A stretch of 46,981 nt of DNA from a virus (lineage: Duplodnaviria > Caudoviricetes). The stretch is taken from positions 1 to 46,981 of IMG/VR virus record IMGVR_UViG_3300012990_000004; one strand, given 5' to 3'. Shown piece after piece: positions 1 to 46,981 of the stretch (positions within the stretch are counted from its first letter, which is position 1; each line of letters opens with the position of its first letter). The position numbers were made by a program, and so were the translations under genes. The notes under the pieces are model-generated. The model worked only from the letters and a program-made list of their open reading frames with translations, had not been told where the DNA came from and did no database searches.

Positions 1-1005
<1,005 letters not shown>

Positions 1006-1009
1006 TGAG

Positions 1010-1026
1010 ATATATATATATATATA
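1010..1026. repeat. (AT)n tract at the gyrB/phage junction
   Basis: ATATATATATATATATA begins 4 nt after the gyrB stop; a similar tract lies at 46947-46960. Confidence 0.95.
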
Positions 1027-1410
1027 AAGCTTCTTATATATACTAAAGATAGTATATCATAGCTTTTGGTTTATGTAAAGCTTTATTTGTATAAATATAC
1101 TATGTAAAAGCTAATATTAGTAAACTAATACACTCCCCTGTATAAACAGCCGCAGGCTGTCCATGCGCTTAGAACCCCCGAAAGGGTCGCCAAGCTAGCC
1201 CCCTACACCCTAGGGGGGATTGGTGAGCTCCTAGAGCCATACAGGAGCTTCTAGAGGCATTTGGATAGGGGCCCTCCCCCTAGTTAATTTCTTGCAGATA
1301 TTTTGGAGTTGCATTCTTATCGGCGACCGAGCCCCCCGACACCCCGCTATGGGTGTGGTAGTACACCAGCACACTAGCGAAGCAGCTCACTAGTACAGCC
1401 TGAGCCCTAC

Positions 1411-1425
1411 TGTTATAGTATAACA
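1411..1425. promoter_or_regulatory. Zur-like box 1
   Basis: Perfect inverted repeat TGTTATA-G-TATAACA followed by TT; matches the core of the beta/gamma-proteobacterial Zur consensus GAAATGTTATANTATAACATTTC. Confidence 0.6.
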
Positions 1426-1549
1426 TTACATATTAGCACTAGCTTATATACATATCCTTCTATCGCGATGGATATATAGTGTACTAGGCGGTACAGTAAT
1501 TAGTAGTAATACTAATCCATAAGCTCCCCCTAATATATTCAGATAGTTA

Positions 1550-1564
1550 TGTTATAAGATAACA
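1550..1564. promoter_or_regulatory. Zur-like box 2
   Basis: TGTTAT-AAG-ATAACA, a second copy of the same palindrome. Confidence 0.55.
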
Positions 1565-1585
1565 CAAAATCCTGAGCTCAGATTA

Positions 1586-1602
1586 TGCACCATAATGGTG
1601 CG
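1586..1602. promoter_or_regulatory. NtrC-like enhancer box
   Basis: TGCACCATAATGGTGCG versus the consensus TGCACCA-N3-TGGTGCA; one mismatch, at the last base. Confidence 0.6.
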
Positions 1603-1705
1603 TTATTCATACCCGTATCAGATGGCATTGTAAACCGTTTTAAGCCGTTTTCGGGCTAGCCTGTACGGTCATAAGCCATGCCATGCGACATGAGCACCTA
1701 GCGAG

Positions 1706-1725
1706 TTATCCACAAGTTGTCCCCA
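1706..1725 (+). promoter_or_regulatory. Tandem DnaA boxes
   Basis: Perfect TTATCCACA (1706-1714) followed after 2 nt by degenerate TTGTCCCCA (1717-1725). Confidence 0.55.
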
Positions 1726-1760
1726 AAAGCCCCTAAAATGAACGCAAGATAAACGAAAAT

Positions 1761-1774
1761 GTCTCCCAAGAGAC
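1761..1774. repeat. Palindromic motif GTCTC-N4-GAGAC, copy 1
   Basis: GTCTCCCAAGAGAC, just upstream of the first promoter. Confidence 0.9.
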
Positions 1775-1790
1775 TATTTTTAAATAGTGC

Positions 1791-1818
1791 TTGCAATACC
1801 CAAAAATCGGAGTATGAT
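1791..1818 (+). promoter_or_regulatory. sigma70-type early promoter
   Basis: TTGCAA-16 nt-TATGAT upstream of the first phage gene. Confidence 0.6.
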
Positions 1819-1868
1819 TATATTTGTACCAAGCAGGTACACCCACAAACCAAAACGGAGATACACCC

Positions 1869-2396
1869 ATGACCACGAAAGCCAAAACCCCGAAAGCAGT
1901 TGTTGTTCTGAATGATGTTCAATCCGCCATCGTACGCAAGTACTCTGCACTCAGCACGAAAGCCAGTGACGCCTACAATGGTTTAACTTCCTACTCGCAG
2001 GACTTCATGACCACTGCTGTACTGTTTGATGGCACATGGTCTGATGAGGCTATTGAGGACTTGAACAAGGCACTCAAGGCCATGCAGTCAAAGATTGAGC
2101 GCAAGTCCGCAGGATATTCTACATTTAGCAGTGCCAAGTCCACTATCCTCAAGGCGTTTCGCCTCGGTATTGCCGATGTCCGCAAGTCCAAGAGCGACCT
2201 TGAAACTGAATGTAAAGCCCTGAAGCCTGAAGCCCAAGCCGAAGGCGGCGAAGGCGAAGCCCAAGCAACGAGCACTGAAACCCCGCAAGCCTTGATTGAG
2301 AGAGCGATGGCACTGCTAATCGCTCAGGGCGATGATACGCCATGCCAAACTCTTATTAAAATTGCGCATGGATATGTGAACAAAAAGCAAAAATAA
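1869..2396 (+). CDS. First early protein, function unknown
   Basis: ATG at 1869 after a GGAG RBS; flanked by a promoter and a terminator. Confidence 0.8.
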   Translation: MTTKAKTPKAVVVLNDVQSAIVRKYSALSTKASDAYNGLTSYSQDFMTTAVLFDGTWSDEAIEDLNKALKAMQSKIERKSAGYSTFSSAKSTILKAFRLGIADVRKSKSDLETECKALKPEAQAEGGEGEAQATSTETPQALIERAMALLIAQGDDTPCQTLIKIAHGYVNKKQK

Positions 2397-2398
2397 AA

Positions 2399-2412
2399 GT
2401 CTCCCAAGAGAC
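2399..2412. repeat. GTCTC-N4-GAGAC copy 2
   Basis: GTCTCCCAAGAGAC between the stop codon and the terminator. Confidence 0.9.
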
Positions 2413-2417
2413 AATAT

Positions 2418-2442
2418 AGCCCCGCGAAAGCGGGGCTTTTTT
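2418..2442 (+). terminator. Rho-independent terminator
   Basis: AGCCCCGC-GAAA-GCGGGGCT followed by TTTTT. Confidence 0.9.
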
Positions 2443-2576
2443 GTGCCTGTTTTCAGTACGGTCATCAATGACAGGCGAAAGGCGAAAGGCAAAGGGGAAA
2501 TATATCTTTAGAAAACATGGGCTTGCATCACTACGGTCATAAGCGTGTGGGGGAGAACGGCAGACAGGCGATGGGC

Positions 2577-2605
2577 TTGACAGACAGGGGATAGTGTGAT
2601 ATGAT
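2577..2605 (+). promoter_or_regulatory. sigma70 promoter with extended -10
   Basis: TTGACA-17 nt-TATGAT, with TGn before the -10. Confidence 0.8.
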
Positions 2606-2641
2606 GGTATTGTGAATGGGAATTGTCCTGCTCACTTAATT

Positions 2642-2655
2642 GTCTCCCAAGAGAC
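2642..2655. repeat. GTCTC-N4-GAGAC copy 3
   Basis: TGTCTCCCAAGAGACA downstream of the promoter. Confidence 0.9.
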
Positions 2656-2706
2656 ATTTTCTAACGGAGTCTTTATGAAAGCTGAATATATTGAGGAGAT
2701 TGTGTG

Positions 2707-2811
2707 ATGTGCAGATATAATTTCAAAGAGTTCTTGACAGACCTGCTTGGCTGTGTTATTATGGTATTTGTAATATGGCTGTTGATTTATTGTTTGTTCC
2801 TTCACCCTTAA
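2707..2811 (+). CDS. Small single-pass membrane peptide (34 aa)
   Basis: MCRYNFKEFLTDLLGCVIMVFVIWLLIYCLFLHP with a GAGGAG RBS; below the ORF-track size cut-off. Confidence 0.5.
   Translation: MCRYNFKEFLTDLLGCVIMVFVIWLLIYCLFLHP
2734..2762 (+). promoter_or_regulatory. sigma70 promoter with extended -10
   Basis: TTGACA-17 nt-TATTAT with TGn; upstream of the amidoligase gene. Confidence 0.7.
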
Positions 2812-2813
2812 TT

Positions 2814-2827
2814 GTCTCCCAAGAGAC
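2814..2827. repeat. GTCTC-N4-GAGAC copy 4
   Basis: TGTCTCCCAAGAGACA in the amidoligase leader. Confidence 0.9.
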
Positions 2828-2886
2828 AACTGCATATCGACAAAACCTTTGTAAAATTGTACACCCCACCAATAGAGGAAATCAGT

Positions 2887-4128
2887 ATGGACGAGCAAGA
2901 ATTGGAAGAATTGCAAGGCAGGATTGCCAATAAAGAACCCATCACAGCAAGCGAGTTTGCCATGCTGTCAAAAGACAACGGTGAGCCTGATAATTATGTT
3001 CAGCCCGAGGATGACTACGGCGCTTACCATCACACAGACAAGCTGCACTGGTGTGAGATAAGCGAGGAATATTATCTCGACAGGTCTGACTTTGTATCAT
3101 TTCATGGGCATCGTGGCATCATGGGAGAGGCTCATGTAGATGCCTTAGATAATGGCTCGTTTTTCTACTGCGAGCGTGGGCAAGTGTGGTATAGCAATCG
3201 CAGGTATAGCAGTATGTACATCGAGGACATCGGTGAGACATGGTGTTATGACGAATACTCTGATGATGTGTACTACTGCGAGGAGAGCGATTCCTACTAC
3301 ACTTCATCTGACGAAGCACCCGAGACTGACAGAATTCCAGGATATCACACACAACGGCGCAACTGGCTTGTGCCTGACGGCATTACGCTAGGCGTAGAAC
3401 TTGAGGTGTATGTAGAGGATGCGTGCGATGCGTATGCCAATCGCAATTCCGAGATTATCGGTGAGCGTGACGGCTCTCTTGACGACACCAATGGCATAGA
3501 ATTCATCGGCCCACCTATGAACTATGACAGGTACTTCAAGGCAGATAATCCGTGGAAGCGCACCCTTGGGGCTATCAATGACGCTGGTGTCAACGATACG
3601 CAAGATGATGGCTATGGTATGCACATCAGCGTAGGAAGGGCATGCGTGTCGCATGAGACACAGGCACGCTTCATTCTGTTCATTAACTGTTGCCAAGACT
3701 TCTCGGAGTTTATTGCACAGCGTGGGCAAAATCGTTGGGCAGAGTATGACAAGAAAGACCCTGCCTATGTCATGCATAAAGCATGCGAGTCATCTGATTG
3801 TTGGGGCACTAAGTATTCTGCCACCCATGTCGACCGCCATCGCATCGAGGTGCGTATATTCCGTAGCGTCACTGACCGCAAGCTGTTCCAAAAGAATGTA
3901 GACTATGTTATGTCTGCTCTTGAGTATGCCGACACCCATCTCTTTGTCGAGGACATGATGAGTGTGTCTAACTACCTTGCATGGCTGTCCAAGCAAGACA
4001 AGTATCAGGCTCTCAAGGATTTCATCGGAGATGACGGCATCCGATTCACTGAGCAAGATGCTCGCCGTAAGCAAATGCAAGAGTTCGGATTCATCATCGA
4101 AGAAACCAATCAAGCCCCAACTATCTAA
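2887..4128 (+). CDS. Putative amidoligase (COOH-NH2 ligase, glutamine-synthetase-like fold) with acidic Cys/aromatic-repeat N-terminus
   Basis: Motifs TLGVELEV, ERDGSL, GIEF, GMHISV, KY and RIEVRIF; ATG 2887 after GAGGA; adjacent to a class II GATase. Confidence 0.8.
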   Translation: MDEQELEELQGRIANKEPITASEFAMLSKDNGEPDNYVQPEDDYGAYHHTDKLHWCEISEEYYLDRSDFVSFHGHRGIMGEAHVDALDNGSFFYCERGQVWYSNRRYSSMYIEDIGETWCYDEYSDDVYYCEESDSYYTSSDEAPETDRIPGYHTQRRNWLVPDGITLGVELEVYVEDACDAYANRNSEIIGERDGSLDDTNGIEFIGPPMNYDRYFKADNPWKRTLGAINDAGVNDTQDDGYGMHISVGRACVSHETQARFILFINCCQDFSEFIAQRGQNRWAEYDKKDPAYVMHKACESSDCWGTKYSATHVDRHRIEVRIFRSVTDRKLFQKNVDYVMSALEYADTHLFVEDMMSVSNYLAWLSKQDKYQALKDFIGDDGIRFTEQDARRKQMQEFGFIIEETNQAPTI

Positions 4129-4147
4129 TAACTAAGGAGATTTACTT

Positions 4148-5050
4148 ATGTGCTTAGCACTATACAAACCTGCAAAGGCAAAGCTTAACCAAGACGAAAT
4201 GCGTACAGCGTTCAAGGCTAACCCCGATGGCGCAGGATTCGCATACTATGACCCCGCACTCAAGCGCGTAGTCATTCAGCGTGGATACTTCACATTCAAT
4301 GACCTATGGGCTGACCTAACCCCCATCATGGAAGACAACTGCCCGTTGATTCTGCACTACCGATGGGCTACGCATGGCGACATCAATGTCGAGAATTGCC
4401 ATCCGTTCCAGCTTACTGACGGTGCGCTCATTCACAATGGCATCATCAGTGGTATGGGTACATCAACATACAAGTCTGTTAGCAAGTATTACACGCCATC
4501 TACGCTCACGACTTGCGACACTGCCGAGTGTTCAGATGATAGGTCAGACACTCGTGAGTTTGTCGAGGACTATCTCAAGGACATGGATGTCACTGCGCTA
4601 CTGTCTGCCAAGAAACTCATCGAGCATACCATTGGCTATTCTAAGCTAGTCACTATCCACAACGATGGCTCTGTTATCATATTCAATGAACAGTCTGGTC
4701 ATTGGCGCAATGGTGTATGGTATAGCAATGATAGCTACAAGAAAGCTAATGCTGCTTCTGCCAACCCAGCCAACCTAGTGCCATCCAAGTATGACTATCA
4801 TGGCAAGTCTGGCACGACTGTATCCGTGGGCTATGATGAGTCTGCCCTAGATGCTGGATATGAATGGGACTTACTTCAATGTGCACGATGCCTCAACGAC
4901 ACCGAGCATGACTACACCTACGACCCCATTGATGATAGCTTTCTTGTCGAGTGTCTGCGCTGTGGTGAGGCGTGGATTATCGAAGGTAATGACTTGGACA
5001 TCTTGACTTACAACAACCTGCATGCTATTGCAACCAACAAAGGAGAATAA
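4148..5050 (+). CDS. Class II (Ntn) glutamine amidotransferase with C-terminal zinc ribbon
   Basis: N-terminal Met-Cys, NPDGAGF, HYRWATHG, NCHPF, HNG, SDT; C-terminal CARC...CLRC. Confidence 0.88.
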   Translation: MCLALYKPAKAKLNQDEMRTAFKANPDGAGFAYYDPALKRVVIQRGYFTFNDLWADLTPIMEDNCPLILHYRWATHGDINVENCHPFQLTDGALIHNGIISGMGTSTYKSVSKYYTPSTLTTCDTAECSDDRSDTREFVEDYLKDMDVTALLSAKKLIEHTIGYSKLVTIHNDGSVIIFNEQSGHWRNGVWYSNDSYKKANAASANPANLVPSKYDYHGKSGTTVSVGYDESALDAGYEWDLLQCARCLNDTEHDYTYDPIDDSFLVECLRCGEAWIIEGNDLDILTYNNLHAIATNKGE

Positions 5051-5054
5051 CTGT

Positions 5055-5270
5055 ATGAACAACATCACAATCACCCTTACCCGTGAGCAAGCTGACGCAC
5101 TGTGCACTGCGCTGTCTATCCTTGACAAAGGCTCTGACTTGCAGAACCTATACAGTTCTCTGAGTAGTCAGTTCACGCGACCATTCTTGTTTCGCTTAGT
5201 ACAGAGTGAGGCATACCACACTACATATAATATTCCGCTTGTGCACATTGTGCGCAAATCAGATTCATAA
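5055..5270 (+). CDS. Hypothetical protein
   Basis: ATG after an AAGGAG RBS (MNNITITL...). Confidence 0.65.
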   Translation: MNNITITLTREQADALCTALSILDKGSDLQNLYSSLSSQFTRPFLFRLVQSEAYHTTYNIPLVHIVRKSDS

Positions 5271-5284
5271 TGCGTGGGGCATTT

Positions 5285-5317
5285 GTGGGGCTGTGTGTTT
5301 GCCAGCCCCGCCTTTTT
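5285..5317 (+). terminator. Probable Rho-independent terminator
   Basis: GTGGGGCTG...CAGCCCCGC followed by CTTTTT. Confidence 0.6.
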
Positions 5318-5335
5318 CCAACTTCGGTCATCAAT

Positions 5336-5349
5336 GTCTCCTAGGAGAC
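5336..5349. repeat. GTCTC-N4-GAGAC copy 5 (perfect palindrome)
   Basis: GTCTCCTAGGAGAC. Confidence 0.85.
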
Positions 5350-5366
5350 TTTAATAAGGAATTACC

Positions 5367-5522
5367 ATGCTATTCAAGATATATCTAAACGGAGGTTATG
5401 TAGCAACTGGCGAGTATCCATCAGCATATAAAGCTAGGCGAGCATTTGCCAATCTATTCAAGCTTCACATCCGTAATTTCACAGCAGAGGAGACAAAAAG
5501 TGTGCAGCAACAACCAGTATAA
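5367..5522 (+). CDS. Hypothetical protein (51 aa)
   Basis: MLFKIYLNGGYVATGEYPSAYKARRAF... after a TAAGGA RBS. Confidence 0.6.
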   Translation: MLFKIYLNGGYVATGEYPSAYKARRAFANLFKLHIRNFTAEETKSVQQQPV

Positions 5523-5658
5523 GCTAGGCGTTAGACTAAATCAGCTTGACTGTGAGGACAGTTTAGGCTACCATAAGAGAGCAGCATGGTGGGAAAATGC
5601 AGGAGCAGTGGTGGGCTGCACTGGCTTTGCTGTTGTGATATACTCTTATTTCTTTTGA
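5500..5658 (+). CDS. Small protein with C-terminal hydrophobic segment
   Basis: GTG start after GAGGAG; ends AVVGCTGFAVVIYSYFF. Confidence 0.5.
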   Translation: MCSNNQYKLGVRLNQLDCEDSLGYHKRAAWWENAGAVVGCTGFAVVIYSYFF

Positions 5659-5666
5659 GGAAAATT

Positions 5667-5753
5667 ATGCGAAAGGCGATAGAAGCTATCGTAGGAGTAA
5701 TGCTATTGTGTTTTTGGATTACTGCTATTATTTTTATTTTAATGTGGATATAA
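5667..5753 (+). CDS. Small single-pass membrane peptide (28 aa)
   Basis: MRKAIEAIVGVMLLCFWITAIIFILMWI with a GAGG RBS. Confidence 0.55.
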   Translation: MRKAIEAIVGVMLLCFWITAIIFILMWI

Positions 5754-5763
5754 AGGAGATTGT

Positions 5764-5958
5764 ATGCGATGCAAGGCTTGTGATGCCTCTATTGAGGGGC
5801 GCCCCAGAAGTTTCACAGATGAAACTAAATTCACACACATTCTTATAGACGACTTTTGTGGATATTGTATATCTCAATCGAGATTGAAGTATTCAGAAGA
5901 CGACTTGAGAGACATCTACTCGGGGATTCAATATGCGAATTTCAAAGTCATTCGTTAA
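5764..5958 (+). CDS. Small zinc-finger protein
   Basis: CKAC...CGYC; AAGGAG RBS; directly before the primase. Confidence 0.7.
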   Translation: MRCKACDASIEGRPRSFTDETKFTHILIDDFCGYCISQSRLKYSEDDLRDIYSGIQYANFKVIR

Positions 5959-6721
5959 AGACAATGCACCTGCAGACGGGACTGTGCGTGTCAATCACAA
6001 TGAGAACGGCTGTATAGGAGACAGCGATAGTTGTGTGATTAGGAATGAGGGCGGTAGGATTAGTGCCAAATGCTATCGTTGTGGTGGGTGGCAAGTGCTG
6101 GATAACCCGTCATTCAACAGGGTGAGCGTTGGCCAGCCTAGCAAGCGTGGGGCAGTGCTGCCTAATGACTGCGTTCCTGCGTGGCACATGATGTCCAGCG
6201 TTAAAAGAGATTGGCTGTATCGTGCTCATATTGACGAAGCTAGGTGCAACAGTATAGGAATGCAATGGAGTGAGCGTACCAAGCGCCTGTACATTCCTGC
6301 TCGCAATACGTATCAGCAATGGTGGGTTGGTCGGAGTTGGGAACAGAACGAACCACGATACAAGACGATAGCAACATTTAAGGACAGTTGCTTTGGTATA
6401 AGTTTTGTTAATAGAGATAGACTGAGCGACAGGATTTGGATTGTCGAGGACTTGCTCAGTATGTATCGTGTCGTGGAAGCTGGTAATGATTGTATGGCTC
6501 TGTGTACCACCACTATTAGCGACAAGGCTATTGCAATGCTGGCTAAGTTGGGTTATAATAAGGCTACTCTTAGCTTAGACAACGACAATCAGCAAGTGAT
6601 TATGGCTAATAGTAAGATTGCACAAAGATTGGGGTGGATGAAAGAAGTGTGTCGTAGCGACCTGTCCACTGACCCTAAATACTACGACCCTGACGAATTA
6701 AAGGAACGAGTGAATGATTGA
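5933..6721 (+). CDS. DNA primase (Zn-binding plus Toprim)
   Basis: HNENGC...CYRC, IVEDLLS, LDND, DPK; precedes the helicase. Confidence 0.8.
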   Translation: MRISKSFVKDNAPADGTVRVNHNENGCIGDSDSCVIRNEGGRISAKCYRCGGWQVLDNPSFNRVSVGQPSKRGAVLPNDCVPAWHMMSSVKRDWLYRAHIDEARCNSIGMQWSERTKRLYIPARNTYQQWWVGRSWEQNEPRYKTIATFKDSCFGISFVNRDRLSDRIWIVEDLLSMYRVVEAGNDCMALCTTTISDKAIAMLAKLGYNKATLSLDNDNQQVIMANSKIAQRLGWMKEVCRSDLSTDPKYYDPDELKERVND

Positions 6722-7949
6722 CATTGAGATAGTTAGAGCACTTTCACAGCGCGATAACTTTGTCAAGTACAAGCGATTCATCAAACAAGAGGCTCTGAGC
6801 CGTGAGGCTTTCGAGATTCTCGACTGGTATGGTGAGTGGTTTAAGCTTCACAGAGATGCGCAAGTAGTTGATTACCAAAGCTTTGCCCCCTATGTGCTAG
6901 TTAGTAAACTTGGTGGCAGTAAGCCTGAACGACTGGAGATTATTAAACAATGGCTGAACGAGTTAAACAATGATGCAGACGAGGACACAGTTGCTACGGT
7001 CATCCGTTCACTGGCTACGCGCTTCCATGCCAATGAAATTGCAAGCAAGGCGTTGGCAGTTGTGGATGGCAAAGAGGACACTCTTGAGCAGATTGAGGAG
7101 CAGCTATCCAAGTATCATCAGGACTGCGGTAAGGTAGATGATGATGAAAGCTACATAGTATCCGACGACATCATGGAAATGTTGGAGGAAGCCAAGGTGT
7201 CTGGGTACAAATGGCGATTAAACGCTCTCAATGAGTCTCTAGGCGATTTAAGGCAGGGGGACTTGGTGGTGGTAGCCACTCGACCAGATACGGGCAAGAC
7301 GACCTTCCTAGCGAGCGAGAGCACGTTCATTGCCGAGCAGATGCCAAAAGAGAAAGTTGTGCTGTGGCTGAACAATGAGGAAGCTGGTAAGAAAGTTAAG
7401 CGCAGGATTGTCCAGTCTGCCCTTGGCATCACCACTAGGCAGATGTTTGAGAAGCCTGAGAAAGTCAGGGATGTCTGGGCTGAACGAATGGGCAGGGCGG
7501 ATAAGTTCATCCTGTTTGACAAGGCTGACGTATCCGTGCATGATGTAGAGATGCTGTTCGACAAGTATGACGTGGGCTTGATTGTGTTCGACCAATTGTG
7601 GAAGGTGCATGGCTTTGAGCGTGAGGCTGGCAACGAAGTGACACGTCAAACTATGATTTTCAATTGGGCTCGTGAGTTGGCTAAGAAGTATGCGCCAGTC
7701 ATCACTGTCCACCAAGCTGACGGCTCTGCCGAGGGTGTAAAGTGGATTGACATGAGTAAGCTGTACGGCTCCAAGACAGGCGTGCAGGGTGAGGCTGACG
7801 CTATCATCACCATCGGACGATTGCCAGAGGAAGGCAACAAGCGGTATCTGTATGTACCAAAGAACAAGCTAGACGGCAACAACCAAGCGTTTCGGAACGG
7901 GCGTTTCGAGATTGAAATTCAACCTGAGATCGGGAGATTCAAAGAATGA
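6714..7949 (+). CDS. Replicative DnaB/SF4 helicase
   Basis: Walker A ATRPDTGKTT, NNEE, IVFDQL, HQAD, GEADAII, KNK. Confidence 0.9.
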   Translation: MIDIEIVRALSQRDNFVKYKRFIKQEALSREAFEILDWYGEWFKLHRDAQVVDYQSFAPYVLVSKLGGSKPERLEIIKQWLNELNNDADEDTVATVIRSLATRFHANEIASKALAVVDGKEDTLEQIEEQLSKYHQDCGKVDDDESYIVSDDIMEMLEEAKVSGYKWRLNALNESLGDLRQGDLVVVATRPDTGKTTFLASESTFIAEQMPKEKVVLWLNNEEAGKKVKRRIVQSALGITTRQMFEKPEKVRDVWAERMGRADKFILFDKADVSVHDVEMLFDKYDVGLIVFDQLWKVHGFEREAGNEVTRQTMIFNWARELAKKYAPVITVHQADGSAEGVKWIDMSKLYGSKTGVQGEADAIITIGRLPEEGNKRYLYVPKNKLDGNNQAFRNGRFEIEIQPEIGRFKE

Positions 7950-8152
7950 AAACTTACAGCAATGACCCTCAAGACTGGACAGTAGAGGATGCTTGTATTG
8001 AGGAGTTTGACCAACTTGACTGGCAAGACCTTGTTCCTAGCATGATAGTTTACTTTCACAACAATGAGTATGCCCTTGATTCTTTTAAGGAATGGTGGGT
8101 GGAGCAGAGGATTAAGGACATTGAAAATGAACCAAAGGATTATGACTATTGA
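7946..8152 (+). CDS. Small acidic hypothetical protein
   Basis: ATGA overlap with the helicase stop; D/E-rich. Confidence 0.7.
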   Translation: MKTYSNDPQDWTVEDACIEEFDQLDWQDLVPSMIVYFHNNEYALDSFKEWWVEQRIKDIENEPKDYDY

Positions 8153-8177
8153 CAGGATGATGTTTGGCTTGTATAAT
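8149..8177 (+). promoter_or_regulatory. Consensus sigma70 promoter for the polymerase operon
   Basis: TTGACA-17 nt-TATAAT. Confidence 0.88.
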
Positions 8178-8240
8178 ACTTTTAGAAGCTATATATATTT
8201 ATATTAATAAATATAGCTTTTAATATAATATAGGAGTAGT

Positions 8241-9401
8241 ATGCTTTTTACTTTAGACTTAGAAACATCTATAAACTGCAAGGATGAAGGGCGTATGTCT
8301 GGAACCCCTCACTACGCTGACAATCATGTCGTGTTGGCTGGATGGTCTGCATGGGATAAGATTAAAACATCTGACGATGTTGAAGACTTGGTGTTGGCGA
8401 TTACGGCTGCTGTTAAGGCAGAACCATACATTGTTCTGTGTGGGTTTAACATTAGCTTTGACCTAGCCTACCTGATGCGAGTTCCAGACTTTCGCGCCCT
8501 GCTTGCTAGATATGCTCAGAAGATACGTGTGTGGGACGCTCAGCAAGCGCAGTACCTCATATCTGGACAGGCAATGATATACCCCAGCTTGGATGGATGC
8601 TGTGAGCTCTACGGGCTTCCTGTGAAGCCTGACAAGATTAAGGCATACTGGAATTCAGGGATGCGTACTGAGGACATTCCGATTGACGAGCTGACGGAGT
8701 ACCTTGTGCATGACGTTAGCGTGACTGAGCAGCTTGCTAGGCTACAGGTTAAGGCTATGGACAAGACAATGAAGGACTTGTGTTTCATAAAGGGCGACGA
8801 TATACTGTGTACAACCATAATGGAGAATGCAGGTATGCACTTTGATTTAGATAAATGCGCAGAGATTAGTGACGAGCTTCGCGTGTCCTTGCTTGAGGTT
8901 CAGGAAAAGATGCACTGGCTTGTCCAGAGTGAGACGGGCTTCGAGTACTTCACCCCCACTAAGAACAAGGAAGCATCTACTGTCCTGTTCGGCGGTACGT
9001 TTGAGTGGGACACCAAGGTGGAGGATGGCGTGTACAAGAGTGGCATCAAGAAGGGTCAGGTAAAGCTTAAGAAGCAGGTCAATACGATTGACTTCGATGG
9101 TATCCTGAGCCCAGTTACCAAGGCTAAGGCTAAGGAATTGTTTCAGGACAGCGTTAGCGACCAAGTGCTGCAGTGGATTCTTGAGAACGAGCACCCTGAG
9201 AATTGGGCAGTAGGCCAGTTCATCGGCTACTTACAAGACTTCCGCGAGATGCACAAAGACTTGTCCACCTACTACGATGGCTACACTAAGCTTGTGTGGG
9301 AGGATGGCATGATTCGCCCTAACTTCCAGCACTGTGCCACCCGTACTGGTAGACAGTCATGCACACAGCCCAACCTACAAAATGTTTCTAAAGGAGAATG
9401 A
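8241..9401 (+). CDS. Family A DNA polymerase, N-terminal part (3'-5' exonuclease plus thumb)
   Basis: LDLETS, GFNISFDL, YLVHDV, TRTGRQSCTQPNLQN, then a stop. Confidence 0.88.
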   Translation: MLFTLDLETSINCKDEGRMSGTPHYADNHVVLAGWSAWDKIKTSDDVEDLVLAITAAVKAEPYIVLCGFNISFDLAYLMRVPDFRALLARYAQKIRVWDAQQAQYLISGQAMIYPSLDGCCELYGLPVKPDKIKAYWNSGMRTEDIPIDELTEYLVHDVSVTEQLARLQVKAMDKTMKDLCFIKGDDILCTTIMENAGMHFDLDKCAEISDELRVSLLEVQEKMHWLVQSETGFEYFTPTKNKEASTVLFGGTFEWDTKVEDGVYKSGIKKGQVKLKKQVNTIDFDGILSPVTKAKAKELFQDSVSDQVLQWILENEHPENWAVGQFIGYLQDFREMHKDLSTYYDGYTKLVWEDGMIRPNFQHCATRTGRQSCTQPNLQNVSKGE

Positions 9402-9402
9402 T

Positions 9403-9657
9403 ATGAGCGTTTATACTAGTGCGTGGCAAGATTTCAGCATTTGGCTCTCAGAGTATGCAGAATTCGACAATGACGATATGTATACTGAAGCTGTAAATGT
9501 ATTCGATAAATACGAAAACGAGGCCATTGAATTGCGTAATAAACTACACGAAGCAGAGATGCTTGTTATTGATTTGCGGGAAGAGTTAGCGAATGTAGTT
9601 GAGCCGATTATCAGAAGCCAGCAGTACAACGATGAGGTTTATAAGGACACCCTGTAA
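9403..9657 (+). CDS. Acidic coiled-coil hypothetical protein between the two polymerase genes
   Basis: ATG 9403 after AAGGAG; fills the whole gap between the pol parts. Confidence 0.7.
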   Translation: MSVYTSAWQDFSIWLSEYAEFDNDDMYTEAVNVFDKYENEAIELRNKLHEAEMLVIDLREELANVVEPIIRSQQYNDEVYKDTL

Positions 9658-10488
9658 ATGAGCCGTATCAAAGAATGCTTCACCACTAGGTTTGAGAACG
9701 GCAAGATTGTCAATGCCGACTTCTCTCAGCTAGAAGTTGTTGGCTTGGCTATCCTGTCCCTTGACCGACAGCTGATTGAGGATATTAAATCAGGCAGGGA
9801 TATGCACGTCATCCGTGCTGCTGAGTTGCTTGGGATTGCAGAGAGTGCGGTCACTAAGCAACAACGACAGCTTGCTAAGATGCTGAGCTTCCAGTTGCAG
9901 TATGGCTCTGGTGCTCGCAACATGGCAGAGCAGAATAAGATTCACATTAACTTGGCTAAGAAGTTTATCGAACAATACTACGAGAGGTACAAAGATGTCA
10001 AACGATGGCAAGACTACGTTAGGGAGAGTGTCGTTGCGTCTCGCAGAGTTGAGGGGCATACTAAAGGAGGCTACCCCAGAGGAGTTGGAACATACCGAAG
10101 CCCTTCTGGTAGAGCTTATTCGTTTTATGAATACGACCCTATGGGAAGCTGGCAGAAAGACCCCAGCTTCTCCCCGACGGAAATGAAGAACTACCCCTGC
10201 CAAGGGTTCAGTACTGGCGATGTTATGGCGCTGTATCGGTCTCAGGTTATGAGACAGCTACTACCCCATATGTTTACTAATATCTTATTTATCAATAGCG
10301 TACATGATAGTGTGATGTTTGACTGTGATAGTGAGGAAAGTGTTGCAATCTGTAAAAAGGTGTTGTATAATGTGTGTAAGGAGCTTCCAATGCTTCTTAC
10401 CAAGCGGTTCGGAATTGAAGTGCCGTTGGAGTTTAACATTGATGTAGAGACTGGCCCATCGTGGGCCGAATTAACTAAGGAGCAATAA
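9658..10488 (+). CDS. Family A DNA polymerase, C-terminal catalytic part
   Basis: Motif A NADFSQLEV, motif B RQLAKMLSFQLQYG (Phe at the 762-equivalent position), NYPCQG, motif C SVHDSV. Confidence 0.92.
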   Translation: MSRIKECFTTRFENGKIVNADFSQLEVVGLAILSLDRQLIEDIKSGRDMHVIRAAELLGIAESAVTKQQRQLAKMLSFQLQYGSGARNMAEQNKIHINLAKKFIEQYYERYKDVKRWQDYVRESVVASRRVEGHTKGGYPRGVGTYRSPSGRAYSFYEYDPMGSWQKDPSFSPTEMKNYPCQGFSTGDVMALYRSQVMRQLLPHMFTNILFINSVHDSVMFDCDSEESVAICKKVLYNVCKELPMLLTKRFGIEVPLEFNIDVETGPSWAELTKEQ

Positions 10489-10905
10489 ATGGCTGTGATT
10501 ACTGGTGTGGTACAGGCGGTGAAAGATGGTAAGCGTATTCAGGTTAATGGTGATTGGTATGGCTCGTTCAATCCGATTGGTGATGTCAACGCTGGAGACA
10601 ATGTCACATTCAATTGGGAGCCTGACAAGACAGGCAAGTATCGTAACATTAAGGGAGCCGTGAATGTCGTGGCAGGTGGTGCTCCTAGCACTGGCTCTGC
10701 TATCGCACCGTCAGGTGGGCGAGAGCTTACGATTATGCGTCAGAACGCTCTGGCTCATGCTACGGCGTTGGTGGTAGCGTCTGGTGTTAGTGATGTTTGG
10801 GCTTCTCAGAGCCTCGTCCTGCGCCTTGCAGAGGCATTCACGAAGTACAGTGCAACGGGTGATATTGAAGACGATAGCCCTGTTCACGAAGACGAAGGAT
10901 TCTAA
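10489..10905 (+). CDS. Probable single-stranded DNA-binding protein
   Basis: Beta-rich N-terminus, acidic tail ending in Phe (EDEGF), located in the replication module. Confidence 0.6.
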   Translation: MAVITGVVQAVKDGKRIQVNGDWYGSFNPIGDVNAGDNVTFNWEPDKTGKYRNIKGAVNVVAGGAPSTGSAIAPSGGRELTIMRQNALAHATALVVASGVSDVWASQSLVLRLAEAFTKYSATGDIEDDSPVHEDEGF

Positions 10906-11162
10906 TGAGCTTTAATATACATGGTAACTTTGGTGTGCTTGAGTTCACAGACGGACAATACAGAGTTGCGCTTGGGACATCACCAAGGTCTGAGGGAATA
11001 AAGATTGTAGTTGGCTTAGAAGCAACACAATCGGTTCTTCATTCTGAAATAGTTCCTTGGAGTGAGTTTTCACACCTCATTGATTATGAGGATAAGATGT
11101 CGGAGTTTTTTTCAGAAAGAGTTGGTCGCATCCTTTCCAGCCTGTCGGAGACTAGACATTGA
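10905..11162 (+). CDS. Hypothetical protein
   Basis: Translationally coupled ORF (TAATG overlap). Confidence 0.6.
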   Translation: MSFNIHGNFGVLEFTDGQYRVALGTSPRSEGIKIVVGLEATQSVLHSEIVPWSEFSHLIDYEDKMSEFFSERVGRILSSLSETRH

Positions 11163-11887
11163 AAGCTCTTATTGACGGTGACATCTTGGTGTATAGCTGT
11201 GGCTTCGCATCCGATGCCAACGCCAAGGAGCAGGGCATTGAAGCAGAGCCTGTTGAATTCTGCCTGAATGGTGTTAAGGAAACAATCCGAAGCCTCTGTG
11301 AAGCTACAGAGGCAACGGAATACATCGTGTTCCTGACAGGCAAGGACAACTTCCGATACAAGGTTAGCCCTGATTACAAGGCTAATCGTAAGGATGCGGC
11401 AAAACCCTATCACTACGACAGCATTAGGAAGTACATCGAGCAACACCACCCATGCAGTATTAGTAAGGGTGAGGAAGCAGACGATGAGCTCGGCAGGGCT
11501 CAGGTGCTTGCAGAGCCAACCACAACGGTCATCATCAGCAAGGATAAAGACCTTGACATGATTAAGGGCTGGCATTACAATTGGAGTCCAAAGAACAAAG
11601 AGAAAGGGATGTACTTCACCAGTAAGATTGACGGCTTGCGGATATTCTACAAGCAACTAATCACTGGCGATGCTACTGATAACATCTCTGGCGTGTTCAG
11701 GTTGTTCGGACGTAAGGCTACAAAGGGATTGCTTGCGCCATTGGATGAGATGCGCTATGAAAAGGATATGTTTTCCTATGTGCTACATGAAGCCTATAAT
11801 GGCGACATAGACCTGATGGACAAGCAAGCAAAGCTCGTGTGGATTAGGACAGATGAAACTTGGGAAGAACATTTCTCGCGGCTATAG
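11159..11887 (+). CDS. 5'-3' exonuclease (T7 gp6/FEN-like)
   Basis: LIDGD, YKANR, EADD, SKDKDL, GDATDNISG. Confidence 0.9.
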   Translation: MKALIDGDILVYSCGFASDANAKEQGIEAEPVEFCLNGVKETIRSLCEATEATEYIVFLTGKDNFRYKVSPDYKANRKDAAKPYHYDSIRKYIEQHHPCSISKGEEADDELGRAQVLAEPTTTVIISKDKDLDMIKGWHYNWSPKNKEKGMYFTSKIDGLRIFYKQLITGDATDNISGVFRLFGRKATKGLLAPLDEMRYEKDMFSYVLHEAYNGDIDLMDKQAKLVWIRTDETWEEHFSRL

Positions 11888-11954
11888 CTCAACGGGATAG
11901 AGCATGAGCCTTCTAAGCTCAGGGTTCGGGGTTCGAGTCCCTGTGGTCGCACCA
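11878..11954 (+). tRNA. tRNA-Arg(UCU)
   Basis: Acceptor GCGGCTA/TGGTCGC, anticodon arm TGAGC-CTTCTAA-GCTCA, T-loop TTCGAGT, encoded CCA. Confidence 0.93.
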
Positions 11955-11957
11955 ATC

Positions 11958-12032
11958 GCTCCGTTAGCTCAGTGGTAGAGCAGCCGCCTTGTAAGCGGCA
12001 GGTCGGGAGTTCAAGTCTCTCACGGAGCACCA
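11958..12032 (+). tRNA. tRNA-Thr(UGU)
   Basis: Acceptor GCTCCGT/ACGGAGC, anticodon arm GCCGC-CTTGTAA-GCGGC, T-loop TTCAAGT, encoded CCA. Confidence 0.95.
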
Positions 12033-12050
12033 CTTTAACAAAGGATATTT

Positions 12051-12197
12051 ATGAATGATGAATTTGAAATTGATACAAACAACCCTGAGAATTTGCACGA
12101 TGTTCCAACAGAGATTCTAGTGACTCTGGCATTGTCTATTGTTCAGGAACTTGAGCTTCGTGTTAATCGTAAGGAAAAGCTTAGGGCGGTAAACTAA
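12051..12197 (+). CDS. Hypothetical protein (48 aa)
   Basis: MNDEFEIDTNNPENL... with an AAGGA RBS; TAATG-coupled to the next gene. Confidence 0.6.
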   Translation: MNDEFEIDTNNPENLHDVPTEILVTLALSIVQELELRVNRKEKLRAVN

Positions 12198-12571
12198 TGG
12201 CGAAACGAGCAAAGCCTAGTGGTGACTTCAAGCACTGGCCTTTGTGGAGCAACAGCCAGTTCTGGAGCTTTATACGTAGCGGCTTGCGTTCCAAGTGGAG
12301 TCGCTATCCAGTTAAGTTTCAAGTGTTAAATGCTTCAAAGCGCAAAGCATTGTTAAACCCCAGAGCCAAGTGGGAATACCAATGCGATGTGTGTAAGACT
12401 TGGAGCTTGCAGAAAGACGTAGAAGTTGACCACCTCATCCCATGCGGAACATTGCGTTCCTATGAAGATTTGCCACAGTTTGTCGAGCGTTTATTCTGTG
12501 GGGCTGAACATCTACGAACTGTCTGTAAGCAATGTCATAAAATCATTACTAAGGAAGAAAGAGATAAATGA
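12197..12571 (+). CDS. HNH-family endonuclease with Zn ligands
   Basis: CDVC...EVDHLIP...HLRTVCKQCH. Confidence 0.8.
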   Translation: MAKRAKPSGDFKHWPLWSNSQFWSFIRSGLRSKWSRYPVKFQVLNASKRKALLNPRAKWEYQCDVCKTWSLQKDVEVDHLIPCGTLRSYEDLPQFVERLFCGAEHLRTVCKQCHKIITKEERDK

Positions 12572-12774
12572 CAGCAACTCTGATTATATTTATTGCATTT
12601 CATTTTGGAGCAGGTTCTTCGTCACAGGCTGTTAATTTTGAAAACATACAGCTATGCGAGCTTGCCAGAAAGAATATTTTGGCTGAAGCGGAAAAGCGCG
12701 ACCCAGAAGACGACTTTGGAAGGAAGCGGATTGTTGCAAAATGCGTAATCACTGATACAAAAGGAATCAAATGA
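12568..12774 (+). CDS. Hypothetical protein with hydrophobic N-terminus
   Basis: ATGA-coupled ORF. Confidence 0.6.
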   Translation: MTATLIIFIAFHFGAGSSSQAVNFENIQLCELARKNILAEAEKRDPEDDFGRKRIVAKCVITDTKGIK

Positions 12775-13079
12775 CTGATAAATTACCTAGTGCGAAGTTT
12801 CCTCCATACGGCTATATGCCACATGAACGGGCAGAATATCCGCAACATGAGCACAAGCCTGATATGGTGAATGGCCCTCCCCATTACAGGCAGGGCAACA
12901 TAGAATGTATTACCGCAATCGAAGCCATGCTCACTAAGGCAGAGTTTGATGGGTATTGCAAGGGCAACATCGTCAAATACATCTGGCGCGAGAATCACAA
13001 AGGACGGGTTGAGAGCTTGAAGAAAGCCCGATGGTACTTAAACAAACTAGTGGAGTCGCATGAAAATCCTTCTACTTGA
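12771..13079 (+). CDS. DUF3310 / T7 gp1.7-like nucleotide kinase
   Basis: DMVNGPPHY...IECI...GNIVKYIWR...LKKARWYL. Confidence 0.85.
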   Translation: MTDKLPSAKFPPYGYMPHERAEYPQHEHKPDMVNGPPHYRQGNIECITAIEAMLTKAEFDGYCKGNIVKYIWRENHKGRVESLKKARWYLNKLVESHENPST

Positions 13080-13803
13080 CATCGAGACATCTCCGCACAG
13101 CGTGTATGCGTGGGGCTTGTTCAAGCAAAACATTAGCTTGAGCCAAGTGAAAGACACAAGCCGTGTGCTATGCTCTGCATACAAGTGGCTTGGAGAAAAG
13201 AAGACACACTTTACATCTGAATGGACAGATGGTGTTGACGGCATGCTGGAAAAGATGTATAATGTAATTGAGGAGGCAGATGCAATCGTTACCTACAACG
13301 GGAACCGCTTCGACCTGCCCACCCTCAACAAGGAGTTCTTGCTAACTGGGTATAGTCCACCTGCTCCATACAAGAGCGTTGACATATATCGTACTGTTAA
13401 AAACAAGTTTAGGTTTGCAAGTAACAAGCTAGACCATGTTGCACAACAGCTTGGACTAGGCAGTAAGACCGACCACTACGGGTTTCAAATGTGGCTTGAT
13501 GTCATGGACGGCAACAAGAAAGCTCAGAAGCTCATGGAGACTTACAACAAACAAGACGTAGTATTACTGGAGAAAGTGTATGACATCGTTTTACCTTGGA
13601 TTGCTAATCATCCTAATCGTAGCCATCACAGCGGGTCTGCTGTATGTCCAAACTGTGGTTCGAAACACTTACAACATCGAGGATTTACTATCACCGCCGT
13701 GGGACGACAACAACGCTTCCAATGTCAAGACTGCGGCAAGTGGAGTAAAGCTTCAGAAAGCTGTGAGAAAACCCCGAAAGAAAGCCGTATCAATTCAATC
13801 TAA
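13060..13803 (+). CDS. RNase H-like/DEDD 3'-5' exonuclease with C-terminal zinc ribbon
   Basis: LLDIET, YNGNRFD, YNKQDV; CPNC...CQDC. Confidence 0.82.
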   Translation: MKILLLDIETSPHSVYAWGLFKQNISLSQVKDTSRVLCSAYKWLGEKKTHFTSEWTDGVDGMLEKMYNVIEEADAIVTYNGNRFDLPTLNKEFLLTGYSPPAPYKSVDIYRTVKNKFRFASNKLDHVAQQLGLGSKTDHYGFQMWLDVMDGNKKAQKLMETYNKQDVVLLEKVYDIVLPWIANHPNRSHHSGSAVCPNCGSKHLQHRGFTITAVGRQQRFQCQDCGKWSKASESCEKTPKESRINSI

Positions 13804-13821
13804 CCCTAAAGGAAAATCTAA

Positions 13822-14013
13822 ATGAAACAGACTAAAATCCAAAAGCTCATCAATGCTCTGCGTAAGCGTAACCTGACTGTCCGTGAGATTGCTTCTCGCT
13901 TCAGCGTCCCTAACGTCTATGCCATCATTGATGACATCCGTAAGGTGCACAACCTGAACGTGCAGCGTACCACAACCCGCACAGGCATGACAGCCTATCG
14001 CCTCGTTGCATAA
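13822..14013 (+). CDS. Small winged-HTH-like DNA-binding protein
   Basis: LTVREIASRF...VYAIIDDIR...YRL pattern; basic. Confidence 0.6.
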   Translation: MKQTKIQKLINALRKRNLTVREIASRFSVPNVYAIIDDIRKVHNLNVQRTTTRTGMTAYRLVA

Positions 14014-14021
14014 GGATTAGC

Positions 14022-14225
14022 ATGAAAGACCCTGATTTCCTCGAAGAAATTGTGGAGCGAGTGGAGTCTGCCTATGAGCCCGACGAAATTGTCGGGCTCC
14101 TAGAGCTTTCCATGATGGACATAGCGCAAGCATTTGAGAAAGACTTTCTCGACCTTGCATTTAATTTAGGTTTTATTACGAGTCATGGAGAAGATTATGA
14201 CACAGAAGACGACGGTTATTGGTAA
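14022..14225 (+). CDS. Small acidic hypothetical protein
   Basis: TAAGGA RBS; D/E-rich. Confidence 0.7.
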   Translation: MKDPDFLEEIVERVESAYEPDEIVGLLELSMMDIAQAFEKDFLDLAFNLGFITSHGEDYDTEDDGYW

Positions 14226-14322
14226 TATTTTGGCTGGACTTTATTGGTACGGCATGGTGTTGATTGGCGCTATCCTCGCAGGTGTAGCCTTTAATGTGTT
14301 TCTCACTTTCGCAGGATTCTAA
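14197..14322 (+). CDS. Small membrane protein (41 aa)
   Basis: MTQKTTVIGNILAGLYWYGMVLIGAILAGVAFNVFLTFAGF; GGAG RBS; TAATG-coupled to the RNR gene. Confidence 0.6.
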   Translation: MTQKTTVIGNILAGLYWYGMVLIGAILAGVAFNVFLTFAGF

Positions 14323-16190
14323 TGAACGACTATCAGCAATTTATTCATCGGAGCAGGTATGCCCGATACCTTGACGACAAGGGGCGGCGCGAGACGTGGG
14401 AAGAGACAGTAGAGCGTTACGTTGACAATGTGGTGTTCAATAAGCTGACCCGTGAAGACGCACAAACTATTTGTGACCTGCGCAAAGCCATTACCAACAT
14501 GGAAGTAATGCCGTCTATGCGCGGACTAATGACGGCTGGCAAGGCTCTGGAGCGTGACAATGTTGCACTATTTAATTGTAGCTATATTCCCTGCGACCAT
14601 CCGCGAGCGTTTGATGAGGCTATGTATATCCTCATGTGCGGCACTGGCGTGGGCTTTACTGTCGAGCGTCAGGACATATCTAAGCTTCCTACGGTCTCTG
14701 ACGAGATGCACGACACAGACACTACCATCGTTGTGGAGGACTCTAAACTTGGATGGGCAAAAGCGTTCAAAGAACTTATCTCCATGCTCTACGCAGGACA
14801 AATCCCAAAGTGGGATGTGGACAAGGTTAGACCAGCTGGAGCACGACTTAAGGTATTTGGAGGACGAGCTTCTGGCCCTGAGCCTCTCATCTCCCTCTTT
14901 AAGTTCTGTGTTAAAACTTTCAAAGGCGCGGTAGGACGTAAACTTACCAGCATTGAATGCCATGACATCATGTGCAAAATTGGCGAAACTGTTGTTGTTG
15001 GTGGTGTGCGACGCTCGGCTTTGATTAGCCTGAGCAATCTGTCTGACGACCGCATGCGCCATGCTAAGAGTGGTCAGTGGTGGGAGAACAATCCGCAGCG
15101 TAGCTTGGCTAACAACAGCGTGTGCTACACAGAGAAGCCGGACATGCTGGCATTCATGAAAGAATGGCAAGCTATGTACGAGAGTCAGTCTGGTGAGCGC
15201 GGCATCTTCAACCGCATTGCAGCCAAGAAGCAAGCAGGTAAGAACGGACGGCGTGACACCAATCACGACTTCGGCACTAACCCTTGCAGTGAAATCATCC
15301 TGCGTCCCTATCAATTCTGCAATCTAACTGAGGTGGTTTGTAGGGCTGATGACACCTTCGAGACATTGAAGCGCAAGGTTGAGCTGGCTACGATTCTTGG
15401 TACGATACAGGCTACATTCACAGACTTCCGCTACCTGCGGAGCATCTGGAAGCGAAACACAGAGGAAGAGGCATTGTTAGGCGTAAGCTTCACTGGCCTC
15501 ATGGACAGCCCATTAAAGGATATGTACTATGAAAGTTCAGACCAACTCGAAGCCCTCAAGCAACACGCAGTCGAAGTCAACAAGCTCTGGGCAGATAGAC
15601 TTGGAATCAATCAGTCTACGGCAATCACTTGCGTCAAACCATCGGGAACTGTTTCACAGCTCGTTGACTCTGCTAGCGGCCTCCATCCTCGCTTTAGTGA
15701 TTTCTATATACGTCGTGTAAGAAACAGCATCAACGACCCTCTTACGCAGTTCTTGGCAAGCCAAGGCGTTCCGTGGGAGATGGACAAGATGAGCCCTAAT
15801 ACGGCTGTGTTCAGCTTCCCTCAGAAGAGTCCTGATGGTGCTGTGTGTAAGGACGGCCTCACGGCGATTCAGCAGATGGAGTATTGGAAACACATTCAGG
15901 ATAACTGGTGTGAGCACAAGCCTTCCATCACCGTCTACTACGGCGCTGACGAGTACATGGAGCTGGGTGCGTGGGTGTGGGAGCACTTCGATGAGGTGAG
16001 TGGCGTGGCGTTCCTGCCCCGTTTGGAGCACACATACGAACAGGCTCCCTATGAGGAAATCACTAAGGAGCAGTATGAAGAACTTCGGTCATCAATGCCA
16101 ACAATCGACTGGTCACAATTCACAGAAGCAGAAGACAACACAGAGGGTAGCCAAACCCTTGCCTGTTTCGGAAGCTCTTGCGAAGTATGA
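14322..16190 (+). CDS. nrdJ: Class II adenosylcobalamin-dependent ribonucleotide reductase
   Basis: RETW, FNCSY, GTGVGF, GGVRRSA, TNPCSEI, CVKPSGT and C-terminal CFGSSC; no beta-subunit gene in the genome. Confidence 0.88.
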   Translation: MNDYQQFIHRSRYARYLDDKGRRETWEETVERYVDNVVFNKLTREDAQTICDLRKAITNMEVMPSMRGLMTAGKALERDNVALFNCSYIPCDHPRAFDEAMYILMCGTGVGFTVERQDISKLPTVSDEMHDTDTTIVVEDSKLGWAKAFKELISMLYAGQIPKWDVDKVRPAGARLKVFGGRASGPEPLISLFKFCVKTFKGAVGRKLTSIECHDIMCKIGETVVVGGVRRSALISLSNLSDDRMRHAKSGQWWENNPQRSLANNSVCYTEKPDMLAFMKEWQAMYESQSGERGIFNRIAAKKQAGKNGRRDTNHDFGTNPCSEIILRPYQFCNLTEVVCRADDTFETLKRKVELATILGTIQATFTDFRYLRSIWKRNTEEEALLGVSFTGLMDSPLKDMYYESSDQLEALKQHAVEVNKLWADRLGINQSTAITCVKPSGTVSQLVDSASGLHPRFSDFYIRRVRNSINDPLTQFLASQGVPWEMDKMSPNTAVFSFPQKSPDGAVCKDGLTAIQQMEYWKHIQDNWCEHKPSITVYYGADEYMELGAWVWEHFDEVSGVAFLPRLEHTYEQAPYEEITKEQYEELRSSMPTIDWSQFTEAEDNTEGSQTLACFGSSCEV

Positions 16191-16202
16191 GGAGATTAAA
16201 CA

Positions 16203-16406
16203 ATGGCTATCTACAGTTACGATTGCCAAGAACACGGACGATTTGAAGTAAGCCGTCCGATGGCAGAGAGTGATGAGCAGGGCGAATGCCCTGCCTGTCA
16301 CAAGCTCTGGGATAGAGTTAAGTTTGTAGACATCTGTATAGCGCATGACTATAAAGGACTTTGGATGAAAAACCACGGAGGATATAGTGTGATGGATAAG
16401 AAGTAA
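16203..16406 (+). CDS. FmdB-like zinc-ribbon protein
   Basis: MAIYSYDCQEHGRFEV...CPAC. Confidence 0.75.
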   Translation: MAIYSYDCQEHGRFEVSRPMAESDEQGECPACHKLWDRVKFVDICIAHDYKGLWMKNHGGYSVMDKK

Positions 16407-16435
16407 AAAGAGCCCCGCATCGCTGCGGGGCTTTT
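16405..16435. terminator. Bidirectional terminator between the convergent arms
   Basis: AAAAAG-AGCCCCGCA-TCGC-TGCGGGGCT-TTT. Confidence 0.88.
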
Positions 16436-16436
16436 C

Positions 16437-16982
16437 TTATTTACGATTCAGCTGACCAAGAACCTTTGGTACGTAGTCTCGCGTCTCTTTTGGTGCACTA
16501 GAAAGCGCTTTTCTAGCATCGCCACCTGCTCTCTTGAGAGCTTTCTGCCAATTTCCGGGCCCCCAATTGTAAGCTGCCAATCCACCCTCGATGCCGTACT
16601 CTTTAATCATCGCATCTAGGTAGTCCCTGCCCACACGCCGAAGTTCACCAACCGACCTGTCTTTGGCAGGAGCAACGCCATATCCGGGGTCTATGAGCGT
16701 CTTAGGCATTGTCTGCATCGGGCCAATAGCGCCCTTGGGAGACACAGCATTTACGTTCCCACGAGACTCTACAAACTCCACCGCGCCATACAGTCCCTCA
16801 CGAGAAGCAAACACAGCGTTCCTGCGAGGGCTTTCTCCTTGAATGTACTGAGCAACTGGCTGTCGTTTTGGCAACCAGTCCGACCAAGAGCCATCATCCT
16901 TATGCCCTTCTTCCGGCTTATTCAAATTCTTCTCTGGCTCAGGGGCTAAAGCCGCCTTCATCATAGTTTGCAAATATCCCAT
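16437..16982 (-). CDS. Lytic transglycosylase (SLT domain), probably virion-associated
   Basis: VESRGN.NAVSPKGA.GPMQ, LAAYNWGPG, ETRDYV; last gene of the virion operon. Start chosen at the ATG next to the upstream stop. Confidence 0.85.
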   Translation of the reverse strand: MGYLQTMMKAALAPEPEKNLNKPEEGHKDDGSWSDWLPKRQPVAQYIQGESPRRNAVFASREGLYGAVEFVESRGNVNAVSPKGAIGPMQTMPKTLIDPGYGVAPAKDRSVGELRRVGRDYLDAMIKEYGIEGGLAAYNWGPGNWQKALKRAGGDARKALSSAPKETRDYVPKVLGQLNRK

Positions 16983-16983
16983 T

Positions 16984-18777
16984 TTATTTGGCCTTGTTGC
17001 TATTGACAAGTACTTGAGCATATCCCGAAAGAGCCGCGCCAATCGGCCTGATTTGCGTATTCACACCGCCCACAATTGCATCAATTTTCTTGCGTTCTTC
17101 CGCTGACGGCTTTCCAACTACAACGATGCCTTTTCCAAAGTCAGGAATAATGTCTGACTCCAGACTCTTCACGAAGCTGTATCTCTTGATATACTGACTG
17201 AGACCTTCATTCTCAAGCCGCTTGTGAGCAGCAATGTTTGCTTGGTCTAAGACGCCAGCAAGATATGCTATGTTTCTAGCATACGGAACTGGACTTTTCT
17301 TTGCATCAGCAGCAGTCATGTACGTCTGATTAAGTGCAGGAATCATTGTCGCTATAGAGGAGAGAACACCTTGATTCGGATTTGTGTAGTCTTCTAAGCT
17401 TCTGGCAACATACTGACCAGAAGAGTTCTTAATCGGAGAGCCCCAATCTGCTAGGATGCCAGTGAGGAGCATCGAGTTGCCAGTACGCTCCTGAGGGCCC
17501 ATCTTATCGCCTTTCGGATTTCTAGCAAGATTTCCAGCAAACAACTGCAGGGTTGCAGGGTTTGTAACCTGATAGCCAGCGTCATGGTAGCCAAGCTTAC
17601 GCGCGTTATTACCAGCCACAAAGCTAGCCCCGATGGGAGCACGGTTCTCTTCCGTGTAATCCTTCATGCCCCATGACAGATATGCCTTAGCTTGTGGGTC
17701 AATATCAATGTTCTGCAGAGTCTTTCTTGACTGCATAAGATTCGCCGCCTTCTGCGGGTCATCTGCCAAAGCCAATATGCCATTCAGATATTCAATGTCG
17801 TTATTGTTTTGGACAATCTTCTGTTTAGCCATTTCATTATTTTGTAAGCTAGACAAAGAAATATTCTCAGACTCGTAAATTGTAATCATCTGACGAGCAG
17901 TGGAAAGCTTGTCATTCCACTCAGGACTATTAGGAGTCAAGTTGATGGCAACTCCGTAGAACCCGTCAAGCTTTCTCGGGAAGTCTCGCGTTCCTTCTGT
18001 TAAGCTAAGATATTGCCCTGCGCCACTCTTGCCGTCTGCCGTCCCAAGAATGGCTTGCACCGCTGGGTCTTGCAGGGGAGCGAGAGCTTCTTGTGAAGAG
18101 CCGCCTCTGGCACGAATAGAAACAGACTGCGCAATTGCAGAGTTAATCACGTCAGCATCACCAGACTTAGGCAACACCTTAGCAACTGCCATAGCGTCAT
18201 CAGTAATACGAGACACATCGGCATCCGTCAAGCCTTTCTCTTTAGCTTCAGCCGCTTTGCCAACCCAATCCAAGTCCTCAGCAAAGTAGCGATGTTGCAA
18301 CATCTCAAGGCTCGGAGTGCCGACCGCCTTGGAATACATATCGTTAAGCTCTTTAGCCATGTCTGGTCTGCGCTTAATCGACTCTCTCAAGAGCTTCTGT
18401 GCCTCTAATTCAAATCCTCTTTGAGTGCGCCTACCCTGCTCAACGGCGGCACGCAGGTTGCCGTAGTCCTTATTGATTCTTTCAAGCTCTTTGGTATCTT
18501 CCTCAGTTATGGCTCCAGCTGCTTGCTTCTCCATTATGTTACGAGCAACAGAGATATCTTCGATTCTTTTATCTTGTCCGTGGACTATACGAAGGCTCTC
18601 TGCAGATGCTTCCTGCTCTTTAAGAAACTGAGAGGTCTTTGCAGAGCCATACGCCTGACCAACAGTTTTAATGACAGAGCCCCAATCCATACCTCTGTCG
18701 ATAGGGGCAGATACCCCGACCTCTGGCGTTTGCGGAGTGGAGTAGTTGCTCGGCTTTTGAGAAATTTTATCGACCAT
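16984..18777 (-). CDS. Internal virion (ejection) protein
   Basis: 597 aa, apparently helical, in the ejectosome position; assigned by synteny only. Confidence 0.6.
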   Translation of the reverse strand: MVDKISQKPSNYSTPQTPEVGVSAPIDRGMDWGSVIKTVGQAYGSAKTSQFLKEQEASAESLRIVHGQDKRIEDISVARNIMEKQAAGAITEEDTKELERINKDYGNLRAAVEQGRRTQRGFELEAQKLLRESIKRRPDMAKELNDMYSKAVGTPSLEMLQHRYFAEDLDWVGKAAEAKEKGLTDADVSRITDDAMAVAKVLPKSGDADVINSAIAQSVSIRARGGSSQEALAPLQDPAVQAILGTADGKSGAGQYLSLTEGTRDFPRKLDGFYGVAINLTPNSPEWNDKLSTARQMITIYESENISLSSLQNNEMAKQKIVQNNNDIEYLNGILALADDPQKAANLMQSRKTLQNIDIDPQAKAYLSWGMKDYTEENRAPIGASFVAGNNARKLGYHDAGYQVTNPATLQLFAGNLARNPKGDKMGPQERTGNSMLLTGILADWGSPIKNSSGQYVARSLEDYTNPNQGVLSSIATMIPALNQTYMTAADAKKSPVPYARNIAYLAGVLDQANIAAHKRLENEGLSQYIKRYSFVKSLESDIIPDFGKGIVVVGKPSAEERKKIDAIVGGVNTQIRPIGAALSGYAQVLVNSNKAK

Positions 18778-21700
18778 TATTGATACCTGCTGTTAGTTTG
18801 TTCATATTCGTCTCTCCACATTTGGAGCCTCTGTTGTAACACTGGCGACATCTCGGTAGCCCTCTGTCTCATAATGTACAGCACCCGACCTAAACCACCA
18901 TCATCATATGCAAGACCATCAATCTCTCCCATAAAGTCTTTTATTTGTTTTCCTTGTGGAGAGCCCTTATCAACCTCGGCATCAATCTTCTTGATGACGT
19001 ATTCCTGAATGAGTTGCGCATCGCCCTCTGGCATCATAGCGTACATATTCTTAACCTGAGCATTATGCCTATTCAGCATGGCCTCTCTAACAGAAAGCCC
19101 CTCTTCCGACTTAGGAACCTTGGTGACAAGTTCAAACACAGCATCGAAAATCTTATCGCCTTGTTCCGCGACTTCCTTCTCACGATTTCCGGGCTTAGAC
19201 TCCTTAACAAAGAACGAGTTCCAGCCAGCTTTAGTAGCTTCAATATCATCCAAGCTACGGACACCAAGCGCAGTAGTCACCCAAGAGTCCACAGTGTTCT
19301 CAAACGCAATGTTGCGAAGTCCTCTAGCCGTAATCTCCTCTTCGTATCTCTGCTGAGCCTTCAGCTTATAATACTGACTCATCACTGGTGACACCTGCTC
19401 CAAGCCTTCTTTCGTGATTGCAACGAAGGCATCGTTTCTGGCTTCTACGTCTGCGTTAAGGGTCATGCCCCACAGCTTAGAGGTTCTTTTGGAGAATTCT
19501 AAAATGTCCCTTGGCAGCGCACCACCAAGAATCTCCGCTGTATCAACAGGGCTGGGCCAGTTGCCGTTATAAACGGAGTTGACAGCACCTGCAATAGCTG
19601 CAACCTTGCCAATGGAGTCCACAGGACTTGCGCCCAGCGAGAACCTATCACCAAAGCCATACTCTTGGTAAGTGTATGTCGGGTCTTCCACAACGTCCGA
19701 ATTAACCGCAGCAATGATTGCGTGCATCAGTCTGTTCATATAAGAGCCGAGGATGCCCTGTTCGAGCAGGGGTTCCAGTTGCTTATAGTCTTCTATGAGC
19801 TTGGCATGTTCTTCCTGAGACATGTCTGCATCGTCAAGCATAAAGCTAGCCACTGCCTCCTTAAACTTGCCGACGTGCCACAGCGCATCAGCACCGAGGA
19901 GTGTGCTCTGTGAAATCATCACGCCCATCTTCTGAGCAGGAGTGAGTTGCAGAGAACCCGGAGTAAGCATCATGAACATCTTGTACGGGAACGCCAAGAA
20001 CTGAGTGGTCATCTTCCACCAGTCCTTCTGCATCCACACACGACCCTCTGGAGTCATCTCGCCCATAAGCGAGTTGGTAATACCAGCCAGCTCCTGTTGC
20101 GATGTCTGCTTCGATATATTGAAGTCCTTGCTCTTACGCAGGTTTAGATACTGAGTGAGATAGGTGATGACTGACGCTTCGTGTTCACCACCATAGATAC
20201 CAAGGGAGTCCAGCGTGCGCAGTGCCACGTTGCCTGTTCTGCCAGCAAGACCAGCAGCACGAGCACCGAGCGAGTCATCGGCAATCTCACCAACCTTCAG
20301 GGCCTTTAACTGTTCTTCGGACAGAGCACCCAAACCACGCATGTCGTTGTGAGTTACACGATGCCACGTACCACTCTCAATGTAAGCACGAGCAATCTTA
20401 CCAAACTCATCAGGCTTAACGCCAGCAAGCCTAGCCGCTGTCTTAACGTATGTCTTGTCAAGGGTCTTGTAAGCATCATCCCACGACTTACCGCCACGCA
20501 TAGCGTCCAGCGTGGAGTTCAGTACGGTCATAAATGCGTCACGCATTACAATGGCCCTGCCCATACTAATCGGAGTACCAGCGTTAGCCAGCATCTGCGA
20601 CAAGTTGAGCATACGTGCGCTTAACGGATTCATACGAATCTTGCGGAAGTAGTTAAATCGTGTAGCAAGCACCGTGATGTCTGCGGCACTATTCTGGGAT
20701 AGTTCGTATGCGGCCCTCTCAGTTGCTTGACCAAGCTTCCCACTAAAGATTCTTCCAACAAACGCACCCGTCTTACGAATCGCCCTAGCTTGTAGGGCAG
20801 ATGCGCTATCAGGAAGCAGTGAGTAGCCGTTGATGGTCTTTAGCGTAGAGATTGCATGGTCGTATGCAGCAGCCACATCACCGCCCATCGTCAACGCCTC
20901 ATCGCGCGTTATGAGCTCAGAGGGACTTCCAACCTTACGAGCCCCCGGACTGCGGAGCAAGCCATACTGCTGAGCATGCTTGCCCAGAGAGCGTTCCATG
21001 AACTGAATCATCTCGCCCTTGGTGTACACACCTGCCAGCATCATGAAGCTCTTGATGGTTGCCTCTACGGGAGCCTCGAAGTTAGCTGGCTTCTCTCTGT
21101 TTGAGAAGTCAATCGGGCCCTTGCCCTGCGGGGCATCCTTCTTGCCAAACACCCTGCCACCCCAGTTCTCATACATCTCACGAGTGTGGTTGGAAGAAGC
21201 AATGTAATCTCGGTAGCCACCAAGCGGCTCGTCCTTAATATCGTCCCCGTACTTCTTGACAATATCGGGATTATTCCTCATCTCTTCTACAGCTTTGCGA
21301 GCATCTGCAGCCGTGTTCGCTGTGCCAATCAGGTACTTTCTACCAGACTTGGTTTGGGCTCTGATGGCAATAGGGGCATTTACTGCGTTAGTGTAGTAAC
21401 CATCTACATAGTCAATCACCTTATCGCCAGAGCGAACTCGCTTACTATGACTTGGGTTTGCAGATTGCTTAATCATGGTGTAGCCAACCTCGACATCATC
21501 CACAAACTCCGCTTGACGCATCGAGTACATGACATCACCATCAGTCTTAATGGCATCGTCAATTTGTCCAGTGGACATACGGACAATCTCTTCCTTATCG
21601 CCGTCAATCACACGCACCGGCACTGAACGTAGGTTAGAGCGTTCATTAACTGTCAGGTCAACAGAGTTGCGGATAGGCCGACCGAATCCAATACGAGAGC

Positions 21701-24095
21701 CATCCACGCCAATAATGTGGAAGAAGTCTTCCTTAGCCATTGACTCAGATGCCTTCAAGTTGGCAATCTTATACATGAACTCCGTGGCATTGCGGTAGGC
21801 AAAGTAGGCCAGCTTGCCTTCGTTGGACTTCAATCCAAACTGAGCATCGAGCTCATCGTCAGACCAACGCGTAGGCTTGCCTTGTCCAGCTTCAATTGCT
21901 CTGTTAAGATTGAGGCTGTCCTTGGCATTCAAGCGAGCCAGCTCAGGCTCGAACATAGCAAGCACAAGGTCTTGAGCAACGCGCTGGTTGCCCTCGGCTT
22001 GCTTCAAAGCGCCGCCTACGTCCTGCTTCCACAGGGAGTAGATAGAGTTGACGTTACGATGTACACGCTGTAGGGCAGGAGACCTGAAGATGTTCTCCAC
22101 CTTGCGAGCAAGCTTCTCTCCGATGGTTTTCGGAGCTTCTTCAGTTTTGAATGTCTTCGTAGTAATGAAGGTGGGGTCGATGAGCTCATCCCAATTAGAC
22201 AATTCGCTAGTAGGAATCCTCTGCTCAATCTGAGCAAACCACTCGAACTCCTTGCCCAACTCAGGGGAGGCTGCTACGTCCGAGGCAATGTCGTCAAAGT
22301 CTGGGTCGCTCTTCTTAATAACAGCTCCGCTGTCCTTATGACGCAGTACAAGCTGTACGGCACCGTCTTCATCCGTGCCGAAGATACGAGAAGTGGCCTG
22401 ACGAAGTTCGTCGAGAGTCCGGTAACCTTCTTCATTTGACCTACCATACAGACCAGAGATTGTTGCACCATCTTCTGAAATATCGATACCAGCCTGAATG
22501 GTGCTCAGGTCTGGTCTATGAACCATATGATAGCGTCCCATCTTCTCAGCAATACCAGCAGCGGCTCTCGTTGGGTTGATGGTCACGACACTCGTTCCAA
22601 GAATCCTACTGAGATTACCAGCAATCTGAGACTGAGATGCCGCAATGTTCTCTTTCATCTGCTCAAGAATGTTAATCTTAGCGTTAGACGAGCCCACAAT
22701 GCTTGGGCTAGTGGGCATAGCTTGCTCCACAACCTCGTCAAATCCCTCTACACCAAGAGCCTTCCGGCCTTCCTCTCCAGAAAGAACGGCGTTAGCTACG
22801 CCCTTGGACGTAGTTTCAGGAGCAACCTTAGTCATACGGGCATATTCGCCCTGTCCAAAGATAGACCGCAAGCCACCCTTCAAAGCCATCTTAGATGTTT
22901 TGAATCCAGTGGAAACGGAAGCACCTACTACAGTGCCCTCAAGCCAGCCAATGCCAGTCTCTAAGTGGTCAAAGGCATAGCGCATGATAACGCCAGTGCG
23001 AGTTTCTTTCTCACTCGGCGGAATCAATAGATTGCCAATCAGTTTCTCAACAATGCTCTGCTCAATAAAGCCATTACCACCAGTGAGCTTCTTAAATCCA
23101 GAAGTGTCTGCATATCTACGGATAGCCTGAACAAGCTCAAGCTGTTTCTCTGGGGAGAGGTTGTTTACAGTCTCTCGCATGTCTCGATTAAACTGGCCGA
23201 TATTTGTAATTGCCTGACCAGCACGAATGCCAGCAACGCTCCACTTATCTACCATTGCCTTTAATTCAGGAATGCCTGACGAAATAGCAAGCCCTGCCAG
23301 TGCCTGTGATTCTATGTTTACGCTACCCACTACTGGAACAAACAATTGACCCACATCTTTTACTGTAGAGAAGAAAGACTTGGCCCCTTCTTCTGACTGC
23401 CCGGTTGTTCTAAACGGATTTAAAAGCCTAGATAGTTCAGACTTTTTATCAACATACTGCATTGTGGCAATACTCTCGCGGTAGACATCATCACGAGTTA
23501 CAGCCACTTTAGCTCTAGCTACAGAGACGGCTTCCTTACCGCTAGATACGCTTGCCGATGCCATTTGAATGCCACGCCCTTGGGGAGTAGCATTGAATTC
23601 TACATCCGCCATAGTGTCGTTATTGATAGTGCCCTCTCTAGCGAGCAAGCCCTCTTCTTTCAACTGGTTGATGTAGGCAGGGCCCTTGTAGACATCTTCT
23701 ACAGATTGAATTGCCCTATCCTGCAAGTCCATTGTTGCAAGCTCGTTGCCGACATAGACACGAGTGCCTACTGGAATGTCTGGGTTGGACAGCAGCCCCA
23801 TCACGGCGGCTTTACGCGCCTCGCCCTTTAGTCGGAATGCTTCATCAAGAAGTCTAAACAGGTCATTGGGATTGTTTTTGTTTATGGTTTGTGGGTCGAT
23901 GCCAGCGGCTTCGGCAGCAAGAGACACGCCCGTCTGAGCCATTGTCTCCTCTGCGGGATTAAGGGGATTTGTTGGAACTGTCTCTGTAATCTGTGGAGGA
24001 AGCGCGTCGGGCGTAATTTCTGCCCCAGACAGCTCTGTAGTATCCTCAACTGGTTCTACTGGTTGCAGTTCGTCTTCTTGCGTTTTATCTTCCAT
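18777..24095 (-). CDS. Large internal virion (ejection) protein
   Basis: 1772 aa, downstream of the tail genes; assigned by synteny. Confidence 0.65.
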   Translation of the reverse strand: MEDKTQEDELQPVEPVEDTTELSGAEITPDALPPQITETVPTNPLNPAEETMAQTGVSLAAEAAGIDPQTINKNNPNDLFRLLDEAFRLKGEARKAAVMGLLSNPDIPVGTRVYVGNELATMDLQDRAIQSVEDVYKGPAYINQLKEEGLLAREGTINNDTMADVEFNATPQGRGIQMASASVSSGKEAVSVARAKVAVTRDDVYRESIATMQYVDKKSELSRLLNPFRTTGQSEEGAKSFFSTVKDVGQLFVPVVGSVNIESQALAGLAISSGIPELKAMVDKWSVAGIRAGQAITNIGQFNRDMRETVNNLSPEKQLELVQAIRRYADTSGFKKLTGGNGFIEQSIVEKLIGNLLIPPSEKETRTGVIMRYAFDHLETGIGWLEGTVVGASVSTGFKTSKMALKGGLRSIFGQGEYARMTKVAPETTSKGVANAVLSGEEGRKALGVEGFDEVVEQAMPTSPSIVGSSNAKINILEQMKENIAASQSQIAGNLSRILGTSVVTINPTRAAAGIAEKMGRYHMVHRPDLSTIQAGIDISEDGATISGLYGRSNEEGYRTLDELRQATSRIFGTDEDGAVQLVLRHKDSGAVIKKSDPDFDDIASDVAASPELGKEFEWFAQIEQRIPTSELSNWDELIDPTFITTKTFKTEEAPKTIGEKLARKVENIFRSPALQRVHRNVNSIYSLWKQDVGGALKQAEGNQRVAQDLVLAMFEPELARLNAKDSLNLNRAIEAGQGKPTRWSDDELDAQFGLKSNEGKLAYFAYRNATEFMYKIANLKASESMAKEDFFHIIGVDGSRIGFGRPIRNSVDLTVNERSNLRSVPVRVIDGDKEEIVRMSTGQIDDAIKTDGDVMYSMRQAEFVDDVEVGYTMIKQSANPSHSKRVRSGDKVIDYVDGYYTNAVNAPIAIRAQTKSGRKYLIGTANTAADARKAVEEMRNNPDIVKKYGDDIKDEPLGGYRDYIASSNHTREMYENWGGRVFGKKDAPQGKGPIDFSNREKPANFEAPVEATIKSFMMLAGVYTKGEMIQFMERSLGKHAQQYGLLRSPGARKVGSPSELITRDEALTMGGDVAAAYDHAISTLKTINGYSLLPDSASALQARAIRKTGAFVGRIFSGKLGQATERAAYELSQNSAADITVLATRFNYFRKIRMNPLSARMLNLSQMLANAGTPISMGRAIVMRDAFMTVLNSTLDAMRGGKSWDDAYKTLDKTYVKTAARLAGVKPDEFGKIARAYIESGTWHRVTHNDMRGLGALSEEQLKALKVGEIADDSLGARAAGLAGRTGNVALRTLDSLGIYGGEHEASVITYLTQYLNLRKSKDFNISKQTSQQELAGITNSLMGEMTPEGRVWMQKDWWKMTTQFLAFPYKMFMMLTPGSLQLTPAQKMGVMISQSTLLGADALWHVGKFKEAVASFMLDDADMSQEEHAKLIEDYKQLEPLLEQGILGSYMNRLMHAIIAAVNSDVVEDPTYTYQEYGFGDRFSLGASPVDSIGKVAAIAGAVNSVYNGNWPSPVDTAEILGGALPRDILEFSKRTSKLWGMTLNADVEARNDAFVAITKEGLEQVSPVMSQYYKLKAQQRYEEEITARGLRNIAFENTVDSWVTTALGVRSLDDIEATKAGWNSFFVKESKPGNREKEVAEQGDKIFDAVFELVTKVPKSEEGLSVREAMLNRHNAQVKNMYAMMPEGDAQLIQEYVIKKIDAEVDKGSPQGKQIKDFMGEIDGLAYDDGGLGRVLYIMRQRATEMSPVLQQRLQMWRDEYEQTNSRYQ

Positions 24096-24487
24096 TAACC
24101 AACGCCCTTTTGCTGACCAAGGTACACGTCAGAGCCGGATAGAGCTTGCCCAACGCTTGCCAAAGCACCAAACCCGCTACCCATGCGATTCCAATGGCTA
24201 ATGTTATTAGCGGATGCAATTGTCTGGAGCTGCGCTCCTATCTTGCCAGAGCCCGTGCTTGCAACAGAGCCTCTAGCTTGTGCTTGTGCACTCCCGCCGC
24301 CCGTACCAGATTGCTGCCCTTGGAACTCTATATCACGCTGAGCCATGCGAATAGCTTTAAGCTGCTGCCTACGCTCTCTTGCGTTTTGAATGTTAGCAGC
24401 TTTCTGCTGCTCTTTAGAAGCTTGGTTCGCTGAGTAAGCGCTTCCGATAGCTCCAACAACTACTGCCGCTGTGATTGCCCACGCCAT
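24095..24487 (-). CDS. Small internal virion protein (gp14-like position)
   Basis: Gly/Ala-rich hydrophobic N-terminus MAWAITAAVVVGAIGSAYS followed by a Gln-rich helix. Confidence 0.65.
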   Translation of the reverse strand: MAWAITAAVVVGAIGSAYSANQASKEQQKAANIQNARERRQQLKAIRMAQRDIEFQGQQSGTGGGSAQAQARGSVASTGSGKIGAQLQTIASANNISHWNRMGSGFGALASVGQALSGSDVYLGQQKGVG

Positions 24488-24972
24488 TATAATTCCTCCA
24501 AATACCACGCATCATTGTGGTCTATAATCTTACTTTCCAATACTTCCATATCCCTTGTGTCTTCTGGATTCTCATGGATAGTTACGAAAGTACAATCCTC
24601 ATATGTATACAAAGCCCTTTGGTCGCCGGGTTTGCTAATCCAAATATGAGGAGCAACAATATCTTGCATTCCCTCATCTGTGTTTATTCTACACGCACCT
24701 TCTATAAGAATAACAAAATGCTCATGCTTATGAATTTTACCAACACACACCACATCTTCTGGAATCTCTAACTCTCTAAGATACACGTTTCCAGCAAACC
24801 AGTGGTATGGATGGAGCTTTGTTTCCTCGCCTTTACGCAATTCTTTTGCAAGGCTACGGAGTTGTTCTCTGTTTGGGAAATGGCCCAGCTCCATGATATC
24901 AGTGTTTTGCTTCGTATCTTGAGCAATCAAGGCCTCTTCATACCTCGCGGCGCATTCTCTATCTTTTAACAT
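24487..24972 (-). CDS. Cupin-fold protein in the virion operon
   Basis: YLRELEIP...GKIHKHEH...G...PG..R...TIH pattern. Confidence 0.65.
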   Translation of the reverse strand: MLKDRECAARYEEALIAQDTKQNTDIMELGHFPNREQLRSLAKELRKGEETKLHPYHWFAGNVYLRELEIPEDVVCVGKIHKHEHFVILIEGACRINTDEGMQDIVAPHIWISKPGDQRALYTYEDCTFVTIHENPEDTRDMEVLESKIIDHNDAWYLEEL

Positions 24973-24980
24973 AAGTTTCC

Positions 24981-27110
24981 TTAAATTACAGAAGTTCCTG
25001 TGAATCTCACAGCCCATCCTAAGACGTGAGCATCCTTTCCATTCTCAGACTTAAACAGCAATGACAAAGCCTTACCGCGTCCAGTCAGCCTATTCTTAGT
25101 GATGATAACCTCGTGCCCATAGTCCACGGGCTGTCCTGCTACTGGCAAAATGAATGGCCTGTTAAGTCGGTAGGCTTGTTGTTCTGGCCCCCACTTTCCG
25201 CTAGTGGCGCTGTCCGCGAAGTCCCATCTGCTCTGGGTAACTAAAGCGCTTGGGTAGTCGTATTCAACCCCACCACCAGTAACTGCAACCACTGTATTTT
25301 CTGTTCTTTTAGAGAACGTTAGAATCCAAGGAGCTTGCTTAGTGGACAACACTGTGCCAACTAACTCATGACCAGTAAGCAGGTAGCTTTCGAAGTATCT
25401 ACCAACTCCGTTGTACTCCTTCCAATCAACAAACTGACGATTCCAGTAGTGCGAGAACGATACGTTAGGAATCGAGCTTCCCACCTCGTACCAGATTGTT
25501 AAGTACTTTGTCGAGCTGCTACCAAGCGTACCAGCGTTGATGAGGTCAGGCGTTGTTAGCTGTCCTGCAAGATACGGGGAGGTTCCTGTGGTCAAGGTAG
25601 ATATGGTGTTCTTATAGAAAGCCCCTAGGCTGGCATCGAGCAGCAGCTCCGTGTCAAACCTAAACTTATAATTTACGCCATCATAGTTAAGGTCAGAGGA
25701 GTACAGCCAAGACACGCGCTTATTAATTGGGTCATAGTTTCCTACGGCATTCTTCTTGTTTGCCTTTGGAATGTCAGAGAACAGTTTGTGCACTGTCTTC
25801 TTTGAGATGTTCTCAACAGACAGGCCACCCTCTCCACCGCCAACCATGTAAATGCCAGAGTCGCTCCAGTACAGCACAGAGGTTTCTGTCTTAACAGCAG
25901 CACTTCCAGATACACAGCCAAAGTCGCTAATCTTCTGCACCTGCTGCTCAATACCACTAAAGCCAGCGTCGCCACCAGTGATAGCCCACACGCCATTCTG
26001 CGCCAATATGATTAACATATCTAGCAGTGGAATCAACTTAAAGATTTGACCGCTATCAGGAATATTAATATAGCCACCATCTACAGCAGACGGCTCGTTG
26101 TCAATCTCAGAGGTGGGGTCTGTGTCTGGGTGACACTGCCCGAAGTCTTGCGGGGTGCGTATGATGCGGCTATAAAATACAAATCCTTGCATAGAAGGCG
26201 AAGTGTCCGTCAGCGTAACTGCACTACCATTCAAACCAGCATACCAAATACGCTGCTGGAAGAACTCTACGCAGGTTGGGCGTGACGTTTCAATATCGCT
26301 AGCCAACCCGCTAACTCCAGATGCTGTGATTCTGCTTGTGCTTCTAGCAAAAGCGTCAATTATGTAGCGGCCTTTCGGAGCAGCTGACGTGCCAAAGTCT
26401 GTTTTAGTAAGCCTAGCAGGTGCGAAGTCGTCATCTGTATTCTTAGCTACATACCAAATCTCAGCATTAGATGGGTATGTGCTTCTGTTTGCATATACAG
26501 CGCTGTTCTTGGTGGCGTCCCAACCTTGATTGTACAGATTGTACTTATGGGCATCCGACAGCGTTGCTGGTTTAGTATCTACAGCCAAGCCATCGTACAC
26601 GCCGAAGAAGTCACGAATCTTCATGTTAATAGAGCGTAGGGTTACTGTAGTGCCCACATACTCAAGAACAGCGGTGTTGCCAGAGCCAGATGCAAAAAAG
26701 AAGAATCCCATGCCGGAAGCGGCTTGGATTTCCTTTGTCTCGTCAATAATTACACTTGAGGCATCAATTGTTGCTATTAGGTTGGAGCTGATTGTATCTG
26801 CGTCAGCATTGTAAACCAGCAACTTATCGCCTACTTGCACAACAGCAAATTGATTAGATACCGTGTTACCTGCGTTTTTCCACTCATGACAAGAAACACC
26901 AATAGCCGCACTCGTCATTGACGGTACGGCAGTGCTTGTATATCCATCTTCTAAATCAATTCCAAGTCTTCTTTGGCGAGAGCCGTCGAAGTTTAACACA
27001 AAATTGGCTTCATCAATTGAGGCATTCTCAGGGAAAGTGAGAGGATTTGCCTCAGTGATAATGCCTCTTATGAAGCTGTTATACTCTCTGTTTTCGCTTT
27101 GTAGTGCCAC
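24981..27110 (-). CDS. Tail tubular protein B / nozzle
   Basis: 709 aa, beta-rich; N-terminal F..GI.TEA.PL.FPENAS.DE.N...RRLG; follows tubular A. Confidence 0.78.
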   Translation of the reverse strand: MALQSENREYNSFIRGIITEANPLTFPENASIDEANFVLNFDGSRQRRLGIDLEDGYTSTAVPSMTSAAIGVSCHEWKNAGNTVSNQFAVVQVGDKLLVYNADADTISSNLIATIDASSVIIDETKEIQAASGMGFFFFASGSGNTAVLEYVGTTVTLRSINMKIRDFFGVYDGLAVDTKPATLSDAHKYNLYNQGWDATKNSAVYANRSTYPSNAEIWYVAKNTDDDFAPARLTKTDFGTSAAPKGRYIIDAFARSTSRITASGVSGLASDIETSRPTCVEFFQQRIWYAGLNGSAVTLTDTSPSMQGFVFYSRIIRTPQDFGQCHPDTDPTSEIDNEPSAVDGGYINIPDSGQIFKLIPLLDMLIILAQNGVWAITGGDAGFSGIEQQVQKISDFGCVSGSAAVKTETSVLYWSDSGIYMVGGGEGGLSVENISKKTVHKLFSDIPKANKKNAVGNYDPINKRVSWLYSSDLNYDGVNYKFRFDTELLLDASLGAFYKNTISTLTTGTSPYLAGQLTTPDLINAGTLGSSSTKYLTIWYEVGSSIPNVSFSHYWNRQFVDWKEYNGVGRYFESYLLTGHELVGTVLSTKQAPWILTFSKRTENTVVAVTGGGVEYDYPSALVTQSRWDFADSATSGKWGPEQQAYRLNRPFILPVAGQPVDYGHEVIITKNRLTGRGKALSLLFKSENGKDAHVLGWAVRFTGTSVI

Positions 27111-27324
27111 TTTGTTCTCCAGTAGGCTCTTCTACTTTAATCTCTTGTTTAGACTCAGGCTTCACTTCAAGCAGGTATTTCTCAATTGCTCTTTTAGCAA
27201 TGCTCTCATTTGTAAACTCGCCTTGTAGCTGCCAAGGCACATCCCCAGAAGTTCCTTCATAAGCAATAACTTTATTTGAAGAGGTAGTTGACATTTTAAT
27301 AACAAAGTTTCTATTAGAAGACAT
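27079..27324 (-). CDS. Small hypothetical protein
   Basis: Coupled ORF between the tail genes. Confidence 0.6.
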   Translation of the reverse strand: MSSNRNFVIKMSTTSSNKVIAYEGTSGDVPWQLQGEFTNESIAKRAIEKYLLEVKPESKQEIKVEEPTGEQSGTTKRKQRV

Positions 27325-28070
27325 TATTTTCTGCCATAGTTGGGGTAGTTAATTCTCTTTCCACCAGCTCTAAACTTCTCACCAGAAAGCCACATACGCT
27401 GCCTGTTTGCATGTTGCTCAACCTTCTGATGAGGGGCTTCCTTGATTGTATAAAAACACATGCTCTTCGTCTCATTAACAAAGTATGGGAACATCTTTGC
27501 AGGGATGTCGGGCACAAATGTGTCGGTAGATGTCCACGACGGCTCACGCTCGCCATAGGCATAGCACTTAGAGCTTTGAATTGTGGAGTCCACGTTAGTG
27601 TCAAAACTGTCAAACACTAAATGCTTGTCGTCAAAGGATGTCCAATATATAGGTGGCGCATTGTTAATTATAAACAACGGCATGCTGTCCAACACTGTAG
27701 TCACAGAGGGATTGCTTGGATTGCGACTCATAGACAAATCTACAAACTCCTTTGGAGTCAGGTAGGTGATTTCTCTGGGGTCTACTGGGTCTGCTACGTC
27801 CCGTCTGCAATCGTATTTAAGACTTTCTACCCGAATGACATCATCCTCAATGCGGACGTGTGTGGGCTTAGCTGGATTTACTACAGCAGTGAGATTAAAG
27901 AACGAGGCCGTATGCGGCAGAATGCGCTCATTAATCATGTTAAAATAGGTGCGCTTTGCAATCTGTACCACTTGCTGCGCTTCGACAGTATCATTAATAC
28001 TGTTAACGTTGTCCGAGTTCATGTCGGACAGAATTTCTTGTACAACGTCTAGCAAGGTCATTTTAGCCAT
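27324..28070 (-). CDS. Tail tubular protein A / head-tail adaptor
   Basis: MTLLDVVQEILSDMNSD.VNSI.DT.EA.QV N-terminus and NYGRK end; synteny. Confidence 0.78.
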   Translation of the reverse strand: MAKMTLLDVVQEILSDMNSDNVNSINDTVEAQQVVQIAKRTYFNMINERILPHTASFFNLTAVVNPAKPTHVRIEDDVIRVESLKYDCRRDVADPVDPREITYLTPKEFVDLSMSRNPSNPSVTTVLDSMPLFIINNAPPIYWTSFDDKHLVFDSFDTNVDSTIQSSKCYAYGEREPSWTSTDTFVPDIPAKMFPYFVNETKSMCFYTIKEAPHQKVEQHANRQRMWLSGEKFRAGGKRINYPNYGRK

Positions 28071-28087
28071 GTGGCATTAATTCCTGT

Positions 28088-28118
28088 AAGAGAGGGGCTA
28101 GGCCAATCCCAGCCCCTC
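28088..28118 (-). terminator. Hairpin/weak terminator after the capsid genes
   Basis: Minus strand GAGGGGCTGGG-ATTGG-CCTAGCCCCTC followed by TCTT. Confidence 0.6.
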
Positions 28119-28128
28119 GGTTTACTAC

Positions 28129-28587
28129 TTAGATGACGCGATACTGAAACACAATCTTAGCCTTACCAGCAGCGGTAATGGTCGGGCTTGTGCCATCCAG
28201 AGCCACCACGATGTTGGCAGCAGCCGCCAGCGGAGCGTCAACAGCCAGTGTGCCAGCCGGAGCAGCCGAGGCGTATGTGCCCAGAGCTTCTGCGTTGGCT
28301 TCGCTGATTTCGGCAAGGTAGTTAGTACCGTGCGAACCAGAGACACCGATGTTGATTGTCGGGGTTGTACCGCCGAGCACGAAGGCTTCAGTGATTTCAA
28401 CCAGCGGTTTGCCTACGATAGCAGCGCCAGCCGGAAGGCTAAACGCAACGCTCTGATAGTTTTCACCAGTAAATGTCACAACGCCTTCTTTCACGCAGCC
28501 GTCCGTTTCCAGAACGCCTTGCACGGCTTCATGACGGCCTTTAGCGCCGTAGTAGTTTTTAACGCCATTGATAACTTGAGTTGTCAT
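28129..28587 (-). CDS. Virion structural protein (head decoration/minor capsid candidate)
   Basis: Beta-rich and Ala/Gly/Thr-rich; directly after the capsid gene with an AAGGAG RBS. Confidence 0.65.
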   Translation of the reverse strand: MTTQVINGVKNYYGAKGRHEAVQGVLETDGCVKEGVVTFTGENYQSVAFSLPAGAAIVGKPLVEITEAFVLGGTTPTINIGVSGSHGTNYLAEISEANAEALGTYASAAPAGTLAVDAPLAAAANIVVALDGTSPTITAAGKAKIVFQYRVI

Positions 28588-28602
28588 ATTAAATCTCCTT
28601 TA

Positions 28603-29580
28603 TTAGTAGTTGCTGGCAGAAGTCAGAACCACACCCAGAGACTCAGGACGCTGACGACCAAAGCCATAGCGAGCGCGAGTCACAAACTCATCACGGGCCA
28701 AGTCTTTGTTACGCTCGCCTTCGACCTTCGGCATTTGACGCCATGCACCCATAATCGGCTTGGTAGAATCATCAAGCACGTTCATGAACACGTTAGCAAC
28801 CGAGCCAATCGGAGCTGTATCAGCAACACCATTGTGGGTGATGGCTTCGGCAGCGCCAATAGTCGGCAGACGCGACGAGGTGTAGATGTCCCAGCCAAAC
28901 AGGTTAAACAGGAACTTGTGGTCACGAGCAAAGCCTTGCTCCAGAACGCCTTGGAACTGCGGGTTTCTGTCCATAGAAACAGTAGCGCCAGCCAGCTTGT
29001 TCAGAGTAGCTTCCACAACAGGGTCGACCAGAACGATACGACCAGCTTGCGGAACATTGGCCTTGTCGAAAGCCAGCTTCATGTCAATGAAGTCGCTCAG
29101 ACCCATCTTGTAGCTGTTGTCAGCACCAGCGTCAGCCACCCAGCGGTGGTCAAAGCCGTTGATGGCATTTTTGTCAGCAGCTGTTTGAGCTGTGATGCCG
29201 CAGACTTTCAGGAACTTCGATTCGAAGTCTTCCTGAATGGCACGAGTGGATTCAACACCACGCATAGCCATCAGCTGTTCGATTTGAGCACCGTCTTGAC
29301 GCAGAACGTCCGACACATACCAAGCATCACCAATGTAGTCGGTGATAGCCAGTGTGACAGTCGAGGTGTCAATCGGGTTGTAGGTGACGGCTTTGTCTTC
29401 TTCAACGTCTTGGATGGTGGCAGCGCCAACAACCTTGATGTTCAGTGTAGTGCCAGCCGGAAAGTCGGAGACGTTGCGGTAGAAAGTACTCGGCAGCAGA
29501 CCGTCGTGCAGGTTTGACAGAATGAAGTTCGAGTACTGTTGGGCTTCAATAAAAGCCGCAGTATTACCTGTAAGTTGCAT
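28603..29580 (-). CDS. Major capsid protein
   Basis: 325 aa after the scaffold; FDKANVP..GR..VDP and ARYGFG.QRPESL motifs typical of these podovirus capsids. Confidence 0.85.
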   Translation of the reverse strand: MQLTGNTAAFIEAQQYSNFILSNLHDGLLPSTFYRNVSDFPAGTTLNIKVVGAATIQDVEEDKAVTYNPIDTSTVTLAITDYIGDAWYVSDVLRQDGAQIEQLMAMRGVESTRAIQEDFESKFLKVCGITAQTAADKNAINGFDHRWVADAGADNSYKMGLSDFIDMKLAFDKANVPQAGRIVLVDPVVEATLNKLAGATVSMDRNPQFQGVLEQGFARDHKFLFNLFGWDIYTSSRLPTIGAAEAITHNGVADTAPIGSVANVFMNVLDDSTKPIMGAWRQMPKVEGERNKDLARDEFVTRARYGFGRQRPESLGVVLTSASNY

Positions 29581-29589
29581 AATATTTCC

Positions 29590-30294
29590 TTATTGTGTGT
29601 TAGTCGGAGAAACTGCTCGCCAAGCTGCCAGAATATCTTCAGTTTTGGCCCCAGCCATTACAGCCTTTGGAATGGGAGCAGGTTTAGTACCTGCAAGCGC
29701 TTGAGTGTTAATGCTACCTACGGGAGCTGCGGTAGACGGCATAGTATCCTTCTTTGCCAGTCCGAACAGTTCCATAGCAGCTTTAGGGGACTTCGCAGCA
29801 ACATCTGTCAGGAAAGCTTCATTGACTCCAAGCTCTTTGGCTTTATTGCCAAACACTTCCGAAGCCTTTTCGCCAAACTTCTCTGTAAGGCTATCTCTCA
29901 CTGTAGACAGGTTGTTGTTGCGCAGCTCTTGCGCTTGCTTTTCTTGGAGCTTGCGCTCCAGCACCTCATCTAACATTGTTTCGTCAAACGCCTGAGTCAT
30001 GGTAGGGGTCGCCTCTCCGTTCGGTGGACGTGATGTAAGTGCTTCGTACACTTCTTCAAGAGCTCGTGCTTGAGCTGCTTTTTCTCTCAGAGTCTTGTTC
30101 TCTTCCTCAATCCTTACAATATGTGCTTGGGCATGAGGCAGGGCTTTAAGAGCATCGTCGACAGTAGTGTACTTTTTGCCAACTCCGACTAGGCTAGCAA
30201 CCTCGTCCGGTAAGACGGGGGCAGCTGGAGTAGTGGCGGGTTCCTGAATCGGCGGGGTCGTGCTAGCATCAGGGAAAAGGGTTGTATCAGTCAT
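29590..30294 (-). CDS. Capsid scaffolding protein
   Basis: LVG.GKKY..VDDALK...AQAHI..IE.EN coiled coil; precedes the capsid gene. Confidence 0.8.
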   Translation of the reverse strand: MTDTTLFPDASTTPPIQEPATTPAAPVLPDEVASLVGVGKKYTTVDDALKALPHAQAHIVRIEEENKTLREKAAQARALEEVYEALTSRPPNGEATPTMTQAFDETMLDEVLERKLQEKQAQELRNNNLSTVRDSLTEKFGEKASEVFGNKAKELGVNEAFLTDVAAKSPKAAMELFGLAKKDTMPSTAAPVGSINTQALAGTKPAPIPKAVMAGAKTEDILAAWRAVSPTNTQ

Positions 30295-30548
30295 TTGGAT
30301 TCCTTAATTGGCAATAGGTCAATCACCTTTCGGTAAGTTCGTTTAGCGCCGTTAATATCGGCTTGCAGATACGCCCAATTGGACGCATTGTAGACATCGC
30401 TTTTTAACTCATTATCCTCCAAATTTGTCAGTTCATCCTCAAGAATTTCTTTTAATATATTTAGTGTAGGCAATGATGCCTGTATAAGTGCTTTACGTTC
30501 TTTCTTTGCCTCAGGAGTCTTTGCTCCCTTTAGCCAAGCGAGCTGCAT
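30291..30548 (-). CDS. Small hypothetical protein before the scaffold gene
   Basis: Coupled ORF containing WAYLQADING. Confidence 0.7.
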   Translation of the reverse strand: MQLAWLKGAKTPEAKKERKALIQASLPTLNILKEILEDELTNLEDNELKSDVYNASNWAYLQADINGAKRTYRKVIDLLPIKESK

Positions 30549-30985
30549 TAGCCCTTACCAACTTTCTTGCCCAAGTGCCACTTGCCACCAGTACGTCCAA
30601 CCAGGCCACCAATTTGAATGTTACGGGCCTTCTTAGAAATACCTGAAGAAGCAGGAGCCGACATCTTATTTTCAGTGACAACATCACGCACTGTTGTTTC
30701 AGCTTTTGGTATAGCCGAGCGCTTCATAGAGCCGCGAGTCATCGTCGGAGTGGCTTTTGCTTTTGTTTTATCTGGAGCTTTTTTATTGACATCTACAGCA
30801 GGAGCTGCCTTGCTTTCGCCAGCCATCGGTTTGCCGCCTCGTCTTTTAGCTCCAGCTTCAGGAGCGCCAGCCATAGGCTTTCCGCCACGAGCTTTGCCAG
30901 CCCTAGACAGTGCGGCTCTTTTCTTAGCGGCTTTCTGCGGGTCAGCCCAATTAACGCCTTCTTTCAAACTTAACTTAGTAGCCAT
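30548..30985 (-). CDS. Lys/Ala-rich basic low-complexity protein
   Basis: RGGKPMAG present twice; TAATG-coupled on both sides. Confidence 0.7.
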   Translation of the reverse strand: MATKLSLKEGVNWADPQKAAKKRAALSRAGKARGGKPMAGAPEAGAKRRGGKPMAGESKAAPAVDVNKKAPDKTKAKATPTMTRGSMKRSAIPKAETTVRDVVTENKMSAPASSGISKKARNIQIGGLVGRTGGKWHLGKKVGKG

Positions 30986-32778
30986 TACATTTGTCCTTGT
31001 TGTGGCGGCATCGGAGCCGCTGGTTGTGTTTCAGTTGGAGTAGCAGCAGTCTCTTGCATCTGTGCCGTAGCTTCTTGTGCCAGACTTTGTGTTTCAACTT
31101 CCTCAAAGATTCTGACATTTTCTTGATAAAGCATAAACTTCTCAAGTCCGAGGAATTCCTCAACAAGCTTAGCTACAGCCTTACCAGAAATGTGAGCCCT
31201 TACCGCAGGGTCTTGTCCAACGGCAGATTGATAAAAGTTGCTGAGATTCTGAATTACCGTGGCTTGAGCAGCAAAATGTCTAGCCCCAGTAGGTCTAAGC
31301 TTACCAGCTGCAGTGATGTCGTCCTTGGTTACTTCCATGAACTCCATGACACCCACATCGTCATCAATGATTCTAACAAGGTCAGTGCCGTCCATATTAC
31401 GCTTGGCAACCTCAAACATCTTATTTAGCGCATCTTCAATACACTCAATCTCAAAGTGTGTAATCTTGTTCTGGAAGATACGGGAAGCAGCTTGTTCAAG
31501 GCTTTGTACCTCGTAAGCTGTCTTTTCGCCCGGAGTTCTGATGCCCATAGCTTGCTTGGGGGCCCCGGCCATTTCTTCCATCTTAAACTCAAGCATGGAA
31601 ATTTCGCTGTTAGCAGCCATAACACCTTGCAAGCTTTTGCCAAGCTCTTGGATACTACCGCCCTCACCAACTATAATTTCAGCGCCGGGCGCCCAATCAA
31701 ATTCTTCCACATTGCCTGTAATCGCCAGAGGCGGGTGCACAGCCAAGTCCATTGCATCAGCCTTCAGGTTCTCCAGATGGTCAATGCGATACTGCATACC
31801 CACCAGATTGTCCAAAGGCCCCATACCATAGAGGTTATCAGGACGCATGCGCCACTGTACGTGACCCTTGGTGGTCTTACCCATCCATGAGGGCATGGGA
31901 ACCACTCGCAACACCCTACTTCTATCAGACACGGTGATTAGGACGTTCTGTAAGAATTCGCCAGTGTCCTTATTGCTAATAGACCCTTCAAATTCAAGCA
32001 GTTCCACATATCCGCTTTGCAAATAGTCTGAGAAGTTGCCAAAACCATCCACCTGCAGGGCCAATGCCTTGGACATATCCTCGGTAGCGTATCCCGACAG
32101 AGTTTGTCTGTACGAGTGCATCTCCCCAATTACATCCTTATTATAACCCATTTCTGGCATATTGTCAAGCTCCCATTGCAATTCTCCGAAAGTTTTAACA
32201 CTTCGGACAATGTTATAGGAGTCTTTGAAGCTGTTGGCGGTCAGGTTAAAAACCACGTCATAAGGACTAATACGCTTTAACTTAGGGCCGCGGTAGCCCT
32301 GAATGACGTTACCATCCGCGTCCGTATGGGTTTCATTAACAAACACTACATCCCAAAAGGCGTTTCCGTAGTCAATGTAGTCATACAAAAGCTTATAGAT
32401 TTCATTTCTAAAGCCGGACAGTCTGACCTTGTTGGACATGTAGGCTTCTATAGCCTTTCGCTTTGTAACCAAAGAGCCGTCCTTGCTATGAGCTTCCCAC
32501 TTAAACCAGTTGTCGTTAGGGAATATGGCAGAGGCGTAGTTGGCGTGGAGATTGTCACGGATTTGACAAAGCTTCGGAATTGTGGTTTTGTTTTTCCACG
32601 GAAGCTTGCTGTTCGTTGTCTTAGTCGTATCGGTCGCAAATATGTAATTGCGGAGTTCTTCCTTCTCTTTAACCCAAGTGTTGCGGTTGGTGTTAAAGTT
32701 GTCCCACATATAGGCAATTTCTGATGCCATAGAATGCGGTTGCAGGATGTTCTTGATTTCAGCTACTTTAACACTCAT
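30985..32778 (-). CDS. Portal protein
   Basis: 597 aa after TerL; LYDYIDYGNAF, RISPYD, YGMGPL, PGEKTAYEV. Confidence 0.88.
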   Translation of the reverse strand: MSVKVAEIKNILQPHSMASEIAYMWDNFNTNRNTWVKEKEELRNYIFATDTTKTTNSKLPWKNKTTIPKLCQIRDNLHANYASAIFPNDNWFKWEAHSKDGSLVTKRKAIEAYMSNKVRLSGFRNEIYKLLYDYIDYGNAFWDVVFVNETHTDADGNVIQGYRGPKLKRISPYDVVFNLTANSFKDSYNIVRSVKTFGELQWELDNMPEMGYNKDVIGEMHSYRQTLSGYATEDMSKALALQVDGFGNFSDYLQSGYVELLEFEGSISNKDTGEFLQNVLITVSDRSRVLRVVPMPSWMGKTTKGHVQWRMRPDNLYGMGPLDNLVGMQYRIDHLENLKADAMDLAVHPPLAITGNVEEFDWAPGAEIIVGEGGSIQELGKSLQGVMAANSEISMLEFKMEEMAGAPKQAMGIRTPGEKTAYEVQSLEQAASRIFQNKITHFEIECIEDALNKMFEVAKRNMDGTDLVRIIDDDVGVMEFMEVTKDDITAAGKLRPTGARHFAAQATVIQNLSNFYQSAVGQDPAVRAHISGKAVAKLVEEFLGLEKFMLYQENVRIFEEVETQSLAQEATAQMQETAATPTETQPAAPMPPQQGQM

Positions 32779-34313
32779 GCGGAAATGCCTCCAAATCGGC
32801 TATTAAATTGCAATACGTTAGTTCGTTTCATCTTGTTTCCTCTGCCCATAGGGGGCGTAGCAATATCCACAGCTGCTGTCAAGGCATCCTTGATGTCATC
32901 ATGTGGGGGCTTCTCAAGCATCAGCTCCTCTTCTAAGGCCGAGGTGTTGGCGCTTTTTGAATGCCACATCTTTAGGTTATCATACTTAGGCTCAAGGGTA
33001 GCGGCAATGCGCTCCTCCTTATTACCTTCACTTCTGTTAGGGCGGTATTCATCTACGATAAGGCTCAGTCCCTGCCTAGCAATGTAGTTGTCTTTAAGGT
33101 CACGAACAATTACCTGCTGGGCCACAGACACCTCGCATCTAATCTTTCTAAAGCCCCACTTCTGATACATCCTTAAGATAGCATTGAAGTAATCGCTAAT
33201 CCTATCGCTCTTAAACCTGTCAATATCCAGTACATAGATATTAGACTCGCTATCCATACCAACAACCACAATAGCAGTGCTATCCGCTTTTGCCTTGGTG
33301 GAGAAAGCAAAGTCAATTGCAGCAAACACGTTGAGCTTGCGGTCTTTGAAATACCAGCCGTCCGGTTCATTCGTGACGTGTTTGACGTCAAAGTATTGGA
33401 ATTTTTCGGGTCGAATACGGAGATTGGATGGGTCATTAGGGTTTTGGTAGTACTGCGCATAGAACTGCGTTTTGTCTTCATACTCTGCCTTAATCTTGCT
33501 CAGAACATTTCTATCAAAGCCAAAGCGCTTGCCGTCAGCACGACGGGCCCTAGGCCACAAAAACTCACCATCCGTCTCTACAACCTTAATCCAACTATCC
33601 CAGACATACTCTTCGTTGGTCGGGTCTTCGCTATCATCGTCCTCATACACAAAGTAGCTCTGCTTAAGAAACGTCGTGTATTGGTCTTTGCCGTGATAGC
33701 GAGTGCCCACGCAATCCATCTGAGCGTCCGGCACTTTAATCGAGGCAATCTGGCTAATAATAGCCGCTACAGCCTGTCGTCCGTCCTCTGTGTATGCGTT
33801 CTTAGGAACCACCACGTCGTCCAGCTTCACCTTAGTTGCGTGGAAGCCCGTGATGTTTGTGGTTAGGCCAGCCGTCTTAATAGAAGGGTCACGAATGCCC
33901 TCTTTCTTACGAAGCGGGTGGTCAACACAAATCTCACTCAGGCTCCACTTTTCCCGCTTGCCTTCCTGAGGATGCACCATGTCAGGCCAATACTTGAGAT
34001 ATGTCTTGCTAGTCAGGATGTTTTTCATCAAGGCCAGCTGTTGCTCTGCAAGGTCGGCGGTAGCTGATACGTACAGAATAGTTTCTGTAGGGTCTTTTGT
34101 AAGCTCCCAGACAGTCTTGTACGCAATCAGCATGCTCTTTAAGTGACCACGTGGCAGTAGCACCATCACGTTGTCTTTGCGTGTTGAGCTAGTCCACCAG
34201 CGGATTAGTTCTCTGTGGCATTCGCCAATCAAGAGGTGCGGAGCTACGAGCCCAATAAAAACCTCTAAATCTGACTCAGCTGCTTGTCTAATCTCATCTT
34301 GTGTTAAACTCAT
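32775..34313 (-). CDS. terL: Terminase large subunit
   Basis: LLPRGHLKS, LDDVV, GTRY, AIDFA, HDDIKDAL. Confidence 0.92.
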   Translation of the reverse strand: MSLTQDEIRQAAESDLEVFIGLVAPHLLIGECHRELIRWWTSSTRKDNVMVLLPRGHLKSMLIAYKTVWELTKDPTETILYVSATADLAEQQLALMKNILTSKTYLKYWPDMVHPQEGKREKWSLSEICVDHPLRKKEGIRDPSIKTAGLTTNITGFHATKVKLDDVVVPKNAYTEDGRQAVAAIISQIASIKVPDAQMDCVGTRYHGKDQYTTFLKQSYFVYEDDDSEDPTNEEYVWDSWIKVVETDGEFLWPRARRADGKRFGFDRNVLSKIKAEYEDKTQFYAQYYQNPNDPSNLRIRPEKFQYFDVKHVTNEPDGWYFKDRKLNVFAAIDFAFSTKAKADSTAIVVVGMDSESNIYVLDIDRFKSDRISDYFNAILRMYQKWGFRKIRCEVSVAQQVIVRDLKDNYIARQGLSLIVDEYRPNRSEGNKEERIAATLEPKYDNLKMWHSKSANTSALEEELMLEKPPHDDIKDALTAAVDIATPPMGRGNKMKRTNVLQFNSRFGGISA

Positions 34314-34849
34314 TAAAACTGCTCCGATGGCGGCAGGTCAGGCTCAAACGGAGGGCCAAAGCCGTTTTCTGTATATTCATAAGAGAAGGAAAACGGTAAA
34401 TAAAAATCTGCAACATTGGGAGTACCTGCAGAATCCGTTACCGTAACCTTAATCTCGCCCGACTTTGTAAAGTTTCTGTTAACTGTTGTGGATGCTGTAA
34501 TTGTCTTAGCTACATTATCTACGACAATGGTAAGAGCTGGGCCATCGCTAACCACGGCAACTACGCTATACGGCGCTGTACCTCCAGTTACGTTATACAC
34601 TACCACATCAGATTGCGCATCAGATAATGGGCAAGAGCCACTTGGATTGTCGCAACTTAGAAAATCTGTAAAGTCAGAAGTAGTGTTTCCAAGAAGTAGG
34701 GTAGCTCCTCCTCCCGAAGGAAACAGGTCTATCCACTCACTTCCGTTCCAGCGTTTTGCAGTGGTGATGTCCACCCAACTGGAACTGGCACGTCTCTTTT
34801 TAGTGGTAATGTCTATCCAGCTTGTGCTAGAACGTCGTTTACCTGCCAT
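34313..34849 (-). CDS. Putative fibre-tip protein with a triple N-terminal W-repeat
   Basis: KRRSSTSWIDITT, KRRASSSWVDITT, KRWNGSEWIDL, then a beta-rich domain. Confidence 0.6.
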   Translation of the reverse strand: MAGKRRSSTSWIDITTKKRRASSSWVDITTAKRWNGSEWIDLFPSGGGATLLLGNTTSDFTDFLSCDNPSGSCPLSDAQSDVVVYNVTGGTAPYSVVAVVSDGPALTIVVDNVAKTITASTTVNRNFTKSGEIKVTVTDSAGTPNVADFYLPFSFSYEYTENGFGPPFEPDLPPSEQF

Positions 34850-34852
34850 ACG

Positions 34853-35317
34853 TCACCAGAACCAAAGGTCGCCAGTGGCTGGGGTTGTTGGAGCTCCAGA
34901 CTGGACATAAATGGTAGGTTCTGCCTCGATAGAATCCAATCGCGTATCTAGCGCTGCCAAATCCGTAACCAAGTTTGTAACGTCACTTTGCGGATGAGTG
35001 TGCGCAGCTGGTGTAAATGTAGAGGGCTTACCTGTAATCTCAGTCCATGCGTGAACATGATTTTCTGGGGTGTACAGGTTGAGCGTGCTCAATGAGGTGA
35101 GCTGCCCAAGCGTAACGGGCTCGCTATTAGTGGCTGCTGTGGGTAGGTTGAGGATACGGTTGCTGTTCATGTCCAGCGGAGCGGCCATAGAGTTTGGCGC
35201 TGTACCATTTCTGGACAGTGTGTTCTCAATAGCGCTCTCAATTAATGTAAAGTTGGCGTTAAGCAAGTCAACTGTAAAACTGCCACTTAACAAATCATTT
35301 AGAGTAAGTTTAGCCAT
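34853..35317 (-). CDS. Short tail-fibre anchor protein
   Basis: NANF...ENTLSR.G..PNSM...LDMNSNRILNLP anchor motif; ends APTTPATGDLWFW. Confidence 0.7.
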   Translation of the reverse strand: MAKLTLNDLLSGSFTVDLLNANFTLIESAIENTLSRNGTAPNSMAAPLDMNSNRILNLPTAATNSEPVTLGQLTSLSTLNLYTPENHVHAWTEITGKPSTFTPAAHTHPQSDVTNLVTDLAALDTRLDSIEAEPTIYVQSGAPTTPATGDLWFW

Positions 35318-35825
35318 TGCTATTTCCTTTTACGAGTGACAGAATGCGTGCACTCTCTTCTTTGGTTTCTGTATCAATCATGGCTGCTTTCTTCAAAGCG
35401 CCTTCCTTATCTGCCTTGCTCGGACGGCCCTTGCCAGAGGCATATTCTTTGTTAGCTAAATACTTTGCTGCATTGTAGTTGCCATCTTGAGCAAGGTCTC
35501 TAATCTTCTGCAGGTTACGGGCTGTGAGCTTGAGCTCCAACTCCTCTCTCCAGAAATCAATCTCCCTACGCAAGTCGGCGTTGCCGCAAATCTTCTTCCA
35601 ATGGTTCCAATCTGCGAGATAGGTAGAGGCAAAGTTATACTCTGTCACATCTTCCATCTCAAGATAGAGGCGCTTCAGACTAGTGTAAGTCTTGCCTTTG
35701 TACTCTTTATCTACGCCATCAAATGTAAAAAATGCGTCTGAGTCGTAGGCTGTCTCAAGAAACAAACTCTGCGTCTTGTATCTGCCCATGCTGTCCAGAA
35801 AGTCACTGCGAGGTCGCTTGGTCAT
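35310..35825 (-). CDS. Putative terminase small subunit
   Basis: 171 aa, apparently helical, upstream of TerL; assigned by synteny. Confidence 0.5.
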   Translation of the reverse strand: MTKRPRSDFLDSMGRYKTQSLFLETAYDSDAFFTFDGVDKEYKGKTYTSLKRLYLEMEDVTEYNFASTYLADWNHWKKICGNADLRREIDFWREELELKLTARNLQKIRDLAQDGNYNAAKYLANKEYASGKGRPSKADKEGALKKAAMIDTETKEESARILSLVKGNSNG

Positions 35826-36297
35826 CTTTAATTAGTCCTTGACAGGCTGTGAGCTGTTGCACGATTGCGTCTGCTCTTGTGGCTTCTCGAATAAGAAATT
35901 GCACATCCTCTCCAAGAAGTCCGGTTTCTGTTCCTGCATTATCTCCGCTGGCGGTACAGGCTTGGGGTAGGAAACGGGCTTTGAGGCGCAGCCTACCAGA
36001 CTGCCAATCAGAAATAACTTTATCACGTTTTGCATATTCTTTATCCCTCTCCAGAATGAATTTCGTTGCTTGTTCATTGTACTTCTGTTCAAGCTTCCTA
36101 CGAGCCTCTTCAGCAAGTGCACGTTCCGTGGCAACTTCAAGAGCTGTGTCTGCCTTTGCGTCTTCATAGCCTTGGTCATAACGCTTGTGTCCATAGTACA
36201 AAACACCGATGAGCAATGCAATAACAAGCCACACTTTTAGGGGAACCTTCTTCAGCAGTTCCCAAGCACTAGAAAGAAAATGTAATACAATAGGCAT
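35803..36297 (-). CDS. Inner-membrane spanin (Rz-like)
   Basis: N-terminal TM segment, coiled coil, C-terminal LTACQ; follows the endolysin. Confidence 0.85.
   Translation of the reverse strand: MPIVLHFLSSAWELLKKVPLKVWLVIALLIGVLYYGHKRYDQGYEDAKADTALEVATERALAEEARRKLEQKYNEQATKFILERDKEYAKRDKVISDWQSGRLRLKARFLPQACTASGDNAGTETGLLGEDVQFLIREATRADAIVQQLTACQGLIKDDQATSQ
35832..36035 (-). CDS. Outer-membrane spanin lipoprotein (Rz1-like) embedded in Rz
   Basis: MQNVIKLFLIGSLVG-C lipobox and a Pro-rich mature part, in an alternative frame inside Rz. Confidence 0.82.
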   Translation of the reverse strand: MQNVIKLFLIGSLVGCASKPVSYPKPVPPAEIMQEQKPDFLERMCNFLFEKPQEQTQSCNSSQPVKD

Positions 36298-36668
36298 TAT
36301 TTACTCAGCTCAAAATGAGGGCCGTCGATAAAAGATTTCCAGTCGCCGCCCCAGACAATATTAATGCCCAGCTTAGCAGCAACCTTCTTAATATGTGTAG
36401 CAACAGCTTTGTAGTATTTCAGTTCCCATGTCAGCTTGCCATCAACAAACACGGCAATGTCAAAGGCATCTCCCGTGAGGTGCTTAGACTTCATGGTCTT
36501 GCTCTTGCCTGTAGCCACAAGCACTTTCTGCTCTTCCACTGTACGCAGTCCACAAGTGATGCTGAAGTCATACGGGCTGTCTACAATGGCAGCTTTAGCA
36601 AGAGCTTGCATTGGCTCTTTAATGCCAGCTAAACGCTCAAGGCTTTTCTTTCCGAACTTCCACGCCAT
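36297..36668 (-). CDS. Endolysin, M15 family L-Ala-D-Glu peptidase
   Basis: GLRT.EEQ, SKHLTGDAFD, WGGDW, DGPHFEL. Confidence 0.92.
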   Translation of the reverse strand: MAWKFGKKSLERLAGIKEPMQALAKAAIVDSPYDFSITCGLRTVEEQKVLVATGKSKTMKSKHLTGDAFDIAVFVDGKLTWELKYYKAVATHIKKVAAKLGINIVWGGDWKSFIDGPHFELSK

Positions 36669-36873
36669 CTTGTTCTCCTTTGCTAATCCACATCATTGCT
36701 ACAGGGCCTACAGTGATTACACGCAATACAATATTTAATGCGGCAAGCACAGACACTGCATATTCCCATCCGCCAAACAAAGCAAGGATGCCCTGTCGAA
36801 CATCATCCCATTGCATTACAGCAATAGCCAGTATGTTAAATGTTAAAGTTTTCCAGCCTTTCATAAGCTTCAT
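36637..36873 (-). CDS. Putative holin
   Basis: Two hydrophobic segments, charged C-terminus, immediately before the endolysin; MKLM N-terminus. Confidence 0.65.
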   Translation of the reverse strand: MKLMKGWKTLTFNILAIAVMQWDDVRQGILALFGGWEYAVSVLAALNIVLRVITVGPVAMMWISKGEQDGVEVRKEKP

Positions 36874-36874
36874 A

Positions 36875-37090
36875 TTAGTATCCTTTAACGAACCCAAAAA
36901 ACTTCAGAGTGAGCACGGTGACCAAAGATACTACGCTTCCCAAGGCTGCAAGTAGCTTCCAGCCGCCCTTGGTTTGATTAAGGGTAGCGGTAAGGGCTTC
37001 TACAGCAGCCGTCAGTTTTTCCACACGGTCTTCCAGCTTGTCCACTGTAGCCTGTAGGTATCCAAATTCTTGTGGGGGAATGTCGTTCAT
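36875..37090 (-). CDS. Coiled-coil plus TM protein (holin-like or accessory lysis protein)
   Basis: Heptad segment, then GGWK, then a TM helix. Confidence 0.55.
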   Translation of the reverse strand: MNDIPPQEFGYLQATVDKLEDRVEKLTAAVEALTATLNQTKGGWKLLAALGSVVSLVTVLTLKFFGFVKGY

Positions 37091-37111
37091 AACGTCCTTG
37101 TTATATGTTAA

Positions 37112-37618
37112 TTAAGCATCATCTTCTGCGTTAGCAGACAACGTAATTGTTCCACTACCAACCTGAGTGCCGCCAGTAGCGGCGTCCCAAATTTGATAGG
37201 TGGCAGTAACTGCCTTTTGTCTAACTGGGCCAGTACCTGTAGTGGTTGCTGTATATGCACGAGCGCTAGACATGACCTGTCTTGTTCCGATTGTGCCAGT
37301 CGTAAATGTTCCCGAACTTGGAGTGTTAACCAAGAGCCAGTACGACGCACCAATGCCAGCACTAATTGAACTAAACCAATTGAGCTGAACTACGTTATTG
37401 CCGTCTACAGTGCCGTTAGGTTGGAATGTAATACCTGCTGTCGCTTGAGAGCCGCCAGCATTAGATATAAAGATTTCGTCATTAAAGTTAGAGCTAAGTA
37501 CAGCGCCAGTTGCCGAGCCACTGCCAAAAATAATATTAGTTCCCGCATAGACTCTGTTAACCTGCGTGGTTCCTAGATAAACCTTATTAATATCTGTTGT
37601 GCCTAATTCAATAGTCAT
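37112..37618 (-). CDS. Putative fibre-tip protein B
   Basis: N-terminal LGTTDINKVYLGTTQVNRVYAG; C-terminal WDAATGG domain. Confidence 0.65.
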   Translation of the reverse strand: MTIELGTTDINKVYLGTTQVNRVYAGTNIIFGSGSATGAVLSSNFNDEIFISNAGGSQATAGITFQPNGTVDGNNVVQLNWFSSISAGIGASYWLLVNTPSSGTFTTGTIGTRQVMSSARAYTATTTGTGPVRQKAVTATYQIWDAATGGTQVGSGTITLSANAEDDA

Positions 37619-37644
37619 GTGTATTATTCTATCCTATGGTAGTT

Positions 37645-38073
37645 TTATGCGTACTCAGCAGTCGCGGTAAAGGTCTTTGTTCCCAGCGTGTTTCCGCCAG
37701 TAGCTGCATCAAAAAAAGTAATTGTAAAGGTTCTGTTAGCCGAGCCAAGCGTTACTCTGGAGACCCCCAGTTTTCTAACAACATTTAACTGATATCGAGT
37801 GCTTGCCGCCAAGCCGCCCGTTATTGTTCCAGCGCCTGTAGATGTATAACTCATCCATGTAGCAGGGGGTGACGATACCGACCACCACCTTGGGCTCGCT
37901 GGACTTGTTCCTTGATTACCAACTAGCGTTGCCGTGCCATCAGTGTTAAATTCAGCGTATGCTTCAGACCCGCCGCCGCCAACTATATCATCAGCAGTAA
38001 AAGCAGTGGTATCTAAAGAGCCAGATGACACTGTTGCGCGATATGCCATTAGCATTTGCATAGCTCCTGACAT
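37645..38073 (-). CDS. Putative fibre-tip protein A, paralogous to 37112-37618
   Basis: MSGAMQMLMA N-terminus; FDAATGG domain. Confidence 0.65.
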   Translation of the reverse strand: MSGAMQMLMAYRATVSSGSLDTTAFTADDIVGGGGSEAYAEFNTDGTATLVGNQGTSPASPRWWSVSSPPATWMSYTSTGAGTITGGLAASTRYQLNVVRKLGVSRVTLGSANRTFTITFFDAATGGNTLGTKTFTATAEYA

Positions 38074-40214
38074 TATGTCACTCCCGCGCCGGAGGCAAGC
38101 CAAACTGTAGACGAAACCTTAAACAACGTGCACAGGGCAAAGGGGGCTACAGTTCTGCTGCCTGTTGTTGTGGTTCCCGCAAGACGCAACGTATCTGTTG
38201 TAATTGCTACTGTAATATTACTGGTGGCGTTGTTGTTGAACACTGTAATAACAGTTCCGATAGGAAACGCAACAGTTCCGTTAGCAGGAATGGTGTAAGT
38301 GTACGCGGTTGCGTTGTCTTTACCAAATGCCTTGCCTGCATCCGCCAAAGCAAATGTGGTGGCAGCATTGCTAATTGTGACTGGAACATCTCTATAACCA
38401 ACCACAGCGCCATTGATTGTAGATGTAGCGGCTAACGCAGTAGTTCCACTAAACGTCTTATCACCAGCAATTGTTTGATTGCCCGTAGTATATACGCCAT
38501 TAGTCACAGTGGCAGCGTTTCCTGTGCACGAGGCCGAAGAGCCTGTAACGCTAATGCCCCAAGAACCAGTGGCTCCAGCGCCAGCTTTTGTTGGGTAGTT
38601 AACGTCACTCTGCGTCTTTGTGTAGACATCCGTTATACCAAACCCAGTAACTGTAGTGGGCTTGTCTGTTAGGGTGGTCCACGATGCTAAAGGAACGGTA
38701 GCATCTGTTATGTAATACAGGGTATCAGATTGTGGAGTAAGCGCGTTGTATTGCGTTTGTGTGCCAGACCACAGCTTTTTAGTACCAGAATTATAATCTG
38801 TCACTGTAGCTGCGTTTCCAGTAATTGAAATACCCCAAGTTCCAGAAGCACCCGTACCTGTTTTTGTTACGGTGTATGTCGTGTAGTTCGCAGCGTCTAA
38901 AAGCGCGTTGCCATCCCACGTGATTGCAGCCGTGGTCAGGTTAAGGTATTTTGCTGCGGTTGCGTTTGCAGCGTTACCAGCGTTTGTAATAACACCAAGA
39001 CGAAGATGTGTACTCCAGTCCGTTACGATTTCAAACTGGTTAGAAGCGTTTGCTTTAATGTAAAACCCATGTCCGTTCACGCCTGCGTTGTACGTGCTCT
39101 GAAGGTTAAACATATTACGCCATTCAGGTGCTCCGGCTAACGTGTTTGGAGCAATGCGAAATGCCTGTTCTGTAGAGGCCCCCGTAGCTACGGTAGGGGT
39201 CATTACTTTTTTACCAGCAATGGTTTGGTCGCCGGTTGTATAGACTCCGTTAGTTACAGTAGCGGCATTGCCAGTTACGTTGATACCCCATGTGCCTGAA
39301 GCACCAGTACCTGTCAGCGTTGGGGCGTAGGTGTTGTAGTTACCAGTATGAAGCGCAGTCTGACTCCCAATGTAGACGGCGTTCCCGAGCGGGTTCAGAT
39401 ACAGAGGTTTTGAGTTGTACGACTGTATGGACGGCGCCGATGCGTCGAGGGACGACGCAAGCACCCGCAGGTCATACGCGGCGTTAGAAAACAACGTCGC
39501 CGCGGCCGAGAATGTTTTCTGCCCTGAAACCGTTTGTGTGGTGTCTGTCGTAACGGCGTCAGTAATGCCAAAACCCGAAAGCGTCGTCGGCTTGCTGGTA
39601 ACGCCAGACCAAGGCACGGCGTTTGCAGTAGTGGCTGTAGTAGCGCTTTTTGCAACGACAAGGTTGCCAGTGGCCGTCTGCATGACGGTGGGCAGTGTGG
39701 TCAAAAAGGTAATCGCCCATCCGTCGTCGGAGTTGTTGGCCGCCGCGGTAAAGCCAGCCTGGAAATCACGGACGGTTACTTGCGGGTAGTCCCAAGTAGA
39801 ATTGGTTTCGCCAATACAGACGACGTGGCGCGTTCCGTCATGGCAGAAACGAACGGTGAAGTCTTTGTTCGCATTGCTTGTAAGTATCGCGGCGCTACAG
39901 CTGACCCAATTCCCCGAGCTGTTATACACGTACCCGGACACGTAAACAGACAGGCTCTCGTTCGTGGCGTAGTCGTAAATGTCTACCCAGAAAGAAAGCA
40001 TGTCCGACGAGCTGGCGTATAGCGAGGTCGGTAACTGAATGGATAACGCACCGGTAACGGTGGCGGTCGTTGTCCGGTACGTGGCGTTTTGCGGACGCGG
40101 AATGTAAACGCCGTTATCGTTTTCATAAACGATGTTGCCGTTGCCATTGACCAGCATCCGTCCAGACAGTGTGCCGCCGGGAAAATCAAGCTGCGTGAGT
40201 ACTTTCCGAGCCAT
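38073..40214 (-). CDS. Tail fibre protein (713 aa) with internal repeats
   Basis: Three GASGTWGI.VTG-type repeats and two NAATVTNGVYTTG.QTIAG.K repeats; Thr/Gly-rich. Confidence 0.8.
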   Translation of the reverse strand: MARKVLTQLDFPGGTLSGRMLVNGNGNIVYENDNGVYIPRPQNATYRTTTATVTGALSIQLPTSLYASSSDMLSFWVDIYDYATNESLSVYVSGYVYNSSGNWVSCSAAILTSNANKDFTVRFCHDGTRHVVCIGETNSTWDYPQVTVRDFQAGFTAAANNSDDGWAITFLTTLPTVMQTATGNLVVAKSATTATTANAVPWSGVTSKPTTLSGFGITDAVTTDTTQTVSGQKTFSAAATLFSNAAYDLRVLASSLDASAPSIQSYNSKPLYLNPLGNAVYIGSQTALHTGNYNTYAPTLTGTGASGTWGINVTGNAATVTNGVYTTGDQTIAGKKVMTPTVATGASTEQAFRIAPNTLAGAPEWRNMFNLQSTYNAGVNGHGFYIKANASNQFEIVTDWSTHLRLGVITNAGNAANATAAKYLNLTTAAITWDGNALLDAANYTTYTVTKTGTGASGTWGISITGNAATVTDYNSGTKKLWSGTQTQYNALTPQSDTLYYITDATVPLASWTTLTDKPTTVTGFGITDVYTKTQSDVNYPTKAGAGATGSWGISVTGSSASCTGNAATVTNGVYTTGNQTIAGDKTFSGTTALAATSTINGAVVGYRDVPVTISNAATTFALADAGKAFGKDNATAYTYTIPANGTVAFPIGTVITVFNNNATSNITVAITTDTLRLAGTTTTGSRTVAPFALCTLFKVSSTVWLASGAGVT

Positions 40215-40217
40215 ATA

Positions 40218-41420
40218 TTATCCAATTACAACTACGCGATATTCGCCAGCAGTTGGGGCAGATGCAAACCGCAAAGTAATGGTGGTTGTACTGGTCATCT
40301 CAACATCACATTCCACGGTGTCCCACGGAGTAGTTGCGCGAACAACTTGAACCGTACAGTCGCGTGTGTTCAGGTTGTGGGTGATGACTTCAGTAAGCGC
40401 AGTGCCTGCAATAGCCTGAGCATATTTGGCAGGGGGCGCAGCGGCATCTGTGATGTTGTAAATTGTGGTTGCGTCTTTGGTAAGAGCATTATATGCAGCT
40501 TGTGTGCCTGACCAGATTTTGCGCTTTGTTGTATCGTGCGTGTTACCCACCGACTCAGCAGAGCCAGCAAATCCACCCACGGCTCCAGAAAACACTTCTG
40601 AAGTATTGGTGGCGTCTGGGATGTAGGTGAGGAATCCAGTAGAGTCATCGTAGCCAAAGAAACCTACTTTTGCAACGCCGCCTGTGTAGTATCTAAACTC
40701 CACACCCCTGTCTTTATTGTCATCAGAGGTCGGAGCAGTATCGCCGCCGAGCGTAAGAATAGGGTCGTCAAGAGTAGTGGTAGTGGAGTTAACTGTCGTA
40801 GTTGTGCCGTTAACTGTCAGGTTACCAGTAATAATAGCGTTTCCGCCAATATTAGCATTGCCGCCAATACCGACACCACCAGTTACAATAAGAGCGCCTG
40901 TTCCAGTTGTGCTAGATGCCGTAGCATTAGTGATGCTAACTGCCGTGCTAGTAGTAGCGCCACGACCAGTCACTGTGGCTAACGTATCAGCCTCTGCCGT
41001 CAAATACGTCGTTGTGTCTACTGTGTAAGTGTCAGCGGCGCTTTTCTTTAGAAAGCCGGAGCTCGCGCCCGTCATTGTAGTGGCTAAATTTGATATAGCA
41101 GGGCCGACATCAATATCGTAAGTTACGTTAGATGCGGTGTTAGCACTAAATCCTGTGCCAGTGCCCAGCGTAACTCCAGTGTTAGTAGCGCCTGCAGATA
41201 CTGTAAGCGCAAGCGTTCCATTATTAATGGAACCTGCTCCACCAGTCATGTCTACCCACGAGGTTCCATTAAAATAATACGTTTTGTTATCTACCGTATT
41301 ATAATATACTTGACCAGTTACAGAGGAAACAGAGCTAGGCGCAGAAGCTAAGTTTTGAATTCTAGCATTTTGCAACTCATTTTTGTTTAAGTTGATAGCT
41401 GTAAGAAAAGTCCGTGCCAT
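40218..41420 (-). CDS. Tail fibre protein (400 aa)
   Basis: [33 protein letters not shown], and a C-terminal ITHNLNTRD domain. Confidence 0.8.
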
Positions 41421-41434
41421 TTTTATTATTGTCC

Positions 41435-42529
41435 TTAGTTAAAAGTTGCGCTTCCGGCAAAGGAAGATTGAAAGGTTAAAACTACTTGGTTGAGATTGCT
41501 GTAACTAACGTCGCCTTCCATCACAGTTCCTGCGCTATCTATTACTGTTACTGACGGATACTTATTTAATGAATGAGTTACATTCCACGTTGTTGACGGC
41601 GATGATTGAACGTGGTAATAATTTAAGTCACCTTCAATTGTGGTGTTTTCCCACAAACCATTATCATAAACAAGAGCTTGTCCATTTACTGGTGTTGTTA
41701 TTTTTACATTATGAAGCTCGTCAATTTCGTAACCATTGTCCACCTTAATAAAGATGGAGCCTTGGTTAGCATGCGTGTGAATTACAAAGCCAACTATAAT
41801 TGTGTGCGTCGGAGCAGAGGGCTTTATGTTTGTAATCTTACCAGCTACAGTTCCTGACAAATAAAGCACGTCTCCATCAATCCAAGACTCTCCCTGAACA
41901 GAGCCAGTAGTGTTCAAGTTTCTAATTAAGCCACTTGTAGTTACAAAGCCCTCTTCGTTTTCAAGAATGTCTTCTGTTACAAGTCCAATTGTGTCGGTTG
42001 AGTTGAAGTCATTATTAGCAAGGGCTAATCCAATCTTAGGTCGCTGTCCCTGCGCTCCACTAATCTTTACGCATTGGTAGTTAGCTTTAAGTAGGTCGTC
42101 GCCAGTTTTATTAACTACTCGAATAACCTGTTCTTGGCCTAACTGAAGTACAACCTGACCGCCTTTGAGTCCTAAGTCTAACGTGCCGTCTTGATTGTTC
42201 CACATCAACCTACCTTCAGCGCTTGGGTCTGTTGGGGTTGGGTAAAAGTCTATCTTGTCAACAACGCCAAGTTGGTATGTCGCAAGCGAATGGTCAAGTT
42301 GGCGTTTTGTAACGGCATCTGATTCATAAAGAGCGTCGGCCATGTTTATGACTCGATTGCTATTCATGTCAAGCACGTCTTCCATGCTATTTGGCAACAC
42401 GTCGTCTTTTCGATTTAACGTGTTTTCTAATTCTTGCTCTAGCGTATCGAGATTGGCATTGTAATTAGTTACAAGGCTCTGCAAACTTCCGTTTGCTGTA
42501 GCTCTCGCAAATTTGCTTCTATCTGTCAT
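41435..42529 (-). CDS. Tail-fibre anchor protein (364 aa)
   Basis: ENTLNR...PNSM...[10 protein letters not shown] anchor; [11 protein letters not shown]; C-terminal [10 protein letters not shown] domain. Confidence 0.78.
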
Positions 42530-42609
42530 TAGTATGCCTTTTAATTATTATTATCTTAAAACACTCTCGTGATTCCAAAGTATGCCTTGCTGACAGGAAT
42601 ATTACCTAA

Positions 42610-42769
42610 TTACAAGTTTGCTACGCTAGAAGTGTCCAATTTAAGTAAATTGCTTGAAGTATCAACTATACTAGTAGCACTAAATGCGTCCTTTTCTGCT
42701 TATTGTAGTGAGCTGGGCTTGTATGTTTCCTGTGTTAACTAATGTGGGAAGTGTCGGCTTAAATGCCAT
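42610..42769 (-). pseudogene. Probable remnant of a deleted fibre gene
   Basis: TAATG-coupled 29-codon ORF MAFKPTLPTLVNTGNIQAQLTTI... (42769-42680) plus an out-of-frame 29-codon segment without a start (42699-42610). Confidence 0.4.
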
Positions 42770-43116
42770 TACAGTTCCTCCTGCACCAGCTTCAGGCTCA
42801 AGCGTTCCATCGCGGAGAATGGCTGTTCATCGCTGACATCGCTTTCAGCAATCAGCTTTTGGCAGGCCGCAAGGGGGATATCAGCCTCAGCCTCTTGACA
42901 AGCAGCGTACAGCGTGTCTGCTGAGTCAAGGGCAAGCATCAGTTCTGCGTCCATGGGGCCCGTGCTAATGTAATGCGTAGCAGGAGCCAGTCCTGTGCTA
43001 GACAGGGCGGCTGTAAACATCCCATCCCCAGCGGGGGTTAGGCCAGCGGCAAGGGAACGGGCAAGCGGGGCGTTGTCGGCTGTGACAATCAAGGTACGGA
43101 AAAGGTATTCGCTCAT
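42769..43116 (-). CDS. Hypothetical protein (possible partner of the upstream fibre)
   Basis: ATG 43116 after AGGAG; ATGA-coupled to the 794 aa gene. Confidence 0.7.
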   Translation of the reverse strand: MSEYLFRTLIVTADNAPLARSLAAGLTPAGDGMFTAALSSTGLAPATHYISTGPMDAELMLALDSADTLYAACQEAEADIPLAACQKLIAESDVSDEQPFSAMERLSLKLVQEEL

Positions 43117-45497
43117 ATCGTCACTCCTGTGCGTAAGGATACCCATTTCTCAACACTAGCCAGCTGTGTAGCTGTAAGCGTTTTGCCAATACAAACGCCG
43201 CCGAAGTCGAGGCCGTTGAACGGAAGCGATGCGCCATTGCGCCGTCCGAAGTAGAGCGGGTAGTTGCCGAAGTTGCCTGTGCCTTGGTCAGCCAAGGATA
43301 TTGTTTCAGCACCGTTCACCCGCAACACAAGTGCGTCGCCAGCAATGGACGCAGCACCCGCAATGACCATCGAGATAGGCGAGGTCAGTCCTGTGCGCAC
43401 AAGGTTGCCCGTACTTGAACCACCTGCACGGAACTGCACATTAGCCGCCGCCGAGTCAGGTGCGGCAATCCAGAACGCGCCGGGGTTGGCGAATACAGAC
43501 GCGCTCAACTCCACAGCCACGCCGAGAGCCGCATCACTCAACTTCCGCACCCCCATGACAACCGCCATCTTGTCCGTAGCCGTGAAATCGACTGAGGCAG
43601 TCGTCAGGAAGTCGTCAATGCCGTCATATTGGATGCCGTAGGGGGCGGTGACTGCGTCTGCGGATGCGTCAATAACCTCAATATCATCGAACTCTGCATA
43701 AGTGAGCGATGCCGTTGCGTCATTCACCTGAATGAAAACGCCAGCAGTCGTAGATGTAGCTGTGAAGTAGGCTTCACCAGTTGTCGTTCTGTTCGACACA
43801 TACGCTTTGCCAGCACCACTATCCACGCCAGCAGAGAAGTACGGGCCAGCCGTGCCTGTGTAGGCTTTCCACTTAATCAGGTAAACCCGCCCGACCACAG
43901 TAGTGAAGTTTTTGTAAGCATATCCAAACGCCGCCGCCGCTTTTGTTAGGCGCAGTCTGCCACCAACGGACGCAAGGGTAGAAACGCCGTCAGTATTCCA
44001 GCCCGTAGTGGTTGAGCCGTCACCGTTGGTAAAGAAGTTAGAGCCAACAGGCGTACCGCGAAGGATGGGCTTGTTGCCTGTGGTGGTCTGGTAGCGGTGG
44101 TTGCCTGCCAAAGATTTGACCGATACATTGTCAATATCGCAGTAAAGCCCCAGTGTTGCGACATTAGTGTTAATGGATATGTATGTGGTTGTAGCAGACG
44201 CAAAAAAACGGAAAACCTTTGAGCCGTCAGTGCCGAAGGTGAAGAACCCGCCTTGAAGCTGGCCGACACCATTGCCAATTCGGACCTGTGGGGTTGCTAG
44301 TGTCTGCTTGAATACATCAATATTCAGCGTGTACCACTTGCCAACCTCAGTGGTAAATGTTGCGTGGGCAGTTGCCTCAGCAGTTGTATTCTCAAGCCGT
44401 AGCCTGCCACCAACCACAGAGATTGTGCCGGCAGCACTAGCAGTCCAGCCAGTCGTGCCGCCAGAGAAGTCGCCATTGCTGATTAGCTCAGCACCAATAG
44501 CCAGATTGCCAGACTTATCCAACTGCAAGCCCACAAGCCCGTTCACCGTGGCTGGCGTAGTGCCAGCAGAGTCCACATACAGCGTCGTGTTTGGATAGGC
44601 CGCGAGGAAGTCGGAGTTGAAGTCGGTGATGCGTTGGTAGGTGGTGGGGGTTGCGCCGGATTCAACCTGAGCGCCCCAGACAAGGATGCCGTCAGTGCCG
44701 TTTCCCGACCATGCAGATACATCGCCACTTGATGACGGGTTGCCTACATTGATGCGTCCGATGGCTATGCTGGCGCTTGCGCCTGCGACATTTGATGTTG
44801 CGGTAAACGAACAGCGATACCACCCACTACCAAGGGACTCAATGGAATTCGACCCCGCAGACCATGACGAAATTGTAATCGCCCCGACTGCGCCCGTGCT
44901 TAGGTTAAAAATAGCGTCAGCCGTTGAAACAGCATCCCGCAAACGAAGCACAATGAACCCATATCCGTCAGCCTTGGCATAACAGCTTATCGTGTACGCG
45001 GTAGAGTTCGATACTGGCGCACCTGACGAGTCAAGGCGGTGCTGAGTTGCAACAGCGTCAGGAATCAGCTTATCAGCAGTAGCCGCGCCAAGGTGGTTAT
45101 TGGCGGCGTTGGCGGTCACGGACGCATTTGTTTTAACCCATGCAGCATTATCAAACTGCTCAGAATAGGTGAGCAGATTACGCCGCCACAGAGTCGGGTT
45201 CACGTAGTCGTTGTTGTCGTAGATGTAGCCCTTGCTTCCGTCTACAAACAGATTCTGCGGATTGTTAATAGCAGCGCCAGCATTTATGTAATTACGAAAT
45301 TGCGAGGGGATAGCATAGTCTACGTAGTATTTCTGAAGCATGGCTGACACGGAGCCCGAATAGCCAAGGCTCTTGAGGTATTTGTCCCACATGTCAGCAG
45401 TATTTGTATACAGAACAGCACCCAGCGCCATCCGGAGCTGTGTGTTGGTGTAATCGGCAAGGCTTTTGCCCCTCAGTCTAACTTCTAATTCGCCCAT
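43113..45497 (-). CDS. Large fibre/adhesin with carbohydrate-binding-like repeats and a LamG/ConA-like C-terminus
   Basis: RNLLTYSEQFDNAAW, ELISNGDFSGGTTGW and NFFTNGDGSTTTGW module starts; YDGIDDFL lectin-like start. Confidence 0.7.
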   Translation of the reverse strand: MGELEVRLRGKSLADYTNTQLRMALGAVLYTNTADMWDKYLKSLGYSGSVSAMLQKYYVDYAIPSQFRNYINAGAAINNPQNLFVDGSKGYIYDNNDYVNPTLWRRNLLTYSEQFDNAAWVKTNASVTANAANNHLGAATADKLIPDAVATQHRLDSSGAPVSNSTAYTISCYAKADGYGFIVLRLRDAVSTADAIFNLSTGAVGAITISSWSAGSNSIESLGSGWYRCSFTATSNVAGASASIAIGRINVGNPSSSGDVSAWSGNGTDGILVWGAQVESGATPTTYQRITDFNSDFLAAYPNTTLYVDSAGTTPATVNGLVGLQLDKSGNLAIGAELISNGDFSGGTTGWTASAAGTISVVGGRLRLENTTAEATAHATFTTEVGKWYTLNIDVFKQTLATPQVRIGNGVGQLQGGFFTFGTDGSKVFRFFASATTTYISINTNVATLGLYCDIDNVSVKSLAGNHRYQTTTGNKPILRGTPVGSNFFTNGDGSTTTGWNTDGVSTLASVGGRLRLTKAAAAFGYAYKNFTTVVGRVYLIKWKAYTGTAGPYFSAGVDSGAGKAYVSNRTTTGEAYFTATSTTAGVFIQVNDATASLTYAEFDDIEVIDASADAVTAPYGIQYDGIDDFLTTASVDFTATDKMAVVMGVRKLSDAALGVAVELSASVFANPGAFWIAAPDSAAANVQFRAGGSSTGNLVRTGLTSPISMVIAGAASIAGDALVLRVNGAETISLADQGTGNFGNYPLYFGRRNGASLPFNGLDFGGVCIGKTLTATQLASVEKWVSLRTGVTI

Positions 45498-45811
45498 TAT
45501 TCTTTTTCTTCTCTTGAGATGCCAAAGCCACCCTTGCTAGAAAGTATGGCTTGAGCTAGATATTCACTAAATGCGTCCACAAAGCCCTCGTCCTTGCTTA
45601 ACTCCTCTCGTCCCATCGTATCCAGCACAGCATGCACAAGCTCGTGCACGAAGGTTTGGTGGTAGAAGGTGTCGGGATTGCGCTTAGAGGGCTTACGTAA
45701 GCGCATTGTCTTTGTTTCGTTGTTCCACTCGCCCCAAGCTTCCTTAAGAGGGACATCTTTCAGTACGCTAACTGTGTGTGCCCCTAGCTGAAACTTGTCT
45801 GGAATGAACAT
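45497..45811 (-). CDS. Small HEXXH metallopeptidase-like protein
   Basis: TFVHELVHAVL motif. Confidence 0.7.
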   Translation of the reverse strand: MFIPDKFQLGAHTVSVLKDVPLKEAWGEWNNETKTMRLRKPSKRNPDTFYHQTFVHELVHAVLDTMGREELSKDEGFVDAFSEYLAQAILSSKGGFGISREEKE

Positions 45812-45972
45812 TACTTACCCTTTTTCTTAGAAAGTGCCTTTTTAACAACTTTATGGGCCTTTCCAGCCATAACAGTGCCATCAGGCATCTTATGTGTTTG
45901 TTTCTTCTTGGCTTTCTTCTTGCCGTATTGCTGGCCTTCCACGAAAGCGCCTGTATTTCCTGTAGTTTGCAT
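45811..45972 (-). CDS. Small Lys-rich protein (53 aa)
   Basis: MQTTGNTGAFVEGQQYGKKKAKKKQTHKMPDGTVMAGKAH...; TAATG-coupled on both sides; missing from the ORF track. Confidence 0.7.
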   Translation of the reverse strand: MQTTGNTGAFVEGQQYGKKKAKKKQTHKMPDGTVMAGKAHKVVKKALSKKKGK

Positions 45973-46238
45973 TAGTTTCTTCCGCCTTTGGCCTTTCCAG
46001 ACTTTGGCTGGAGCTTCCCGCCCTGTGAATGTGAAGCCTTTGCGCTCTGTACCTTCAGATTGCTTCTGGCTGTACTGCCACCCTTGGTGAGGGGCTTCTT
46101 GTGGTCGACAACTTTGCCGTCTCCCTTACTAACCTTGCCCTCACGCATCAATTCCCTACGGGCTTTGTTGCGCTTGGCCCGTTCTTTAACACGCTCAGGC
46201 CGTTCAGCAAGGCGTTCTTTCGTATAATCTCTAGGCAT
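45972..46238 (-). CDS. Basic HNH-like protein
   Basis: MPRDY...RNKARR...GDGKVVDHKKPL.KGG...NL. Confidence 0.72.
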   Translation of the reverse strand: MPRDYTKERLAERPERVKERAKRNKARRELMREGKVSKGDGKVVDHKKPLTKGGSTARSNLKVQSAKASHSQGGKLQPKSGKAKGGRN

Positions 46239-46513
46239 TAGGAACATCCCCATCGCTTCAAAGAAGCTGCCTTTCTTGTTGGTCGTCCCTTCTCATCCGT
46301 CATAGGGCCCTTCATTCCGCCCATACGGGCACAGAAGCTCTTCTTCCTACCTGCATCAGCCTTCGTCTTCGGATTGGGCGCAGGAGCCTTCAGGTTGCTT
46401 CCTGTGGCTGCGTTATACTTCGCCCTGCCCTTAGCCGTCAGGCCAGCACCCTTGGACACGGGAAGCTTCTCCCCGCGACCTACAGACAGATTAGCACCCT
46501 TCTTAGCCATCAC
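46238..46513 (-). CDS. Small basic phage protein (DUF6321-like)
   Basis: GLTAKGRAKYN..TGSNLKAP...RKKSFCARM...RWGC; the family name is from recall, not a search. Confidence 0.7.
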   Translation of the reverse strand: MMAKKGANLSVGRGEKLPVSKGAGLTAKGRAKYNAATGSNLKAPAPNPKTKADAGRKKSFCARMGGMKGPMTDEKGRPTRKAASLKRWGCS

Positions 46514-46722
46514 TTCTTCTTCTTAGGCTCAGGCTTCATCTTGGCTTTCTTAGCGTCAGCCTCAGCCTTACCCTTAAACTTGTTAGAAATGGCAGGAAAC
46601 GCTCCCTGTATCTTCTTACCAAGTTCTTCTGTAGGCTTACGCATGCCGGACATTTTGGCACGAATCTTCTCACCAAAGTCCTTCTCTGGCTTCTTAGCAG
46701 CTGGCTTCTGACCCTTGGGCAT
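46510..46722 (-). CDS. Small Lys-rich protein, first gene of the late arm
   Basis: ATG 46722 after AAGGA, downstream of a consensus promoter. Confidence 0.7.
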   Translation of the reverse strand: MPKGQKPAAKKPEKDFGEKIRAKMSGMRKPTEELGKKIQGAFPAISNKFKGKAEADAKKAKMKPEPKKKK

Positions 46723-46768
46723 ATCTGGTTCCTTGTCGGTTTGTTCGAGTGGTGTCCTTCTACCTCTA

Positions 46769-46797
46769 ATTATACCAAGAATAAAACCCAATGTCAA
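46769..46797 (-). promoter_or_regulatory. Consensus sigma70 promoter for the structural arm
   Basis: Minus strand TTGACA-17 nt-TATAAT with a TGn extension. Confidence 0.88.
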
Positions 46798-46906
46798 GCA
46801 CTTTCTGTAAATTAGCATAGTAGCTCGTTACACTCGCATAGTGAGCGAGCCAGATGCTCCACCAAGGCGAGCGAACCGCATTTGCTTAAAAACACCAGCC
46901 ACCCCC

Positions 46907-46935
46907 TTGACAGGGTGGCAGAAGTGTGCTATTTT
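46907..46935 (+). promoter_or_regulatory. sigma70-like promoter firing into the AT-rich terminal element
   Basis: TTGACA-17 nt-TATTTT with TGn. Confidence 0.6.
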
Positions 46936-46981
46936 ATATTAAAAGCTATATATATATATAATATTAAAAGCTATAATATAT
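46936..46981. repeat. AT-rich element with a 15-bp direct repeat and (TA)n
   Basis: ATATTAAAAGCTATA at 46936-46950 and 46961-46975, around a TA tract. Confidence 0.85.

Follow-up and report, generated by a model that had tools for sequence, protein, structure and literature searches.

Why should the gene-free DNA near one end of a phage genome be lined with words that resemble the binding sites of unrelated host regulators? The question is raised by positions 1400-1730 of the window, i.e., the whole stretch of DNA analysed here, a single contig of 46,981 bases. A preliminary description had proposed that this leader, at the probably first-injected end of a lytic phage, acts as a landing pad for host proteins, and every word that it listed was recovered at 1400-1730 when checked against the sequence.

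The phage, its predicted end and the words in its leader

The terminase of the window shares 57% identity with that of Methylophilales phage MEP401, 55% with that of ICP2, and 52% with that of ICBM2 (full length), all members of the Zobellviridae, and judged by its sequence the phage is a Zobellviridae-like podovirus. It has two converging arms: up to 16.4 kb the plus strand carries the replication genes, whereas the structural genes lie on the minus strand. This plan matches MEP401 and ICBM2, and the phage encodes its own primase, helicase, and polymerase. The DNA polymerase is encoded in two pieces (8241-10488 and 13060-13803) with a 107-aa frame between them and a separate exonuclease-like gene beside them, an arrangement also seen in MEP401. 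At 2887-5050 a 413-aa early gene with amidoligase-like motifs, recognised by eye, is followed by a class II glutamine amidotransferase-like gene; the 413-aa protein had no Pfam or PHROG match, and a search for related viral loci found none. The sequencing runs containing parts of the phage were mostly from freshwater, and there was no RNA dataset among the runs listed for it; contigs from runs X2-X5, X9, and X21 were aligned to the window in addition to those of X1.

Positions 1-1005 (plus strand) hold the 3' part of a bacterial gyrB (Pfam Toprim and gyrase B C-terminus), which meets the phage DNA at a (TA)n tract in which the contig also ends. In the close relative G001 phage sequence lies on both sides of the equivalent tract, and in run X1 a single contig piece covers 1035-3200 with zero differences and without gyrB attached. 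The fragment is therefore probably foreign to the phage and was joined to it by mis-assembly. A prophage reading of the join was rejected, since no integrase match was obtained among the 56 window proteins in a PHROGs scan and the join is absent from both G001 and run X1.

The adjoining non-coding DNA (1006-1285), which would be the late-gene side of the terminus, i.e., the right genome end, is free of scored host boxes and is conserved, with 241 of 266 positions at 1025-1290 identical between the window and L003, a close relative whose helicase is 97% identical. It is followed on the plus strand by a terminus-like motif (1286-1345), an A/T tract and then C tracts, which was overlooked in the preliminary description, is common to distant relatives, and has the layout and spacing of the terminal-repeat start of ICBM2. 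The ICBM2 terminal repeat was mapped with PacBio reads according to the available part of its published account (PMC6775973). That genome begins 17 bases past the start of the A/T core, and application of this spacing to the window places the predicted left end, and the start of the terminal repeat, at ~1313; other annotated ends deviate from the 17-base rule by up to ~20 bases, and the contigs of the window's runs show neither the ends nor the repeat length of short direct terminal repeats. When the motif was used as a search pattern, a related terminase or helicase was found in 60 of 79 records.

With the end at ~1313, the boxes lie ~100-410 bp inside it and ahead of the first predicted early promoter, a sigma-70-like one at 1791-1818 (plus strand, 9/12 in a consensus scan, ~480 bp inside the predicted end); L003 has a promoter-like TTGACG/TATTAT at the equivalent position. 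With the entry order of T7 as a model, we infer that the box-bearing left end enters first. The earlier placement of the boxes at the end of a lytic phage agrees with this predicted left end of a podovirus and with the result of the integrase search.

The first early gene (1869-2396, plus strand) encodes a 175-aa protein that has no PHROG or Pfam family above cut-off, is similar to unnamed viral clusters in the ESM Atlas, and has a 26% identical homolog in the related locus L238. A palindrome of the phage's own, GTCTCCCAAGAGAC, occurs in four exact copies, all in the early region (1761-1774, and at 2399, 2642, and 2814), with a variant at 5336 (shuffle mean 0.39); it flanks the first gene and sits by early promoters. 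The homologous gene of L238 is likewise flanked by a different palindrome (~1855 and ~2425), and the two loci suggest a phage protein and a putative palindromic operator that change together. A DNA similarity search of 1006-2900 against cultured phages returned only short chance or terminator matches.

The description of the leader as ORF-free agrees with our finding of no ORF of at least 70 aa in 1006-1823, the right part of which is touched by two minus-strand frames (50 and 56 aa). No Rfam match was obtained in 1400-1730, and all 10 matches in 1000-3000 were below the gathering score. The leader contains two putative Zur boxes of the form TGTTAT-N3-ATAACA (box 1, perfect, at 1411-1425; box 2 at 1550-1564), a putative NtrC box (TGCACCATAATGGTGCG, 1586-1602), and on the plus strand (1706-1725) two predicted DnaA boxes, a perfect one (TTATCCACA, 1706-1714) and a weak one (TTGTCCCCA, 1717-1725). 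The remaining listed words are the palindromes ATATCC-N12-GGATAT (1452-1475) and ATTAGTA-N4-TACTAAT (1499-1516, a candidate site), CTGAGCTCAG (1572-1581), and the LacI-like word AAACCGTTTT (1632-1641). A degenerate IHF-like site behind a C run (1526-1549, plus strand, two mismatches to the consensus) had been overlooked. There was no sigma-54 match in the window's leader and its NtrC box is single; the NtrC enhancer layout, i.e., paired sites upstream of a sigma-54 promoter, was found only in the relative L002.

The Zur, NtrC, and DnaA matches in 1400-1730 numbered 4 vs. a maximum of 2 in 5000 dinucleotide shuffles (4888 of which had none), and they are the sole ones in 1006-46981. These sites are thus enriched over both shuffled sequence and the rest of the genome, with the shuffle test at window level being post hoc because the motifs came from the region itself. 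Spaced palindromes in 1400-1730 numbered 6 vs. a shuffle mean of 1.8; 19 of 1000 shuffles reached this number, as did none of 136 other 331-bp windows of the phage.

The scan used general consensus motifs, and the Zur and NtrC words were checked against bacterial genomes; leader words were assigned to Fur, IHF, and sigma-54 by their resemblance to such consensuses. The DnaA consensus is that quoted in the available text of bioRxiv 10.1101/866236. The 20-base NtrC word matched 15 GTDB genomes; all four proteobacterial matches were upstream of glnA or an ntrB-like kinase gene, and the other 11 (9 Acidobacteriota, 1 Prevotella, 1 archaeon) were away from glnA/ntrB-type genes. In Providencia genome G087 all four sites of the Zur pattern precede znuA/znuC, zinT, a DUF1007 gene, or L31-L36 paralogues (reversed control: 0), and the pattern was absent from three of the four genomes tried, all MAGs. 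The exact 17-base Zur word had one match in 401 genomes, lying across the start of a gene that was recognised by eye as Fur/Zur-like. The Zur and NtrC words, previously said to match proteobacterial sites, thus appear to be real bacterial operators, marking zinc-regulon and glnA/ntrB promoters. No host regulon was found for the ATTAGTA box because ATTAGTA-N4-TACTAAT occurred in 2 of 151 Gammaproteobacteria genomes vs. 4 for the reversed control.

Conservation and exchange of the strip among close relatives

The expectation that related phages keep the boxes while the spacers diverge held for some of the words and failed for others. L003 keeps Zur box 1 (15/15), the NtrC box with flanks (23/24), the DnaA box with flanks (14/14), and the ATTAGTA box (15/18), and has two perfect DnaA boxes; its spacer corresponding to 1606-1701 is only 46/96 identical, 1348-1410 is mostly absent, and its first early genes look unrelated to those of the window. 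Not retained at their positions in L003 were ATATCC-N12-GGATAT (2/24), Zur box 2 (6/15), CTGAGCTCAG (4/10), the LacI-like word (7/16), and TTGTCCCCA (3/9). Without conservation, the ATATCC palindrome, CTGAGCTCAG, and the LacI-like word are best removed from the list or kept on it as weak candidates.

Contigs from runs X4, X5, and X21 cover ~1406-1541 and differ from the window at 1441-1458, 1475-1494, 1507, and 1511. Zur box 1 had zero substitutions in the X4 and X21 contigs covering it, and a core around ATCGCGAT (1459-1474) was unchanged in all three while 1441-1458 was heavily altered; this core is absent in L003. Past 1541 the X21 contig has a full second Zur-type box with a different spacer, and the X4 contig the first half of such a box. 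The ATTAGTA box is kept with an altered spacer in L003 and L239. The IHF-like site at 1526-1549 aligns with consensus IHF words after the same C run in L238, L239, and L002 and with a near-consensus word in L241. An 11-base copy of the ATCGCGAT core was also seen in the distant L023, and a TGTAC-N6-GTACA word (1480-1495 in the window) is retained with a new spacer in L003 and broken in X4 and X21.

Using a 22-base anchor outside the terminus as query, six metagenome loci were retrieved, one of which was L003's own contig. The right-end sequence of L238, L240, and L241 is near letter-for-letter that of the window. The predicted content of the strip is Zur/NtrC/DnaA in the window and L003, three IHF words in L238, three DnaA boxes and an IHF-like word in L240 and L241, and a Zur-like word, the ATTAGTA box, and an IHF word in L239; the sequence of L242 stops too early. 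Between anchor and terminus-like motif L239 and L242 have ~600 extra bases that are minus-strand gene-like. At 35690-36100 of L002, just inside the terminus motif, two NtrC words, two IHF words, and a forward sigma-54 word stand in enhancer-promoter order; among the relatives, this locus is the most convincing candidate for genuine nitrogen control. The proteins concerned, which serve zinc, iron, nitrogen, replication, or DNA architecture, have DNA binding in common but no signal.

Predicted sites at the ends of related phages

The IMG/VR database was scanned with the terminus motif alone, which gave at least 119 loci. Among the first 80 of these (79 searched), 56 had a related terminase and 4 more a helicase; the other 20 were dropped. 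Together with 24 hand-picked loci this resulted in 84 termini, of which 71 had a leader of at least 250 bases and 51 remained after dereplication.

Between +40 and +440 the 51 leaders contained (shuffle means in brackets) 20 Fur (0.6), 20 IHF (1.8), 14 sigma-54 (1.1), 10 DnaA (1.3), 7 Zur (0.2), and 4 NtrC (0.3) sites. CRP (1 site; 0.6) and FNR (1 site; 0.1) showed no enrichment in these leaders and had no site in 19 held-out ones. In the mirror zone outside the terminus and in both distant zones the counts hardly rose above background, if at all; the enrichment of the six motifs, about ten-fold, lies within 500 bp inside the end and is not seen on its other side. Letter-permuted motifs reached the observed counts in 0 of 100 cases (Zur: 0 of 29). 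In the 40 leaders obtained from the motif scan alone the same comparison gave 0 of 100 for Fur, IHF, and sigma-54 and 1 of 100 for DnaA; with 1 and 0 sites, Zur and NtrC showed no enrichment there, and their family-level enrichment comes from the hand-picked loci, two of which (the window and L003) are homologous.

Since sigma-54 had been added after the leaders were viewed, the remaining 39 loci were tested as a held-out set (34 long enough, 19 independent, phage identity unchecked). It contained 5 sigma-54 (shuffle mean 0.35), 4 Fur (0.19), 3 IHF (0.54), 4 DnaA (0.5), 1 Zur, and no NtrC sites, with only 2 IHF sites outside the terminus; when DnaA was counted by loci, 21 of 200 shuffles reached the observed value. 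Enrichment in both the unselected and the held-out set is seen for Fur, IHF, and sigma-54 but not for Zur or NtrC. When 66 leaders (the 51 plus 15 held-out ones, 4 having been removed by eye as unlike phage ends) were searched for motifs without priors, the highest-ranked words were IHF-, Fur-, sigma-54-, and DnaA-like.

A box was present between +40 and +440 in 29 of the 51 leaders and no recognised box in 22, so either the strip is not universal or other sites go unrecognised. The number of sites per leader per 100 bp was 0.41, 0.37, 0.41, 0.22, and 0.18 from 0 to +500, 0-0.04 from -1000 to 0, and 0-0.10 beyond +500 (51 leaders). Non-coding DNA of the 40 leaders with both gene calls was eight times denser in sites inside the terminus (79 in 30.7 kb) than outside (5 in 16.1 kb), the quartiles of long leaders counted from the terminus held 25, 19, 7, and 5 sites, and a called sigma-70 promoter was overlapped by 4 of 51 sites, with 31 of 51 more than 100 bp upstream; these density, quartile, and overlap counts come from crude gene and promoter calls, and part of the skew could be due to small genes that the calls overlooked. 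Sigma-54 words were forward in 8 and reverse in 6 cases and IHF words in 11 and 9. Arrays were found in L165 (nine Fur matches) and in L142 and L164 (five to six sigma-54 matches).

Ten records with annotated or presumed ends were surveyed. The cultured phage VpV262 has six sigma-54-like words on both strands at +173 to +346 of its annotated end, ICBM1 and ICBM2 have one perfect Zur box each (inside and outside the repeat), GP100 has one Zur-like and one sigma-54 word, and phiEco32 one Zur-like word; no recognised box was found in the first 1000 bp of RIO-1, T7, LUZ24, phiKMV, and SP6. A collection-wide side test, in which the terminus motif was paired with a perfect Fur box at a distance of 60-90 bp, found 4 cases inside and none outside, a consistent but small result. 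Among 45 helicase-selected loci that had been scanned first, many were without a box or without a leader in the DNA examined. The multi-regulator landing row proposed for the window is thereby extended, as predicted sites for several unrelated regulators, to a family-wide pattern.

Some further words were noted. GAAC-N7-GAAC direct repeats, which match the alphaproteobacterial LexA box, lie inside the terminus in 8 of 51 leaders (including L127, L128, and L162) and never outside. GCC-GNA-GGC words, which in single-stranded DNA could fold into very stable mini-hairpins, recur on both terminus sides, in leaders L134, L138, L161, L164, L174, and L189 and in the window's right-end DNA near 1150. 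An unclassified viral group of six loci (L013, L016, L017, L019-L021) carries the same 19-base Zur word in a gene-free stretch beside G tracts, and L014 has this word beside a Fur-like box.

Precedents and possible roles of the strip

Sites for host proteins on terminal phage DNA are already known in single cases, namely T5, CtrA in LPEG phages, and phi29, in the literature available to us. The injection-stop region of T5 is likewise non-coding terminal DNA of a lytic phage, has host DnaA boxes, and has a proposed role in entry according to the available text (bioRxiv 10.1101/866236); our scan found four Fur matches and one DnaA box at 9510-9713. The T5 region lies at 9.1-10.1 kb from the end, where the 10-kb repeat of this siphovirus, which injects in two steps, has its inner edge, whereas the strip described here starts ~50-100 bp from the end, before the first promoter and the first gene and within 0.5 kb of the predicted end, and swaps regulators; a location as in T5 (~10 kb inside, after a pre-early gene block) was not found in the window. 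The LPEG phages (phiCbK-like, Delta) have CtrA sites concentrated in terminal repeats or gap regions that turn over among close relatives; in contrast to our family, one regulator is shown there acting on promoters and the accessible part of the account reports no DnaA asymmetry (PMC9437464). The window family has predicted sites for at least six unrelated proteins, in both orientations and mostly off-promoter (4 of 51 on a crudely called promoter), and the LPEG pattern of one regulator with sites on phage promoters was not found in it.

Phage phi29, a virulent phage with sites for more than one host DNA-binding protein (Spo0A and Spo0J), differs in that the sites are promoter-associated and belong to one pathway, sporulation, with no exchangeable end strip in the text accessible (PMC9437464). 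Terminal proteins, TelN, and Gam meet the same problem of linear ends facing RecBCD, SbcCD, and end-sensing defences, as far as the accessible texts go (PMC13685816; bioRxiv 10.1101/866236); these are phage proteins, whereas the window offers only candidate sites in cis for host proteins, through which protection would be putative. Zobellviridae (ICBM1/2, VpV262, RIO-1) share the two-arm genome, a short terminal repeat with a conserved G+C-rich 5' part, and an ORF-free region between the arms, and the available portion of their description names the G+C-rich part alone, as a possible enzyme site, without mention of host regulator boxes (PMC6775973). In a literature search that left most subscription journals outside, no published account was found of zobellvirus ends that carry an array of interchangeable sites for several regulators. 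What the present analysis adds is the statistics anchored on the genome end, the arrays of sigma-54 and IHF words, and the finding that close relatives swap their cassettes.

Predicted binders that are unrelated and interchangeable, arrayed in either orientation and at one end only, make occupancy the likely function; it is favoured over sensing because the sites face both ways and rarely overlap a promoter and because the cassettes swap. Our leading reading, held tentatively, is that the strip is a coat of borrowed host proteins that would shield the leading end. Host Zur, NtrC, and DnaA together with IHF-like binders would coat the left end on entry, the coated end would be shielded from end-loading nucleases, and the shield would last until transcription by host RNA polymerase from the first promoter yields phage proteins. 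Shielding is placed first because this end lies open at a time when there are no phage proteins yet, and because free ends are where several host systems load: in the available texts, the first-entering end meets RecBCD ahead of any phage protein (bioRxiv 10.1101/866236), and several defences act on free DNA ends (PMC13685816). Against it stand the 22 of 51 relatives' leaders without a recognised box, the enhancer-promoter order in L002, which fits regulation, and the similar Fur/DnaA cluster of T5, which lies 9.5 kb inside the end and whose role therefore cannot be shielding. RecBCD moreover pushes off tightly bound proteins in vitro, and Zur and NtrC bind according to the zinc and nitrogen status of the cell, which would suit a constant shield poorly.

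Bound host proteins might instead retain the leading few hundred bases, either in the cytoplasm or at the membrane, and would stop back-sliding or pace entry until RNA polymerase at the first promoter pulls the rest in. Such an anchor or ratchet fits nearly as well as the shield and is compatible with it: it accounts for the same one-sidedness, interchangeability, and absence of orientation, the strip stops where the first promoter starts, and the T5 injection-stop region, with its four Fur matches and DnaA box in the same scan, has a proposed DnaA-tether model in the text available (bioRxiv 10.1101/866236). We consider it somewhat improbable, as two-step entry is not known for Zobellviridae-like phages, no A1/A2-like match was obtained among the 56 proteins with PHROGs (several early proteins being without family), the skew toward the very end fits shielding slightly better, and the rapid cassette turnover would seem to resemble conflict more than mechanics. 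Comparably doubtful is regulation, in which host factors would tune the first early promoter (to zinc, iron, nitrogen, or replication state, or by countering H-NS-type silencing) in the manner of CtrA in some alphaproteobacterial phages. It has the best precedent, a case in which control of promoters was tested and sites turn over within terminal repeats (accessible part of PMC9437464), and agrees with the enhancer-like order in L002 and with a late-gene side without sites, as expected if early genes alone were controlled. It is at odds with the swapping of unrelated regulators among close relatives, with sigma-54 words in both directions, with the 4 of 51 sites overlapping a crudely called promoter, and, in the window, with Zur boxes ~230 and ~370 bp upstream of the promoter and an NtrC box without a sigma-54 match.

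The cassettes of L240 and L241 (three DnaA boxes and an IHF-like word) and a DnaA cluster in L037 resemble origins, the sites adjoin the terminus motif, and IHF aids lambda packaging, all of which could point to DnaA and IHF sites that open an origin or help terminase or terminal-repeat processing, with the other boxes as passengers. This role is unlikely, given that Fur- or sigma-54-dominated leaders fill the same place, that the Zur and NtrC boxes are conserved as well as DnaA in L003, and that the phage encodes its own primase, helicase, and polymerase. More unlikely still is a decoy, i.e., replicated phage genomes that titrate repressors (Zur, Fur) and induce metal uptake by the host. Arrays of several copies and sites close to perfect would suit it, but any non-coding DNA would do, and it fits worst because the non-coding DNA beyond the terminus is nearly empty of sites (by the same crude gene calls, 5 in 16.1 kb outside vs. 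79 in 30.7 kb inside); IHF is also too abundant for titration by a few sites. That the words are chance palindromes in AT-rich non-coding DNA is highly improbable and already largely refuted: three listed words are not conserved and the palindrome density is only moderately high (19 of 1000 shuffles), yet the shuffle, permuted-motif, held-out, and other-side controls are all contrary and the boxes are conserved against diverged spacers. Among the four functions originally proposed, the coat and the entry anchor thus fit best, the decoy fits worst, and sensing fits poorly with interchangeable cassettes.

Beyond this phage, lytic phages may possess a gene-free counter-defence in which the first-entering bases are tiled with exchangeable strong sites for host proteins at hand (IHF, Fur, Zur, DnaA, NtrC, sigma-54 polymerase) as a borrowed cap, a generalisation that we advance with a little more reserve than the coat itself. 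The escape of a linear genome from end-loading nucleases and the part of host factors in DNA entry are long-standing open questions (for T5, see the available text of bioRxiv 10.1101/866236). Zobellvirus-like phages offer a short, end-anchored, naturally swapped element together with box-carrying cultured members (ICBM1, ICBM2, VpV262), and the box set could aid host prediction for uncultured phages. If true, the borrowed cap would explain the survival of injected linear DNA in the face of end-loading nucleases before any phage gene is expressed and may unite Fur/DnaA clusters at other phage ends; such a function, if shown, would be categorically new.
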